A DNA stretch of 64,000 nucleotides, taken from the NCBI GenBank assembly GCA_024743275.1, contig JANSWW010000001.1:414300-478299 (forward strand). Reading direction: 5' to 3'. Of this stretch, positions 1 to 64,000 are shown in pieces. Source of the DNA: Alphaproteobacteria bacterium (GTDB taxonomy: Bacteria; Pseudomonadota; Alphaproteobacteria; JANSWW01). The notes beneath the pieces are model-generated. The model was not told the origin of the DNA. It ran no database searches and was given only the letters and a program-made list of their open reading frames with translations. Positions within the stretch are counted from its first letter, which is position 1. Each line of letters opens with the position of its first letter. Position numbers and translations under genes: made by a program.

Positions 1-432
1 GCGCGCCTCACCGACAAGGCCGAGGAGGAACCGAAGGCGCCTAGTTCCGGCCCGGAAGACAAGGCTGGCTCGGACCACGATGTCGCGGGGACCGGCCGGC
101 TGCAGGGCCTCAAAGACAGCCTGCCGCCGGACGCCTTCGCGAAAATGGTCGCCCTGCTGCCCGAGGAATTCGAAAAGCACATGCGCTCCATCGAGCAGGC
201 GGCGGTGAACATGGACTACGACTCGCTGCGCCGCGCCGCCCATTCGATCAAGGGTATGATGTCGAATTTCGGCTTCGACGACGTCTCGAAGTCCGCCTTC
301 ACGGTCGAACGGCTCAGCCGGGCGGCCGAAGAGGGCGGCGAGGTCGATCAGGTGGCGCTTGGCCGGCTGATCGCCGCCCTGAAGCTCAAGGAACCGGAAT
401 TGAAGCGGACCTTGAAGCGCATGAGCGGTTGA
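1..432 (+). CDS. HPt (histidine phosphotransfer) domain protein, 5'-partial; reading frame is open from nt 1 so the gene probably continues upstream of the window
   Basis: Frame 1 is open from nt 1 to the stop at 430-432. The C-terminal 95 aa carry an HPt-like helix with the phospho-accepting His in the context AAHSIKGMMSNFG. The upstream in-frame part is a low-complexity linker (EEEPKAPSSGPEDK), typical of hybrid kinase REC-HPt linkers. Not resolved: whether it is a standalone HPt starting at ATG 145 or a hybrid kinase tail. Confidence 0.6.
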   Translation, partial: ARLTDKAEEEPKAPSSGPEDKAGSDHDVAGTGRLQGLKDSLPPDAFAKMVALLPEEFEKHMRSIEQAAVNMDYDSLRRAAHSIKGMMSNFGFDDVSKSAFTVERLSRAAEEGGEVDQVALGRLIAALKLKEPELKRTLKRMSG

Positions 433-512
433 TGCGTCGCCCGCGTCTCAGTATGTAACCCGCGCATTGTTCGTTTATCAGCTCGCCGCACCGTCCGTGC
501 CGGAAGGATCCC

Positions 513-1796
513 ATGCTTGACCGCCGCTTCATCGTTGAGAATGCCGACGCCGTCCGTGAGAACTGCAAGAATCGCGGCGTCTCGGTCGACATCGACCGAT
601 TCCTCACCCTGGAGCGGGAGACGCGGGAGAAGGATTCCGAGTTGCAGGTCCTGAACCAGAAGGCCAACGAGGTCTCCAAAACCATCGGCAAGGCGAAGGA
701 CGCGACCGAGCGGGAGGAACGGATCGCCGAGGGCCGTCGGCTGCGCGAAGCACGCGACGCCCTGAAGGAGGAGCTCGAGGCCCTCAACGCGGAATTCCGC
801 GAGGTCCACGAGGCGATCCCGAACATGTCCGACCCGGCGGCCCCCATCGGGGCCACCGACGAGGACAATGTCGAAATCCTTCGCGGGCAGACCCCGGTGC
901 CGTCCTTCGGTTTCGAGCCGAAGGACCATCTGGAGATCGGCAAGGACCTGGATCTCCTGGATTTCGAGACCGCGGCCAAGGTCACCGGTCATGGCTTCTA
1001 CTATCTGAAGAACGAGGGCGCGCTGCTCGAATTGGCGCTGCAGCAATTCGCGGTCAGCAAACTGATGGCCGAAGGGTTCACCGTGCTGACGACCCCGGAT
1101 CTGGCCCGCAACGACGTCTTGAGCGGCACCGGCTTCAGCCCGCGGGGCAACGAGACGCAAATCTACTCGATCGAGGGCACCGATCTCTCCCTGATCGCCA
1201 CCGCCGAAATCACGCTGGGCGGCGTCTACAAGGACACGATCCTCGAAGAGGAGAAGCTGCCGATCCTGCTCTGCGGTCTTTCCCATTGCTTCCGCACCGA
1301 GGCCGGCGCCCATGGAGCCGCGACCCGCGGCCTCTATCGCGTCCACCAGTTCTCCAAAGTCGAGATGTTCGCCTTCACCACGCCGGAACAGTCGGTGGAA
1401 GTCCACGAGACCATGTATCGGATCGAGCGGGAGATCTTCGACGCGCTCGGCCTCGCATACCGGGCGGTGGATATCTGCACCGGGGACCTCGGTGGATCGG
1501 CCTACAAGAAATACGATCTCGAGGCCTGGATGCCGAAGCGCGGCGAGAACGGGAGTTGGGGCGAGGTCACCTCGACCTCCAACTGCACCGACTATCAGGC
1601 GCGGCGCCTCAATATCCGCTGCCGGCCGAAGGGGGAGAAGGGAACCCGTCTGGTCCACACCCTCAACGGCACCGCCGTCTCCATGGCCAGGGCGATCCTG
1701 GCGATCCTCGAGAATTACCAGCAAGCCGACGGGTCGGTCCTGGTGCCGCAGGCGCTGCGGCCCTTCATGGGCGGCAAGGACCGCATCGCGCGCTAA
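513..1796 (+). CDS. serS: seryl-tRNA synthetase
   Basis: 427-aa ORF with an N-terminal coiled-coil arm and a class II aaRS core (motifs around FRTEAG and GSAYKKYDLEAW), full-length match to SerS architecture, and the ATG in good context. Confidence 0.95.
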   Translation: MLDRRFIVENADAVRENCKNRGVSVDIDRFLTLERETREKDSELQVLNQKANEVSKTIGKAKDATEREERIAEGRRLREARDALKEELEALNAEFREVHEAIPNMSDPAAPIGATDEDNVEILRGQTPVPSFGFEPKDHLEIGKDLDLLDFETAAKVTGHGFYYLKNEGALLELALQQFAVSKLMAEGFTVLTTPDLARNDVLSGTGFSPRGNETQIYSIEGTDLSLIATAEITLGGVYKDTILEEEKLPILLCGLSHCFRTEAGAHGAATRGLYRVHQFSKVEMFAFTTPEQSVEVHETMYRIEREIFDALGLAYRAVDICTGDLGGSAYKKYDLEAWMPKRGENGSWGEVTSTSNCTDYQARRLNIRCRPKGEKGTRLVHTLNGTAVSMARAILAILENYQQADGSVLVPQALRPFMGGKDRIAR

Positions 1797-1907
1797 ACAA
1801 AGGTCGGCACCCGACCCCCAATACGACATACAGCCGTCGCATCGGGACAACATGACACGGCGGAACGCGGCTAGGCTGCCCCTTCCTCAACGAAGGATAC
1901 CCTTCCC

Positions 1908-3197
1908 GTGGCCGCCGCCCCCAAGACCGGATCGAAGTCCGGCTCCCTGACCGCTCTGCGCCTCGGTCCCCTTGTCGCGCTGTTCGCATCCCTCGGCATC
2001 CTGTTGGCCGGCAACGGGATTCAGGGGACGCTGCTGGCGATCCGCGCCAATCTGGAGGCCTTTACGGCGACAGAGATCGGCCTGCTCGGATCCGGCTTTT
2101 TCATCGGGTTCATTTTCGGCTGTATCTACGTCCCGCATCTCATCGGTCGGGTCGGGCATATCCGCTGTTTCGCGGCCCTCGCGGCCATCGGCGCGGCGGC
2201 CGCCCTGGTTCACGCCATCGTCGTGGAGCCGTGGACCTGGATCGTCCTCAGAGCCCTTTCGGGCTTCTGTATATCCGGCCTGAGCATGATCGCCGAAAGT
2301 TGGATCAACGCGCGGGCGACCAAGGAAACGCGCGGCCAGATCTTCTCGATCTACCGGGTCGTCGACATGAGCTGTGTGACCGGTGGCCAGTTCGTCCTGA
2401 CCCTCGCCGACCCGGCCGGCTTCGTACTGTTCTCGGTCTGCGCCATTCTGTTCACCCTGGCCGTGGTCCCGGTCAGCATGACCAAGACCCAGGCGCCGCC
2501 CCCGGTCCCGGCGGCGAAGTTCCAGCCCCTGAAGGCGTTCCGGATCTCCCCCCTGGGGGCCTTGGCGGTCGTCTCGGCCGGCCTCGTCAACGCGTCCTTT
2601 CGCAATATCGGACCGGTGGTGGGGCAGAATATCGGGCTCAGCGTCGCCGAGGTCGCGACCTTGATGGCGGTCTTCATCGCCGGCGGCGCCCTGCTGCAAT
2701 GGCCCGTGGGCTGGCTCTCCGACAAATTCGACCGCCGGCATATGCTGTTGATCCTGAGCGCCGGCGCCATGGCGTTCAGCGCCTGGCTGCAACTGGCCGT
2801 CGATGCCGATCCATCGGTCCTTTTCCTGGCGGCGGGTCTGTTCGGGGCCGCCGCGATGCCGATCTACGCCGTCGCCGTCGCCCACACCAACGACTATGCA
2901 AGTCCCGACGAATTCGTTCAGGTGAGTGCGGGTCTATTGCTGCTGTTCGCCGTCGGCGCCATCGTCGGCCCGCTGATGTCGGCGGTGCTGGTCGACTGGT
3001 TCGGAGCGGCGGGCCTGTTTCAGTTCACCTTCTGGGCCCATGCGCTGTTGGTCGGTTTCTCGCTTTACCGGATGACTGTCCGGGCGAGCGTGCCGCGGGC
3101 GCTGCGCCGCCGGGTGGTCGGCCTGATGCGGACCTCACCGGCGATCTTCAATCTCGACCCCCGCAGCGATTCCGACCGCTCCGGGGATCACGACTGA
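1908..3197 (+). CDS. MFS transporter
   Basis: 429-aa polytopic membrane protein with 12 predicted hydrophobic segments and MFS-like loop motifs. GTG start at 1908 taken from the ORF track. Confidence 0.8.
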   Translation: MAAAPKTGSKSGSLTALRLGPLVALFASLGILLAGNGIQGTLLAIRANLEAFTATEIGLLGSGFFIGFIFGCIYVPHLIGRVGHIRCFAALAAIGAAAALVHAIVVEPWTWIVLRALSGFCISGLSMIAESWINARATKETRGQIFSIYRVVDMSCVTGGQFVLTLADPAGFVLFSVCAILFTLAVVPVSMTKTQAPPPVPAAKFQPLKAFRISPLGALAVVSAGLVNASFRNIGPVVGQNIGLSVAEVATLMAVFIAGGALLQWPVGWLSDKFDRRHMLLILSAGAMAFSAWLQLAVDADPSVLFLAAGLFGAAAMPIYAVAVAHTNDYASPDEFVQVSAGLLLLFAVGAIVGPLMSAVLVDWFGAAGLFQFTFWAHALLVGFSLYRMTVRASVPRALRRRVVGLMRTSPAIFNLDPRSDSDRSGDHD

Positions 3198-3211
3198 GAT
3201 CAATCCTGAAA

Positions 3212-3786
3212 CTAGTCCATCGCCCCGGTGCGGGACGGATCGTTGCCGACGGTGGCACTCTCGATCACCCGGGCGCGGCCCGCCGCGAGGTCGAAGACCA
3301 GACGCGGAAAGCGGTCAAGATCCCGCCCGGTGACCCGCAGCATCCGGGCGCCATCCGGATAGTCGATCGCATGGATCTCGCCGACGTCGTACATGCCGAC
3401 CTCGCCAACCTCCAAGCGATAGGTGTCGGTGACCTTCAATTCAGCGTCGCCGGCCCCCTCGCCGCCATCGACCCGTTCGAAGCAGGTCATGTCGGTGTGC
3501 CCGACGGTCTGTCCGTAGACCGCCCAGCTCTCGCCGTGATCATGGGGCGGCGACTTGCGGGCCGGGTCGTTGACATGGGCCAGCACGACGAAGTCCATTT
3601 CAGCATCCTCGTGCAGACGATGGACGCCGATCTCGGCCTCCGGGCCGAAATGTTGGTCGACGAACGCCTTGTTTTCCAGCAGCTTGCGCATATTGTCGGT
3701 GACCGCCTGGATACCGGGGGTTCCCGGGTCCGTTCTGAGCGCTTCCCGGCAATCCTCGATGAATTGATCGAATGCGTACGACATTT
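3212..3786 (-). CDS. cupin domain protein (metal-binding HxH...E motif)
   Basis: The 227-aa ORF was trimmed to the internal ATG at 3786 (MSYAFDQ), which is preceded by AGGAA. The cupin motif PPHDHGESWAVYG is present. No function was assigned. Confidence 0.65.
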
Positions 3787-3894
3787 CCTTCGCCTCTTGC
3801 TTCCCCTGCAAATCCCTAACCCTTTTGTGGATCCCACAGTAGCCGACGACGGGGCGCAAGCCTAGCACTGACAAAAATCCGCAAGGAGACCGCA

Positions 3895-4914
3895 ATGTCC
3901 GAAACAGCCCCCTCTCCGGAGATCGCCGTGATCGGCGCCGGCTATGCCGGCATGGCCTGTGCGCAGCGCCTGGCGGAGGCCGGACGGACGGTAAAGCTGT
4001 TCGACAAGGGGCGCGGTCCCGGCGGCCGTTCGTCGACCCGGCGCGGCGAGGCCGGCCGCTTCGATCACGGCGCGCCTTTTTTCGCCATGTCGGATCCTGA
4101 TTTCACGGCCGTCGTCGATCTATGGCGCGGGCATGGCGTGGCCGCCCCCTGGGAGGGGCGGTTCATCGCCGTCGATGGGTCGGGTACACCCGAGCAGCCG
4201 AGCCTGCCGGCCGTGATGGTCGGCATGCCCGGGATGAACGGCATCTTGAAATGGCTTGGGGAAGGCCTGGATATCGCGTTCGGAGTCCGGGTCAAGCGGA
4301 TCGTCCGGGAGGGCGACGCCTATCGTCTGGTCGCCGAGGACGGTGCCGACCTCGGCACCTACGGGCAGGTGGTTATCGCCGTCCCGTCGGTCCAAGCGGT
4401 TCCCCTGCTGGAGCAGGCCGGCGCCGAGGCCATGGCGCGGGCCGCCGAGACGGTCGAGGTCCAGCCCTGCTGGACGGTCATGGCCGCCTTCGCCGACGCC
4501 CCACCGGTTGCCTTCGACGCCGCCGAAGTGACCTCCGGGCCGCTGTCCATGGCCCTTCATCAGGAGAGCAAACCCGGCCGGGACCCGGCGGAACCCGGGA
4601 TGAGCACGTGGGTCCTCCACGCAAGCGATGCCTGGACCAGGGCGCATCTGGAGGACGACAAGGAGGACGTGGTGGCCCCCTTGCTGGATGCCTTCATGGG
4701 GATCGGCGGGCCGATCGACGAGCCGGTCTTCGCCACCGCGCATCGGTGGCGCTATGCCAAGGTGACCGGGCCGGCCGGCGTCAGCCATCTCTGGGACGGG
4801 AGTTTGGGCGTGGGGGCCTGCGGCGACTGGCTGCCGGACCATGATCCTCAACACGGGATCGAGGCCGCCTGGCGCTCCGGTTCGGCGTTGGCAGACGCGA
4901 TCCTTGAGGCCTAA
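3895..4914 (+). CDS. NAD(P)/FAD-dependent oxidoreductase, renalase/amine-oxidase-like
   Basis: N-terminal Rossmann dinucleotide motif VIGAGYAGMACAQRL...GGR. 339 aa. The RBS GGAGA precedes the ATG. Confidence 0.8.
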   Translation: MSETAPSPEIAVIGAGYAGMACAQRLAEAGRTVKLFDKGRGPGGRSSTRRGEAGRFDHGAPFFAMSDPDFTAVVDLWRGHGVAAPWEGRFIAVDGSGTPEQPSLPAVMVGMPGMNGILKWLGEGLDIAFGVRVKRIVREGDAYRLVAEDGADLGTYGQVVIAVPSVQAVPLLEQAGAEAMARAAETVEVQPCWTVMAAFADAPPVAFDAAEVTSGPLSMALHQESKPGRDPAEPGMSTWVLHASDAWTRAHLEDDKEDVVAPLLDAFMGIGGPIDEPVFATAHRWRYAKVTGPAGVSHLWDGSLGVGACGDWLPDHDPQHGIEAAWRSGSALADAILEA

Positions 4915-5687
4915 AGGAACCCCGAGATCCCGTCATAGGTCAGCTTAATACCGGTCAGGAACAGGAAGATGTAGCAGAGCCGGTAGAACAGCTTCTCCGG
5001 TACCCGGTAATGGAGCTTCATGCCGAGGAACATCCCGAAGAGCGCCACCGGCAGCAGGACAGCCGAGGTGGTCAGGACCTGGACCGAGAACTGGCCGAGC
5101 AAGGCGTAGGGGATCAGCTTCACCAGGTTGATCGCCCAATAGAAGATGATCGTCGTCGACTGATAGACCGTCTTGTCGAGACCGAGCCGCAGAAGATAGG
5201 CGTTCACCGGCGGCCCACCGGCATGGGCGACGAAACTGGTGAAGCCGGAGACCCCGCCCCAGAACACGCCGCTGACCGAGCCCGGCGGGGAGCCCATCGC
5301 CTCGTCGCCGCCCCGGCGGTGCTTGATCCAACGCTCCAAGGTGAAGCCCAGGGCGATGAGCCCGATCAGAAGCTTGATCGTATCGTCGTCGAGGAATTCG
5401 AAGCCGGAGGCGCCGATCAGGATGCCGATCAGGGAGCCGCCCAGGATCAGCATCAGATGATGCCGGTTCCACTTCCCCCAAAACGCCTTCAGCCCCATCA
5501 CGTCCATGCAGCACAGCATTGGCAGCATGATCGCCGCGGCCACGGTCGGCGGCACCAGCAGGGTCAGCAGCGGCACGGCGACGACGCCGAGCCCGCCGCC
5601 GAAGCCGCCCTTGGAGATCCCGACCACGATCACCGCAACGATCGCGACGGCCAGAAAGACGGGGTCCGAAACCAGGCTGAAATCCAT
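4911..5687 (-). CDS. sulfite exporter TauE/SafE family membrane protein (DUF81)
   Basis: Polytopic membrane protein with a duplicated 4-TM architecture and GxGGG-rich segments (ISKGGFGGGLG) typical of TauE/SafE. The start was moved to the internal ATG 5687 (MDFSLV) because the longer ORF would overlap the divergent neighbour. Confidence 0.75.
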   Translation of the reverse strand: MDFSLVSDPVFLAVAIVAVIVVGISKGGFGGGLGVVAVPLLTLLVPPTVAAAIMLPMLCCMDVMGLKAFWGKWNRHHLMLILGGSLIGILIGASGFEFLDDDTIKLLIGLIALGFTLERWIKHRRGGDEAMGSPPGSVSGVFWGGVSGFTSFVAHAGGPPVNAYLLRLGLDKTVYQSTTIIFYWAINLVKLIPYALLGQFSVQVLTTSAVLLPVALFGMFLGMKLHYRVPEKLFYRLCYIFLFLTGIKLTYDGISGFL

Positions 5688-5798
5688 ATCGTCGCGGGGT
5701 CCCTGGGAAATGGGGGCCGAAAGAAGTCCGGGCGGGCCTTCCACCCGTATCGCATCTTGACGAGAATAGGGAGGCCCCTGTCACGGGGTTCGACGCCC

Positions 5799-6698
5799 AT
5801 GGCACCGGCGATGCCGATCTTCGAAGAGGAAATCGTGGCGGACGATCCGCCACCGCAGGGGGAACAGGCGAGTGAGGAACTGGCCCGCGACTTCCGCGAC
5901 CGGAAAGACCTCGAAACCTATCTTCACGCCCTGTTCGACGATGTGGTGGGATCGCATGCGGACCGCCCCCATCAGGAGACCCTGTCCCCGTTCCCCGGCG
6001 GACGCGCTGAAGCCATAGACCGGCTGGCGGCCGTCAAACCGGCCCAATACAAGCGCACCCGCAACCATCTTGACGGGGCCGTCTCCAGGCTATCCCCCTA
6101 TATCCGGCACGGTATCCTGTCGCTCTCCGAAGCCCGTGACGACGTCCTGGAGCGTTCCTCCCCGGCCACTGCGGAGAAATTCGTCAACGAGCTCGCCTGG
6201 CGGGACTATTGGCAGCGGGTCTATGCCAAGATCGGCCACGGGGTCTGGGAAGACCGGGAGGAGTACAAGACCGGTTTCGTGGCGGCCGATTATGCCGATA
6301 CACTGCCCCCGGCCCTTGTCGCGGGTGAGACCGGGCTCGCCTGCATGGACGGGTTCGCCCGCGAGCTGGAGGAAACCGGCTATCTCCACAATCACGCCCG
6401 GATGTGGGTCGCCGCCTATGTGGTCCATTTCCTCCGGGTGAAGTGGCAGGCGGGCGCGCGCTGGTTCCTCGCCCATCTGCTCGACGGCGATCCCGCCTCG
6501 AACAATCTGTCCTGGCAGTGGGTCGCCAGCACCTTTTCGCGCAAACCCTATATCTGGAACCGGGAGAACCTCGACCGGAACACGGATGGCCGTTATTGCG
6601 CCGCCTGTCCCGCGCGCGACCGCTGCCCGTTAGATAAGTCCTACGAGGCGCTCACCGACGAGCTGTTTCCCAATCGGCCGGTGGAGGAGCGGACATGA
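5799..6698 (+). CDS. photolyase/cryptochrome FAD-binding domain protein of FeS-BCP (PhrB/CryPro) type, lacking the N-terminal alpha/beta domain
   Basis: The long ORF 5010-6698 was trimmed to ATG 5799 because the upstream part overlaps the TauE gene on the other strand. Photolyase C-domain motifs are present: SRLSPYIRHG, WRDYWQ, HNHARMWVAAYV and LSWQWVAS. Cys residues lie at positions equivalent to the PhrB [4Fe-4S] ligands (GLACMDG and CAACPARDRC). Confidence 0.8.
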   Translation: MAPAMPIFEEEIVADDPPPQGEQASEELARDFRDRKDLETYLHALFDDVVGSHADRPHQETLSPFPGGRAEAIDRLAAVKPAQYKRTRNHLDGAVSRLSPYIRHGILSLSEARDDVLERSSPATAEKFVNELAWRDYWQRVYAKIGHGVWEDREEYKTGFVAADYADTLPPALVAGETGLACMDGFARELEETGYLHNHARMWVAAYVVHFLRVKWQAGARWFLAHLLDGDPASNNLSWQWVASTFSRKPYIWNRENLDRNTDGRYCAACPARDRCPLDKSYEALTDELFPNRPVEERT

Positions 6699-7114
6699 CC
6701 ACGCTTGTCTGGCTCCACGACGACGCGCTGCGCATCCCGCCTGACCTCCGGGGCCAACCGGCGCTCTATGTTTTTGACGACGAGACCATCCGCGCGCGCC
6801 ATTATGGCCTCAAGCGCATCGGTTTCATCTACGAGACCCTTCTGACCCTACCGGTCGAGATCCGCCGGGGACCGACCGTGGAGACCGTCTTGGAGATCGC
6901 CCGGCGTGAAGGTGCCGAGGCGATCGCCTTGACCGGCACCCCTTGCCCCCATCTGACGGCGACGATCGAACAGGTCAAGGCGCGCTATCCGGTCCGGATG
7001 ATCGAGCCCACGCCCTTCGTCGTCCCGCACAAGAAGCTCGATCTCAAGCGTTTCAGCCGCTATTGGCACAAGGTGAAGGATCAGGCGCTGGAGCCGTCGG
7101 CCTCGCTTTTCTAG
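6695..7114 (+). CDS. photolyase N-terminal alpha/beta (antenna-binding) domain protein, standalone
   Basis: 139 aa. Begins MTTLVWLHDDALR, matching the LVWFRRDLRLHDN start of photolyases. KRIGFIYETL resembles the PhrB KKIAFIFSAM segment. Its ATG overlaps the stop of the upstream FAD-domain gene (ATGA), suggesting translational coupling. Confidence 0.7.
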   Translation: MTTLVWLHDDALRIPPDLRGQPALYVFDDETIRARHYGLKRIGFIYETLLTLPVEIRRGPTVETVLEIARREGAEAIALTGTPCPHLTATIEQVKARYPVRMIEPTPFVVPHKKLDLKRFSRYWHKVKDQALEPSASLF

Positions 7115-7211
7115 TCTTTTGATCACCCGTGATCGCAAACGGGTGAACCTTATTGAGAAACCCCTTATGCTCGACCATCTCCGATCGAGACCACAATAAG
7201 GGAGCCCACCC

Positions 7212-8603
7212 ATGCAACAATTGGCCGACTGCCGCGGCGTCGCCGTCACCGCATCCGACCGTAAAGCGATCGAGGGACTGGAACGGGCCCACGACATGGC
7301 GCTCGGCTTCTATGGGGATGCCATCGCGGAGATCGATAGGACCCTGGAAGCCTATCCCGACTTCATCATGGGGCATCTCTTCAAGGCGGCCTGGCTCACC
7401 CAGGCGATGGAAACACGGATCTATCCGATTATGGTCGGCGCCCTGGAACGGGCCGAGGCCAGGTGGGACCACGCCAACGACCGGGAGCGCGGCCATATGA
7501 AGGCCGTGCGGGCCTGGGTCGACGGGGACTTCTATCAGGCCGTACAGCATTGGGAGGCAGTCCTCGTCGAGGAACCGCGGGACCTTCTCGCCCTACAGCT
7601 CGCCCATCTGTCCGACGTCCTTCTCGGCGATGTGATCAATCAGCGGGATACGGTCGCCCGGGTCATGCCGGCCTGGACCGAGAGCATGCCGGGCTATGGC
7701 TATGTGCTCGGGTTCTATTCCTTCGGGCTTGAGGAAATGCGCGACTTTTCCGAGGCGGAGGAAGCCGGCCGCCGGGCCCTGGCGCTCAATCCGAAGGACG
7801 CCTATGCGATCCATGCGGTCGCCCATGTCATGGAGATGCAGGGTCGGCAGCAGGGCGGCATCTGGCTGATGAACAGCCGCAAGGAGGACTGGGCCAACGG
7901 CAACTTCAAGAATCACCTGTGGTGGCATAAGGCGCTGTTCCATCTCGACCTGCGCCAGGACGACGAGGTCCTGCAGATATATGACGGCGGCCTCAGGGGC
8001 GAATCCGATCCGGGGGCGGAGAAATATGAGGAGTTGGACGCGGCCGCCCTGCTCTGGCGCTGCAAGCTTCTCGGCATCGACGTCGGCAACCGCTGGCACG
8101 ATTTGGCCAAGTGCTGGGCGAGCAGCGCGGAGGACACGCTCTACGCCTTTAACGACGTGCATGCGATGATGGCCTTCGTGGCCGATGGGCGGAACGATCT
8201 TGCGGCCAAGATGCTCAACGCCAATGCCCGATACACCAAACATGCCAACGACGCCAATGTGGCGATGAGCCGGGAAATCGGCCTGCCCTTCTGCCACGCC
8301 CTGCAGGCCTTCGCCGAGGAACGTTACGCCGACGCGGTCGACCACCTGTTACCGGTCCGCTATCGCACCCACCGTCTCGGCGGCAGCCACGCCCAGCGGG
8401 ACGTGATTCTGTGGACCCTCCTTGAAGCGGCTTTGCGCGGCGACCGATACAAGCTCGCCCTCGCGCTCGCCAACGAGCGCTGCGCCCTGAAACCGACCAG
8501 CCCCGTGAACTGGACGTTCCGGGCACGCGCCCTGGAAGCCCTGGGCGACGCCACGGAAGCGAAACGCGCCCGCGCCCAGGCCGAGGTCTGCCTGGCGGCA
8601 TGA
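7212..8603 (+). CDS. tetratricopeptide-repeat protein, TTC38-like family
   Basis: 463-aa all-helical ORF with repeated TPR-like helix pairs. The overall length and pattern resemble the bacterial/eukaryotic TTC38 family. The RBS AGGGAG precedes the ATG. Confidence 0.7.
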   Translation: MQQLADCRGVAVTASDRKAIEGLERAHDMALGFYGDAIAEIDRTLEAYPDFIMGHLFKAAWLTQAMETRIYPIMVGALERAEARWDHANDRERGHMKAVRAWVDGDFYQAVQHWEAVLVEEPRDLLALQLAHLSDVLLGDVINQRDTVARVMPAWTESMPGYGYVLGFYSFGLEEMRDFSEAEEAGRRALALNPKDAYAIHAVAHVMEMQGRQQGGIWLMNSRKEDWANGNFKNHLWWHKALFHLDLRQDDEVLQIYDGGLRGESDPGAEKYEELDAAALLWRCKLLGIDVGNRWHDLAKCWASSAEDTLYAFNDVHAMMAFVADGRNDLAAKMLNANARYTKHANDANVAMSREIGLPFCHALQAFAEERYADAVDHLLPVRYRTHRLGGSHAQRDVILWTLLEAALRGDRYKLALALANERCALKPTSPVNWTFRARALEALGDATEAKRARAQAEVCLAA

Positions 8604-8633
8604 CCGGGATAACGGTGGTGAGGAGAAGCGGCC

Positions 8634-9602
8634 TCAGCCGGCCGCCTGGCTCGCCCTTTTTTTCTGGAAACTGTTGATCGCCGACCCGATCTCGGCCGCC
8701 AGCGCTTCTTCCCCTTTTTCGGGGTTGAACGCGGCGGGAACCGCATAGCCGAGCTCGTTCAAGAGGTTGATCGCCTTGGCGTTGGGCCAGTCCCCTTCCC
8801 GGGAAATCGTCTCGTGAATCTCGGCCGCGACCTTGCGCAGGGCGACGCTGACCGGCTTGGACGTTTCGAAGGGCGTGCCCACGACCCGGGCCGCGATATC
8901 GTCGCAGGTCAGGATCAGCCGCTTGAGCATCCCACGAAGCTGGGGCTCCTCGACCTCGCCGCGGAGCGCCGGAACCACCTGGCGCGCGAGGAATCCGATC
9001 TGGAATCCGTTGCGGCGCAACCGCTCGTCATTGATCTGCCCTCGGGTCGCCTGGATCGCCTTCTTCAGCGCCTGTTCATCGACCGGGCGGCCCTTGACCT
9101 TGTCGCCCAAAGTGTTCGGAACCTCGAAGCGCGGGATCGGGTTGGCCTCGTCGGCCCGGCTGCCCTTGCGCCGGTCCGGACCGATGTATTCGGAGGTGAC
9201 GACGAAGGGCTTGCGGCGTTCGGCCATCATTTTCACCTTGGCCAGCAAGGTTGCCGGGGCGGCCGGCTTGACCAGCACGTCGTCGACGCCGGAGTCGACC
9301 ATCGCCTTCAAGAAATGGGCGTCATGCTCGAAGATCATCACGATGATCGGGATATAGGGATTGTCGCCGATCTTCCCGGAGCGCACCTCGCGCACAAGCT
9401 TTCCGGCCGGCGAGCCGAGGAACTTGATATCCGCGATCACCAGATCGGGCAGCGTCTCGCCCAGGGCGTCCGGCATGTTGTCCGGTGAGACAACCGTCCG
9501 AAAACCGCCATAGCCCGCGTCCCGCAGAGTATCGCGCATGGCCTGTCCGATCGATCCATCGGCCTCGCCGAATACGATGTGGAGCCCCTTTTCCACAGCC
9601 AT
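8634..9602 (-). CDS. response regulator with N-terminal receiver-like domain and an uncharacterised helical C-terminal domain
   Basis: The N-terminal roughly 120 aa show a REC fold pattern, with the Asp in VIADIKF and Lys in VLVKP, but the acidic pocket is non-canonical (GEAD). The C-terminal roughly 200 aa have no recognisable output domain. Confidence 0.7.
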   Translation of the reverse strand: MAVEKGLHIVFGEADGSIGQAMRDTLRDAGYGGFRTVVSPDNMPDALGETLPDLVIADIKFLGSPAGKLVREVRSGKIGDNPYIPIIVMIFEHDAHFLKAMVDSGVDDVLVKPAAPATLLAKVKMMAERRKPFVVTSEYIGPDRRKGSRADEANPIPRFEVPNTLGDKVKGRPVDEQALKKAIQATRGQINDERLRRNGFQIGFLARQVVPALRGEVEEPQLRGMLKRLILTCDDIAARVVGTPFETSKPVSVALRKVAAEIHETISREGDWPNAKAINLLNELGYAVPAAFNPEKGEEALAAEIGSAINSFQKKRASQAAG

Positions 9603-9911
9603 TTACTAGTCCCAAAAAAATGTGAGCCGGTTCCTACGACACCGACGGCGCAGGCGTTACGATGCCCCGATACCTTTAACCAACTATTAATCTCGGTGAA
9701 GGAAGTGGCATTTTCTAGAATTAGGATTAACCATCCCTCTGCATCGGCGAAAACGCGGACGCCTTCGCGCCGACGAAGATCTCTTGATTACAGTTTTCTA
9801 TCAACCATTCTTAAATCCATTTAGCAAAACGAGGAGCCATCTTATGGATTCCAATACCATATCGCCACTCGAACCGAAACCGGTCTAGGCATATCGGTTT
9901 TAGATTATGTC

Positions 9912-9944
9912 AAAAAAACCCCGATGGCGCGATATCCATCGGGG
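9912..9944 (-). terminator. rho-independent terminator downstream of the dimethylglycine-dehydrogenase-like gene
   Basis: On the minus strand: 9-bp GC-rich stem CCCCGATGG/CCATCGGGG, an 8-nt loop, then a TTTTTTT run. Confidence 0.8.
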
Positions 9945-9998
9945 TCTTCCTTGCAATGCATACAGGGGAGCCCTTGCGGCGTCGCCCGCTGAGCATTT

Positions 9999-12428
9999 CT
10001 ACATACGCATGCGTTCGCCCGCACCGTCGAAGGGGGGCTCCGGCAGCCAGGAAGCCGCCCGGCGCACGCCAAGCACCTCGATCTCGAAGCGGCCGTTGGC
10101 GCCATCGGTCAACTCGGCCGGCACATAGCCCAAGGCGAGCGACTTGCCGACATGGTGGGCATAGGCCCCGGAGGTCACATAGCCGACAACCGCATCGTCA
10201 TGCCAGATCGGCTCGTTGCCGATGACATCGGCGTCCTCTGCGTCGACATCGAAGAGAATGAGACGCTTGTCCGGTCCCTCCTCCTTTTCCTTGAGCGCCG
10301 CGTCCCGCCCGACGAACTGGTTCTTGGTCAGGTCGACAAAGCGGCCGAGACCCGCCGCGAACGGTCCGTAGATCGGTCGGTATTCCGTCGCCCAGGACCC
10401 GAACGACTTTTCCAGGCTGAGGGATTTCAGGGCCCGCATCCCGACATTGCGCATCCCGAGGGGCTTTCCGGCCTCCCACAGCATGTCGAAGAGCTGCGCG
10501 TGATACTCCGGGGCCACCCAGATCTCATAGCCAAGATCGCCGGTGAAGGTGACCCGCCCGACCAGGGCCGGAATCATCCCCAGTTCCATCCGGCGGAAGT
10601 CCATGAACCTGAACGCGTCCTTGCCGACATCCGCGTCGGTGATGGCCGCCAGCACCTCGCGCGCCTTCGGTCCGGCGATCGATAGGCCGAGCAGGCCCAG
10701 GCCTTTCGCCTCGACCGTGACACCGCTTTCCGGCAACCGGGCGCGGAAATAGCGCATGTGGTAGTTTTCGCCCGGACCCGAGCCGAAGATCCAGAACTCC
10801 TCGGCGGCCCGCTTCGCCACCGTGAAATCGCCGATGATCTTGCCGAACTCGTTCAGCATCGGCGACAGGGTCATGCGGCCGGTACGGGGCATCTTGTTGG
10901 CGAGAAGACCGCTGAGCCAGCCCTCGGCATCAGGCCCGGTCACCCGGTATTTGGCGAACCCGGAGCTGTCGAGCAGGCCCACCGCCTCACGCACTGCGGC
11001 GCATTCCCGCGCCACGGGGGCGAAGGAGTTGGAGCGCTTGAAGCTAACGATGTCGACCGGCTCCTCGCCCGGATCGGCGAACCAAAGCGGATATTCAAGG
11101 CCGTAGGCCGCGCCGAAAACCGCCCCCATGGCCTTCTGACGGTCGTAGATCGGCGTCGAGCGCAAGGGTCGCGCCGCCGGTAGCTCCTCGTTGGGATAGC
11201 GGATCTGGAAGCGCCGGGAGTAGTTCTCGCGCACCTTGGCGTTGGTATATTTGACGGTGGCGAACTCCCCGAAGCGGGCGACGTCCATGCCCCAGACATC
11301 GAAGCCCGGATCGCCGTTCACCATCCAGTTCGAAAGGGCAAGGCCGACGCCGCCCCCCTGGCTGAAGCCGGCCATAACGCCGCAGGCGCACCAGTAATTG
11401 GTCAGCCCCTGGACCGGACCGACCAGGGGATTGCCATCGGGCGCGAAGGTGAACGGGCCGTTGATGATCTGCTTGATCCCCGCGTTCTGGAAGGCCGGGA
11501 AGTGCTCGAACCCGACCTCCAGCGAGGGGGCGATGCGGTCGAGATCGGGCTGCAGCAGCTCGTGACCGAAATCCCAAGGGGTGTCCTTGGGCTGCCAGGG
11601 CACGCAGGCCTTCTCATAGGTGCCCATCAGCATGCCGCCCCGCTCCTGCCGGAGATAGAGCTCGGCCTCGAAATCGATCGCATGGATCACTTCCTGGCCG
11701 GTCTCGTCGTTAACCGCCTTCACCTCCGGCATGTCCTCGGTCAGGAGATACATGTGCTCCATGGCGAGCACCGGCAGTTCCAACCCGACCATGCGGCCGA
11801 CTTCGCGGGCCCAGAGCCCGCCGGCGTTGACCACATGCTCGGCCTGGATCGTCCCCTCTTCGGTGACGACATTCCAGGTCGCGTCCGCGTTCTGGGTGAG
11901 CTCGACCACACGGTTGCGCAGGTAGATCTCCGCGCCGTTGATCCGCGCGGCCTTGGCGTAGGCGTGGGTCGTTCCGCTGGGATCCAGATGCCCTTCGACG
12001 GGATCGTAGAGCGCGCCGACGAAATGCTTCGGGTCGAGAAGCGGCATCAACTTATGCGCCTCCTCGGCCGTGATCAGTTCGGTCTCCATGCCGAGAACCC
12101 GACCGGTCGCGTGCTGCATCTTCAGGAAGTCCATGCGCTCCCGCGTGCCGGCCAGCGCCACCCCGCCGGTCAGATGCAGGCCGCAGGATTGGCCGGTGAT
12201 CTCTTCCAATTCCTTGTAGAGGGAAATCGTATAGGACTGCAGCGCCGCCACATTGGGGTCGCCGTTCAGCGTATGAAAGCCGCCGGCGGCGTGCCATGTC
12301 GAACCGGAGGTCAGCTCCGAACGTTCGATCAGGACGGCATCCGTCCAGCCCAGTTTGGTCAAGTGATAAAGGACACTGCACCCGACAACGCCGCCGCCGA
12401 TCACCACGACGCGAGCATGCGTTTTCAT
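9999..12428 (-). CDS. FAD-dependent oxidoreductase with C-terminal aminomethyltransferase (GcvT-like) folate-binding domain; dimethylglycine/sarcosine dehydrogenase family
   Basis: Start set at ATG 12428 (MKTHARVVVIGGGVVG, a DAO-type FAD motif). About 810 aa, with a C-terminal GcvT_C-like region. The first 22 codons of the longer ORF have no support. Confidence 0.85.
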   Translation of the reverse strand: MKTHARVVVIGGGVVGCSVLYHLTKLGWTDAVLIERSELTSGSTWHAAGGFHTLNGDPNVAALQSYTISLYKELEEITGQSCGLHLTGGVALAGTRERMDFLKMQHATGRVLGMETELITAEEAHKLMPLLDPKHFVGALYDPVEGHLDPSGTTHAYAKAARINGAEIYLRNRVVELTQNADATWNVVTEEGTIQAEHVVNAGGLWAREVGRMVGLELPVLAMEHMYLLTEDMPEVKAVNDETGQEVIHAIDFEAELYLRQERGGMLMGTYEKACVPWQPKDTPWDFGHELLQPDLDRIAPSLEVGFEHFPAFQNAGIKQIINGPFTFAPDGNPLVGPVQGLTNYWCACGVMAGFSQGGGVGLALSNWMVNGDPGFDVWGMDVARFGEFATVKYTNAKVRENYSRRFQIRYPNEELPAARPLRSTPIYDRQKAMGAVFGAAYGLEYPLWFADPGEEPVDIVSFKRSNSFAPVARECAAVREAVGLLDSSGFAKYRVTGPDAEGWLSGLLANKMPRTGRMTLSPMLNEFGKIIGDFTVAKRAAEEFWIFGSGPGENYHMRYFRARLPESGVTVEAKGLGLLGLSIAGPKAREVLAAITDADVGKDAFRFMDFRRMELGMIPALVGRVTFTGDLGYEIWVAPEYHAQLFDMLWEAGKPLGMRNVGMRALKSLSLEKSFGSWATEYRPIYGPFAAGLGRFVDLTKNQFVGRDAALKEKEEGPDKRLILFDVDAEDADVIGNEPIWHDDAVVGYVTSGAYAHHVGKSLALGYVPAELTDGANGRFEIEVLGVRRAASWLPEPPFDGAGERMRM

Positions 12429-12787
12429 GATTTTCTCCCCTCGATCGGGCCTCTCGAAGGCCCACCTTCCGGATGTGCGATCCCGCACGTACACCCTGGG
12501 ACGTTAGGCGAACCGCCCCCAATTCCTTGTTGATAGACGACAATTGGTGACGGGATCAGGGCTTTTGCCGGCAAATTCCGTATGGTCGACGGCAGAACGG
12601 AAAAAACGCGCTCCGGAGGAACGAAACCACCTTGTGTTAACCTTCTCTTAGGCACACTAGGTTAGTTTCACGCATTGTTAACGAGCAAGGGATCGCAAAC
12701 TGTAGTAGGCGGTCGAAGCTCGACGAACAGAGTGGCCCGGACGGGACGGGCCTTTGGGGTTTTGAAGCGGATCTAAGGGGAAAAACC

Positions 12788-13621
12788 GTGTCGCAGAATA
12801 CCAATCGGCGCCTTTTCACCATCGAAAAACGGGCTCTCGGCCTGCCGGTCGGCGGACCCAGCCTGGCGGAGGGCATGCTGAGCCGGATCGAGGACAGTCT
12901 GGCCCGCATCGAAGCCCAGATGGAATCGATGGACGAGCGGATCGCCGTGACCGTGAGCGAGGCGGCCGCCACCCAAGCGCCGGTCGCAGCGGAAGGCGGC
13001 GCCCGCTCCTCGGCATCCGATGGCGAGATCACCGAAGCCGACGCGATGATGATCCTCGGCATCGATCAGGATCTCCTTGAGACGGCCCAGGCTCTGCGCG
13101 ACGTCGACGATCAGGTGCGGAGCGAAGTCGCCGCCATGGTGCGAATTGTCGGACAGGTCCGCCAGGAAATCGCCAGCATCGCGCCGCAGGAGGAGAAGGA
13201 TCAGGTCGCGGACGCGACCAAGGAACTGGATGCGGTCGTGCAGGCGACCGAAGAAGCGACACATCGCATTCTGGCCGCGGTCGAGAACGCCGAGGGATTC
13301 TTGAAGGAACTCGAAGGCCGATTGGAGGACGAGGCGGACCGGGCTCTGGTCGACCGGGTCGGTCAGGAGATGGTCGAAATCCTCGAAGCCTCGACCTTCC
13401 AGGATCTGACCGGCCAACGCATCCGCAAGGTCGTCGGCACCCTCGACCGGGTGCGCGTGCGGGTTGTCAACCTGGTGAACATTCTGGGACCTGAGTCGTT
13501 GCTCGGCCTGGAAACGGATGGACTCGAGCACGAAGACGACGACGAGGCGGGGCTGCTGGAAGGCCCGCAGATGGACGGGGCCGGCCTTTCCCAGGAGGAT
13601 ATCGACAAGCTCTTCGACTAG
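12788..13621 (+). CDS. cheZ: CheZ-like chemotaxis protein phosphatase
   Basis: 277-aa acidic helical protein carrying the CheZ catalytic signature TFQDLTGQRIRKVV. GTG start with the RBS AAGGGG upstream. Confidence 0.75.
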   Translation: MSQNTNRRLFTIEKRALGLPVGGPSLAEGMLSRIEDSLARIEAQMESMDERIAVTVSEAAATQAPVAAEGGARSSASDGEITEADAMMILGIDQDLLETAQALRDVDDQVRSEVAAMVRIVGQVRQEIASIAPQEEKDQVADATKELDAVVQATEEATHRILAAVENAEGFLKELEGRLEDEADRALVDRVGQEMVEILEASTFQDLTGQRIRKVVGTLDRVRVRVVNLVNILGPESLLGLETDGLEHEDDDEAGLLEGPQMDGAGLSQEDIDKLFD

Positions 13622-13710
13622 CATCGTCGATCGGCTTTTTTCTGCGAATTGAAGAAACAGCATCGCGGCCCGGCGCCCAGCCCCGCCGCACGATGCGGCT
13701 AAGGTTGTAA

Positions 13711-15888
13711 GTGAGAGATTCGAAGGCGTATCCACGCCCCAGCCTCGAGAATACACCCCGCCGACGGTCCAACTCTCCCTCCGACCTTCCGGCCTCAACC
13801 CGGGAGTCCTCGGATTCCCGGGCTCCCGACCAGAGCCCGCCCCTCACCCGCCGCTCCCTCAGCGTTCAGCAGGCCATTCGCGCGATCGGGGTCGCGTTCA
13901 CCGTCGGCCTGATCATCGGCTTGTTCGACGCCTACACCCAGGTCGAACAACAAAGAAAGACCTTCGCGCAAACGGTTCAGAACATCGTCTCGCTGTCCCG
14001 GGTCGGCGCCAGTGACGCGATCTCCAAGCTCGACGTGAAGCTTGCGGAACAAGTCTCCGACGAGATTATCGCGCTCGAACCGGTCGTCCTGGTCGAGATC
14101 CTGTTCCCCAACGGCGATGTCTACGTCGCCCGGTCCAAATCCCCGCCCGAAGCCGGATCCTTGGCCAACCGTCTTGGCGAGAGCGTGTTTTCCGCGTCGG
14201 CGAGCGGGCGGGTGACACTGTTCGACACATGGAACAGCGGCGGCAGCGACGGGCCGGCCGCGGTCGGTGAATTGCATATCGAGCTCGATCGCGTCATGGC
14301 CGGGTCGCAATTGTTGACCATGCTTTTCATCCGCATTGCCGAGGGAGTCCTGCAGGCCGTGGTGATCGGCCTTATCCTCGCTTTGCTATTCCACCGCTTC
14401 CTGAGCCGGCCGCTCCGGGAACTCGGCCAAGAGATCGATCGCATCGACCTCAATGCCCCGGACGCGGACCCGATCGCGGTGCCGGCGGGCCATGAGGAGG
14501 ACGAGATCGGCACCCTTGCGAACCGGATCAACCGGATGATGTCGAAGATCAGCGAGGGACAGCGGGCGTTGCGGCGGCTATCGACCCGGGATGACCTCAC
14601 GAACCTGCCAAACCGCCTGCTGATCCATGAAATGCTGGAACAGGCACTCGCTCGAGCCGACGCCCACAACGGCGTTGTCGCGGTCCTGTTCCTGGACCTG
14701 GACCGCTTCAAGCAGGTGAACGACACGCTTGGCTATGACAGCGGGGACCAACTCCTCCGGGCGGTTGGCAAGCGGATCCAATCTTGTCTGCGCGGCGACG
14801 AGACCTTGGGACGACTGAGCGGGGACGAATTCCTGATCATCGTCGAAAACCTCGACGGCTTCGAACAGGCCGCCAGCGTGAGTCGCCGGTTGGAAAGGAC
14901 GCTGGCCAGCAGTTTCAGGATCGACGGGCACAGTCTGCATGTCACCGCATCGATCGGCATTTCCCTGTTCCCGACCGACAGCATCACCCCGAAGGAACTG
15001 CTGAACCAGGCCGATGTCGCGATGTACAACGCGAAGGCCCAGGGCGGCGGCTTCCAGTTCTTCTCAAACGAGATGAGCGAACGCGCTCAGGTCCGGCTCA
15101 AGATCGAGACCAGCCTGCGGCTTGCGCTGGAACGGCAGGAATTCGAACTCTTCTATCAGCCCAAAATCAGTCTCGACACCGGCGACCTGAAGGGCTGCGA
15201 GGCGTTGATCCGCTGGCGCCATGAGGGCGAGTTCATCTCCCCCGACCGCTTCATCCCGATCGCCGAGCAGACCGCGCTGATCCTGCCGATCGGCGAATGG
15301 GTCCTGTCCGAGGCCTGCCGGGTGATCGCCAAATGGGACCGGGAGGGCTACAGCGTCCCGATGTCGGTCAATGTCTCGGCCCGCCAGATCGTCCCGGGCT
15401 CCTTCGTTCAATATGTCCGGGCCTGTATCGACGCCCACGGCATCAGGCCTGAACTCCTCGAACTGGAGATCACGGAAACCGCCGTTATCCAGCGCCTCGA
15501 GGAATTCCGGGACATCATCGCGGAATTGCGGCTGATGGGAATCGGCATCGCCATCGACGATTTCGGCACCGGCTATTCGAGCCTCGCCTATGTCCGGGAT
15601 ATCGATGCCACAACCCTCAAGATCGACCGGCATTTCATCAAAGACCTGCCGGAGGACGGCACCCTGGTCTCGGTGATCCTCAATCTCGCCCGGGAGCTCA
15701 GGATCGACGTCGTCGCCGAGGGCGTCGAGAACCAGGAGCAGGTGGACTGGCTGAAACGGCACGGTTGCGCCATGGCCCAGGGTCACCTGTTCAACCGCGC
15801 CGTGACCGAGCATCAATTCCAGCGCCAGTATCTCTCGTCCGCCCAGGAGGATGTTCCGGCGTCCCGGTCCTTCGGCGAAGCGCCTTAA
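13711..15888 (+). CDS. membrane-anchored GGDEF-EAL (diguanylate cyclase/phosphodiesterase) signalling protein
   Basis: TM helix AIRAIGVAFTVGLIIGLF, then a periplasmic segment, a second TM/HAMP-like region, a GGDEF domain with the variant signature RLSGDEF (SGDEF), and an EAL domain (EALIRW, DDFGTGYSS, EGVE). GTG 13711 is the only in-frame start. It gives an unusual Pro/Ser/Arg-rich 50-aa N-terminal tail, so the start is uncertain. Confidence 0.85.
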   Translation: MRDSKAYPRPSLENTPRRRSNSPSDLPASTRESSDSRAPDQSPPLTRRSLSVQQAIRAIGVAFTVGLIIGLFDAYTQVEQQRKTFAQTVQNIVSLSRVGASDAISKLDVKLAEQVSDEIIALEPVVLVEILFPNGDVYVARSKSPPEAGSLANRLGESVFSASASGRVTLFDTWNSGGSDGPAAVGELHIELDRVMAGSQLLTMLFIRIAEGVLQAVVIGLILALLFHRFLSRPLRELGQEIDRIDLNAPDADPIAVPAGHEEDEIGTLANRINRMMSKISEGQRALRRLSTRDDLTNLPNRLLIHEMLEQALARADAHNGVVAVLFLDLDRFKQVNDTLGYDSGDQLLRAVGKRIQSCLRGDETLGRLSGDEFLIIVENLDGFEQAASVSRRLERTLASSFRIDGHSLHVTASIGISLFPTDSITPKELLNQADVAMYNAKAQGGGFQFFSNEMSERAQVRLKIETSLRLALERQEFELFYQPKISLDTGDLKGCEALIRWRHEGEFISPDRFIPIAEQTALILPIGEWVLSEACRVIAKWDREGYSVPMSVNVSARQIVPGSFVQYVRACIDAHGIRPELLELEITETAVIQRLEEFRDIIAELRLMGIGIAIDDFGTGYSSLAYVRDIDATTLKIDRHFIKDLPEDGTLVSVILNLARELRIDVVAEGVENQEQVDWLKRHGCAMAQGHLFNRAVTEHQFQRQYLSSAQEDVPASRSFGEAP

Positions 15889-15892
15889 GGCG

Positions 15893-16612
15893 ATGATGGA
15901 CAGTTTCAAAAACACCGGCGACGACCCCGCTTCCATCGCCGCCGTCTTCGGCGCCTCAGGCACCATCGGAACGGCGTTCGTCACCGCCCTCGCGGACTCG
16001 GGTGCCTTCGACCGGGTGATCGGTTTCTCCCGCTCGTCGACACCACGTGTGGATCTTCTGGACGAGGCCAGCATCGCCGGCGCCGCGACGGCTTTGGCGG
16101 AGGCGGGCACCCCGCGCCTCATCATCGACGCCACCGGCTTTCTCCACGGGGACGGGTTCATGCCCGAAAAGAGCTGGCGCGACCTGTCGGCGGATCACAT
16201 GGCCCACGCCTTCGCCGTCAACGCCATTGGGCCGGCACTGCTGATGAAGCATCTGCTGCCGCTGCTGCCGCGTCAGGGCAAATCCGCCTTCGTCACCCTC
16301 AGCGCGAAGGTCGGCGGGATCGCCGATAACCGGTTCGGAGGCTGGTACAGTTATCGCGCCTCCAAGGCCGCGCTCAATCAGATGGTGAAGACCGCATCCA
16401 TCGAACTGGCCCGCAAGCGGCCCGAGGCCCTCTGCCTCGCCCTCCATCCCGGCACCACCGAAAGCCCGCTGTCCGATCCCTTCGCCAAGCAGGGCCTGAC
16501 CGTCCGGTCGCCGGCCGAGGCCGCTGCCCTGATGCTCGATGTCATCGATCGGAAAACGGCGGCGGACAGTGGCGGCTTCTTCGACTATTCCGGCGCCGCC
16601 CTGCCCTGGTAG
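15893..16612 (+). CDS. SDR family short-chain dehydrogenase/reductase
   Basis: GASGTIG Rossmann motif and a YxxxK catalytic dyad (YSYRASK). The start was placed at the ATG just after the stop of the upstream gene. Confidence 0.8.
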   Translation: MMDSFKNTGDDPASIAAVFGASGTIGTAFVTALADSGAFDRVIGFSRSSTPRVDLLDEASIAGAATALAEAGTPRLIIDATGFLHGDGFMPEKSWRDLSADHMAHAFAVNAIGPALLMKHLLPLLPRQGKSAFVTLSAKVGGIADNRFGGWYSYRASKAALNQMVKTASIELARKRPEALCLALHPGTTESPLSDPFAKQGLTVRSPAEAAALMLDVIDRKTAADSGGFFDYSGAALPW

Positions 16613-16706
16613 CAGCCTCCGGCTTCGCCTCACCCGGTTCGATCACCGGCGGAAAGCGAAAGAGGCGCCGAGGCGTTTGACCGCCGCGACGCCTCCGTCT
16701 CTCCCC

Positions 16707-19700
16707 CTACAGAACAACCGGATCGGCCACCGGATCCTGGCCCAGAAGAGCGATCTGCTCGACCGGAAGCTGGCTGCCATAGACCGCGAAGTCGGAGATC
16801 ACACCATCGAACTCGTCGCGCGCGTCGAGCGGACGGTTGTCCCGACGATGCGCTCCGCTGGCGCCGAGCACCAGGGAGAGATTGTTGTCGGCGAGGCCCT
16901 GGGTGAACCCGACCTCCTGATCGACCAGAGCACCGTCCAGATAGAGCTGGAAGCCCGCCGCCCCGAAGCTGATGGCGACGTCGTGCTCCTGCCCTTCCTG
17001 GATCGCGTTCTTGGCCGAGCGGAGATATTCCGATTTGTCCTCGGATTGGAGCCGGACCTCAAGACGGCCGTTCTTCACCCAGGCTGTCATATGACCCGGA
17101 ATGTCCTGGTGGCTGTAATCCTTGGAGAACAGCGCGTTGGATCCGCCCGTGTCATCGGCGGTGAAGCTCAGCGCAATCGTTCCGTTGGCCTGCTCCATCG
17201 CGGCGAAATGACCGACCTCGATCTGGCCACCGTCCTCGCCGTCGAAGGTGAGCGCCCGCGGAATGGCGAAGGCGGCTCCGGTGGGCAGGCTCGACGGCCC
17301 GATCAGATCCGGCGACGGCACAAAGGGATCGTCCGTCGCAAGCTGACCGTAGAGCGGCGTCACCGCCTCGGCATACTCGTCGATTGTGTCGACGATGCCA
17401 TAGGCCGGCCCGGCGTCGTTTTCGATATCGCTTTCCCGGACGAAGTCGCCGAACACCTGGATCGTGCCGAGGTCGTCGTATTGATGCGCCCCGCCATTGC
17501 GGCCCTGATTGGAGCGCACATGAATCACCGAATGGTCGGGGACGTTGTCGCCGTCGGCGTCGCCCATGGTGATCCTGTAGACCTCCGCCGTGTGGCCGAC
17601 GACGGCGATGCTGTCGCCCTCCGCCCGGTTGAAGTCGAGGATCACATCGTTGCCGAGGCTGTCGACCCAGTGGTCGTGATGCTCGTTGTTTTCCCCCGCG
17701 ACCTGGTGCCATTCGATCTTCCGGTTCTCGGGGTCCGTATGTTCGGTAAGGAAATGCGGTTTGGCGTTGATCAGCGGATTGAACATGAAGAGATCCGCGC
17801 CGCCGCCACCGATCAGGACGTCGTCGCCCTCGATCGGCTGACCGGGGAAATAGGTCAGCGTCACCGGATCGATTTCGTAGTCCGGGTCCTCGCGCGGGTC
17901 GTAGTTCTGGGCCAGTTTCGGCTCGCGGGCATCGGCCCGGCTGAGGATAACGTCATCGCCATCCCCGCCATAGACCGTGTCCTCGCCATGGCCGCCGTCG
18001 AGCGTGTCGTTGCCACCGTCTCCGGAGACCGAGTCGTTGCCGTAGCCGGCGTCGACCACATCGTCCTCGGACCCGCCGGAGACCTGGTCGTCGCCCGCCC
18101 CGGCCTCGATGGTGTCGGCACCGCCGTCGCCGTTGATCACGTCATCGCCGAGCGGCACCGGATCCGGCTTGAACGCGGTGCCGAGAACGCCCGGCCCGTT
18201 GGCGGCGAGCGAGAGAACCTGTTCGGCGTTGAGCGCGTCCTCCGGCCGGTAACCGCCCCAGAAGCCGACGCCGGCGACCGCCCCGTCGAGGAAGTCGCGG
18301 AAATCACGGTCGGTGGTGATCACCCCGGCCGTGTCGGTATCGTCGACCCGGTGGGTGTCCGCCCCGATGATCCAGGGGTTGTCGTTGGCGATCAGGAAGC
18401 CGGCCTTGTAGTCGTCGATATCCTGCCGGCCTTCCTTGGTGCGGAAGGCACCGTTGTCCAACTGACTGCCGTTGACATAGACCTCAACGCCGTTGGTCCC
18501 GAAAGTGACCGCGACATGGGCCCATTCGCCCTCGGTCAGGACCGCCTCCCGGGTCTCCCAGCTCGAATTGCGGTCGCCATTGCCCGGCGCGATGCGGACG
18601 AAAAGCTTGCCGTCGTCCTGGCCGAGCCGGAAATGGCCGCCGTCGTCGCTACCGCTCTGATCCTTGTTGACGAAGGCCTGACGGTCGCCGATGTCATCGA
18701 CCCGGACCCAGAGCGCCACCGTCTGATTCGTGGTCTCATAGGCCTGGCTATGTTCGACCATGGCGAAGCTGGACCCGTCGAAAGTCAGAGCGGGTGCGCC
18801 CCCCAACACGGTGGGACCGCTGGTGGTGGGAACGCCGTCCACCGCGATATAGGGGGCGCGCTCATGGACGGTGTAGAAACTGCCGTCCTGAGTGCCTTGC
18901 GCGTCGACAACGGCGCCGTTGGCAAGGGCATCGAAGGCCCAATAAGAGACGGCGTCATGGGGCGTTGTCTTGGCGACCGGGGCGGCCTTGTCGCCGTACA
19001 GCATGTCGGCACCGGCACCGCCATTGACCGTGTCGCCGCCATCACCGCCATAGAGGATGTCGTTGGCCTCGGTCCCCGAAACGACCTCCGCCGTCCCCTC
19101 GGTCGTCGTCTCGCGTACGATCACCCTTTCCGCGAAGGGAGTCACCGGCTGATCCGGCTCCCGGCTTTCCGGCGCGAAGAAATCGTCGAAAAGGTCGAGC
19201 GGCGAGGCGGCCGGAGCGATGAAGTCCAACGCCCGGACATTGATGTCGGTGAAATCCTCCGGCGCCGTCTCGGACGGCAGCGGCGACGGATCGATCGCGT
19301 CCAGCAACTCGTCGATATGGTCGATGACGCCATAGGTCACCCGCCGGTCGACCTGGACATCGTCCTCGGTCACCGCATCGCCGAAGACCACGATATGGCC
19401 AAGCAGATCGCCATTATGAGCGCCGCCATTGCGGCCCTGGTTGGAATAAAGCCGGATGATGGTTTCCGCGTCGCCGTCGCCGTTCACATCCCAGGAGGCG
19501 AAGCGCGCGTCGACCGTGTGGCCGTAGATCACGATCTTGTCGCCCTCGGCCTTGTTGAAGTCGGCGACCACGTCGTTGCCGATCGAATCGACCCAGTGAT
19601 CGTGGACGTTGTTGTTCTCGCCGGCGACCCGCTTCCAGTTGATCGTGCCGTCTTCCCGGACATGTTCCAGGATGATGTCCCGCTTGGCGTTGATCAGCGG

Positions 19701-20942
19701 CTTGAAATAGAAGACGTCGGCCCCGGCTCCGCCAACCAGCACGTCGTCCGCCACGAAGGGCTGATCCGCATAGAGCCGGTTGTTGGCGCCGATCTCGCCC
19801 GCCGGATCGTCGACCGCCGGCAGATAGGCCTGGGCGATCTCCGGTTCCCCCGCATCGCTTTCCGAGATGAGGATGTCGTTGCCGGCGCCGCCTTGCAGCA
19901 CGTCGCTGCCGCGCCCGCCGTCGAGAACATCGTCCCCGTCGCCGCCGAGAAGGTCGTCGTCGCCGTCCCCGCCATTGAGGTCGTCCTGGCCGCCCGCGCC
20001 CGACAGCGTGTCGTTGCCCGCATCGGCGTGGATCTTGTCATGGGTCTCGGTACCGTTCAGCGCGTCGTCGGTGGGCACCACCGGGATCACCGGCTCCGGC
20101 GTCGTCGACGGCGCGGTCCCGGCGGCGAGTGCCGCGACCTCCTCCGGGGTCAGCGCGTCTTCCGGGGCGTAGCCGCCCCACAGCGCGACACCGTCGATCT
20201 CGCCCGAGAACGGATCGCGGGTCCAGCTGTCGGCGATCTCCACCGCCGAGCCGGTGTCACGGGTTCCGCCGGTGTCGCGACCCAGCACGATGGGCTTGTC
20301 GTTGGTCAGAAGGTGATACTCGGTATAGGTCGCCGGCGTGTCGTTGCGGCCCTCGATCTGGGTGAAGGCGTCGTCGGCGATCACCGTCCCGTTGACCTGG
20401 GCCGTTACGCCCGACGGCCCGAAGGTGAGCGCCACATGGCTCCATTCACCGGGCGTGAACACAACGTCGTTGGTCCGGAAGGCGTGATTGCCGCCCCCGT
20501 CGCCCGGGGCGACGCGAAAGGACAGCCGGCCGGCGTCGAGACCGACCCGGAGATGGCCGCCATCGTCCGATCCGCTCTCGTCCTTGGCCAGGAAGGTCTG
20601 ACGCCCGTCGATCGACATCGGTCGGACCCACATCGCCACCGTGCCATAGAGCACCTCATAGCTCGGATCGTGCGGGATGTAGCCGAAACGGTCACCGCCG
20701 AGGCTGAGCGCGCCCGTTTCCGATCCCGGCGCGCCGCCGGTGAGCGGGGCCGCGACCTCGGCGCCGCTGTTCCGGGCATGCATGCTGCCACCCGGTCCGC
20801 CCATGGCGTCCGTGAGCGTGGCACCGCTCGCCGTCTCGAAATCGAAGTAAAGGATCGGAGCCGGTACGCTCACCGCCGGCGTCGGCGACACGCTGGGAGA
20901 CGCCGGGACGATGTTCTCGATAAGACCTTCTGTCGTTTCCAT
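16707..20942 (-). CDS. giant (1411 aa) calcium-binding RTX-repeat protein with three LamG/concanavalin-like lectin domains; putative secreted adhesin or surface protein
   Basis: Start set at ATG 20942 (METTEG). Multiple blocks of GGxGxDxL nonapeptide repeats. Three homologous roughly 150-aa LamG-like segments (KDESGSDDGGHLRVG.., KDQSGSDDGGHFRLG.., SKDYSHQDIPGHMTAWV..). Two homologous ENNxHDHWVDSxGNDV modules. No N-terminal signal peptide is evident. Confidence 0.9.
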   Translation of the reverse strand: METTEGLIENIVPASPSVSPTPAVSVPAPILYFDFETASGATLTDAMGGPGGSMHARNSGAEVAAPLTGGAPGSETGALSLGGDRFGYIPHDPSYEVLYGTVAMWVRPMSIDGRQTFLAKDESGSDDGGHLRVGLDAGRLSFRVAPGDGGGNHAFRTNDVVFTPGEWSHVALTFGPSGVTAQVNGTVIADDAFTQIEGRNDTPATYTEYHLLTNDKPIVLGRDTGGTRDTGSAVEIADSWTRDPFSGEIDGVALWGGYAPEDALTPEEVAALAAGTAPSTTPEPVIPVVPTDDALNGTETHDKIHADAGNDTLSGAGGQDDLNGGDGDDDLLGGDGDDVLDGGRGSDVLQGGAGNDILISESDAGEPEIAQAYLPAVDDPAGEIGANNRLYADQPFVADDVLVGGAGADVFYFKPLINAKRDIILEHVREDGTINWKRVAGENNNVHDHWVDSIGNDVVADFNKAEGDKIVIYGHTVDARFASWDVNGDGDAETIIRLYSNQGRNGGAHNGDLLGHIVVFGDAVTEDDVQVDRRVTYGVIDHIDELLDAIDPSPLPSETAPEDFTDINVRALDFIAPAASPLDLFDDFFAPESREPDQPVTPFAERVIVRETTTEGTAEVVSGTEANDILYGGDGGDTVNGGAGADMLYGDKAAPVAKTTPHDAVSYWAFDALANGAVVDAQGTQDGSFYTVHERAPYIAVDGVPTTSGPTVLGGAPALTFDGSSFAMVEHSQAYETTNQTVALWVRVDDIGDRQAFVNKDQSGSDDGGHFRLGQDDGKLFVRIAPGNGDRNSSWETREAVLTEGEWAHVAVTFGTNGVEVYVNGSQLDNGAFRTKEGRQDIDDYKAGFLIANDNPWIIGADTHRVDDTDTAGVITTDRDFRDFLDGAVAGVGFWGGYRPEDALNAEQVLSLAANGPGVLGTAFKPDPVPLGDDVINGDGGADTIEAGAGDDQVSGGSEDDVVDAGYGNDSVSGDGGNDTLDGGHGEDTVYGGDGDDVILSRADAREPKLAQNYDPREDPDYEIDPVTLTYFPGQPIEGDDVLIGGGGADLFMFNPLINAKPHFLTEHTDPENRKIEWHQVAGENNEHHDHWVDSLGNDVILDFNRAEGDSIAVVGHTAEVYRITMGDADGDNVPDHSVIHVRSNQGRNGGAHQYDDLGTIQVFGDFVRESDIENDAGPAYGIVDTIDEYAEAVTPLYGQLATDDPFVPSPDLIGPSSLPTGAAFAIPRALTFDGEDGGQIEVGHFAAMEQANGTIALSFTADDTGGSNALFSKDYSHQDIPGHMTAWVKNGRLEVRLQSEDKSEYLRSAKNAIQEGQEHDVAISFGAAGFQLYLDGALVDQEVGFTQGLADNNLSLVLGASGAHRRDNRPLDARDEFDGVISDFAVYGSQLPVEQIALLGQDPVADPVVL

Positions 20943-21158
20943 GGAACCCTCCGTTAGGTGTCGCACCCCTTGCGAATAAGAAACGGAGACTCAATTCCAT
21001 GATTTATTAAAGAATCGCAAAAGATAAATCAGCCATTACTTTACCTGTATTTTGCAAAGAAATTTGCATAAAATACGTTCTATCGGCGACGCCATGGCCC
21101 ATTGCCGGGGCACAGCATCTATCGAAGTCTGGCGGCGCCTCACTTTGACGGAGCGCCT

Positions 21159-21401
21159 ATGCATCCTCTCTTCAACAATATCCGGGAGCCGGTGGTCTGC
21201 GCCAAATGCGCCGACGAATTCCAGGCCGGCGCCACGGACGCCGCATCCTTGCAGGAATACACGCGGATGGATGTCGGCTTCACCGACCGGGGACTTCAGG
21301 TCTGGTGCCGGCGACATCAGACCAACGTGGTCCACATCCACTTCGCGGGGGCCACGCCGGAAGCCGACTTCCGCTGCCTGGAGAAGAAGCCGAAGAACTG
21401 A
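21159..21401 (+). CDS. hypothetical small Cys-containing protein (80 aa)
   Basis: ATG 21159 is preceded by GGAG at -8. GC3-rich codon usage. Four Cys (CxxC plus two distal) suggest a possible Zn ribbon. No family recognised. Confidence 0.45.
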   Translation: MHPLFNNIREPVVCAKCADEFQAGATDAASLQEYTRMDVGFTDRGLQVWCRRHQTNVVHIHFAGATPEADFRCLEKKPKN

Positions 21402-21408
21402 TTCGCCG

Positions 21409-21567
21409 CTAGCGCTTCGCGATGATGTAGACCGCGTGGATGATCCCGGGAAAGTAGCCGAGCAGAGTCAGGAGGATGTTGAGCCAGAAATGGAGGCCGA
21501 TGCCGACCTGCAGGAACACGCCCAGAGGCGGCAACAGAATGGCGATCAGAATCCGGAGGATGTCCAT
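21409..21567 (-). CDS. Pmp3/YqaE (UPF0057) family small membrane proteolipid
   Basis: 52-aa two-TM peptide MDILRILIAILLPPLGVFLQ...IHAVYIIAKR at the 3' end of a 758-aa antisense shadow ORF. Only this terminal segment has a recognisable family signature. Confidence 0.75.
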   Translation of the reverse strand: MDILRILIAILLPPLGVFLQVGIGLHFWLNILLTLLGYFPGIIHAVYIIAKR

Positions 21568-21648
21568 TGCGCGCTCCTTGATGTGCAGAACAGCTATTCC
21601 CGAAAGCGCACTATACGGTGGACCGGCCCCTGCTGTTAAGGTCCCATC

Positions 21649-22881
21649 ATGCTCCGCGTTCTCTCGCATCCCGCCTTCGCCAAACTGTTCGCGGCCCAGA
21701 TCGTCGCCCTGCTCGGCACCGGGCTCTTGACCGTCGCCCTGGGCCTGCTGGCCTACGATCTCGCCGGCGAGAAGGCGGGGGCGGTCCTCGGCACGGCGCT
21801 GACGATCAAGATGATCGCCTATGTCGGGGTGGCGCCCCTGGCCAACGCGTTGACCGTGCGGCTCTCGCGCAAGGCGGTGCTGATCGGAACGGATCTGGCG
21901 CGGGCGGGCATCGCGCTGGCCCTGCCCTTCATCGACGCGGTCTGGCAGATCTATGTGCTGATCTTCCTGCTGCAGACCGCGTCGGCGACCTTCGCGCCCG
22001 CCTTCCAGGCGACGATCCCGGACATTCTCGAGGACGAGGCCGACTACACCCGTGCCCTGTCGCTGACCCGCCTGGCCTATGAGATCGAGAATCTGGTGAG
22101 CCCGACGGTCGCGGCCATCCTGCTGACGGTGATGAGCTATCACGGGCTGTTCGGCGGAACCGTGCTCGGCTTTCTCGGCTCGACGCTTCTGATCGCCTTC
22201 ACGGTACTGCCGAAATACACCGCCGCCGGTCGGGAGCGGCCCTTCTGGGACCGCGTTTCCCGGGGCACAAGGCTCTATCTCGCCACGCCGAGACTCCGCG
22301 GTCTTCTGGCCCTGACCATGACGGCGGCGGCGACGGGCGCCTTTGTGCTGGTCAACACGGTGGTGGTGGTCCGCGCCACCTATGGCGGATCGGAGACCGA
22401 TGTCGCCTATGCCCTGGCCGCCTTCGGGTTCGGGTCCATGGCCTCCGCCCTCGCCCTGCCCCGGGTTCTCGACCGGGTCCCGGACCGGGCGGTGATGCTC
22501 ACCTCGGCGGCGGTCCTCTGTCTTCTCACCCTGGGCCTGGTGCCGGTTCTCGCCGGCGACAGCCTTTTGTCCTGGGAGGCTTTCCTGATCGCCTGGGCCT
22601 TCATCGGCCTGTTCTATACGGGAATTCTCACGCCGTCCGGCCGGCTGTTGAAGCGGTCGTCGGGTCCCGAGGACCGGGGCCATTTGTTCACCGCGCAATT
22701 TGCCCTCTCCCATGCCTGCTGGCTGATAACCTATCCGGTGGCCGGTTGGACGGGCGCCAAATTCGGCTTCGATGCGGCGATGGCGGTCCTCGGCGCGCTC
22801 GCCTGTCTCGGGACCGTCGCCGCGCTGGTCGTCTGGCCGAGGCACGAGCCGGCGGAGCTGCCCGAGGACGGGACCGCGTAG
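21649..22881 (+). CDS. MFS transporter
   Basis: 410-aa 12-TM protein with MFS-like motifs. Confidence 0.8.
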   Translation: MLRVLSHPAFAKLFAAQIVALLGTGLLTVALGLLAYDLAGEKAGAVLGTALTIKMIAYVGVAPLANALTVRLSRKAVLIGTDLARAGIALALPFIDAVWQIYVLIFLLQTASATFAPAFQATIPDILEDEADYTRALSLTRLAYEIENLVSPTVAAILLTVMSYHGLFGGTVLGFLGSTLLIAFTVLPKYTAAGRERPFWDRVSRGTRLYLATPRLRGLLALTMTAAATGAFVLVNTVVVVRATYGGSETDVAYALAAFGFGSMASALALPRVLDRVPDRAVMLTSAAVLCLLTLGLVPVLAGDSLLSWEAFLIAWAFIGLFYTGILTPSGRLLKRSSGPEDRGHLFTAQFALSHACWLITYPVAGWTGAKFGFDAAMAVLGALACLGTVAALVVWPRHEPAELPEDGTA

Positions 22882-22959
22882 GGCCACCTGCCCAAAAGCC
22901 CGCTTGCCAATCGGCGGCGGGGTGCGGTTTCCTACTCGCCGCATAGACAGGGGGTGCGT

Positions 22960-24588
22960 ATGCGGCTTCATGCAGACCAGATTCTCACCGGCGGGAAGAT
23001 CGCCACGCTCGACCGGGACGACCGTTTCGTCGAGGCCCTGGCGATCCGCGACGGCGTGATCGTTGCCCTCGGCGGCGTCGGCGAGGTCGACGGCCTGCGC
23101 GGCCCGGAGACCGAGGTGATCGACCTGGCCGGCGCCACCGCGATTCCCGGGATCGTCGACAGTCATGCCCACCCCGACGCCTATGCCGCCCGCCTCACCA
23201 CCTGGGAGGACCTGTCCCCCGCCCGCATCCAGTCCAAGGAGGCGCTGCTGGCCCGGCTGTCCGATGCGGCGACGGAAAAGCGTCCCGGAGTCTGGCTCGC
23301 CGGCTACCGCTTCAACGAGAACAAATCCGGCGGCTATCCGACCCTCGCCGAGCTCGACGGGGCGACCGGCGACGTGCCGATGTTCATCCTGCGGACCGAC
23401 GGTCATCTCGGGCTTGCCAATTCCGCCGCCTTCGCCGCACTCGGCATCGACGAGACCACGCCCGACCCGGATTTCGGCGTCTTCGACAAGCATCCGGAGA
23501 CCGGCAAGCTGACCGGGCTGGTGCGGGAGACCGCCGCCCATTTGTTCCTCGACCGGGTCCATGCCCAGGACACGCCGGAGAGCATCGCCAACGGCCTTGA
23601 GCGGGTGTTCCAGGAGTGGGCCGCGCTCGGCATCACCACCACCTACAACTCGCTGACGCCATCCCGGGCGATCCAGGCCTATCAACGGATGAAGGACGCG
23701 GGCCGACTGAAGATGCGGGTCGGGATCATCGCCTCGGGGCGGGAGGACGGGCTGATCGAAAGCCTGATCGCCGCGGGCCTCAGGTCCGGCTTCGGCGACG
23801 ACCTTCTGCGGCTAATCGGAGTCGAATGGTGCCCGGACTGTTCCACCTCCGGCCGGACGGCGGCCTACTACGAGCCCTATATCGGTAAGAGGATCGAGGG
23901 TGAGCCGGACCACAACACCGGCATCCTGCTTTATGAGGCCGACGATCTCGCGGCGCGGGCGGCCAAGGCCCACACGGCCGGGCTCTTGGTGATGATCGAG
24001 GGGGTCGGCGACCGGGGCATCGACTTCGCCCTGGACGCGATTGAAGCGGCGCTCGCCGACCACCCGCTGGACGATCACCGGATGCGGGTCGAGCACTGCT
24101 GCTACGTCACGCCGGAGATCAGGGCACGGATCAAGCGGCTCGGTGTCGTCGACAGTTCGGCCACCGGCTTCATGTACGACCTCGGCGACGCCTATATCGC
24201 CAACCGGGGCCAAGAGGCGATGCGTCATATGTGGCCGCACCGCACCTTGATCGACGAAGGCATTCCCGCCCCGGGCCATTCCGACGCCATGGTCTGTCAG
24301 GCCAACCCGTTTCTAGCCCTCTGGTCGATGGTGAACCGGAAGTCCGACACCGGCGGCGACCTCTGCCGCGCGGAGGCGGTGACCCCGACCGAGGCGCTGC
24401 ACGCCTACACCACGCTCGGCGCCTATTCCGGCCGCGAAGAGCACCGCAAGGGATCGCTCGAAATCGGTAAACTCGGCGACGTGGCGATCCTCGACCGCGA
24501 TTACTTCACCATTCCCCCCGAAGAAATCCGCGATGTCCGGGTCACGCGGACCCTGCTGGGCGGCGAAACGATCTTCGAGGAAGGGTGA
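22960..24588 (+). CDS. amidohydrolase family metal-dependent hydrolase (amidohydrolase 3-like)
   Basis: The HxH metal motif (VDSHAHPD) lies near the N-terminus, and the length of about 540 aa is typical of Amidohydro_3. ATG 22960 is preceded by AGGGGG. An alternative GTG start lies at 22954. Confidence 0.8.
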   Translation: MRLHADQILTGGKIATLDRDDRFVEALAIRDGVIVALGGVGEVDGLRGPETEVIDLAGATAIPGIVDSHAHPDAYAARLTTWEDLSPARIQSKEALLARLSDAATEKRPGVWLAGYRFNENKSGGYPTLAELDGATGDVPMFILRTDGHLGLANSAAFAALGIDETTPDPDFGVFDKHPETGKLTGLVRETAAHLFLDRVHAQDTPESIANGLERVFQEWAALGITTTYNSLTPSRAIQAYQRMKDAGRLKMRVGIIASGREDGLIESLIAAGLRSGFGDDLLRLIGVEWCPDCSTSGRTAAYYEPYIGKRIEGEPDHNTGILLYEADDLAARAAKAHTAGLLVMIEGVGDRGIDFALDAIEAALADHPLDDHRMRVEHCCYVTPEIRARIKRLGVVDSSATGFMYDLGDAYIANRGQEAMRHMWPHRTLIDEGIPAPGHSDAMVCQANPFLALWSMVNRKSDTGGDLCRAEAVTPTEALHAYTTLGAYSGREEHRKGSLEIGKLGDVAILDRDYFTIPPEEIRDVRVTRTLLGGETIFEEG

Positions 24589-24591
24589 GCC

Positions 24592-25218
24592 GTGGCCGTC
24601 GAACCCTATACCGAGGCGGACGCCGCCCTGGTCGAGCTGGCCGAGCGCGACGGCCTGGCCTTCGCCGGCGACGCACCGCATCCGTTCCACCTCCGCAAGA
24701 CCATCGCAGACCGACTCTATAGGGTCGTCGACGCCCTGCCGCCCGGTCACAGGCTCGTCCTGTTCGAGGCGCACCGGACGCAATCGCGGCAGTTCCGGAT
24801 GTGGAACCGGCGTTTTGCCGAAATCGCCCGGACCCATCCGGAATTGGGTCTCGACGCGCTGATCACCGAGACCCGGCGCTGGGTGGCAGACCCGGTCGAC
24901 CGGCCGAGCGGCCATCAGGGCGGCACGGCGGTGGACGTGACGCTCGCGGTCGACGGACAGCAGCTCGATATGGGGACGGAGGTGGGGGAGTTCTCGAAGC
25001 TGACACCGACGGCGGCCCCGGGCCTCGCGCCGCTGGTGGTCGCCAACCGGGCGCGGCTCCGGGCGCTGATGGAAGCCCAAGGCTTCCTCAATTATGATGA
25101 GGAATGGTGGCATTTCTCCTATGGCGACCGCCTTTGGGCGGAGATGCGCGCCTATGGCACGGATACCGGCACGATTTCGCGGGTCGCCTATCCCTTCGGG
25201 CCGATCACGGCCTCTTGA
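24592..25218 (+). CDS. ddpX: D-alanyl-D-alanine dipeptidase (peptidase M15D, VanX/DdpX-like)
   Basis: M15D signature motifs SGHQGGTAVDVT and EWWHF. GTG start lies 4 nt after the amidohydrolase stop. Confidence 0.8.
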   Translation: MAVEPYTEADAALVELAERDGLAFAGDAPHPFHLRKTIADRLYRVVDALPPGHRLVLFEAHRTQSRQFRMWNRRFAEIARTHPELGLDALITETRRWVADPVDRPSGHQGGTAVDVTLAVDGQQLDMGTEVGEFSKLTPTAAPGLAPLVVANRARLRALMEAQGFLNYDEEWWHFSYGDRLWAEMRAYGTDTGTISRVAYPFGPITAS

Positions 25219-25441
25219 AGCGCGCCCGGCTGGCATTCGCGGGCCTTGCCCCAAAATCACCGATTTGTTGTGGCGTTCATCGGTTTGGCGCGATTGTTGC
25301 TTTGCCGCAGGAGGCTAAGAAACAGACATCCTTCGGGATTATGTGATACATTGAGGATTAGGCTGAAATCAGCGTTGGCGTCCGTTTGCCGGGCGCCCGG
25401 GCCCACCGCTCAGGGGGCCATGGTTTAGGAGGCGAAACGAC

Positions 25442-26302
25442 ATGTTAGTCATTGGCGGCGCGATCGGTGTCTTGATCGCCGTTTACGGTTCCTACATCGC
25501 CATGGGCGGCAAAATGGCCGTGCACTGGCAGCCCTTCGAATACACGCTGATCGGCGGGGCGGCGATCTTCGCCTTTATCATCGCCAACCCGATGCATACG
25601 CTGAAAGCGACGATCGGGCACGTGATGGCGGCGATCAAGGGGCCGAAATACAAGAAGGACGACTATCTCGAACTCCTGTCCCTGCTCTACGCCATTTTCA
25701 AGCTGGCGAAGACGAAGGGGATGCTGGCGATCGAAAGTCATGTGGAGCGGCCGGAGGAAAGCTCGCTATTCCAGTCCTTCCCGAAATTCGCCGCCAACCA
25801 CCACGCGCTCGAATTCCTGTGCGACTATCTGCGAATGATGACGCTCGGCACCGACAACCCGCACGAGATGGAAACGCTGCTCGACGAGGAAATCGAGACC
25901 CATCACCACGAAGAGATGGCCGTCGGTGACGCGGTGCAAACCATGGGCGACGGCTTTCCGGCGCTGGGCATCGTGGCCGCCGTGCTGGGCGTGATCAAAA
26001 CCATGGGCTCGATCACCGAGCCGCCGGAGGTTCTGGGGAAACTGATCGGCGCCGCTCTGGTCGGCACGTTCTTCGGGATCTTCATGGCTTACGGCTTCGT
26101 GGCGCCCCTCGCCTCGGCGATCAAGGGCGTCATCGCGGCCGACGGCAAGTATTTCGCGGTGATCAAGTCCGGCCTGCTCGCCCATATGTCCGGCTATGCG
26201 CCCGCGGTCTCCGTGGAGTTCGCGCGAAAACAGCTCTGGAGCCATGTCCGCCCCACCTTCTACGAGGTGGAAGAGGCCGTGGCGGCCCTGCCGCCGGTGT
26301 AA
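25442..26302 (+). CDS. motA: flagellar motor stator protein MotA
   Basis: 286 aa. Four TM helices with a large cytoplasmic loop. MotA/TolQ/ExbB channel family. Directly followed by motB. Confidence 0.9.
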   Translation: MLVIGGAIGVLIAVYGSYIAMGGKMAVHWQPFEYTLIGGAAIFAFIIANPMHTLKATIGHVMAAIKGPKYKKDDYLELLSLLYAIFKLAKTKGMLAIESHVERPEESSLFQSFPKFAANHHALEFLCDYLRMMTLGTDNPHEMETLLDEEIETHHHEEMAVGDAVQTMGDGFPALGIVAAVLGVIKTMGSITEPPEVLGKLIGAALVGTFFGIFMAYGFVAPLASAIKGVIAADGKYFAVIKSGLLAHMSGYAPAVSVEFARKQLWSHVRPTFYEVEEAVAALPPV

Positions 26303-26341
26303 TCGGCCCAACCCTCTAGGAGTTCAGGAAGAGCCAGCGCC

Positions 26342-27514
26342 ATGTCCGGGGACAATCACGGCGAAATCGTCATCAAAAAGGTCAAAAAGGGCGGTCATGG
26401 TGGACACCATGGCGGCGCTTGGAAGGTGGCCTATGCCGACTTCGTGACCGCGATGATGGCCTTCTTCCTGCTCTTGTGGCTGCTGAACGCGACGACGGAA
26501 GAGCAGAAGCTCGGCATCTCGAACTATTTCGATCCGACGGCGATCTCGCGGTCCACCCGCTCAGGCTCGGGCGGCGTGCTCGGGGGCATCTCGGTCACCG
26601 TTCCGGGCGCCCAGAAGTCCCCGTCCTCCCCGCCGACCATCTCGACTCCGGTGGCCGCGCGCCCCAACGCGGAGCAGACCGAGGCGATCGAGGCGGACTC
26701 AGACGATCCCGAGAACATCGAAAGCCGCTTTGGCGCCGACGAGGACGCCTTCGGGTCCAGCCAGTTCGAGTTAGGCACCGGCGATCTGGAAGGCGACAAG
26801 GGCAATTCCAGGGAACCGGGCACCGGCGGGACCGAGATCAAGTTCGGCGAAGGTGAGGAACAGGGCCTCACCCAGATCCGCGAGGGCGAAGGCGAGGATC
26901 AGGGCCTCTCCGACCGAAATGTCCGAGAAATCGCCAGGGACCAGCTCGACCGGCTGATCGAGGAACGCGAGCGCCAGGAATTCGAGAAGGTCGAGGCGCA
27001 GCTGAAGCAGGCGATCCAGGACACACCCGAACTGGAGGAACTGAAGGACAATCTCATCGTCGAGCAAACGCCGGAGGGCCTCAGAATCCAGATCGTCGAC
27101 CAGGAACAGCGCGCCATGTTCCCGAACGGCAGCGCCGACATGTTCGGTTATACCCAAGAGCTGATCGGCCAGGTCGCGACCATCGTCCAGCGGGTCCCCA
27201 ACAAGATGACGATCACCGGGCATACCGATGCTCTGCAGTTTGCCCCTGGCTCCGGCTATTCCAACTGGGAGCTTTCGGCCGACCGCGCGAATTCCAGCCG
27301 CCGGGCGCTGATCGATTCAGGCATCCCGGCCGAACGGATCGCCTGGGTCGTCGGCAAGGCGGACAACGATCCGCTGTTCCCGGAAGAGCCGACGTCGGCC
27401 CGGAACCGCCGCATCTCCATTGTGCTGCTGCGCGACTCGGTCCTGCGGGAGAGGCTCAACTCCTCCGAAGTCATCGAGGAGAGACAAAACAACGCCGCCG
27501 TCGTTTCCCAGTAG
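26342..27514 (+). CDS. motB: flagellar motor protein MotB (OmpA-like peptidoglycan-binding C-terminus)
   Basis: N-terminal TM with conserved Asp (YADFVTAMMAFF), a long Gly/Glu-rich linker, and a C-terminal OmpA-like domain (ITGHTD...SADRA). Confidence 0.9.
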   Translation: MSGDNHGEIVIKKVKKGGHGGHHGGAWKVAYADFVTAMMAFFLLLWLLNATTEEQKLGISNYFDPTAISRSTRSGSGGVLGGISVTVPGAQKSPSSPPTISTPVAARPNAEQTEAIEADSDDPENIESRFGADEDAFGSSQFELGTGDLEGDKGNSREPGTGGTEIKFGEGEEQGLTQIREGEGEDQGLSDRNVREIARDQLDRLIEERERQEFEKVEAQLKQAIQDTPELEELKDNLIVEQTPEGLRIQIVDQEQRAMFPNGSADMFGYTQELIGQVATIVQRVPNKMTITGHTDALQFAPGSGYSNWELSADRANSSRRALIDSGIPAERIAWVVGKADNDPLFPEEPTSARNRRISIVLLRDSVLRERLNSSEVIEERQNNAAVVSQ

Positions 27515-27613
27515 GACTTCATCAAGGATTTGGTAATGCTTTTGCGGGACGCTTATCGAGAATTGATCGTCGGTCCCCCTTGCTCCCCTATGGTTTAGGA
27601 ACAGATCACTCAC

Positions 27614-28336
27614 ATGTTTCTCGGCAATTCTGGGCTTGGTCTTCCCATCGTCTTTTACCGCACCGCGCCGATGCCCTGTCCTTATCTGGGGGACAAGATC
27701 GAGCGCCGGCTGATCGCCGATCTCGGGAAACCCGCCACCAAACAGGCCTATTCCACCCTCGCCGTCGCCGGGTTCCGGCGGTCGCAGAACATGATCTATC
27801 GGCCGGCCTGCCCGAACTGCAACGCCTGCCAGCCCGTTCGCATCGTGGTCGACGGCTTCAAACCGTCGAAGAGCCAGCGCCGGATCCTCAATCGCAACGC
27901 CCATCTGAGCGCCCGTGAGGTCGAGAACAACGCGACTTGGGAACAATACCGCCTGTTCTCGGCCTATCAGTCCCGGCGCCATTCCGGCGGCGAGATGTCC
28001 TTTATGACCTTCGACGACTACCGCGACATGATCGAGATCTCGCCGATCGCGACCTGGATGATCGAATACCGGGATCCAGACGGGGTGCTCGCGGCCTGCA
28101 TGCTGGTCGACGACCAGTCGGACGGCCTGTCGGCGGTCTACAGCTTTTTCGATCCCGAACTGGAAACGGACGGCCTGGGCACTTTGATGGTGCTCGACAT
28201 GGTCGAACAGACACGCAAGGCGGGGCTGCCCTATCTTTACCTCGGCTTTTTCGTACAGGGCAGTCGTAAGATGTCCTACAAGCGACGGTTCAAACCACTG
28301 GAAGCACTGGGCCAAGATGGCTGGCAACCCATCTAA
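27614..28336 (+). CDS. bpt: arginyl/leucyl-tRNA--protein transferase (Bpt/Ate1 family, N-end rule)
   Basis: 240 aa with the N-terminal Cys cluster CPYL...CPNCNAC and C-terminal Ate1_C-like region characteristic of bacterial Bpt. Confidence 0.85.
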   Translation: MFLGNSGLGLPIVFYRTAPMPCPYLGDKIERRLIADLGKPATKQAYSTLAVAGFRRSQNMIYRPACPNCNACQPVRIVVDGFKPSKSQRRILNRNAHLSAREVENNATWEQYRLFSAYQSRRHSGGEMSFMTFDDYRDMIEISPIATWMIEYRDPDGVLAACMLVDDQSDGLSAVYSFFDPELETDGLGTLMVLDMVEQTRKAGLPYLYLGFFVQGSRKMSYKRRFKPLEALGQDGWQPI

Positions 28337-28710
28337 TCACCCCCTGCTCCCCTTGGGTATAAAGCATTAACCAATCCATATCCGATTTTGATATGGAATA
28401 GCCACCCAAGACAGCCGCCAAATCTCTTGGCGGATACCGGGTTTCTGTGCCCGAATAGCTATACACTGGCTTAAATCGCCCCCGCCCCCTTCTTATAGTT
28501 AACAATTAATGGGCAACGGCCACCGATTTTTCTTTTTGCGCAACTTCTAAACAAAAGAATTTCGGCTCAAGGCCGGTTGCGTCTTGCGTTTCGCTTGAAA
28601 GATATGTCTTATTGCGCCGAATTGGTCGCGCTATGGGACCGATTTGGTTAACCAAGACGGATCGGGCGTTCATATGGCCGCCCGGCCAACCTTTGAACAG
28701 GGAGCTACCT

Positions 28711-29805
28711 ATGAAGCGTCGTGACTTCATCAAAACCGCGGGCGTCGCCGGTATTGCGACCGCCGCCAGCACGATCGCGGCCCCCGCCATTGCGCAGGGC
28801 CGTAAAGAAATGGTGATCGTGAGCACCTGGCCGCGGGACTTCCCCGGTCTCGGTCTCAGCGCCCAGCGCCTGGCCGCCCGGATCACCGAACTGACCGAGG
28901 GTTCGATCACCACCCAGTATTTCGCGGCTGGTGAACGTGTCGGCGCCTTCGACGTGTTCGACGAAGTGGCCGGCGGCAACGCCCAGGCCTACATCGCCGC
29001 CGATTACTACTGGAAGGGCAAGCATCCGGGCTGGGCCTACTTCACCTCCGTGCCGTTCGGCATGACCACCATCGAGTGGAACGCCTGGATCAAGTTCAAG
29101 GGCGGTCAGGCCCTCTGGGACGAGATCGGCGGTGAATTCGGCCTCAAGTGCCTGCCGTGCGGCGCCACCGGCACCCAGATGGGCGGCTGGTTCAACAAAG
29201 AAATCGAAAGCGCCGACGACCTCAAGGGTCTGAAGATGCGTATCCCGGGCCTCGGCAACGACGTGATGGCCAAGCTCGGCGCCTCCCCGGTCTCGCTGCC
29301 GGGCGGTCAGATCTATGAGAACCTCGTTTCCGGCGCCATCGACGCCACCGAGTGGGTCGGCCCGTACAACGACTACTTCATGAAGTTCTACGAGGCGGCG
29401 AAGTACTACTACCACCCGGGCTTCCACGAGCCGGGCGGCGGTCTGTCCATGGGCATGAACGCTTCCTGGTGGGGCAGCCTCACACAGTCGGAAAAGAACA
29501 TCATCACCGCTGCGTCCATGGAAGAGCATGCCGCGCAGTACGAAGAGACGATGGCGTTCAACGGCGAGTATCTCTCCCGCCTGATCAACGATCATGGCGT
29601 CGAGCTGAAGCGCTTCTCCGAAGACACCTACGACGCCTTCGGCGAAGCCGCGGCCGAGGTCTTCGAAGAGACCCGCGATCACTCGGCTCTCGCCAAGAAG
29701 ATCGACGACAACTTCCAGGCGTCGCTGCGTGAGCTCGGCTATTACCAGAGCATCGCGGAAGTGGCCTACTCGGTCGAGCGGAACCGCGTTCTCGGCATCG
29801 AGTAA
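28711..29805 (+). CDS. dctP: TRAP transporter substrate-binding protein (DctP family), Tat signal
   Basis: Start at ATG 28711 (MKRRDFIKTAGVAG... a twin-arginine signal), preceded by GGGAG. DctP-family periplasmic binding protein length and motifs. Confidence 0.85.
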   Translation: MKRRDFIKTAGVAGIATAASTIAAPAIAQGRKEMVIVSTWPRDFPGLGLSAQRLAARITELTEGSITTQYFAAGERVGAFDVFDEVAGGNAQAYIAADYYWKGKHPGWAYFTSVPFGMTTIEWNAWIKFKGGQALWDEIGGEFGLKCLPCGATGTQMGGWFNKEIESADDLKGLKMRIPGLGNDVMAKLGASPVSLPGGQIYENLVSGAIDATEWVGPYNDYFMKFYEAAKYYYHPGFHEPGGGLSMGMNASWWGSLTQSEKNIITAASMEEHAAQYEETMAFNGEYLSRLINDHGVELKRFSEDTYDAFGEAAAEVFEETRDHSALAKKIDDNFQASLRELGYYQSIAEVAYSVERNRVLGIE

Positions 29806-29827
29806 TCGCTCGGTCAAACAACTATTT

Positions 29828-29861
29828 CAGACGGGGTCCTCGGACCCCGTCTGTCTTTATT
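29828..29861 (+). terminator. intrinsic terminator/attenuator between dctP and dctQ
   Basis: Near-perfect 12-bp stem CAGACGGGGTCC/GGACCCCGTCTG followed by TCTTTATT. Confidence 0.75.
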
Positions 29862-29874
29862 GGTGGTCTTGCAA

Positions 29875-30930
29875 ATGGCTAATGTAGACAACGCCGGCAC
29901 CGAGCCGCACCACATTCCGGTTCATCACGGCACGCCCCGGTTTTTCTCGACGCCCGTACTGCGATGGTTGGCCTGGAGCCACGTCTTTTTCACCTTCACC
30001 TATTTGATCGAAAACTATCTCGTGGTCTGGCAGAGCTGGCCCGGCTCGATCGCCTTCTTCCGCCATTTCGGCCTATTGGGAGAGGCCGCGCCGCTCGAAA
30101 GCGGTCTCGCGCTCTCCGCGATCTGTATTCTGCTCTATCTATCCTGTTTCGCCCTTTCCTATGTGATGGTGATGCGGTCGCGGGACGTCACCCTGCGGGC
30201 CTCTTCCATGAGCGTCGCCTCGGTCACCAACTACATCATCCGGTCCGTCTTCTGGGCGGTTCTGCTGGTCGGCCTGGTCGACATCACGGTTTCCTTCCTG
30301 CGGGTCGAAGGGTTGCTGGAAGCCTGGTTCGGGCAGCAGATGGCCTCAGATCTCGGCCGGTCCGCCTATCGCGGCGCCTACGTCCACTTCCCGCTTGTGA
30401 TCGCCGGCTTCGTGATCGGCGCCTTCAGCCGCACCCTCGGCTTCCCGTGGCTGGCGCTGCTGGTGGTCATCGCCGAGCTGACCATCGTGATCGGCCGCTT
30501 CGTGTTTTCCTACGAGCAGGCCTTCCAGGGCGACCTGGTCCGCTTCTGGTATGCGGCCCTGTTCCTGTTCGCCAGCGCCTACACGCTCTTCGAAGACGGC
30601 CATGTGCGGGTCGACGTGCTCTACAGCACCTTCGACCGACCGCTCAAAGGCACGGTCAACGCCTTCGGCTGCATCGTTCTCGGAATGACGATGTGCTGGG
30701 TGGTGATCTTCTTCGGCATGGCCGACAAGACCTCGATCATCAACACGCCGATCGCCAATTTCGAGGTGAGCCAGTCCGGCTTCGGAATGTATGTGAAGTT
30801 CTGGATGGCCGGCTTCCTGGCGATCTTCGCGGTCGCGATGAACCTGCAATTCACCAGCTATTTCCTGGAGAGCGTCGCCGACCGGCGCAGCGAACCCGGT
30901 GCGCGGGAAGTCGCGGCCATCATGCATTGA
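29875..30930 (+). CDS. dctQ: TRAP transporter small permease DctQ, unusually large (about 350 aa; extra N-terminal TM helices)
   Basis: DctQ signature (DGHVRVDVLYSTF) lies in the C-terminal half. The N-terminal half adds about 4 TM segments. ATG 29875 was chosen over the upstream TTG. Confidence 0.75.
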   Translation: MANVDNAGTEPHHIPVHHGTPRFFSTPVLRWLAWSHVFFTFTYLIENYLVVWQSWPGSIAFFRHFGLLGEAAPLESGLALSAICILLYLSCFALSYVMVMRSRDVTLRASSMSVASVTNYIIRSVFWAVLLVGLVDITVSFLRVEGLLEAWFGQQMASDLGRSAYRGAYVHFPLVIAGFVIGAFSRTLGFPWLALLVVIAELTIVIGRFVFSYEQAFQGDLVRFWYAALFLFASAYTLFEDGHVRVDVLYSTFDRPLKGTVNAFGCIVLGMTMCWVVIFFGMADKTSIINTPIANFEVSQSGFGMYVKFWMAGFLAIFAVAMNLQFTSYFLESVADRRSEPGAREVAAIMH

Positions 30931-31036
30931 TCGACCGGCATAGAAACGGCGACATCGAAAACGGCGCCCCGAGGATCCAAGAACACCAGGGGCGCGAGAC
31001 AACCGGAACGGACGTACTTAAGAAAGATCACGGTCA

Positions 31037-33697
31037 ATGGAACTTCTCTTCCTAGCCCTTCTGGTCATCCTCATGGCAGGCGCGCTCGCCAGCGGCTTCC
31101 CGGTCGCCTTCGCGCTGCCCGGAGCCGCCATCATCTCCATCATGGCGGCGGGCGTTTCCGGTTACCTGTTCGCCGGCAATGTCGACGCCTTCTTCCATCA
31201 AGGCGGACCGTCCAACTGGTTGAGCGCGGGTGTCACGAACTTTAGAGGCATCTACTGGGAGGCGGAGCGAGATACGCTCATCGCCATCCCGCTGTTCGTG
31301 TTCATGGGGATCATGCTGCAGCGCTCAAAGGTCGCCGAGGACCTCTTGGTCACCATGGCCCAGCTCTTCGGTCCGATCCGGGGCGGCCTGGGGATTTCGG
31401 TCGTCTTCGTGGGCGCGCTGCTCGCCGCCACCACTGGCATTCTCGGCGCGACCGTGGTCGCCATGGGCCTGATCTCCCTGCCGGCGATGCTGCGGAACAA
31501 CTACTCCCACCCGCTGGCGACCGGCACCATCGCCGCGTCCGGCACTCTGGGCCAGATCATCCCGCCGTCCATCGTCCTCATCATTCTGGCCGACCAGCTG
31601 TCCAGCGCCGTCGACCAGGCCGGCACCGCGCGTCAGAACATCTACAAGGAAGTCACCGGCGAACTCTCGATGCCCAGCGAATTCGCCGTCACCTCGACCA
31701 GCGCCGGCGACATGTTCATGGGCGCCGTCCTGCCGGGCCTGGTCCTGGTCGGGCTCTACATGCTGTTCATTCTGATCTCTTCGATCATCAAGCCGAAGTT
31801 GGCCCCGGCCGTGCCCTTTGACGGCGAATACGACCGCAAGTTCGCCCTCAAGGTCGTGCTCGCCCTGGTGCCGCCGCTGACCCTGATCTTCGCCGTCCTC
31901 GGCTCGATCATCACCGGCATCGCGACCGTCAACCAGGCTGGCGCCATCGGGGCGGCCGGCGCCATGATCATGGCCGGCTACCGTCTGACCGCCGGCAAGC
32001 CCGGCTGTTTCCGGCCGGCGATCTTGGCGATCATTTCGGTGATCACGCTGGCCGTCGTCGCCAACATCTACGAAGTCAATGTGCGCCGGATCGAGACCGC
32101 CGCGGACACGACGGGCCTGGTGCTCGCCGTCATCGCCGCGGTCGGCTTCCTCACCGCGCTGGCCTGGAGCGGCTGGCGGATCTTCAAGATCGACAACACC
32201 CTGCAAGGGGTGATGATGGAGACCGCCAAGACGACGTCGCTGGTCTTCATCATCCTGCTGGGCGCCGCGATGCTGACCGCCGCGTTCCGTGCCTTTGGCG
32301 GGGAAGAACTGGTCCGTGACTTCCTGGGGGGCCTTCCCGGAGGCTTTTGGACCCAGTTCATCATCGTGATGCTGGTTATCTTCCTGCTCGGCTTCTTCCT
32401 CGACTTCATCGAGATCGCCGTGGTGGTGGTGCCGATCGTCGCCCCGATCCTGCTCGCCGATCCGGAGGCCAACATCACCGCGGTCTGGCTCGGTGTCATG
32501 ATCGGGATGAACATCCAAACCTCGTTCCTGACACCGCCCTTCGGCTTCGCGCTTTTCTATCTGCGCGGCGTGGCCCCGAAGGTGATCAAGACCGTGTCGA
32601 TGTATAAGGGCGTGATACCGTTCATCTGCCTGCAGCTCTTCGCGCTGGCCATCGTCGGCTACTTCCCGCCGCTGGTGAACTATCTGCCGAACCGGACGTC
32701 ACTGATCGGGGAGACCGCACCGCCGCCGAAGAATCCGCGTCTGCAATACTGCATCGAGAATTATCTGGCGGTTCAGTACGTCGCCCAAGGTCCTCAGATC
32801 GCCGCCCTGATCGACGAGGCGAAGACCTGGGATCTCTCCGCCCTGCCGAATCGGGACGCGGATGATCTCGCCGAGGCCATCGAGAAGGCGGGCACCGTGC
32901 CGGGGCTGATGGCCGCGGCCGTCGCGGCCAAGGACGCGATCGATGTGGCGGACCCGGGCTACCGACCGCTGCATGAGGGCGTGCGCCGCCTGCAGGCGAA
33001 GATCCGCGATCTCAACGAGAAGATCGAGGATAAGACCCGCCTCGCCGGCCAACTCGAAGGCTTCGAGGAGACCCAGGAGCGGGCCGCCCGCTACCGCGAG
33101 GATGTCGAGGAGTACATCGTCGACCGCGACGCCATGCTGGCCGAGATCCCGGCGGAATGGGAAGCGGAGCACGCCGAGTTCGTGAAGATCCTCGAGGTCG
33201 AGAAGAAGGCCCGGACGACCTATCGCCGGACCGCCGACCAGGCCTACGACCCGCTGCCCGAACTCATGCTGAAGCTCCGGGATGTCGATGCCCTCGCTGC
33301 GCTTCGCGGCGAACTCGACAAGCTGGAGGCCTTCATCAAGGAAGAGACCACCGACGCCGAGCAGGAAGCCATCAAGGCGATCGAAGACGTGATCTCGGAC
33401 GTCGAGGGCACCAGCAAGGTGAAGTCCGCGGTCTCCAGCATGCGCCGCGATCTCCGGCCGGGCCGGGTCAAGATCGAGGACGCCCGGGAGGAACTGGCCG
33501 AAGCCTATGAGGAGTTCGAAAAGGAACTCGCCTGGCGTCAGGCCGCCGCCCCCGACCTGCTGCCGAAGCTGGAGCGTCTCGAGGCCGGCATCCGCCTGAC
33601 CATCGGCCTGCGTCAGCAGGACAAGATGCCGCGCGATATCGCCCTCGAGGTCGCGAAATGCGAGGCCAACCACCGGGATATCTCCCTCTACTTCTAG
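31037..33697 (+). CDS. dctM: TRAP transporter large permease DctM fused to a roughly 350-aa charged coiled-coil C-terminal extension
   Basis: The first roughly 530 aa form a polytopic DctM-type permease. The remainder (from about LPNRTSLIGETAPPPK) is hydrophilic, E/K/R/A-rich and heptad-like. Confidence 0.85.
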   Translation: MELLFLALLVILMAGALASGFPVAFALPGAAIISIMAAGVSGYLFAGNVDAFFHQGGPSNWLSAGVTNFRGIYWEAERDTLIAIPLFVFMGIMLQRSKVAEDLLVTMAQLFGPIRGGLGISVVFVGALLAATTGILGATVVAMGLISLPAMLRNNYSHPLATGTIAASGTLGQIIPPSIVLIILADQLSSAVDQAGTARQNIYKEVTGELSMPSEFAVTSTSAGDMFMGAVLPGLVLVGLYMLFILISSIIKPKLAPAVPFDGEYDRKFALKVVLALVPPLTLIFAVLGSIITGIATVNQAGAIGAAGAMIMAGYRLTAGKPGCFRPAILAIISVITLAVVANIYEVNVRRIETAADTTGLVLAVIAAVGFLTALAWSGWRIFKIDNTLQGVMMETAKTTSLVFIILLGAAMLTAAFRAFGGEELVRDFLGGLPGGFWTQFIIVMLVIFLLGFFLDFIEIAVVVVPIVAPILLADPEANITAVWLGVMIGMNIQTSFLTPPFGFALFYLRGVAPKVIKTVSMYKGVIPFICLQLFALAIVGYFPPLVNYLPNRTSLIGETAPPPKNPRLQYCIENYLAVQYVAQGPQIAALIDEAKTWDLSALPNRDADDLAEAIEKAGTVPGLMAAAVAAKDAIDVADPGYRPLHEGVRRLQAKIRDLNEKIEDKTRLAGQLEGFEETQERAARYREDVEEYIVDRDAMLAEIPAEWEAEHAEFVKILEVEKKARTTYRRTADQAYDPLPELMLKLRDVDALAALRGELDKLEAFIKEETTDAEQEAIKAIEDVISDVEGTSKVKSAVSSMRRDLRPGRVKIEDAREELAEAYEEFEKELAWRQAAAPDLLPKLERLEAGIRLTIGLRQQDKMPRDIALEVAKCEANHRDISLYF

Positions 33698-33707
33698 GAA
33701 GTATTCC

Positions 33708-34196
33708 GTGCGGAACCCGCTGGAGATCACCTACCGGGAAATGACAGAGGCGGACATCGAAGCCGCCTTTGTCGCCCGCACGTCGACCATCGAGAACCCG
33801 ATCACACGGGAACGGCTGGAAACCCAGTACAACATCACGCCGGAAACCTGGGCGGCCAACCTCAAGGGGCCGCAGAAGGGCTGGGTGGCGATCTGCCGGG
33901 AGGATGTGGTCGGCTTCTCGGTCGCCGACAAGGAAGAGGGCGAGGTCAAGGCGCTGGCCGTGATCCCCGCCTTCGAGGGTCACAATGCCGGCCGCACGCT
34001 CCTCAAGCTCGCCTGCCTGTGGCTGTTCGATCAGGGCTTCGAGACCCTCAAGCTGCTGTCGAACCCCGATCCCCGCATCCGGGCCTTCAGCTTCTACCGC
34101 CGGCTCGGCTGGAAACCGATCGGCGAGATGTACGGCGAGGACGAGGTCCTGACTCTGACCCACGACGAATTCCGCCACCACGTGGATTATCTCTAA
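33708..34196 (+). CDS. GNAT family N-acetyltransferase
   Basis: 162 aa with a GNAT acetyl-CoA-binding pattern (motif A-like region RGWVAICREDVVGF and KALAVIP). GTG start. Confidence 0.7.
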   Translation: MRNPLEITYREMTEADIEAAFVARTSTIENPITRERLETQYNITPETWAANLKGPQKGWVAICREDVVGFSVADKEEGEVKALAVIPAFEGHNAGRTLLKLACLWLFDQGFETLKLLSNPDPRIRAFSFYRRLGWKPIGEMYGEDEVLTLTHDEFRHHVDYL

Positions 34197-34375
34197 AGGG
34201 CATCGATTGAAGGGGCGGGTCCTCTGCGTTTGATTCTCTGGGCCAATCCACGTTTATACAAGGGAGCACGCGTGCGATCCCGTTGCCATTTTGAGGGGAA
34301 GGCCGAGCCGGAGCGGTTACGCAAAACCGCATTCCATCGAGACCGGGATCGCAAAGGCCGGTTCAGCTAGAGCCA

Positions 34376-36619
34376 CTACCCGTCAGATTTCACCGGGGCG
34401 AACTTGTTGTCGCGCGGGAAGCCATGCGGGGCCATGGCGCCGGCGGTCGCCCGGTTGGCCTGCCAGCGGGCGAGGTCCGGTTCGGTCCGCACGCCGGCCT
34501 TGGCCTGCCAGGACAGCCCCTCCGACAGGGTCACCGTCGTCACATCGCCGAGGCCGCCGTCCTTATAGCGCTGCAGGATCACGCCGCGTCCCCGCTGCAT
34601 GGGCGGAAGCTGCTCCAGCGGGAAGACCAGCATCTTGCGGTTCTCGCCGATCACGACGACCGAATCGCCGACGGCCGGGATCACGGTCTGAAGCGTGGCG
34701 CCCTTCGACGGGGTCATCACCTGGCGGCCGGTCCGGGTCTGGGCGGCGACATCCTTCGCCGCCACCTGGAAGCCCCGCCCGTCCGACGAGGCGAGGATCA
34801 GGGTCTCCGTCTCGTTCAAGACACGGATCGCGACTACCTCGGCGCCGTCGGCGAGATCAATGCTGATCTTCAAAGGCTCGCCGAAGCCCCGTCCCGGCGG
34901 CAACTTGTCCGCCGGCAGGGTGAAGAAGCGGCCATCCGAGGCGACGACGAGGATCTTGTCGGTGGTCTGGGCATGGAGCGAGAACCGGCCCTCGTCCCCT
35001 TCCTTATAGCGGACATCGGACACGTCCTTGAGATGACCGCGGGCCGCCTTGATCCAGGACTTCTTGGACAGAAGGACGGTGATCGGTTCCTTCTCGACGA
35101 AAGCGTCGACACTGATCTCGGTCTCCTCGACCGCGCCGGCGATATCGGTGCGGCGGGTCCAGACCGCCTTGTCCTTGGCGAGGGATTTGCGCAGGTCGCC
35201 GAGCTCCGTATGGATCGCGGTCCAGCGGCGGTCCTCCCGTTCCAGAAGATCGGTGAGATCCGCCTGCTCCTCCTTCAGGGCGTCGTATTCCTTGCGGATC
35301 TCCATCTCTTCCAGCTTCCGGAGATTGCGCAGGCGCATGTTGAGGACGGCGTCGGCCTGTACCTCGGTCAGATCGAAGGCGGCGATAAGGTCCCGCTTCG
35401 GCTCGTCCTCCTCCCGGATGATGCGGATCACCTCGTCGAGATTGAGATAGGCGACGAGATAGCCCGACAGTACCTCCAACCGCGCGGCGATCTTCCCGAG
35501 GCGGTGGCGGGTGCGCCGCTCCAAGACTTCGAGCCGGTGGTCGAGAAAGGCGCGCAAGACCTGCTGCAGGCCCATGACGCGCGGCACCTGGTCGGCGCCC
35601 AACACGTTCATGTTAAGGGCGAACTTGTTCTCCAGGTCGGTCACCCGATAGAGGCTTTCCATCAGGACGGCCGGGTCGACGTTGCGGCTCTTCGGCTCCA
35701 GGACGATCCGCACATCCTCGGTGCTCTCGTCCAGCACGTCGGCCAGCAGCGGCAGTTTCCGCTGGTTCAGCAGGTCGGCGATCCGCTCGATGAGCCGGGA
35801 TTTCTGCACCTGATAGGGAATTTCGGTGACGATGACCTTGTAGGTCCCGCCCTTGCCCTCTTCCTTTTCCCATTTGGCCCGGACCCGGAAGCTGCCCCGG
35901 CCGGTCGCGTAGGCCTCGCGGATATTGGCCGGATCCTCGACCAGAATGCCGCCGGTCGGAAAGTCCGGCCCGGGCATCTTCTTCAACAGGGTGTCGAGGC
36001 TGGCGTCGGGATGCTTGATCATGTGTTGGGCGGCGGCGATCACCTCGTCGGCGTTGTGCGGCGGGATCGAGGTGGCCATGCCGACGGCGATGCCCTGGGC
36101 ACCGTTCGCCAGGAGATTCGGGAAACCGGCCGGGAGAACCACCGGCTCCTCCCCCTCGCCGTCATAGGTCGGGCGGTAGTCGACCGCGTCCTCGTTGATG
36201 CCCTCCAGCATCGCCTGGGCGATCGGGGTCAGCCGCGCCTCCGTATAGCGCATGGCCGCCGCGTTATCGCCGTCGATGTTGCCGAAGTTTCCCTGGCCGT
36301 CGATCAGCGGATAGCGCTGGGCGAAATCCTGGGCGAGACGGACCAGGGCGTCATAGATCGACTGGTCGCCATGGGGGTGATAGCGGCCGATCACCTCGCC
36401 GACCACACGCGCGCTCTTTTTCGGCCCCTTGGACGGATCGAGCCCCAATTCCCGCATCGCATAGAGCAGCCGCCGGTGTACCGGCTTCAGCCCGTCCCGC
36501 ACATCCGGCAGGGAGCGTGACACGATGGTCGACAGGGCATAGGCCAGATAGCGCTCGCTCAACGCCTCCGACAGGGATACCGGGCGGGCCCGGTCGTCGT
36601 CCAGGACCAGATCGCTCAT
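34376..36619 (-). CDS. parC: DNA topoisomerase IV subunit A
   Basis: 747 aa. The N-terminal GyrA/ParC breakage-reunion domain includes the active-site region around RYTEARL. The short C-terminal domain without a GyrA box favours ParC over GyrA. Confidence 0.9.
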   Translation of the reverse strand: MSDLVLDDDRARPVSLSEALSERYLAYALSTIVSRSLPDVRDGLKPVHRRLLYAMRELGLDPSKGPKKSARVVGEVIGRYHPHGDQSIYDALVRLAQDFAQRYPLIDGQGNFGNIDGDNAAAMRYTEARLTPIAQAMLEGINEDAVDYRPTYDGEGEEPVVLPAGFPNLLANGAQGIAVGMATSIPPHNADEVIAAAQHMIKHPDASLDTLLKKMPGPDFPTGGILVEDPANIREAYATGRGSFRVRAKWEKEEGKGGTYKVIVTEIPYQVQKSRLIERIADLLNQRKLPLLADVLDESTEDVRIVLEPKSRNVDPAVLMESLYRVTDLENKFALNMNVLGADQVPRVMGLQQVLRAFLDHRLEVLERRTRHRLGKIAARLEVLSGYLVAYLNLDEVIRIIREEDEPKRDLIAAFDLTEVQADAVLNMRLRNLRKLEEMEIRKEYDALKEEQADLTDLLEREDRRWTAIHTELGDLRKSLAKDKAVWTRRTDIAGAVEETEISVDAFVEKEPITVLLSKKSWIKAARGHLKDVSDVRYKEGDEGRFSLHAQTTDKILVVASDGRFFTLPADKLPPGRGFGEPLKISIDLADGAEVVAIRVLNETETLILASSDGRGFQVAAKDVAAQTRTGRQVMTPSKGATLQTVIPAVGDSVVVIGENRKMLVFPLEQLPPMQRGRGVILQRYKDGGLGDVTTVTLSEGLSWQAKAGVRTEPDLARWQANRATAGAMAPHGFPRDNKFAPVKSDG

Positions 36620-36686
36620 GGTCAGTTCCTCAAGATATGGCAGTCAGCCAATCGGCGGACCTCTAGATACAGTAGCTTTCCCGCTG

Positions 36687-37409
36687 CTAGGCCGCAAGCC
36701 GGGTGAGCCGGTCGACCATCCGTTTGCGCGCGCCCGGCGTCTCCTCGTCCTTGAGATGGAAGACCGAGCGGTTGAGGAAATGTTCGGTGAGCGCCAGACC
36801 GTCGAGGATGGCCCGCGGGGTCACCTCGCCCGTCCCGGTCAGGAACCCCGGCAGGGTCAGCAGCCGGTCGCGATAGGGCTCGCCGGCGGACAGCGACACC
36901 GCCCTTCCGGTGCGCGGGCTGACATAGGCGAGCTGGTCGTTGCTGCCGGTCGCCGCACAGCACGAGAGATCGAGCCCGAAGCCGAGTTCGGCGAGCACGC
37001 CCATTTCCCAGCGGACATAGAGCGCCGGCCAGAAATCGTGATCCAGCGCATCGATGAAGGCCAGAAGCCCCTGATAGGCGCCGGGATGGGCCTCGCGTTC
37101 GGGCAGCGCCTTCTCTGCCACCGCGGCCGCCGCGGCGAGCGCCGCCAGCCGGTCCGGGTCGTCGTAATAGCGCGACGAGACCGTGGCGACCGGCTCCGCC
37201 TCATAGGCGCCGAGATGGTCGGCGATGCGGGCACGCCAGGTCAGCAGCAGCCGGTTGCCCGGCTCGAACATCGCCCGCTTCTTGACCGACTGGCCGCCGC
37301 GCACGAGCCCGGCATGGCGCCCCTGGCCGGCGGTCAGCGCCTGTAGGATGAGGCTCGTATCGCCATGGGGCCGGGCGGAGAGCACAATGCCTTCCTCGGT
37401 CCATTCCAT
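36687..37409 (-). CDS. recO: DNA repair protein RecO
   Basis: 240 aa. The N-terminal OB fold and C-terminal Cys-containing region match RecO. Located immediately downstream of parC. Confidence 0.85.
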   Translation of the reverse strand: MEWTEEGIVLSARPHGDTSLILQALTAGQGRHAGLVRGGQSVKKRAMFEPGNRLLLTWRARIADHLGAYEAEPVATVSSRYYDDPDRLAALAAAAAVAEKALPEREAHPGAYQGLLAFIDALDHDFWPALYVRWEMGVLAELGFGLDLSCCAATGSNDQLAYVSPRTGRAVSLSAGEPYRDRLLTLPGFLTGTGEVTPRAILDGLALTEHFLNRSVFHLKDEETPGARKRMVDRLTRLAA

Positions 37410-37412
37410 CGC

Positions 37413-37826
37413 CTATGCCTCCCAGGGATTGACCAGATCCACGCCCAGGCCGGCAAAGCCGCCGTCGCGGGTGGCCAGGATGGCGCGTCGGGACCGGGCT
37501 GTCGCGGCGATTATCGCGTCCTGAAGACTGATCTGTCGCCCCTGGCCTCGCGCCGTCGCGCGGATATCCGCAAAGTCCCTAGCGGCCCTCATGTCGAAGG
37601 AAAGGATTCGGTTCTCGAATTCCGCGAACAGCGCTGTCGCCGCCTCAGAAAGAAGACTCCGCCGGCGACCTTCGGGCAACCGAAAAACGCCTTCCCAGAT
37701 CTCAGCCACAACGAAGCTCGGCAAAAAGAGTGCTTCTATCGATTGGATACGCAGCCACCGATCGACGGACGGGTCGTCATGCTCCTTCATCAATTCCGAT
37801 GCGACGTTGGTGTCGAGAACAATCAT
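37413..37826 (-). CDS. vapC: type II toxin VapC (PIN-domain ribonuclease)
   Basis: 137 aa. Begins MIVLDTNV, supplying the first PIN acidic residue. Conserved acidic residues follow downstream. Its start overlaps the stop of the upstream antitoxin gene by 4 nt. Confidence 0.85.
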   Translation of the reverse strand: MIVLDTNVASELMKEHDDPSVDRWLRIQSIEALFLPSFVVAEIWEGVFRLPEGRRRSLLSEAATALFAEFENRILSFDMRAARDFADIRATARGQGRQISLQDAIIAATARSRRAILATRDGGFAGLGVDLVNPWEA

Positions 37827-38113
37827 TCATCGAACCGATGGGCCGAGCGCTCCGGGAGCACAGGCCTCTGGAAATCGTCCCAATAGCCGGCCTCGGCGAA
37901 GGCGCCGCGCACGCGGTCGACCCAGTGCCCCTGGTCGTTCACGGACGATTTGGTCGGGTGTTCCGAACGTCCGGTTTCCGCCGGTTCGCCGGCCAACATA
38001 CGCTCAATGAGTATCCGCACCTCGGCCTCCATCGACCGGCCGTGCCGTTTGGCGCGCCGGCGCAACCGCTCTTTGACCTCGGGATCCAGGTTGCGAATCA
38101 GGATCGATGCCAT
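37823..38113 (-). CDS. vapB: type II antitoxin (FitA/VapB-like ribbon-helix-helix)
   Basis: Start set at ATG 38113 (MASILIRNLDPEVKERLRRRA, an RHH motif). A GGAGG lies 7 nt upstream. The upstream MEVA codons of the ORF track are the RBS itself. Confidence 0.8.
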   Translation of the reverse strand: MASILIRNLDPEVKERLRRRAKRHGRSMEAEVRILIERMLAGEPAETGRSEHPTKSSVNDQGHWVDRVRGAFAEAGYWDDFQRPVLPERSAHRFDE

Positions 38114-38125
38114 GGCCACCTCCAA

Positions 38126-38155
38126 TTTGATATCAAAACGATATCATTTTGATAT
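38126..38155. promoter_or_regulatory. palindromic operator-like element immediately upstream of vapB (three GATATC cores)
   Basis: TTGATATCAAAA-CGATATCA-TTTTGATATC forms a 10-bp perfect inverted repeat around a GATATC-containing spacer, adjacent to the vapB start. Confidence 0.6.
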
Positions 38156-38269
38156 CGGAGGAGTCCAACAGTTGTTGGAATATCTGCCTTCCGCGACAGC
38201 GCGGAGGCTTGGTCTCGACGGATACCGCCTGATATAAGGGGGCAAATCCAAATTCGAGGAGAGCCCGAG

Positions 38270-39517
38270 ATGAGCGTCGCCCAACCGACAGCCAACGACA
38301 CCAGCGCCCAGGCTGCCGCCCAATCAGCCAAATCCGAGGCGCGCCCCCGCTTCCAGTGGGACGATGCTCTGCTGCTCGACGACCAGCTGAACGAGGACGA
38401 GCGTATGGTGCGGGACGCCGCCCACGCCTATTGCCAGGAGAATCTCCAGACCCGGGTGCTGGAGGCCAACCGCCACGAGACCTTCCACAGGGAGATCATG
38501 AACGAGCTCGGTGAGCTCGGTTTCCTCGGCTCGACGATCGAGGGCTATGGCTGCGCCGGCGTAAACTATGTCTGTTACGGCCTCGTCGCCCGCGAGGTCG
38601 AGCGGGTCGACAGCGGCTACCGCTCGGCCATGAGCGTCCAGTCCTCCCTGGTCATGCACCCGATCCACGCCTATGGCACCGAGGAGCAGCGTCAGAAATA
38701 TCTGCCCAAGCTCGCCACCGGCGAATGGGTCGGCTGCTTCGGCCTGACGGAACCGGATCACGGTTCCGACCCGGCCGGCATGAAGACCCGCGCCAAAAAG
38801 GTCGACGGCGGCTATGTCGTCTCGGGTTCGAAGAACTGGATCACCAATTCCCCGATCGCCGACGTGTTCGTCGTCTGGGCCAAGACCGAGGACGACGTGA
38901 TCCGCGGGTTCATCCTGGAAAAGGGTATGAAGGGTCTCGATGCGCCGAAGATCGAGGGCAAGTTCTCCCTGCGTGCCTCCGTCACCGGCATGATCATGAT
39001 GGACGAGGTCTTCGTGCCGGAAGAAAACCTGCTGCCGAATGTCAGCGGTCTGAAAGGTCCGTTCGGCTGCCTCAACAAGGCCCGCTATGGCATCTCCTGG
39101 GGCGCCCTCGGCGCCGCCGAGTTCTGCTGGCAGCAGGCCCGCCAATATACCCTGGACCGCAAGCAGTTCGGCCGGCCGCTCGCCGCGACCCAGCTCATCC
39201 AGAAGAAGCTGGCCGACATGCAGACCGAGATCACCCTCGGGCTGCAGAGCGTGCTGCGCCTCGGCCGACTGATGGACGAGGGCCGGGCGGCGCCGGAGAT
39301 GATCTCCATGCTCAAGCGCAACAGCTGCGGCAAGGCGCTCGACATCGCCCGGACCGCCCGCGACATGCATGGCGGCAACGGTGTTTCCGACGAGTATCAC
39401 GTGATCCGTCACGTGATGAATCTGGAAGCGGTCAACACCTATGAGGGGACCCACGACGTCCACGCCCTGATCCTCGGCCGGGCCCAGACCGGGCTGCAGG
39501 CCTTCTCGGCCCAATAG
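38270..39517 (+). CDS. gcdH: glutaryl-CoA dehydrogenase
   Basis: 415-aa acyl-CoA dehydrogenase with three-domain architecture. Close motif agreement with GcdH (the ...[14 protein letters not shown]... segment and the C-terminal YEGTHDVH). Confidence 0.9.
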
Positions 39518-39528
39518 GCCTAATCCGG

Positions 39529-40095
39529 ATGTCAGCCGGGATCCGATATCTGAGGGCCCAGGCCTACAACAACGCCTGGGCCAACCATCGACTGCTGACG
39601 TCCTGCGGGAAACTATCGACGGAAGAACTCTGCGCCGAAAGGGTGGGGTTCTTTCCGTCTATCATCCTGACCCTAAACCATATCTACCTGGTCGACTGGT
39701 TCTATATCAGCGCTCTCGAAGGCGACTGTGTCGGGCGCGGGATCTTCGAGACGCCGATCCGGTATGAGACGATCGCCGATCTCAAGGCGGCACAAACGGC
39801 CATGGACCGTCGTCTGATCCAGGTTTGCGAGGCCTTCCGGACCGAGAACGATCTGGAACGGATCGTCAAACAGATCCGTATCGGATGGGTACAGGAGGAG
39901 CCAGCGGACCGGACCCTGCTCCACCTGTTCCAGCATCAGATCCATCACCGCGGACAAGCCCACGCCATGTTGGCTGAAACCTCGGTCGCACCGCCGCAAT
40001 TGGACGAGTTCTTCCTCGGGCATGAGCGGGAGCAGGAAATCCGAAAAGAGGATTTCGCAGCCCTCGGCTTCGACGAAACCGAGACCTGGCGCTGA
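39529..40095 (+). CDS. DinB/YfiT-superfamily metal-dependent protein (DinB_2-like)
   Basis: 188-aa four-helix-bundle pattern with the His triad including HQIHHRGQ. Confidence 0.7.
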   Translation: MSAGIRYLRAQAYNNAWANHRLLTSCGKLSTEELCAERVGFFPSIILTLNHIYLVDWFYISALEGDCVGRGIFETPIRYETIADLKAAQTAMDRRLIQVCEAFRTENDLERIVKQIRIGWVQEEPADRTLLHLFQHQIHHRGQAHAMLAETSVAPPQLDEFFLGHEREQEIRKEDFAALGFDETETWR

Positions 40096-40115
40096 CGGCG
40101 CCAACACCGCCGGAC

Positions 40116-40571
40116 CTATTCCGACGCGTTGAGCCTCTCGCGGCAGGCGGCGGTCAGAGCCGCCTGCTCCGCGTCGCCGAGCAGTTCGCCATTGAGGCGG
40201 AACTCCCCCCGGCGGTTGACCGTGATCTTGCCCACGGTCAGCGAATCCCCCCGGAGCAATCCCGTTCCCTCCGGCAGGCCGAAACGTTCGGCGAGATCCA
40301 CGGTGATCGGAATCTCCAACACCTCCGGCAGTTCGAACTGGACCCCGCCGCCGAGATCCGCCGGCGCCACCGCCCGGCCGCGCACATCGACGCCCGGTTG
40401 ATAAGCGACATCGCCGGACGGTTGATAGCGGACCGCACGGGCGCACTCGTCCCGTTCAATTTTGAGGAGACTGAGCGTTTCGGCCGCCGCCGAAACCACC
40501 GGGAGAGCCATAAACCCCAGGATCGACAAGAAAATTACGTGGTGCATGGCCAAAATCCCGAAAAGCTTCAA
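40116..40571 (-). CDS. hypothetical secreted/periplasmic protein
   Basis: 151 aa with an N-terminal signal peptide (ILAMHHVIFLSILGFMALPVVSAAAE). No family assigned. Confidence 0.55.
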   Translation of the reverse strand: MKLFGILAMHHVIFLSILGFMALPVVSAAAETLSLLKIERDECARAVRYQPSGDVAYQPGVDVRGRAVAPADLGGGVQFELPEVLEIPITVDLAERFGLPEGTGLLRGDSLTVGKITVNRRGEFRLNGELLGDAEQAALTAACRERLNASE

Positions 40572-40783
40572 AACCGCGACAAGCTATGCAGCATACATAC
40601 CAAACGGTCGTGAAATAAGGGCTCGACAAGACCCACTTCTTTCGGGTAGGTCTCTTATCGCTGTCGCGACACCGCCGCAGAAAAGCCCAAGTTTGGGGAG
40701 GAAAAAACCCGCGAAACGCGTGCCCAAAAGAGGCCGCGACGCGTGGCGACAACAACAATAACGACGGCGGTTCGACAGCTGTG

Positions 40784-40820
40784 AAGAAGGTGGGCTTGTC
40801 CCGCCTTCTTCTTTTTTGGC
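40784..40820 (+). terminator. orphan plus-strand rho-independent terminator (candidate sRNA 3' end)
   Basis: 12-bp stem GAAGAAGGTGGG/CCCGCCTTCTTC (one G-U pair), loop CTTGT, then TTTTTTGG. No plus-strand CDS precedes it. The flanking genes are on the minus strand, and on that strand the hairpin is not followed by a U-tract. Confidence 0.65.
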
Positions 40821-40844
40821 GGATCGCGTCACCTCCGAAACCGG

Positions 40845-41363
40845 CTAGTCCTCTCCAATCTCGGAGCGGAACGCCTTCAGATCCGCCGCCGTGCGGATAT
40901 GAACGATCCGGGCCGCCGGCGCGTTCTCCGCGATGGCTTCGGCAAGCCGCGGACGGAGGTGCCGGTGGACATACCACATCATCCGGTAGAGGCGGAAAGT
41001 GACACGCCACATGGTGCAGCCTTCCGGGGCGTCCAGGCGCCCGAGGAAAAGCGATTTGATCTGACGTTTGGTCGCCCACCAGAGATGGGTGGCGAGGGGC
41101 AGATCGACGAAAACCACCGTGTCCGACCGACGGAGCCTTTCCTCGATGGTCGCCCACGGCCCGAAGCCGTCGATGATCCATCCCTCGTCGGCCAGCCAGC
41201 GGTCATGGTGCCTGGCCACATCCTCGTCCGGGGCCTGGACCCAGCCTGGTCGCCACTGGACGAGATCGACAGCGTGATGGGGCAGACCGAGCGCCGGCGC
41301 GAGCTGCCGGCACAGGGTGGACTTCCCACCGCCGGCATTGCCGATCACAACGACACGGGTCAT
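40845..41363 (-). CDS. P-loop NTPase, adenylate-kinase/topology-modulation-like small kinase
   Basis: Walker A motif VVIGNAGGGKST near the N-terminus. About 170 aa. ATG at 41363, with an alternative GTG at 41375. Confidence 0.7.
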   Translation of the reverse strand: MTRVVVIGNAGGGKSTLCRQLAPALGLPHHAVDLVQWRPGWVQAPDEDVARHHDRWLADEGWIIDGFGPWATIEERLRRSDTVVFVDLPLATHLWWATKRQIKSLFLGRLDAPEGCTMWRVTFRLYRMMWYVHRHLRPRLAEAIAENAPAARIVHIRTAADLKAFRSEIGED

Positions 41364-41385
41364 GGCACCAATCACAGAGTCACGT

Positions 41386-41463
41386 CCCAGTCTATTTGCC
41401 CAGTCTACTTGCCCAGTCTACTTGCCCAGTCTACTTGCCCAGTCTACTTGCCCAGTCTATTCC
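41386..41463. repeat. 13-bp direct tandem repeat array (CCCAGTCTACTTG x about 6)
   Basis: Six consecutive units with starts at 41386, 41399, 41412, 41425, 41438 and 41451. The first and last are variants. The array fills the whole intergenic space between the DUF1467 stop (41457-41459, inside the last unit) and the kinase start. Confidence 0.9.
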
Positions 41464-41708
41464 CAGGGGGTCGGGGCGTCGCGGAAGGAATAGATGTCTG
41501 ACGTCACCGCCCAGTAGATCCCGGCCCAGATCACCGTCGAGATCAGCGTGGTCCAGAGGAACTTCTTGCCCAGCATCGGCCGTTCGGGCGCGCTGGTGGC
41601 GTGTCCCTCCTCCGGGTTTTCCGGCGGCCGCACGCCGATGGGCAGCATGGTGAACAGCACCACCCACCAAACGATCACGAAAACCGCGATGCCCGATACC
41701 CAACCCAT
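41457..41708 (-). CDS. DUF1467 family small membrane protein
   Basis: 83 aa, two TM helices with a Trp-rich pattern (MGWVSGIAVFVIVWWVVLF...). Sits immediately downstream of the methylmalonyl-CoA epimerase gene, as is typical in alphaproteobacteria. Confidence 0.7.
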   Translation of the reverse strand: MGWVSGIAVFVIVWWVVLFTMLPIGVRPPENPEEGHATSAPERPMLGKKFLWTTLISTVIWAGIYWAVTSDIYSFRDAPTPWE

Positions 41709-41731
41709 GTCTCGATCCTTATCGCCAGACC

Positions 41732-42136
41732 CTAGGCCTGCTCCAGTTCCGTCAACGTCCCGCTGAAGTCCTTCGGGTGAAGGAACAGCACCGGCTTGCC
41801 ATGGGCGCCGATCTTCGGCTCCCCGTCGCCCAAGACGCGGGCGCCCTCGGCCTTCAACTTGTCGCGGGCGGCCAGGATGTCGTCCACCTCGTAGCAGACA
41901 TGGTGCATCCCGCCGGACGGGTTCTTCTCGAGAAAGGCGGCGATCGGCGAGTTTTCACCCAGGGGCTCGAGAAGTTCGATCTTCGTGTTCGGAAGCTCGA
42001 TGAAGACGACCGTCACCCCATGGTCCGGTTCGGCTTGGGGCTCGGAGACCTTGGCGCCCAAGGCACCGCGATAGGTATCGGCGGCGGCCTTCAGATCCGG
42101 CACCGCGATCGCTACATGGTTCAATCGTCCGATCAT
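41732..42136 (-). CDS. mce: methylmalonyl-CoA epimerase (VOC/glyoxalase family)
   Basis: 134 aa. LNHVAIAVPDL and MHHVCYEVDDI metal-binding halves of the VOC fold. Length matches Mce. Confidence 0.8.
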   Translation of the reverse strand: MIGRLNHVAIAVPDLKAAADTYRGALGAKVSEPQAEPDHGVTVVFIELPNTKIELLEPLGENSPIAAFLEKNPSGGMHHVCYEVDDILAARDKLKAEGARVLGDGEPKIGAHGKPVLFLHPKDFSGTLTELEQA

Positions 42137-42158
42137 CTTTCCTCGACCTCCTTCTCCG

Positions 42159-43832
42159 TTAGACCCGCGCCACCTGAATGTCGGTGAGCGGTTTCAAGCC
42201 GACCTCGATCTTGACCCAGCGGCGGACCATATGGCGCACCGCCTCTTCGACCGCGTTATCGTCGCGCCGCTTGCCGCGCGGCAGATCCTCCACGAAATCG
42301 GCGATATCGTCGATCAGTTCATCTTCCAGCGCAGCGTCGTCCTCGACATCGATGTCGAGCAGCCCGAAGGACGCCACAGACGGATCCGAAAGCAGCGCGC
42401 CGTCGGCGTCCATCACCAGGGTGACGGCGATGCAGCCATTGTGGAGCAAGCGCTGCCGGTCGCGCAGCATGGTGCCGCCCAGGGGCACGAGCTTGTTGCC
42501 GGCCACCGCCAGGCGACCGGCAAAGACCTCGTCGACAACCTCCGCCACCCCTGGCGCGAGCCGCACCAGATCGCCATTGGCGATGACCAGCGTCTCCTCG
42601 ACGCCGCAGCGTTTCGCCAGCCGGGCGTGCTCGGCCTGGTGACGGTATTCGCCATGGACCGGAATCGCGATCCGCGGCTTGATGAAGCCGTACATCTTCT
42701 CGAGATCGTCCCGCGCCGGGTGACCGGACACGTGGATGAACTCGTCCCGCGCCGTGACGATGTCGATCCCCTTCATGGCGAGCCTGTTCTGCAGCCGGCC
42801 GATGGCCTTTTCGTTGCCCGGAATCTGCCGGGCCGAGAAGATCACCGTGTCCCCGGACTGGAGGCTGACGCCGGGGTGGGTGTCGCCCGCGATCCGCGTC
42901 AGCGCGGCCCGGGGCTCGCCCTGGCTGCCGGTACAGATCAGCAGCACCCGCTCGCGCGGCAGATAGCCGATCTCCTCCTCGTCGAGCAGGGCCGGCATGT
43001 CTTTCAGATAGCCGGTCGCCTTGGCGACCTTGTACATCCGGTGCAGCGAGCGGCCGACCAGACAGACACTGCGCCCATTGGCCTCCGCGGCCAGCGCGAT
43101 GGTCTCCAGACGGGCGATATTGGAGGCGAAACAGCCGACCGCCACCCGGCCGCTCTTATAGGTTCCGATGAGCTGGGTCAGGCTTTCGCGCACATCCGCT
43201 TCGGAGCCCGCGGTGCCCGCCGAGAAGACATTGGTACTGTCGCCGATCATCGCCAGCACACCTTCCTCGCCGACTTTCGCGAGGGCGGCCTCGTCGGCGG
43301 TCGGGCCGGTCAGCGGGTCCGGATCGAATTTCCAGTCGCCGGTGTGCAGCACGGTCCCCGCCTTGGTGCGGATGATCAGGCTGTTGGGCTCCGGAATCGA
43401 ATGGGTCACAGAGACGAGCTGAATGTCGAACGGCCCGGCCTGGAAGCGGCCCGAGAGATCGATGACGTTTACCTCGACCTTCTTCTCGATTCCGGTCTCC
43501 TTCAGCTTCTCGTGCAGGAACCCGGCGGTGAAGGGGGTCGCGTAGACCGGGCAGCGGAACCGTTCCCAAAGATGGGGCACGGCGCCGAGATGGTCCTCAT
43601 GGGCATGGGTGATGACCAGGCCGACCAGATCCTTCTTCCGCTCCTCGATGAACGCCGGGTCGGCCATGAAGACGTCCACGGCCGGCATGCTATCGTCGCC
43701 GAAGCTGACCCCGAGGTCGACCATTAGCCATTTGCCGGCATGGCCATAAAGATTGAGATTCATGCCGATTTCGCCGGCCCCGCCGAGGGGGAGGTAAAAC
43801 AGCGACTTATCCGAACTGTCGAGATTGGCCAT
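42159..43832 (-). CDS. rnj: ribonuclease J (metallo-beta-lactamase/beta-CASP RNase)
   Basis: Start set at ATG 43832 (MANLDSSDKSLFYLPLGGAGEIGMN). HAHEDH motif and beta-CASP region. The 84 upstream codons of the long ORF have no homology. Confidence 0.85.
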   Translation of the reverse strand: MANLDSSDKSLFYLPLGGAGEIGMNLNLYGHAGKWLMVDLGVSFGDDSMPAVDVFMADPAFIEERKKDLVGLVITHAHEDHLGAVPHLWERFRCPVYATPFTAGFLHEKLKETGIEKKVEVNVIDLSGRFQAGPFDIQLVSVTHSIPEPNSLIIRTKAGTVLHTGDWKFDPDPLTGPTADEAALAKVGEEGVLAMIGDSTNVFSAGTAGSEADVRESLTQLIGTYKSGRVAVGCFASNIARLETIALAAEANGRSVCLVGRSLHRMYKVAKATGYLKDMPALLDEEEIGYLPRERVLLICTGSQGEPRAALTRIAGDTHPGVSLQSGDTVIFSARQIPGNEKAIGRLQNRLAMKGIDIVTARDEFIHVSGHPARDDLEKMYGFIKPRIAIPVHGEYRHQAEHARLAKRCGVEETLVIANGDLVRLAPGVAEVVDEVFAGRLAVAGNKLVPLGGTMLRDRQRLLHNGCIAVTLVMDADGALLSDPSVASFGLLDIDVEDDAALEDELIDDIADFVEDLPRGKRRDDNAVEEAVRHMVRRWVKIEVGLKPLTDIQVARV

Positions 43833-43867
43833 GAGGCGTTGGATTTCTTTCGGTGTTGCGGCGCGGG

Positions 43868-44644
43868 TTACGCTTGGTCGTTCAGTCGGGCGATGGACAC
43901 CAGCCCGCGCATGGTCAGGTCCATGTCGACCGCATCGAAGCAGTCGGTGGCACCGTCGAACAGCGGGGCAAGCCCGCCGGTGGCGATCACTTTCATCTCC
44001 GGCGCGCCATACTCCTTCTTGATCCGCGCGACCAGTCCTTCCATGAGCGAGACATATCCCCAATAGGTACCGGACTTGAGACATTCAATGGTGCTGCGAC
44101 CGATAACCCGCTCCGGCGGTTCGATGGCGACCCGGGGCAGGAGCGCCGCCGCCGCCCGAAGAGCGTCCACGGAGAGCCGCACGCCCGGTGCGATCGACCC
44201 GCCGCAATAGGCCCCATCCTCGTCCACGACGTCGAAGGTCGTCGCGGTGCCCAGGTCGACGACGATACACGGCCCGCCATAGACGATATGGGCGGCCAGC
44301 GCGTTGATCAGCCGGTCGGCCCCGACCTCCTCCGGCCGGTCAACCTTGGCGACGGCCCCGTGCTTCATTTCCGATCGGCCGAAGGTCATCGGCTCGATCT
44401 TGAAGAAGGTCCGGCACAGGGTTTCGAGATCCTGGGTCGTGTTCGGCACCACGGAGGCGATGATCGCCGCGGTCACGTCGGCCCGGGTGAAGTTCTCCAG
44501 GGCCAGAAGCTGCGAGATCCAAACAGCATACTCGTCCGCCGTCCGCTTGGGGTCCGTCGCGATCCGCCAATGACCGCGCTGCGTCTCGCCGTCATAGAGC
44601 GCGAATTTGATGTTGGTGTTGTTCGAGTTGATCGCGAGGAGCAT
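43868..44644 (-). CDS. coaX: type III pantothenate kinase
   Basis: 258 aa. N-terminal MLLAINSNNTNIKFAL (ASKHA fold phosphate-1 motif) and C-terminal GGxA motifs. Confidence 0.85.
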   Translation of the reverse strand: MLLAINSNNTNIKFALYDGETQRGHWRIATDPKRTADEYAVWISQLLALENFTRADVTAAIIASVVPNTTQDLETLCRTFFKIEPMTFGRSEMKHGAVAKVDRPEEVGADRLINALAAHIVYGGPCIVVDLGTATTFDVVDEDGAYCGGSIAPGVRLSVDALRAAAALLPRVAIEPPERVIGRSTIECLKSGTYWGYVSLMEGLVARIKKEYGAPEMKVIATGGLAPLFDGATDCFDAVDMDLTMRGLVSIARLNDQA

Positions 44645-44659
44645 GGAAGTCCACCAGGT

Positions 44660-45412
44660 TCAGGCCGCCGTAGGGAATATCACGTCCCCGGCCAAAATAC
44701 GGCGTTTTTCGCCTTGCTGATCGAGCAACAACGCCCCGTCCGTATCCAGGCCCTCGAAGCGTCCCGTTTGCCGCCCTTCCCCCGCGGCCACATCGACGGT
44801 GGTGCCCAAACCAAACGCCATCGCGACCCATCGGGCACGCACCGGTTCGAAGCCGTATCGTTCCCAGCGGGAATACCATTCCCCGAAGGCGACGAGCACC
44901 TCGTCACAGATCCGGGCCGTCAGCGACGGATCGGCCTCCGGCGCCAGGGCCGCCGCCGGGGTCCGCACCCGGTCATCCGTCGGTGCGTGCAGCACATTGA
45001 CGCCGACCCCGATCACCAAACCGTCGTCGCCGGCGGTCTCCAACAGAATCCCGGAGATCTTGCGACCGTCGAGCAGCAGATCGTTGGGCCATTTGACCGC
45101 GATCCGGCCCGCCGTGTGCCGGTCCAGCACTTCGGCAAGGGCAACCGCGGTGAGGAAGGAGAGTTCGGCCCAGCGGGCCTTGGGGGCAACCGGGCGTTTC
45201 AAGAAGGAGAGATAAAGATTGCCCTCCGGCGATTCCCATGCCCGTCCCTCGCGCCCCTTGCCGCCGGTCTGGCGGACGGCACGCAGGGCCGCCCCGTCCG
45301 GCGCCCCCGCCTCGGCCCGGGCCTTGAGATCGGCATTGGTGCTCTCCGAAACGGGAAGGACGGTCAACGCCGCCCAGGCGACCGTGCGGCAGTCCTCCCT
45401 GCGCCATTCCAC
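44660..45412 (-). CDS. birA: biotin--[acetyl-CoA-carboxylase] ligase
   Basis: The BirA catalytic core GRxGRxW is present as GGKGREGRAW, followed by KWPNDLLLDGRKISGILLE. The start is uncertain. GTG 45412 was chosen because the longer ORF would overlap nuoN. Confidence 0.8.
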   Translation of the reverse strand: MEWRREDCRTVAWAALTVLPVSESTNADLKARAEAGAPDGAALRAVRQTGGKGREGRAWESPEGNLYLSFLKRPVAPKARWAELSFLTAVALAEVLDRHTAGRIAVKWPNDLLLDGRKISGILLETAGDDGLVIGVGVNVLHAPTDDRVRTPAAALAPEADPSLTARICDEVLVAFGEWYSRWERYGFEPVRARWVAMAFGLGTTVDVAAGEGRQTGRFEGLDTDGALLLDQQGEKRRILAGDVIFPTAA

Positions 45413-45428
45413 CTGGCGGCTGTCGGAC

Positions 45429-46874
45429 CTATCCGCCAAACAATACGCTCGCCGCCTGGGCCGCCCCGTCGACGATCGGCGACGGCCAGATGAAGAAGAA
45501 CAGGGTGACGAAGGCGGTGACCGCCATGATCGCCTTGGTCTCGCGCGGCATGTCGTCGTCGATCGGTTCGACCGGCGCATCGAAATACATCACCTTGATG
45601 ATGCGCAAATAATAGAAGGCCCCGATCACGCTGGCGATCACGCCGAGAATGGCCAAGGTGACCAGCCCCGCCTCGATCGCCGCCGAGAAGACATAGAGCT
45701 TGGAGAAGAAGCCGGCGAGCGGCGGAATGCCGGCCATGGAGAACATGAAGATGGTGAGCGCCAGCGCCATGCCCGGGCTGGTCTTGGACAGTCCCGCCAG
45801 ATCGTTGATGCCCTCGACCATCCGTCCTTGCTGACGCATCGACAGGATGATGGCGAAGGTGCCGACATTCATGAAAAGATAGATGGCCATATAGATCATG
45901 ACGCCGCGAATGCCGGTTTCCGTCCCGGCCGCGAGCCCGACCAGGGCGAAGCCCATATGACCGATTGAGCTATAGGCCATCAGGCGTTTGATGTTGGTTT
46001 GCGCGATGGCGGCGATCGACCCCAGCGCCATGGAAAGGATCGAGATCAGGATCACCACCTGCTGCCAGGCCTCGATGGCCTCCCCGAAGGGCGAGATCAT
46101 GACCCGGGAGAACAGCGCGATGGCGGCGATCTTCGGGGCGACGGCGAAGAGCGCCGTCACCGGGGTCGGCGCGCCCTCGTAGACGTCCGGCGTCCACATG
46201 TGGAACGGCGCGGCGGAAACCTTGAAGGCGAGGCCGGCCATCAGGAAGACGATCCCGATGACGAGGCCGGTGCTCACCCCACCCGCCGCGACGGCGGCGG
46301 CGATGGCGTCGAAATTGGTCGAGCCGGTGAAGCCGTAGATCATCGAGCAGCCATAGAGCAGCATACCCGAGGAGAGCGCGCCCAGAACGAAGTATTTGAG
46401 GCCCGCCTCGGTCGACCGCAGGCTGTCCCGGCGGATCGAAGCGACGACATAGAGCGGCAGGCTCTGCAGTTCGAGCGCGATATAGAGCGACATCAGGTCG
46501 TTGGCCGACACCATCATCATCATGCCGAGCGAGGCGTAGAGGATGAGGATCGGGAATTCGAAGCGGATGATCTGCTCCCGCTCCATGAAGTCGACCGACA
46601 TCACCACGGCCAGCGCCGCCCCCAACAAAATGAAGAGCTTGGCGTAATGGGCGAAAGCGTCCGAGATGAACAGCCCGTTCATCGCGATCTCCGGCTCGCC
46701 GGTGCTGCCGAAGACATAAAGCATGGCCGCCGCGGTGATCAGCGCGAACACCGTGAGCCATGACACCTGGCGCATCGACTTGTCGCCGATGAAAACCCCG
46801 TAGATCAGCAACCCCATGCCGACCACGGCGAGGAAGATCTCCGGCAGGACCGTCTGGATATCCGAGATGAGCAT
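45429..46874 (-). CDS. nuoN: NADH-quinone oxidoreductase subunit N
   Basis: 481-aa antiporter-like subunit, last gene of the nuo operon. Confidence 0.9.
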
Positions 46875-46904
46875 CGTTCAGTCTCTCCTAAGCCCGTCCG
46901 GCCG

Positions 46905-48425
46905 TCACTTGAGCGCTGTCGTCACGCCGCCGGTGGCGGCGTCGAGCGCGGTTTGATAGTTGCCGATGAGGTTCTCGACCGAGACCGCCATCACATCGAG
47001 GAAGGTCGCGGGATATATCCCCATCCACAGGGTCAGCACCACCAGCGGGGCGAAGATCGCGATCTCGCGGACATTCATGTCCTTCATGGCCCGGACATCG
47101 TCCTTGGTGATCACCCCGAAGACGATCCGGCGGTAGAGCCACAGCATATAGGCGGCCCCCAGCACCATCCCGCTCGCGGCCAGCAACGCGACCCAGGTAT
47201 TGACCTGGAAGGCGCCGAGCAGCGTCAGGAATTCGCCGACGAAGCCGGCCGTTCCCGGCAGTCCGACCGAGGCGAGGGTGAAGACCATGAAGACGATGGC
47301 GTATTTCGGCATGGTGTTGACCAGGCCACCATAGCGCTCGATCTCCCGCGTGTGCAGCCGGTCATAGACCACGCCGACACATAGGAAGAGCGCCGCCGAG
47401 ACGATGCCATGGCTCAGCATCTGGAAGATCGCGCCTTCCATACCCTGCTGGGTCACGGTGAACACGCCCATGGTCACGAAGCCCATATGGGCGACCGACG
47501 AATAGGCGATCAGCTTCTTCATGTCTTGCTGAGCGAGCGCCACCAGCGAGGTGTAGATCACCGCGACGACGCTCAGGGTGAAGACGAAGGGCGTGAAGAA
47601 GTCGGATGCTTCCGGCATCATCGGCACCGAGAAGCGGATGAAGCCGTAGCCCCCCATTTTCAACAGCACGCCCGCCAGGATGACCGACCCCGCCGTCGGC
47701 GCCTCGACGTGGGCGTCCGGCAGCCAGGTGTGAACCGGCCACATCGGCACCTTCACGGCGAAGGAGGCGAAGAAGGCGAGCCACAGCCAGTATTGGACCG
47801 CCGTCGGGAAGGTGGTGGTCAGCAGCGTCGGGATGTCGGTGCTGTTCGCCTGCCAGGCCATGGCGAGGATCGCCAGCAGCATGAGGACCGACCCGAGCAG
47901 CGTGTAGAGGAAGAACTTGAACGCCGCATAGACCCGGCGCGGGCCGCCCCACACGCCGATGATCAGGAACATCGGGATCAGCACGCCCTCGAAGAAGATG
48001 TAGAAGAGGACGATGTCCAGGGCGCAGAACATGCCGACCATGAAGGTCTCGAGGACCAGGAAGGCGATCATGTATTCCTTGACCCGGTCCTTCACCGACT
48101 CCCAGCTCGCCAGCACGCAGATCGGCGTTAGCAGCGTCGAGAGCAGAACGAAGAACATGGAAATCCCGTCCACGCCCATGTGGTAGGACAGGCCCCATTC
48201 CGGCATCCAGTCGACCTTCTCGACCATCTGGAAATCGGCGGTGGTGTAGTCGAAATTCACCCAGATCAACAGCGAGAGCGCGAAGGTGATCAGCGAGGTC
48301 CAGAGCGCCACCGCCTTGGCGTTGCGCGCTTCGACTTCCGCGTCGCCGCGGATCATCAAAATGAACAGCGCCCCCACCAGCGGCAGGAAGGTAACGAGGC
48401 TCAGAAGAGGCCAGGTCGCAGTCAT
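46905..48425 (-). CDS. nuoM: NADH-quinone oxidoreductase subunit M
   Basis: 506-aa antiporter-like subunit. Confidence 0.9.
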
Positions 48426-48431
48426 GTCTCG

Positions 48432-50363
48432 TTACCCCGCCAGCGTCAGAAGATACCAGGTGATGAAGATCACGACGCCGACCAGCATGACGAAGGCGTA
48501 ATGATAGAGATAACCGGACTGCAACCGGCTGACCCAGCCGGACAGGTCCTTGGTCAGGCCGGCGACCCCGTCCGGGCCGACCCCGTCGATCAGGTTGCCG
48601 TCGCCCGCCTTCCAGAAGCCGAAGCCGAGATAGAGCGAGGGCTTCACGAAAATCCGGTCATAGAGTTCGTCGAAGTACCATTTGTTGTAGAAGAAACGGT
48701 AGATCGGCCCGAACAGGCTGGACGAGATCGCCGGAATGATCGGGAAGAACATGTAGCAGACATAGGCGAATCCGATCCCGACCAGCCCGACCACGATCGG
48801 CAGCAGCTTGACCCAGAGCGGGACGTGATGGGCCGCCTCGATCGTGTCGTTCAGCACGAACAGCGACGCGCCCCAGAACGCCTCCCGCTCGTCGCCGACG
48901 AAATAGCCGTAGCCGAGATAGCCGGAGAACACCGCCCCCACCGCCAGCACATAGAGCGGAATGAGCATCACATTAGGGCTCTCATGGATATGGCTCATGA
49001 CCTCTGCGGAGGCCCGTGGCTTGCCGTGGAACGTCATGATGATCAGGCGCCAGCTATAGAAGGCGGTCAGGAAGGCCGCGATCACGCCCATCCAGAACGC
49101 GTACTGGCCGATGGTCGAATGGGCCGCATAGGCCGCTTCGATGACGATGTCCTTGGAGTACATCCCGGCGAAGAACGGAACCCCGGCCAGCGCCAGACTG
49201 CCGATCCACATCATCGCATAGGTGATCGGGATCTTCTTCCAGATGCCGCCCATCTTCCGCATGTCCTGTTCGTCGGACATGGCGTGGATCACCGCGCCGG
49301 CCCCCAGGAACAGCAGCGCCTTGAAGAAGGCATGGGTGAAGAGGTGGAACATCGCCGCGCCATAGGCCGACACCCCGGCGGCGAAGAACATGTAGCCGAG
49401 CTGGCTACAGGTCGAATAGGCGATCACCCGCTTGATGTCGAATTGGGTCAAGCCGACCGTGGCGGCGAAAATCGCCGTGGTCGCCCCCACGAAGGCGACG
49501 ATGTCGAGGGCCAGCGGGGCGTATTCGAACAGCGGCGACATCCGGCAGACCAGGAAGACGCCGGCCGTCACCATGGTGGCCGCATGGATGAGGGCCGAAA
49601 CCGGGGTCGGGCCCTCCATGGCGTCCGGCAGCCAGGTGTGCAGCATGAACTGGGCGGATTTTCCCATGGCCCCGATGAACAGCAGGATCGCCGCGATGGT
49701 CAGGGCGTCCGCCTCGATGCCGATGAAGCTGAACTGCTGGCCGACCATTTCCGGCGCCCGGGCGAAGATCTCGTCGAAGCTCACCGTCCCGAACAGGAAG
49801 AAGATCGCCATGATCCCGAGCGCGAAACCGACATCGCCGACCCGGTTGACGATGAACGCCTTCATGGCCGCCGCGTTGGCGCTGTCCTTGTGGTACCAGA
49901 AGCCGATCAGGAGATAGGAGGCGAGGCCCACGCCCTCCCAGCCGAAGAAAAGCTGCAGGAGGTTGTCCGCCGTCACCAGCATCAGCATGAAGAAGGTGAA
50001 CAGGCTGAGATAGGCCATGAAACGCGGCTTCGCGTCGTCATGGCTCATATAGCCGATGGAGTAGACATGGACCATGGTCGAGACGCCGTTGACCACGATC
50101 AGCATGACCGCCGTCAGCGTGTCGAAGCGCAAGGCCCAGTCGACCACGAAATCGCCGGAGATCACCCAGGTGAACAGCCGGATCGTGAAGGCGTCCCCGC
50201 CCAGCGCCACCTGGACGAAGACCATGATCGAGAGGATCAGCGCCCCGGCCATCCCGGCACAGGTGACGATCTGGCTCGCCCGGTCGCCGATGCTCCGGCC
50301 GAAGAAGCCGGCGATGAAGGCGCCGATGAGCGGCAGCAATACGATGAGTGCGTAGATCGACAT
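48432..50363 (-). CDS. nuoL: NADH-quinone oxidoreductase subunit L
   Basis: 643 aa with the long C-terminal amphipathic helix extension typical of NuoL. Confidence 0.9.
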   Translation of the reverse strand: MSIYALIVLLPLIGAFIAGFFGRSIGDRASQIVTCAGMAGALILSIMVFVQVALGGDAFTIRLFTWVISGDFVVDWALRFDTLTAVMLIVVNGVSTMVHVYSIGYMSHDDAKPRFMAYLSLFTFFMLMLVTADNLLQLFFGWEGVGLASYLLIGFWYHKDSANAAAMKAFIVNRVGDVGFALGIMAIFFLFGTVSFDEIFARAPEMVGQQFSFIGIEADALTIAAILLFIGAMGKSAQFMLHTWLPDAMEGPTPVSALIHAATMVTAGVFLVCRMSPLFEYAPLALDIVAFVGATTAIFAATVGLTQFDIKRVIAYSTCSQLGYMFFAAGVSAYGAAMFHLFTHAFFKALLFLGAGAVIHAMSDEQDMRKMGGIWKKIPITYAMMWIGSLALAGVPFFAGMYSKDIVIEAAYAAHSTIGQYAFWMGVIAAFLTAFYSWRLIIMTFHGKPRASAEVMSHIHESPNVMLIPLYVLAVGAVFSGYLGYGYFVGDEREAFWGASLFVLNDTIEAAHHVPLWVKLLPIVVGLVGIGFAYVCYMFFPIIPAISSSLFGPIYRFFYNKWYFDELYDRIFVKPSLYLGFGFWKAGDGNLIDGVGPDGVAGLTKDLSGWVSRLQSGYLYHYAFVMLVGVVIFITWYLLTLAG

Positions 50364-50370
50364 CTAAGGA

Positions 50371-50682
50371 TTACCCCTTCATCGCATTGACGTCTTCGAC
50401 GGCGATGGTTCCGCGGTTGCGGAAGAACACCACCAGGATGGCGAGGCCGATCGCGGCCTCCGCGGCGGCGACCGTCAGGATGAACATGGCGAAGACCTGG
50501 CCGACCAGATCGCCCAGATGGCTGGAGAAGGCGACGAGGTTGATGTTGACCGCCAGAAGCATGAGTTCGATCGACATCAGGATGACGATGATGTTCTTCC
50601 GATTGAGGAAGATCCCGAAGACGCCGAGCGTGAACAGGATCGCCGCGACGGTCAGATAATGGGCCAGTCCGATTTCAAGCAT
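50371..50682 (-). CDS. nuoK: NADH-quinone oxidoreductase subunit K
   Basis: 103-aa 3-TM protein ([10 protein letters not shown]...). Trimmed from a 312-aa read-through ORF. The start ATGA overlaps the nuoJ stop. Confidence 0.9.
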
Positions 50683-51296
50683 CACATGCCCTCCCCGGTC
50701 GGCACCTTGACGACGGTGACCGCCTCGCTGCGCTGTTTGGCGTTCTGCTTGGAGATGCTCTGCCGCTTGACGCCCTCCCGGGTTCGCAGGGTCAGCACGA
50801 TGGCCCCGATCATGGCGACAAGCAGGATCAGGCCCGCCGCCTGGAAGAGATAGACGTAGTGGGTATATATCACCTGGCCGAGCGCTTCGGTGTTGGTGAC
50901 CTCGGTGACCGGCGGGATCGGCTGGCCGAGGGCGGCCTCGATCTCCGGCGTCAGCACCCAGGCCCCGCCGATGAGGGCGAGTTCCATGAGAAGAACGATC
51001 CCGACCAGCATCCCGATCGGCAGGTATTGCAGGAAGCCCTGGCGCAACTGCGCCACGTTCACATCCAGCATCATGACGACGAAGAGGAAGAGAACCGCCA
51101 CCGCGCCGACATAGACGATGACCAGGATCATCGCCAGGAACTCGGCGCCGAGCAGCACGAAGAGTCCCGCCGAATTGAAGAAGGCGAGGATCAGGAACAA
51201 GACGGAATGCACCGGGTTCCTGCTCGACACGACCATCACCGCCGACGCGACGGTAATGCCCGCGAACAGATAAAAGGCCAAAGCCTGGATAACCAT
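50682..51296 (-). CDS. nuoJ: NADH-quinone oxidoreductase subunit J
   Basis: 204-aa membrane subunit. Confidence 0.9.
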
Positions 51297-51388
51297 ACCC
51301 CCTCACCACATCTTCCGGGCGGCCGGGTGTCTGCCGCCCTTCTTCGGTACCCTCGGACGGGCGCTAGGCCCGCCGCGCCCCAACTTGC

Positions 51389-51877
51389 TCAGCGATAGGC
51401 GGCCTCGCGGGTCAGGTTGGCCTGAATCTCCGCTTCCCACCGGTCACCGTTCGCGAGCAATTTGTCCTTGTTGTAGAAAAGCTCCTCGCGGGTTTCCGCG
51501 GCGAACTCGAAATTCGGTCCCTCGACGATGGCGTCCACCGGGCAGGCCTCCTGGCACAGGCCGCAATAGATGCACTTCGTCATGTCGATGTCGTACCGCG
51601 TCGTCCGGCGGCTGCCGTCCTCGCGCGGTTCGGCCTCGATGGTGATCGCCTGGGCCGGGCAGATCGCCTCGCACAGTTTACAGGCGATGCAGCGCTCCTC
51701 GCCGTTCGGGTAGCGGCGCAGCGCGTGCTCGCCCCGGAACCGACTGGAGATCGGCCCTTTTTCATGTGGGTAGTTGATCGTGTATTTCGGCTTGAAGAAA
51801 TACTTCAGCGTCAGCGCCATGCCGGAGACCAACTCCCACAGAAGGAAACTACGCGCGGTACGATCGAGGAAGGCCAT
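51389..51877 (-). CDS. nuoI: NADH-quinone oxidoreductase subunit I (2x[4Fe-4S] ferredoxin)
   Basis: Two CxxCxxCxxxCP motifs ([12 protein letters not shown] and [12 protein letters not shown]). Confidence 0.95.
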
Positions 51878-51892
51878 CGGGTCATCCTTTCC

Positions 51893-52909
51893 TTATGCCG
51901 GAACCCAGTCGAAGGCGACCAGAACGCCGGCCGTCAAAACCACCCAGAGCAGCGAGAACGGCAGGAACACCTTCCAGCCGAGCCGCATCAACTGGTCATA
52001 GCGGTAACGCGGGAAAGTGGCCCGCACCCACAGGAACACGAAGAGCAGGAAGGCGACCTTGAGGCCGAACCAGATCGGTCCCGGAATCCAGTTGAACGGC
52101 GCGATGTCCACCGGCGGAAGCCAGCCCCCCAGGAACAGCACCGTGGCGATCCCGCTCATCAGGATCATGTTGGCGTATTCGCCGAGGAAGAAGAGCGCGA
52201 AGCTCATGGACGAGTATTCGACCATGAAGCCGGCCACCAATTCCGATTCGCCCTCCGGCAGATCGAAGGGCGCCCGGTTCGTCTCCGCCAACACGGAGAT
52301 GAAGAAGATCACGAACATCGGCAGCAGCGGCACCGCGAACCAAATGGTTTGTTGCGCCATGACGATGTCGGTGAGGTTAAGCGAACCGACGCAGAGCAGC
52401 ACCGTCACCATGACGAAGCCGATCGAGACCTCGTAGGAGACCATCTGGGCCGCCGAGCGGAGCGCGCCGAGGAAGGGGTATTTCGAGTTCGACGCCCAAC
52501 CGGCCATGATCACGCCATAGACGCCGAGAGAGGAGATCGCGAAGAGATAGAGGATGCCGACATTGATGTCGGAAATGACCCACCCCTCGTCGAACGGGAT
52601 AACCGCCCAGGCGATGATCGCCAGGATGAAGGTCAGCATCGGCGCCATCAGGAAGACGATCCGGTTGGAGCCCGCGGGCAGGATCGTTTCCTTGGTCAGA
52701 AGCTTGAGCGCGTCGGCGATGGGCTGCAGCAGGCCGAACGGCCCGACCGTCATCGGTCCCTGACGCAACTGGATCGCGCCGATCACCTTGCGTTCGGCAT
52801 AGGTCAGATAGGCGACCCCAAGCAGAATCGGGATCATCACCGCGACGATCTGGGCGACGATGATCGCCGTCGGGATCACATAACCTTCGAGGAATGCGCC
52901 CTCACCCAT
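51893..52909 (-). CDS. nuoH: NADH-quinone oxidoreductase subunit H
   Basis: 338-aa membrane subunit. Confidence 0.9.
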
Positions 52910-54962
52910 CGGTCCCCGTCCTTTCCGTCTGCGCCAGGAAAGCCTCCGTACAGGCCGCCATCGTCTGGGACGCGCGACTGATCGGATCCGTCATGTAGTA
53001 GTTGTCGATCGGCAGCGTGAAGGCCGCGTCGTCCATGGCCCCGTCGGTGCCGAAATCGCCCCAATCGCCGGCGGCGACATGGTCGAGCCGGGCGAGCGCG
53101 CCGTTCAGCTCGATCATCCGCTTCTGAAGCTGATCGATAGTGTCATAGGGCAGCTTCGCGCCGAGCGGTTCGGAGACCGCGCGCAGGATCTTCCAGTCCT
53201 CCCGCGCATCGCCGAGCGGCAGATGGGAATAGCGGGTCCGCTGGACCCGGCCCTCGGTCGAGACATAGGTCCCGTTCTTCTCCGTGTAGGCGGCCCCCGG
53301 CAGGATCACGTCCGCCGCGTGGGCGCCCTTGTCGCCATGGTGACCCTGATAGATCACGAAGGTGTTCTCGAAGGCCGCCGTGTCGAGTTCGTCGGCGCCC
53401 AAGAGCCAAACCGCCTCGAGTTCGCCCTTGCCGGCCGCCTCCAGCATCCCGGCCGTGTCGAGGCCACCCTCGCCCGGCAGGAAACCGATTTCGAGGCCGC
53501 CGACCCGGCTGGCCGCGCGATGCAGGACGTTGAAGCCGTTCCAGTCCTCGGTCACCAGACCGTAGCTGTCGGCGATCTTCTTGGCCGCGCCCAGAACCCG
53601 GGCGCCGTCCGTCCGGGCCAACGCGCCGGAGCCGACGATGATCATCGGCTTCTCGGCCGCCTTCAGCACCTCGGCGAAGGGGTGCTTACCGTCGACGACC
53701 TCCTGCAGGGTCTGCGGCCCGGCCCCGATCCAGTCGACGTCATAGGTGAGGTCCAGCCGCGGGCCGATCCCGGCGACTTCGATATCCGTCGCGAGCCACG
53801 TCTTGCGGATCCGCGCGTTGACCAGCGGCGCTTCCCATCGCGGGTTGGTGCCGACCAGCAGGATGGCGTCCGCCTCCTCGATCCCGGCGATGGAGGTGTT
53901 GAAGAGATGGCCCGCCCGCGCGCCACCGCCGACCTTGGCGCCGTCCTGGCGGCAGTCGATGTTCGGGCTGCCGAGGCCGGTCATCAGGTCCTTGAGCGCC
54001 AGCATCGACTCGACGTCTGCGAGATCGCCGGCGATGGCGCCGATCTTCTTGCCGTCCATGCCGGAAAGCTTGTCGCGGATCGCCGTGAAGGTCTCCGCCC
54101 AACTCGCCGCCTTGAGCTTGCCGTCGACCCGCACGAAGGGCCGGTCGAGCCGCTGCCGCTTGAGGCCGTCGCAGGCATAGCGGGTCTTGTCCGCGATCCA
54201 CTCCTCGTTCACGTCCTCATGGATCCGCGGCAGCACGCGCAGCACTTCGGAGCCCCGGCTGTCGACCCGGATGTTGGAGCCGACCGCGTCCATCACGTCG
54301 ACGCTCTCGGTCTTTGTCAGTTCCCAGGGACGGGATTTGAAGGCATAGGGCTTGGAGGTGAGCGCCCCGACCGGACACAGATCGATGACGTTGCCGGACA
54401 ACTCGGAGGCCAGCGCCTTTTCCAGATAGGTCGTGATCTCGGCGTTCTCGCCCCGGTTCAGCATCCCCATCTCGTCGACGCCGGCGATCTCGGTCGAAAA
54501 CCGGACGCAGCGCGTGCAGTGGATGCAGCGGGTCATGATCGTCTTGATCAGCGGGCCCATATGCTTGTCGGACACCGCCCGCTTGTTCTCGATGAACCGG
54601 CCGCGGTCGAAACCGTAGGCCATGGACTGGTCCTGCAGGTCGCATTCGCCGCCCTGATCGCAGATCGGGCAGTCCAGCGGATGGTTCGCCAACAGGAACT
54701 CCATCACGCCGTTGCGGGCCTTTTTCACCAGGTCGGTGTCGGTCTTGATGACCATGCCGTCGCCGGCCGGGAAGGCACAGCTCGCCACCGGTTTCGGCGC
54801 TTTCTCCATCTCGACCAGGCACATCCGGCAATTGCCGGCGATCGACAGGCGGTCGTGATAACAGAAACGCGGAATCTCGACCCCGGCCTCCTCGCAGGCC
54901 TGCAGGACGGTCGCCCCCTGGGGGACCTCAACCTCGATCCCGTCGACGGTCAGTTTTGGCAT
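52902..54962 (-). CDS. nuoG: NADH-quinone oxidoreductase subunit G
   Basis: 686 aa. N-terminal 2Fe-2S and 4Fe-4S Cys motifs ([15 protein letters not shown]) plus a molybdopterin-like domain. Confidence 0.95.
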
Positions 54963-54996
54963 TGTTCAGCCTTTCCCCTTCACCCGAACCCGGTTC

Positions 54997-56283
54997 TCAG
55001 TCCGCCGCCGCGGCCATCTCGTGATAACGCTTGATCCGGGCCTCCATCTCCGGCCGGAAATGCCGGATCAGCCCCTGGATCGGCCACGCCGCGGCATCGC
55101 CCAAGGCACAAATGGTATGGCCCTCGATCTGCTTGGTGACGTCGAACAGGGTATCGATCTCGTCCGGCTCGGCCTTGCCGGCCACCATGCGCTCCATCAC
55201 CCGCCACATCCAGCCGGTGCCCTCGCGGCAGGGCGTGCACTGGCCGCAGCTCTCATGCTTGTAGAAATGCGCCAGATTGGCGATCGCCTTCACGATGTCG
55301 GTCGACTTGTCCATGACGATGACCGCCGCGGTGCCGAGACCCGACTGGACCTCGCGCAGGCTGTCGAAATCCATCAGGACATTGTCGCAGATGTCCTTGG
55401 GCAGGCAGGGCACGGACGACCCGCCGGGGATCACCGCCAGCAGATTGTCCCAGCCGCCGCGCACGCCGCCGGCATATTTCTCGATCAACTCCTTGAGCGG
55501 GATGCCCAATTCCTCTTCCACATTGCACGGCTTGTTCACATGGCCGGAGATGCAGAAGATCTTGGTCCCGGAGTTCTTCGGGCGGCCCAGCGCCTCGAAC
55601 CATTCCGGACCGCGCCGCAGGATTTCCGGCGCGACGGCGATGGTTTCCACATTGTTGACCGTGGACGGACAGCCATAGAGTCCGACGCCCGCCGGGAAGG
55701 GCGGCTTCAGGCGCGGCTGACCCTTCTTACCTTCGAGGCTTTCCAACAGCGCGGTTTCCTCGCCGCAGATATACGCCCCCGCCCCGCGATGCAGGACGAT
55801 GTCGAAACGGATGCCCGCCCCGCAGGCGTTGTCGCCGAGAAGACCGGCGTCATAGGCCTCGTCGATGGCGGCCTGAATGTTGTGGGCCTCGTTGACGAAC
55901 TCGCCGCGGATATAGATGAAGGCGGTCTCCGCCCCCATGGCGAAGCCTGCGACCACGCACCCTTCCAGCAGGCGGTGCGGATCGTAGCGCAGGATGTCCC
56001 GGTCCTTACAGGTGCCCGGCTCGGACTCGTCGGCGTTGACCACGAGATAATGCGGCCGCTCGCCCACTTCCTTGGGCATGAAGGACCATTTGAGGCCGGT
56101 CGGGAAACCGGCGCCGCCACGGCCGCGCAGGCCTGAGGCTTTCATCTTTTCGATGATCTCCGCCTTGCCCAGTTCGATCAGCGCCTTGGTGTTGTCCCAA
56201 ATCCCGCGCTTCTTCGCCCCGGCGAGGCGCCAATCGTGGACACCATAGAGATTGGTGAAGATCCGATCCTTGTCCTGCAGCAT
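54997..56283 (-). CDS. nuoF: NADH-quinone oxidoreductase subunit F
   Basis: NADH/FMN-binding glycine-rich motifs ([10 protein letters not shown]) and a C-terminal 4Fe-4S motif ([12 protein letters not shown]). Confidence 0.95.
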
Positions 56284-56897
56284 CAGTCGTCCCCTCCCTC
56301 GACCAGGGTTTGCGGACCGCCCTCCGGCGCGGAGCCCTGACGGCCGATGACGGAACCGTGTTCCGGCGCCTCGTCCTTGGCGAGCTTGTCCAGCAGCGCT
56401 TCGGTGCTCGGGCCATCGAGGTCTTCATAGAAGTCGTCGTTGACCTGAATGACCGGCGCGTTCACGCAGGCCCCCAGGCATTCCACCTGCATCATCGAGA
56501 ATTTGCCGTCCGGAGTCGTCTCGCCGAAATCGATGCCGAGCTTCTTCTTGCAGGCCTCGTGCATCGCGTCGGCGCCACGCAGCCAGCACGGTGTCGTCAT
56601 GCAGAGTTGCAGGTGGTATTTCCCGACCGGCGCCAGATTGTACATCGTATAGAAGGTCGCGACCTCCAGCACCCGCATCTTGGCCATGCCGAGGAACTTG
56701 GCGATGTATTCGATCGCCGCCATCGGCAGCCAGTTGTCATGCTGGCGCTGGGCCAGGTCGAGCAGCGGCATCACCGCGCTCTGCTGGCGGCCTTCCGGGT
56801 ATTTCGCCACGATCTTGTTCGCCGTTTCGAGGTTTTCGGGCGTGAACTCGAAGCTCTCGACATGGGGGACGGCGACTTCCCGGGCGGGACCACTCAT
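56283..56897 (-). CDS. nuoE: NADH-quinone oxidoreductase subunit E
   Basis: Thioredoxin-like 2Fe-2S subunit with the C-terminal Ala/Glu/Gly-rich tail common in alphaproteobacteria. Confidence 0.9.
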
Positions 56898-58072
56898 CGG
56901 TCGATCTCCCCGAACACAACGTCAAGCGACCCGAGGATCGCCACCGAATCGGCCAGGAGATGGCCGCGGCACATGAAATCCATCGCCTGCATGAACAGGA
57001 AACCGGGCGCCCGGATCTTGCAGCGATAGGGCTTGTTGGTCCCGTCGGAGACCAGGTAGACGGCGAATTCGCCCTTCGGCGCCTCGACCGCCGTATAGGT
57101 CTCGCCCGCCGGCACGTGATAGCCCTCGGTATAGAGCTTGAAGTGGTGAATCAGGGCTTCCATGGAGCGCTTCATCTCGGCGCGCGGCGGCGCGGAAACC
57201 TTCCGGTCCTCGGTCTTGAACGGCCCGTCAGGCATCCGCTCGATCGCCTGCTTGATGATCTTCAGGCTCTGCCGCATCTCCTCGACCCGGACGAGATAGC
57301 GGGCATAGCAGTCGCCGTCCTTGGAGATCGGGATATCGAAATCGAACTCCTCATAGCTGTCATAGGGCTGCGATTTACGCAGATCCCAAGGCAGTCCGGA
57401 GGCGCGCATCACCGGGCCGGTGAGGCCCCAGTTCTGACAGTCCTCGATGGAGATGACCCCGATATCGACCGTGCGCTGCTTGAAGATCCGGTTTTCGGTC
57501 AGCAGCCCTTCGATATCGTCGATGATGGTCGGGAAATGCTCGGTCCAGGCGATGATGTCGTCCATCAGGCCCGCCGGCAGATCATAGGTCACCCCGCCCG
57601 GCCGGAAATAGGCGGCATGGAGCCGGGCGCCGGAGGCCCGCTCGTAGAACTCCATGATCTTCTCACGCTCTTCGAAGCCCCAGAGCAGCGGTGTCATGGC
57701 GCCGACATCGATGGCGAAGGTCGTAAGGTTCAGGAGGTGGTTCGCGATCCGGGTCAGCTCGCTGTAGAGCACGCGGATATACTGGGCGCGCTTCGGCACC
57801 TCGATATCCAGGAGCTTTTCGACGCCGAGCGCGAAGCCGTGCTCCTGATTCATCGGCGAGACATAGTCCAGCCGGTCGAAATAGGGCACCGCCTGAAGAT
57901 AGGTCTTGTATTCAATGAGCTTTTCCGTGCCCCGGTGCAAGAGACCGATATGCGGATCGGCCCGCTCGATCACCTCGCCCTCCATCTCCAGAACGAGACG
58001 GAGCACACCGTGCGCGGCCGGATGCTGCGGCCCGAAATTGAGGGTCAGCGGCTTGATATGGTTCTCAGCCAT
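56894..58072 (-). CDS. nuoD: NADH-quinone oxidoreductase subunit D
   Basis: 392 aa, 49-kDa subunit motifs. Confidence 0.95.
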
Positions 58073-58691
58073 TCTGAGCGCCCTCCTCCGGCGTCTCGGC
58101 CTTCTCGTCGCCCGGCAGATGCTTGGTCATGCCTTCCCAGGGCGACAGGAAATCGAAGCTACGGAAATCCTGGGTCAGCTTGACCGGCTCGTAGATCACC
58201 CGCTTCTGATCCTCGTCATAGCGGACCTCGACATAACCGGTCAGCGGGAAGTCCTTGCGCAGCGGATGCCCCTCGAAACCGTAGTCGGTGAGGATCCGGC
58301 GCAGATCCGGGTGGCCGGAGAACATGATCCCGAACATGTCCCAGACCTCGCGCTCCAGCCAATTCGCCGCCGAGAAGACCGGCACGACGGAGGGAACCGG
58401 GTTTTCCTCGTCGGTCGTCAGCTTCACCCGGATCCGGGTGTTGTTCTTGGTCGACATCAGATTGTAGACGACCTCGAAGCGCTCCTCGGCCTCCGGATAG
58501 TCCACCGCCGTGACGTCGACGAGCATCTTGAACAAGCAGGACGCGTCGTCGCGCAGAAAGGTCAACAACCGGACGATCGACTGCGGCCGGGTCCAGATCA
58601 TCAACTCGCCCAGACGGGTTTCCGTCCGCACCACATCATCGGCGCGCTGCTGGGTCAGAATGTCTTCGACGTCTTTCAAATGCTGGCTCAT
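58065..58691 (-). CDS. nuoC: NADH-quinone oxidoreductase subunit C
   Basis: 208-aa 30-kDa subunit. Confidence 0.9.
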
Positions 58692-58739
58692 GGCGTCTCC
58701 AGCCGGAAGGGATGCGTCAATCGGAAGCCGGACCGCGCC

Positions 58740-59288
58740 TTAGCGGGCGATGGTCGACGTCCGCTGGATTTTCTTTTGCAGTTGCAGAATGCCGTAGAGC
58801 AGCGCTTCCGCCGTCGGGGGGCAGCCCGGCACATAGATATCGACCGGCACGATGCGGTCGCAGCCGCGCACCACGGAGTAGCTATAGTGATAGTAGCCGC
58901 CGCCATTGGCGCAGCTTCCCATGGAGATCACGTAGCGCGGCTCCGCCATCTGGTCGTAAACCTTGCGCAGGGCGGGCGCCATCTTGTTGGTCAGTGTCCC
59001 GGCGACGATCATCACGTCCGACTGACGCGGGCTCGGCCGGAAAATGATGCCATAGCGGTCGAGGTCGTACCGGCTCGCCGCCGTATGCATCATCTCGACG
59101 GCGCAACAGGCGAGCCCGAAGGTCATCGGCCACAGCGATCCGCTGCGCGCCCAGCCAACCAGCTTGTCGAGATTGGCGACGATGAAGCCCTTGTCCTGAA
59201 GCTCGCCGGTGACCCGGCCCAGCAGTTCGTCCTGCTCGGCACCGGGCGCCAGGGGCACACCGCCCTCGCGGGTCAGGCTCACTCCCAT
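58740..59288 (-). CDS. nuoB: NADH-quinone oxidoreductase subunit B
   Basis: N2 cluster ligands ([10 protein letters not shown] ... [10 protein letters not shown] ... PGCPP). Start trimmed to ATG 59288. Confidence 0.9.
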
Positions 59289-59644
59289 TCCAGAGCTCCT
59301 TTCTTCCACTCATAGATAAAGCCGACGGTCAGGATCCCGAGGAACACGACCATCGACCAGAATCCGAACACCCCGATATCGCCGAGGGAGATCGCCCAGG
59401 GGAACAGGAAGGCGACTTCCAGATCGAAGATGATGAACAGGATCGCCACCAGGTAGAAACGGACGTCGAACTTGGAGCGGGCGTCGTCGAACGCCTCGAA
59501 CCCGCATTCGTAGGCGGACAATTTTTCGGAGTCCGGCCTGCTCGGGCCCAAAACAAACGAGGCGGCGAGCATCAGCGTCGCCATGACGATGGCGATCCCC
59601 AGGAAGATGAGGATCGGCAGATATTCCAACAGTAGCGCGTCCAT
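59279..59644 (-). CDS. nuoA: NADH-quinone oxidoreductase subunit A
   Basis: 121-aa 3-TM subunit, first gene of the operon. Confidence 0.9.
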
Positions 59645-59950
59645 TCCCGTATCCCCCGATTCGGGTCCGATCCCTGTGGATCGGATGTGCCCGCTTTATA
59701 AGCGTGCTGCGGTGCCGAAGAAAAGGGATTTCGTACCCTTACACCTCCGGAGACACCGCTTATAGCCATGGATTAGAAAAAACGAAAGCGCTGCCGGACC
59801 TCTGGCGGCATCAGGACGCAGAAACGGCAACAAAAAGAGGCGGAAGCCCCCCTTGCGGGCAATAATTGGGTTTTTTCGTTTTCCGGGAATAATCGTGAAA
59901 CCTGGCGCGATTCATCGCCTCCTGCTGGGGGTAGCGCGGATACGGTGCTC

Positions 59951-60022
59951 CGCGCACCCTGCGCACACCCTGCGCACACCCTGCGCACACCCTGCGCACA
60001 CCCTGCGCACACCCTGCGCACA
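59951..60022. repeat. 11-bp direct tandem repeat array (GCGCACACCCT x about 6) between the methyltransferase 3' end and the nuoA upstream region
   Basis: A partial variant unit at 59951-59960 is followed by five perfect 11-bp units starting at 59961. The last ends around 60015, and a variant GCGCACAATGG follows. Confidence 0.9.
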
Positions 60023-60047
60023 ATGGATGCTGGCCTGTCCCTTCTGT

Positions 60048-61193
60048 CTAGACCTTCTCCAGGGCGATATACTGCTGCCCCCTGCCGAACCACTCCCGGA
60101 ACCCGTCGTCCAAAGCCCGGAAATCCGGATTGGACGGGTTGCTGAAACACCGCCGATAGGCCTTGATCGCTTTGGAGGTCTGCGGGAACTCCATCTCGAT
60201 CAGGGCATTGATCCGCCCGGCGAGGTCGCAGACTTTCCGGATACCCTGATCGCGATTTCCATCAACCGACCAGGCGTCGAAATGAGCGTGAAACACGTCC
60301 TCGGCCAACGCTTCGATCTCATCGGTGACGGCACCGATGCGTGGGGAGAACGCGTCGATCCTGTAGTCGATGAGATGGGGCTGCAGCAAGGCTAGCGCCG
60401 CGGCCGCCCGGTCGTTCCGAGCCTCCGAAGCCCGGTCGATCTGCTTGTACCAGCGCCAGTCCACCGTCATCGACGGGCTGGTGCCGAGCACAACGGCATC
60501 CTCCCCGACGGCCTTCAGGTGATTTTGGAGCGGAAACACCATGTTCCGCGGAAAGGGAAACTGGATATTGTCCAGCACCCAATCCGCCGGAAGGCGTTTC
60601 ATCCCCGGCAAACCCGCGAGGTCAGGCGCGAAGAAACGGGCAAGCTTGGCGGTCTGCTCCTCGAACGGATCGCCTGTCCCGCACTGCCAAAAACGCATGG
60701 CCCGTCTGAGAATCTCCGCCAACATGCTGGTGTAGCAGGTCGCGGTCATCACAACGACACCGCCCGGTGTCGCGAAATCGAGGACCTTGCGCACCGAGCG
60801 GGCCGGATCGTCCTGGCCCGGAATAACGCCCTCGCAGATCACGATGTCGAAGGCGCCGCTCAGCCCATCGACCGCGTTGAAGTCCGATTCGACGATTTCG
60901 ACCGGTACATCGCCGTAGAGTCCCTGGGCGTTCTTATCCCGAACGGTGGCGACGGACGCCGCGTTGCCTTCGATGAAGGTGACCTTGGAAACGCCGAGAT
61001 AGGGATACACCAGACCGTTATCGCCCGTTCCCGGACCGATCTCGAGAACCGATGCCCCGCGAAAGGCGAGCCGGTTGACCCCCAGCGTCCGATAGAGCCA
61101 GCGGCGACGGGCGAGATGATCGCCGAAATCGGTGATGTCCTGATGGACCGGAATGATCTGATGGCTCCCGTAAAACCGCAGAAACTCGGACAT
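60048..61193 (-). CDS. class I SAM-dependent methyltransferase with a C-terminal domain of unknown function
   Basis: SAM-binding motif I VLEIGPGTGDNG. 381 aa. Confidence 0.7.
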   Translation of the reverse strand: MSEFLRFYGSHQIIPVHQDITDFGDHLARRRWLYRTLGVNRLAFRGASVLEIGPGTGDNGLVYPYLGVSKVTFIEGNAASVATVRDKNAQGLYGDVPVEIVESDFNAVDGLSGAFDIVICEGVIPGQDDPARSVRKVLDFATPGGVVVMTATCYTSMLAEILRRAMRFWQCGTGDPFEEQTAKLARFFAPDLAGLPGMKRLPADWVLDNIQFPFPRNMVFPLQNHLKAVGEDAVVLGTSPSMTVDWRWYKQIDRASEARNDRAAAALALLQPHLIDYRIDAFSPRIGAVTDEIEALAEDVFHAHFDAWSVDGNRDQGIRKVCDLAGRINALIEMEFPQTSKAIKAYRRCFSNPSNPDFRALDDGFREWFGRGQQYIALEKV

Positions 61194-61391
61194 CTCGATT
61201 CGACCTCTTATCCCGGCATCCCGACTTCTCTCAGGCCGGTTCCATGCCCGGCTTTTCTTGCAATGGTCACGTTACCGCAGGTCCGCCGAATCGGTCGGTG
61301 GTTTTTGGGATGCAGACAGCGACCATCACCATTGTACAAACGGCTTGTAAGTGCCGGAGGCAATCGTCGCAGGTTTTCTGGTGGGAAAAAA

Positions 61392-61468
61392 TGGCGGGAG
61401 TGACGGGGCTCGAACCCGCGACCTCTGGCGTGACAGGCCAGCGCTCTAACCAACTGAGCTACACCCCC
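61392..61468 (-). tRNA. tRNA-Asp (anticodon GTC)
   Basis: The reverse complement folds as a canonical cloverleaf. The acceptor stem is GGGGGTG/CACTCCC, the D-arm GCTC-AGTTGGTT-AGAGC, the anticodon stem CTGGC/GCCAG with loop CTGTCAC, the T-arm GCGGG-TTCGAGC-CCCGT, the discriminator G, and an encoded CCA. Confidence 0.9.
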
Positions 61469-61601
61469 GTTTCACGTCCGGCGATCCGCCATCGGGGGCG
61501 GTCCAGCGCGTCGGGAAGCAGGGTTTTAGGAGGAAGCCTCACCTCTGTCAAGCAAGGGAAATAGGTTTTGGACAGAAAAATGAAAGCGGCCTGTCCGCAC
61601 C

Positions 61602-62330
61602 CTATAACCGATAGCCCGAGGCCACGGCGTCCTCATGGAACATCGCCACGGTATCACGCGAGAACTCCTCGAGATCCCTCCCCAGGCTGGTCAGCTTTCC
61701 GCGCAGATCGTCGGTCAGGGTGATGATGTCGACGCCGGCCTCCGCGGCCTGAACCACATTCAGAACTTCTCGCGGGCTGGCCCAGAGCAGACGCACATCC
61801 GGATGGTCGGCGAACATATCTTTGGCCGCGCGCATGATCGGGACCGGGTCCATTCCGGTATCGGCGATACGCCCCGCGAAGACGGAAACGATGGCGGTGG
61901 CGTCCCTGGGAATGGTCCGGTGAAGCTGATCGAGCTGGGTCGGCGAGAAGACCGCGGTGGTGTTCACCTTGACGCCTGCCCGGCACAACGTCTCGATGAG
62001 CCCGACGGCACTCTCCCGCCGCGTCGACATGATCGGGATCTTGACGAAGACATGCTCGGCCCAGGAGGCGATTCGCCGGGCCTGCCTTTCCATTTCCGCG
62101 AACTCGTCGGAGATCACCTCGAAGCTCACCGGCTTGTCCGGAACGCGGGCGAGGACCGCTTTGGCGAAGTCCTCATAGTCGTCGATACCCGCTTTGCGCA
62201 TCAGCGTAGGATTGGTGGTGAACCCCCGGATCAACGGATTCCCGGCATCGCGCTCGATCGAACGCAGATCGGCGCCGTCCGCGAAAATGTCGATCCGTTG
62301 CGCGACGGTCTCGGCCGTCCAGGTGGTCAT
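61602..62330 (-). CDS. transaldolase-family protein (Fsa/TalC-like short form)
   Basis: 242 aa with the GFTTNPTL transaldolase signature. Confidence 0.8.
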   Translation of the reverse strand: MTTWTAETVAQRIDIFADGADLRSIERDAGNPLIRGFTTNPTLMRKAGIDDYEDFAKAVLARVPDKPVSFEVISDEFAEMERQARRIASWAEHVFVKIPIMSTRRESAVGLIETLCRAGVKVNTTAVFSPTQLDQLHRTIPRDATAIVSVFAGRIADTGMDPVPIMRAAKDMFADHPDVRLLWASPREVLNVVQAAEAGVDIITLTDDLRGKLTSLGRDLEEFSRDTVAMFHEDAVASGYRL

Positions 62331-62333
62331 CAG

Positions 62334-63257
62334 TCACATCTCCCGCCATTTGGAGAGCAGCGTTGCAAGAGTGAGGCCATGTTCGGCTAGCAGGGCGTCT
62401 CGGGATCCGTACCGATGGATGAACCGGTCCTGCAGGGCGGCAACACCGATCCTGGGGCGCCTGTCGAGATCGTAGGCGAGGCTTCTGATCCTCTGGCCAA
62501 GACCGCCTGTCGCGACATGCTCCTCCAGGACGATCACGCGATCATGGGCCGACAGGTGGCCGCGCAAGCCCTCATGGTCGAGGGGTTTGAGCGTGTGGAC
62601 ATTGACGACGGTCGCGGGAACGCCGGTCTGTTCGGCGATGCGGTCAGAAAGGTCCATCGCGAGAGAAAGGATGGGGCCATAGCCGAGGATAACGGTACCG
62701 GCCCCGGCGCGCAGACAGCGCACCCGGCCGGGCACGAAGGGGTCCGTTGCTTCTTGGGTCAGAATCGGCTCCCCGGCCTTGCCGAGCCGAAGATAGGTCG
62801 GCCCTTCGGCCTCGGCGGCGAGAAACTCCGCGGCGTCCCCGGTCTCGGCGGGATCGCAGGGGGCGAGCACCCGCAACCCGGGGACGGCGGACGCCACGGC
62901 GATGTCATCCTGGGCCAGATGGGTCCCCCCCAGGGTCGAATAGGCGAGCCCACCCCCGATGCCCACGACCGTGACCGGCAATCCCTGATAGGCGAGGTCG
63001 TCCCGCACCATCTCGAACGGCCGAAACAGAGCGAACGTCGCGATCGTGTAAGCGAAGGGCCGCAGCCCCCGAAGCGCCATTCCCGCCGCCATGCCGATCA
63101 TGACCTGCTCCGCCACGCCGACATTGATGAACCGGTCGGGAAAGCGTTCGGCGAACTCCGACATCGCGCCCGCCGGCGAGATGTCCGCGACGACCATGGC
63201 GATCCGTGGATCGCGGCAGGCGATGTCGTAGATCGTTTGAGCGAACCGATTACGCAT
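62334..63257 (-). CDS. transketolase, C-terminal subunit (pyrimidine-binding and C-terminal domains)
   Basis: 307 aa matching the second half of a split transketolase. Overlaps the upstream N-terminal subunit gene by 8 nt. Confidence 0.8.
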   Translation of the reverse strand: MRNRFAQTIYDIACRDPRIAMVVADISPAGAMSEFAERFPDRFINVGVAEQVMIGMAAGMALRGLRPFAYTIATFALFRPFEMVRDDLAYQGLPVTVVGIGGGLAYSTLGGTHLAQDDIAVASAVPGLRVLAPCDPAETGDAAEFLAAEAEGPTYLRLGKAGEPILTQEATDPFVPGRVRCLRAGAGTVILGYGPILSLAMDLSDRIAEQTGVPATVVNVHTLKPLDHEGLRGHLSAHDRVIVLEEHVATGGLGQRIRSLAYDLDRRPRIGVAALQDRFIHRYGSRDALLAEHGLTLATLLSKWREM

Positions 63258-64000
63258 GGCGGGACGTCACCTCGGTCAGTTCGGAGAGCGCTTGGCCATA
63301 TTCCTCGGCACTGGGTGAGCGGTAATGCCAGATCGGCTCGTTCTCCATGAAGGAGACGCCGCGACCCTTCACCGTGCGTCCGACAAGCAGAAACGGCTTT
63401 TCCATGCTCCGCCGGGTCACCGCCTCATGGATCGCCGCGGCGTCATGGCCGTCCACCTCGGCGACCTCCCACCCGAACGCCCGCCATTTGTCCGCCACTG
63501 GATAGAAGGCGGGATGCAGGGCACTGGTCCGCCCGAGCCCCTGGAAGTCGTTGAGATCGAGATAGGCGATGACACTGGAAAGACCGAGATTGGCCGCCAT
63601 CATCACCGCTTCCCAACTGGACCCCTCCTGCATTTCGCCGTCGGAGAGGAGAACGTGGACCCGAGTGCTCCGGGATAGGATACGATCCGCCTGCGCCATC
63701 CCCACCGCCATTCCGAGGCCATGGCCGAGCGAACCGGTCGCCGCCGCGATTCCCGGGACCCCGTAGTCGGGATGGGCGCCGAGCCGCCCCTCCGCCGTGC
63801 AGTACAGATCTATATCCGCGTCGGAGAGGATGCCGAGATCGTTCAGGATGAGGTACTGGACGAGACAGCCATGCCCCTTGGACATGAGAAAAACGTCGTC
63901 GTCTTCGCTGCCGCGACGGTCCATCAGGCCGTAATAGATGGTGTCGGTCAGTTCGATGCAGGAGAAGGCCGGCGCAGCATGAAGGGCGCTCACCTTCTGC
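63250..64000 (-). CDS. transketolase, N-terminal (thiamine-diphosphate-binding) subunit; 5' end lies beyond the window
   Basis: TPP-binding motif region (GHGLGMAVGMA...SDGEMQEGSSWEA). The ORF is still open at nt 64000. The GTG chosen by the ORF track is probably internal. Confidence 0.75.
   Translation of the reverse strand, partial: QKVSALHAAPAFSCIELTDTIYYGLMDRRGSEDDDVFLMSKGHGCLVQYLILNDLGILSDADIDLYCTAEGRLGAHPDYGVPGIAAATGSLGHGLGMAVGMAQADRILSRSTRVHVLLSDGEMQEGSSWEAVMMAANLGLSSVIAYLDLNDFQGLGRTSALHPAFYPVADKWRAFGWEVAEVDGHDAAAIHEAVTRRSMEKPFLLVGRTVKGRGVSFMENEPIWHYRSPSAEEYGQALSELTEVTSRHA

Follow-up and report, generated by a model that had tools for sequence, protein, structure and literature searches.

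The 64-kb window (the whole stretch of DNA analyzed here, 64,000 nucleotides) carries an intact, resident chromosomal gene of a widespread marine family, and its product, a protein of 1411 aa, has the layout [LamG-RTX-X] x2 + LamG. We consider it rather probable that this product is a Cys-free, acidic, modular, calcium-binding RTX exoprotein, exported by a predicted type I secretion system (T1SS) whose genes are unlinked. The general idea of the first-pass annotation, a secreted or surface protein with an AT-rich regulatory region of its own, is reasonable.

Gene, domain architecture and internal repetition

The coding sequence starts with an ATG at 20942, in a minus-strand reading frame that is open over 16707..20966, and comprises 1411 codons plus the stop. 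The product is identical to NCBI MCR9254871.1 (locus tag NXI16_02110). The GC content of the gene (0.63-0.68) was close to the window mean of 0.64, and the GC values at the three codon positions (0.70/0.45/0.83) matched those of the neighbours. Thus, the composition, which had been thought anomalous, is native. The protein has a pI of 4.11, no Cys, and 248 D+E against 78 K+R residues. A hydropathy scan confirmed that it has no signal peptide; there is no transmembrane segment, and the N-terminus is not hydrophobic (maximum 19-residue Kyte-Doolittle hydropathy, 1.41).

The domains were annotated with Pfam, and the coordinates of LamG and X were taken from our own HMMs. Laminin_G_3 matched three stretches at 144.7 bits, far above its cutoff of 27.6, and Laminin_G_2 (57.8 bits; cutoff, 22.9) and Laminin_G_1 (39.3 bits; cutoff, 24) also matched. 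The three LamG domains proposed earlier therefore stand. HemolysinCabind matched seven stretches (116 bits; cutoff, 23), which correspond to tandem GGxGxDxUx calcium-binding nonapeptides. The nonapeptide repeats form three blocks rather than the two first counted, and one extra RTX-like turn lies inside each X module. RTX blocks 1 and 2 matched CyaA in the PDB at aa 294-361 and aa 933-1007, respectively, and an NCBIfam serralysin stretch fell at aa 617-648 in the inter-cassette linker. The conserved module already seen twice (...ENNxHDHWVDSxGND...GRNGGAH...) is indeed present in two copies, the X modules of Table 1. LamG domain 3 ends in the tail ...LLGQDPVADPVVL, a candidate type I secretion signal.

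Table 1. Features of the LamG-RTX gene and its 5' region (positions in the window)
Feature	Position	Strand	Evidence
Complete CDS	16707..20942	(-)	ORF list, exact protein match, GC3 0.83, ATG and Shine-Dalgarno conserved in orthologues
LamG domain 1, aa ~26-285	20088..20867	(-)	Pfam Laminin_G_3, own LamG HMM
RTX block 1, aa ~292-360, ~7 nonapeptides	19863..20069	(-)	HemolysinCabind best stretch 333-362, motif list
Module X copy 1, aa 357-556	19275..19874	(-)	Conservation over 489 copies, AF2 models
Short RTX block, inter-cassette linker, aa ~615-650	18993..19100	(-)	HemolysinCabind E 4.9e-8
LamG domain 2, aa ~661-925	18168..18962	(-)	Pfam Laminin_G_3 best stretch 729-875, own LamG HMM
RTX block 2, aa ~930-1000	17943..18155	(-)	HemolysinCabind, CyaA match, motif list
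Module X copy 2, aa 998-1203	17334..17951	(-)	Own X HMM
C-terminal LamG domain 3, aa ~1215-1411	16710..17300	(-)	Pfam Laminin_G_2 and Laminin_G_1 at 1278-1392
AT-rich 5' region, presumed promoter and leader	20943..21126	(-)	GC minimum, conservation with L001, RNA folds

Self-alignment confirmed the internal tandem duplication noted before, with a period of ~640 aa (1.9 kb), above the 1.5 kb then estimated. The segment aa 14-581 is a paralogue of aa 653-1220 (43% identity, E 9e-146), the DNA of the two copies shares 64% identity over 1384 nt, and LamG 3 is related to LamG 1 (24% identity, E 4e-10). X1 shares 50% identity with X2, whereas each is 75-88% identical to its positional orthologues (78-88% for copy 2). 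Since the X copies are closer to their positional orthologues than to each other, the tandem duplication behind the two-cassette layout would be old and would have preceded the separation from the 70-80% orthologues. Nor is such a duplication special to this gene. Family proteins carry 1-7 [LamG-RTX-X] cassettes, the cassette has been amplified independently in separate lineages, and its repetition is the building principle of the family.

The three LamG jelly-roll domains would be the working ends of the protein, most probably binding polysaccharide or another surface ligand in the manner of lectins. Such binding, which we infer from the superfamily (glycan as the ligand), would give the protein a role in adhesion, in a matrix or in particle capture.

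Module X

Module X comprises ~190-200 aa, is almost always located after an RTX block, and is marked by the motifs SRSDAGEP, GGxGxDxF, GENxxxHDHW, GHT, and SxQGxxGAHxxD. Over 489 copies, E442, H447, H449, W450, D468, H475, T476, H509, and D512 (copy 1 numbering) were invariant; both copies in the window protein match the X HMM and carry these residues. The X family forms 335 clusters among 1.84 billion representative proteins, and no match to X was found in Pfam, NCBIfam or PDB. X is an undescribed domain, which we name "X" here. Of 559 X copies, 444 come directly after an RTX block, and there are free-standing proteins of ~320 aa that consist of RTX-X only.

In the AF2 model of RTX+X (pLDDT 89.8), the beta-strand pattern runs on from the RTX block into X. 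Its best structural matches were CyaA RTX block V, serralysin-type protease chains and AlgE R-modules. X modelled alone matched no solved RTX cap. TIGR03661, the T1SS C-terminal target domain, was weakly matched, below cutoff, by 21 of 63 short RTX-X proteins, and in P0163, the single member looked at in detail, the match fell inside X. The X of the window protein itself gave no TIGR03661 score.

With its four invariant histidines, acidic residues and DxNGDG loop, X probably contains a metal site. We put forward only tentatively that X is a new domain with a four-histidine metal site that serves autonomously, and can be reused within a protein, as an RTX cap or type I secretion target. If this is true, bacteria could use RTX-X cassettes to join and export lectin domains in any number, even in proteins that end in a folded LamG domain rather than in a classical signal, and the accepted rules for T1SS substrates would be extended by RTX-X units. 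A capping role for X leaves the four invariant histidines unexplained.

CyaA (PDB 5CVW, 9P0C, 6SUS; PMC9120197) likewise contains several separate RTX blocks in one protein, and its block V was the best Foldseek match of the RTX+X model (E 4e-5), with TM-scores of only 0.3-0.35. The folding of CyaA is established to be templated from the C- to the N-terminus and to depend on a C-terminal cap (PMC9120197, PMC10511787), a logic that fits the fixed RTX-then-X order. In contrast to the CyaA cap, X is far larger (~190 aa), possesses the four invariant histidines, and found no match when searched alone. The mannuronan C5-epimerase AlgE (PDB 2ML1, 2AGM) is also secreted, calcium-dependent and built from variable numbers of functional and RTX-containing modules, and its R-modules matched the RTX+X model at TMt 0.35-0.44. 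However, the partner in the window protein is a LamG jelly roll and not a beta-helix A-module, no epimerase signature is present, and the sequence of X is not that of an R-module.

In an alternative modelled on A/R-module enzymes such as AlgE, the protein would be secreted as an enzyme: X would provide metal-dependent catalysis, for instance as a hydrolase or lyase of algal or matrix polymers, and the LamG domains would bind the substrate. We regard this as unlikely. It would account for the strict conservation of H447, H449, H475, H509, E442, D468, and D512, which lie in segments outside regular secondary structure in the AF2 model, and it is consistent with the lack of a cap match for X alone, with the presence of up to 7 X per protein or of X alone after RTX, and with other glycan-binding domains (PA14, sialidase-type lectin) in family members. 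However, X resembles no enzyme family in the three databases, a catalytic domain in 6-7 tandem copies would be unusual, and the recurrent weak match is to a secretion-target domain and to no enzyme.

Export route

The first-pass annotation reported no linked export genes, and this held within the 64-kb window. No ABC exporter, HlyD or TolC was found by Pfam on 20 ORFs, all within 5010-44084, and a Walker A/LSGGQ motif screen over the whole window also gave no ABC exporter. T1SS genes were likewise absent from the two orthologous contigs (L001 and L003) and from within 10 kb of five other family members. For the subtype with a terminal LamG, none of the five examined loci (window, L001, L003, L004, and L008) had T1SS neighbours.

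Two family members, L015 and L027 (Devosia), are adjoined by ABC_membrane+ABC_tran and HlyD genes, and in L015 the export genes and the family gene form a same-strand operon. Both belong to other subtypes: one has a C-terminal RTX block, and the other, L027, ends directly after X. Of the family proteins, 37% have an acidic-then-hydrophobic extreme C-terminus, a ~3.5-fold enrichment over internal hexamers (10.7%); among the other genes of the window, 3 of 47 have it. The tail of the window protein (...QDPVADPVVL) fits this motif, but the last 200 aa of the protein are a LamG domain. Of the canonical C-terminal T1SS signal with a linked operon that had been named as evidence against the first-pass interpretation, parts were found at the family level, in the two relatives beside ABC and HlyD genes and in the C-terminal motif, but no linked secretion genes lie in the window.

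GGxGxD blocks, acidic pI, lack of cysteine, lack of an N-terminal signal peptide and an acidic-then-hydrophobic extreme C-terminus are shared with T1SS-secreted RTX exoproteins (Linhartova et al. 2010, PMC3034196). The literature ascribes such an acidic, Cys-free and signal-less character to RTX lipases, proteases and S-layer proteins (PMC3034196) as well as to Roseobacter RTX exoproteins (PMC3933643). In this class a substrate need not be encoded beside its transporter, and unlinked T1SS loci that serve several substrates are documented, such as PrsDE in rhizobia (PMC3034196). The window protein differs in having internal RTX blocks, each with X behind it; whereas canonical substrates end in an RTX block and then a ~60-aa signal, only ~11 residues extend beyond its terminal LamG. 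Taken together, the T1SS-linked relatives, the Cys-free composition, the pI of 4.1, the missing signal peptide and the tail make export by an unlinked T1SS the best explanation.

In the proposed mechanism, the low-calcium cytoplasm would keep the 1411-aa protein unfolded. The chain would be recognized by an uncleaved C-terminal signal with the acidic-then-hydrophobic tail and exported C-terminus first by a T1SS (ABC exporter, HlyD-type adaptor and TolC-like channel) with genes at another place in the genome. Each X would reach the calcium-rich seawater before its RTX block, fold, and cap or template the RTX beta-roll; folding of X-RTX would ratchet the chain outward and then let the upstream LamG domain fold.

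It is improbable that the protein is not a T1SS substrate and instead leaves the cell by lysis, vesicles or another system, or acts inside it. According to this explanation, the C-terminal LamG would block recognition by a T1SS. The protein does end in folded-domain sequence without a terminal RTX block, and the five terminal-LamG loci lack T1SS neighbours. However, folding of RTX blocks needs millimolar calcium (PMC3034196), which makes an intracellular role implausible. Furthermore, the protein lacks a Sec or Tat signal that could route it into type II or type V secretion, its tail motif and its acidic, Cys-free composition suit a T1SS substrate, and unlinked T1SS loci such as PrsDE are documented.

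Inheritance, the AT-rich 5' region and other RTX classes

The gene had been described as an orphan. However, it had 4018 protein matches at E<=1e-10, its orthologues with 80% and 70% identity are full-length and lie in the same gene context, and a Roseibium protein shares the LamG-RTX-X-LamG-RTX-X-LamG architecture. The flanking genes named earlier are both present: a Pmp3 gene at 21409-21567 (E 5e-23) and an 80-aa ORF with four Cys at 21159-21401 (NCBI MCR9254872.1). In L001 and L003, the orthologue lies in the same Pmp3 / gene / SDR / GGDEF-EAL / CheZ order. Further along the window, the genes at 45-60 kb resemble a nuo operon, as judged from order and sizes only.

The AT-rich upstream region stated first was confirmed. 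The 150 bp upstream of the gene hold the most AT-rich stretch of the window, and the lowest-GC 100-nt segment of the whole 64 kb lay at 20911-21126 (GC 0.28 against a mean of 0.638, sd 0.054). The Shine-Dalgarno sequence GGAGGG at 20952-20947 is conserved in both orthologues. In the RNA folding, 20988-20982 pairs with 20955-20949 in a predicted anti-Shine-Dalgarno hairpin, which did not stand out statistically from shuffled sequence (z -1.45). A palindrome, TGCAAA-N4-TTTGCA, is located at 21068-21053, and ~130 bp of the region is conserved in L001, the locus of the 80% orthologue. No Rfam family and no sigma-70 consensus was matched in the region. The gene may have its own AT-rich promoter and leader, in which the predicted hairpin may gate translation.

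On the synteny in L001 and L003 and the native GC3, the gene is vertically inherited. The earlier reading, a horizontally acquired orphan adhesin gene of foreign composition under separate regulation, taken here as recent transfer with possibly silencer-type control, is very unlikely. In its favour, AT content in the window peaks in the upstream region, the gene lies outside any operon of functionally related genes, and the family is scattered over Alphaproteobacteria, Planctomycetota and Cyanobacteria, a distribution that makes ancient transfers likely. Nevertheless, recent horizontal acquisition is largely refuted by the native GC and GC3 of the coding sequence, the identical flanking genes in the contigs of the 80% and 70% orthologues, the conservation of the AT-rich segment itself in L001, and homologues that number in the thousands.

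A pore-forming RTX cytotoxin of the HlyA/CyaA type is hardly conceivable: the NCBIfam RTX_toxin and EhxA models and PDB CyaA do match the repeats, but NF033943 (83 bits; cutoff, 1000) and NF033203 (64; cutoff, 2000) failed their cutoffs and covered nonapeptides only, the protein has no hydrophobic stretch that could form a pore (maximum hydropathy, 1.41), and no acyltransferase or rtxC-like gene is a neighbour. A serralysin-type RTX metalloprotease was also rejected: NF035945 gave 46 bits (cutoff, 500), on the repeats only, and neither Peptidase_M10 nor Peptidase_M10_C matched.

Large RTX adhesins (LapA, MpIBP, FrhA/VCA0849) share the combination of ligand-binding, lectin-type domains and RTX repeats, and it is to their TIGR03661 domain that the X family is weakly but recurrently similar, below cutoff. 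The window protein has neither an N-terminal retention module nor a long run of Ig-like extenders; with no Ig-like or retention-domain match in Pfam and NCBIfam and a LamG C-terminus, assignment to this class was rejected. Roseobacter RTX-like exoproteins (PaxA of Ruegeria pomeroyi and a 533-aa RTX protein of Phaeobacter), for which no LamG or X modules are described in PMC3933643 and PMC2953401, are functionally uncharacterised; they are marine alphaproteobacterial RTX proteins with few basic residues and are abundant in exoproteomes (PMC3933643, PMC2953401).

Architecture of the LamG-RTX protein

In the ORF listing, the LamG-RTX gene occupies an uninterrupted minus-strand frame, and its ATG gives a 1411-aa product that is exactly NCBI MCR9254871.1 ('MAG: hypothetical protein NXI16_02110 [Alphaproteobacteria bacterium]'). 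The Shine-Dalgarno sequence GGAGGG and the first codons are kept at the loci of the two full-length orthologues, P0002 (80% identity, locus L001) and P0003 (70% identity, locus L003). The GC contents at the three codon positions are 0.70/0.45/0.83; thus, the minus strand is coding. An antisense ORF of 1472 aa spans the whole gene. Since it fails the codon-position GC filter, this ORF is most likely a high-GC shadow and not a gene.

The first-pass annotation had read three LamG domains, two RTX blocks and two copies of a conserved module, arranged as an internal duplication. Pfam annotation detected Laminin_G_3 in three stretches (144.7 bits, cutoff 27.6), as had been read, and HemolysinCabind in seven (116 bits, cutoff 23). 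The RTX blocks are therefore present, but their count was too low, since a third, short block lies in the linker. Both copies of the conserved module, here module X, were also found. The duplication is real: in self-comparison the two halves showed 43% identity (E 9e-146), and 64% at the DNA level. Its boundaries need a small correction, the period being about 640 aa. The layout is [LamG - RTX - X - linker] x2 followed by LamG, and this C-terminal LamG shares 24% identity with the first (E 4e-10). The protein has no Cys and a pI of 4.11; its acidic residues number 248 and its basic ones 78. No signal peptide was seen in it, in agreement with the earlier reading, nor was any transmembrane segment.

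The two X copies of the window protein are 50% identical to each other, whereas each is 75-88% identical to the copy at the same position in P0002 and P0003. Therefore, the duplication predates the split of these three lineages. In P0021, P0029 and P0004 (L004 and L008 among their loci), the X copies of the same protein share 94-100% identity. This indicates that the [LamG-RTX-X] cassettes were amplified, or homogenised by gene conversion, very recently and independently in those lineages. The exact layout of the window protein is also found in P0029, which is from Roseibium.

Positions of the features (window numbering unless a locus or protein is named)
Feature	Position	Strand
LamG-RTX gene	16707-20942	-
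Uninterrupted ORF containing it	16707-20966	-
Antisense 1472-aa ORF	16539-20957	+
Shine-Dalgarno GGAGGG	20952-20947	-
Leader hairpin	20941-21000	-
CUCCGUU of the hairpin	20988-20982	-
GC minimum (100-nt windows)	20911-21126	
Palindrome TGCAAA-N4-TTTGCA	21053-21068	-
Four-Cys 80-aa ORF	21159-21401	+
TTAACA-18-TATAGT	21639-21610	-
Response-regulator-like gene	8634-9602	
Second AT-rich stretch	9654-9939	
DAO/GCV_T fusion gene	9999-12494	
Motility and c-di-GMP genes	12788-15888; 25442-27514	
Duplicated halves, window protein	aa 14-581; aa 653-1220	
Module X copies, window protein	aa 357-556; aa 998-1203	
Third RTX block, window protein	aa 615-650	
11-bp stem	L001 9953-9996	
Family gene with exporter genes	L015 186-7362	
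Family gene with exporter genes	L027 9869-15656	
Second RTX gene	L007 15549-17894	

Module X and its possible role

A sequence search of module X against the PDB gave no match, and searches of Pfam and NCBIfam at E up to 10 gave no model except one RTX-like turn. Exhaustive phmmer against 1.84 billion representatives returned, at E<=1e-3, no more than 335 clusters, whose proteins carry one to seven copies of X each. Thus, module X is an undescribed domain family, missing from the domain databases searched, and it is the sole new element here.

We annotated the domains of 362 retrieved proteins with our own HMMs. X stands immediately after an RTX block in 444 of the 559 copies. Free-standing RTX-X was found as 'calcium-binding proteins' of about 320 aa in Bradyrhizobium, Roseomonas and cyanobacteria, and a single protein can hold as many as seven LamG-RTX-X repeats, for instance P0233 (3680 aa). 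Across 489 copies, sixteen residues of X are 98-100% conserved (window protein numbering): D400, G404, G405, D409, E442, N443, H447, H449, W450, D468, H475, T476, S500, Q502, H509 and D512. A DxNGDG loop is likewise conserved. TIGR03661, the type I secretion C-terminal target domain, matched 21 of 63 short RTX-X proteins weakly (best E 0.0017); in P0163, the sole member examined, the match lies inside X. This model did not match the X of the window protein.

The AF2 model of X alone (pLDDT 85.5, core >94) had no match in the PDB by Foldseek (best E 0.56). That of RTX plus X (pLDDT 89.8, pTM 0.88) matched exclusively RTX proteins. In the latter, X consists largely of beta-strands, besides a few short helices, and continues the strand pattern of the RTX block.

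In substrates of type I secretion systems (T1SS), the C-terminus exits the cell first. RTX blocks fold on calcium contact, and in CyaA a C-terminal cap templates their C-to-N folding (PMC9120197, PMC10511787). X may be a cap or folding nucleus for each RTX block, a role which the invariant RTX-then-X order fits. The upstream LamG would then fold last and become the ligand-binding end. Capping leaves the four invariant His of X unexplained, and their conservation suggests a possible metal site.

The main rival to a capping role is that module X is catalytic, which we consider unlikely. The HxHW and GHTVD strings of X are reminiscent of alpha-carbonic anhydrase, and its G-x5-HxH string of cupins; FrpC has a self-processing module. 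Each of these identities was considered for X and rejected, the respective folds being absent among the listed Foldseek matches of both the RTX-plus-X and the X-only models.

The gene itself adds to the uncharacterised RTX/LamG exoproteins known from marine Alphaproteobacteria, and little changes by it. The useful product is the delineated cassette with module X, which is rare yet confidently modelled and whose position links it to RTX blocks and, in two genomes, also to ABC-HlyD exporters. Should X turn out to cap folding, to act in secretion or to bind a metal, this would help in annotating several hundred large proteins now called 'hypothetical' or 'calcium-binding'. Such a role would also inform the handling of T1SS substrates with non-canonical C-termini.

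Export route

The absence of transporter genes nearby, claimed in the first reading, was borne out. No ABC exporter, HlyD-type adaptor or TolC-like channel was found in the 20 ORFs scanned with Pfam, all within 5010-44084, and a Walker A/LSGGQ screen of the entire window revealed no fused exporter. T1SS genes were also not found within 10 kb at seven family loci, including the two orthologous contigs. At two other loci, they adjoin the family gene. In L015, an ABC_membrane+ABC_tran gene and an HlyD gene come after it, all in one orientation, and the protein reads ...RTX-X-LamG-RTX-X with a terminal RTX block and the tail ...QDDSIA. In L027, from Devosia, an RTX(21)-X-X protein is encoded beside HlyD and ABC exporter genes. 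It stops right after X, with the tail ...LEGSIA, which places X where the T1SS C-terminal target domain would be. Both relatives are of other subtypes than the window protein, whose C-terminus is a LamG domain rather than RTX and a signal.

In 37% of 358 family proteins, the final three residues are uncharged and hydrophobic and stand after an acidic one, a pattern seen in 10.7% of internal hexamers and 3 of the 47 other window genes. Acidic-then-hydrophobic tails end the window protein (...ADPVVL) and its orthologues (...SDPLIG, ...VPEIV). An acidic, Cys-free composition without a signal peptide or transmembrane segment is reported among lipases, proteases and S-layer proteins of the RTX class (PMC3034196), and also for the RTX exoproteins of Roseobacter, which are K/R-poor (PMC3933643). 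Rhizobial PrsDE is a precedent for an unlinked system that serves several substrates (PMC3034196). Because of these composition traits, the ABC-HlyD-linked relatives and the tail motif, we infer that type I secretion via an unlinked system is the best-supported route.

The window protein thus probably works like an RTX/T1SS exoprotein, having the repeats and composition of that class and the LamG domains as well, whereas it did not pass as a pore-forming toxin, a serralysin or a LapA-type adhesin. We found no literature on LamG, RTX and type I secretion in combination. At L007 (Ca. Rhodobacter oscarellae), the family member is followed, 700 bp downstream, by a second RTX gene, which encodes 781 aa with PPC, Peptidase_M10_C and HemolysinCabind. 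Thus, RTX genes can cluster without transporter genes.

Inheritance and the upstream region

The gene had been regarded as an orphan, its composition and lack of operon context suggesting horizontal acquisition. Neither view stood. At E<=1e-10, 4018 proteins match. Where a source name is given, it is mostly 'LamG-like jellyroll fold domain-containing protein', and the sources include marine Alphaproteobacteria and Planctomycetota, among others. The GC of the gene (0.63-0.68) and its GC3 (0.83; neighbours 0.79-0.91) are native. The contigs of P0002 and P0003 keep the order Pmp3, gene, SDR, GGDEF-EAL and CheZ; therefore, the gene is resident and vertically inherited. An SDR neighbour in Roseibium is a coincidence and not deep synteny, because the proteins are only 28% identical. 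Plasmid origin was also rejected: when 14-24 kb was compared with PLSDB by megablast, nothing matched beyond short pieces of MFS and EAL genes.

The window has the appearance of core chromosome. Pfam identified GGDEF-EAL, SDR, Pmp3, an MFS transporter, an amidohydrolase, MotAB, TRAP transporter components, ParC and RNase J, and the run at 45-60 kb resembles a nuo operon, going by gene order and sizes only. Motility and c-di-GMP genes (CheZ, GGDEF-EAL, MotA/MotB) are abundant in the conserved neighbourhood, in an order unchanged in both orthologous contigs, which could hint at a link of the LamG-RTX gene to the motile-sessile switch.

The AT-rich upstream region pointed out earlier is real and stands out: in 100-nt steps across the 64 kb, GC reaches its minimum there (0.28; mean 0.638, sd 0.054), and it falls below 0.45 at only five places. 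About 130 bp of it is conserved with the 80% orthologue locus, not with the 70% locus. In Rfam, the leader gave a chance match of 16 bits and none that was credible. No sigma-70 consensus promoter was found upstream of the gene, and the sole sigma-70-like consensus in the region (TTAACA-18-TATAGT, 10/12) lies upstream of Pmp3. Pmp3 is on the same strand, with a gap of 171 bp in L001, where read-through co-transcription is conceivable.

In the predicted leader fold, CUCCGUU pairs with AACGGAG, overlapping the Shine-Dalgarno sequence, and the start codon is covered by the pairing of AUGGAAU with GUUCCAU. L001 has an equivalent stem with the same anti-SD pairing, the two sequences being too few for covariation. 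The folding energy of 76 nt was no better than that of shuffled sequence (z -1.45), and that of 146 nt was below all shuffles (z -3.2). The hairpin may be a translational gate, as a lead and not a finding. Within the AT-rich region, the first hairpin of the 146-nt fold is a perfect palindrome, only loosely conserved in L001 and a candidate operator site.

The small Cys-containing ORF noted as a flank exists (MCR9254872.1, hypothetical in NCBI; CxxC and two further Cys; GC3 0.79), with no Pfam or NCBIfam match. It is missing from the short L001 gap and unrecognisable in the L003 Pmp3-gene interval; thus, it is outside any conserved unit with the LamG-RTX gene and looks like an insertion of some 300 bp specific to this lineage. 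Among the intergenic stretches of the window, the one that separates the response-regulator-like gene from the DAO/GCV_T fusion gene ranks second in AT-richness (minimum GC 0.38).
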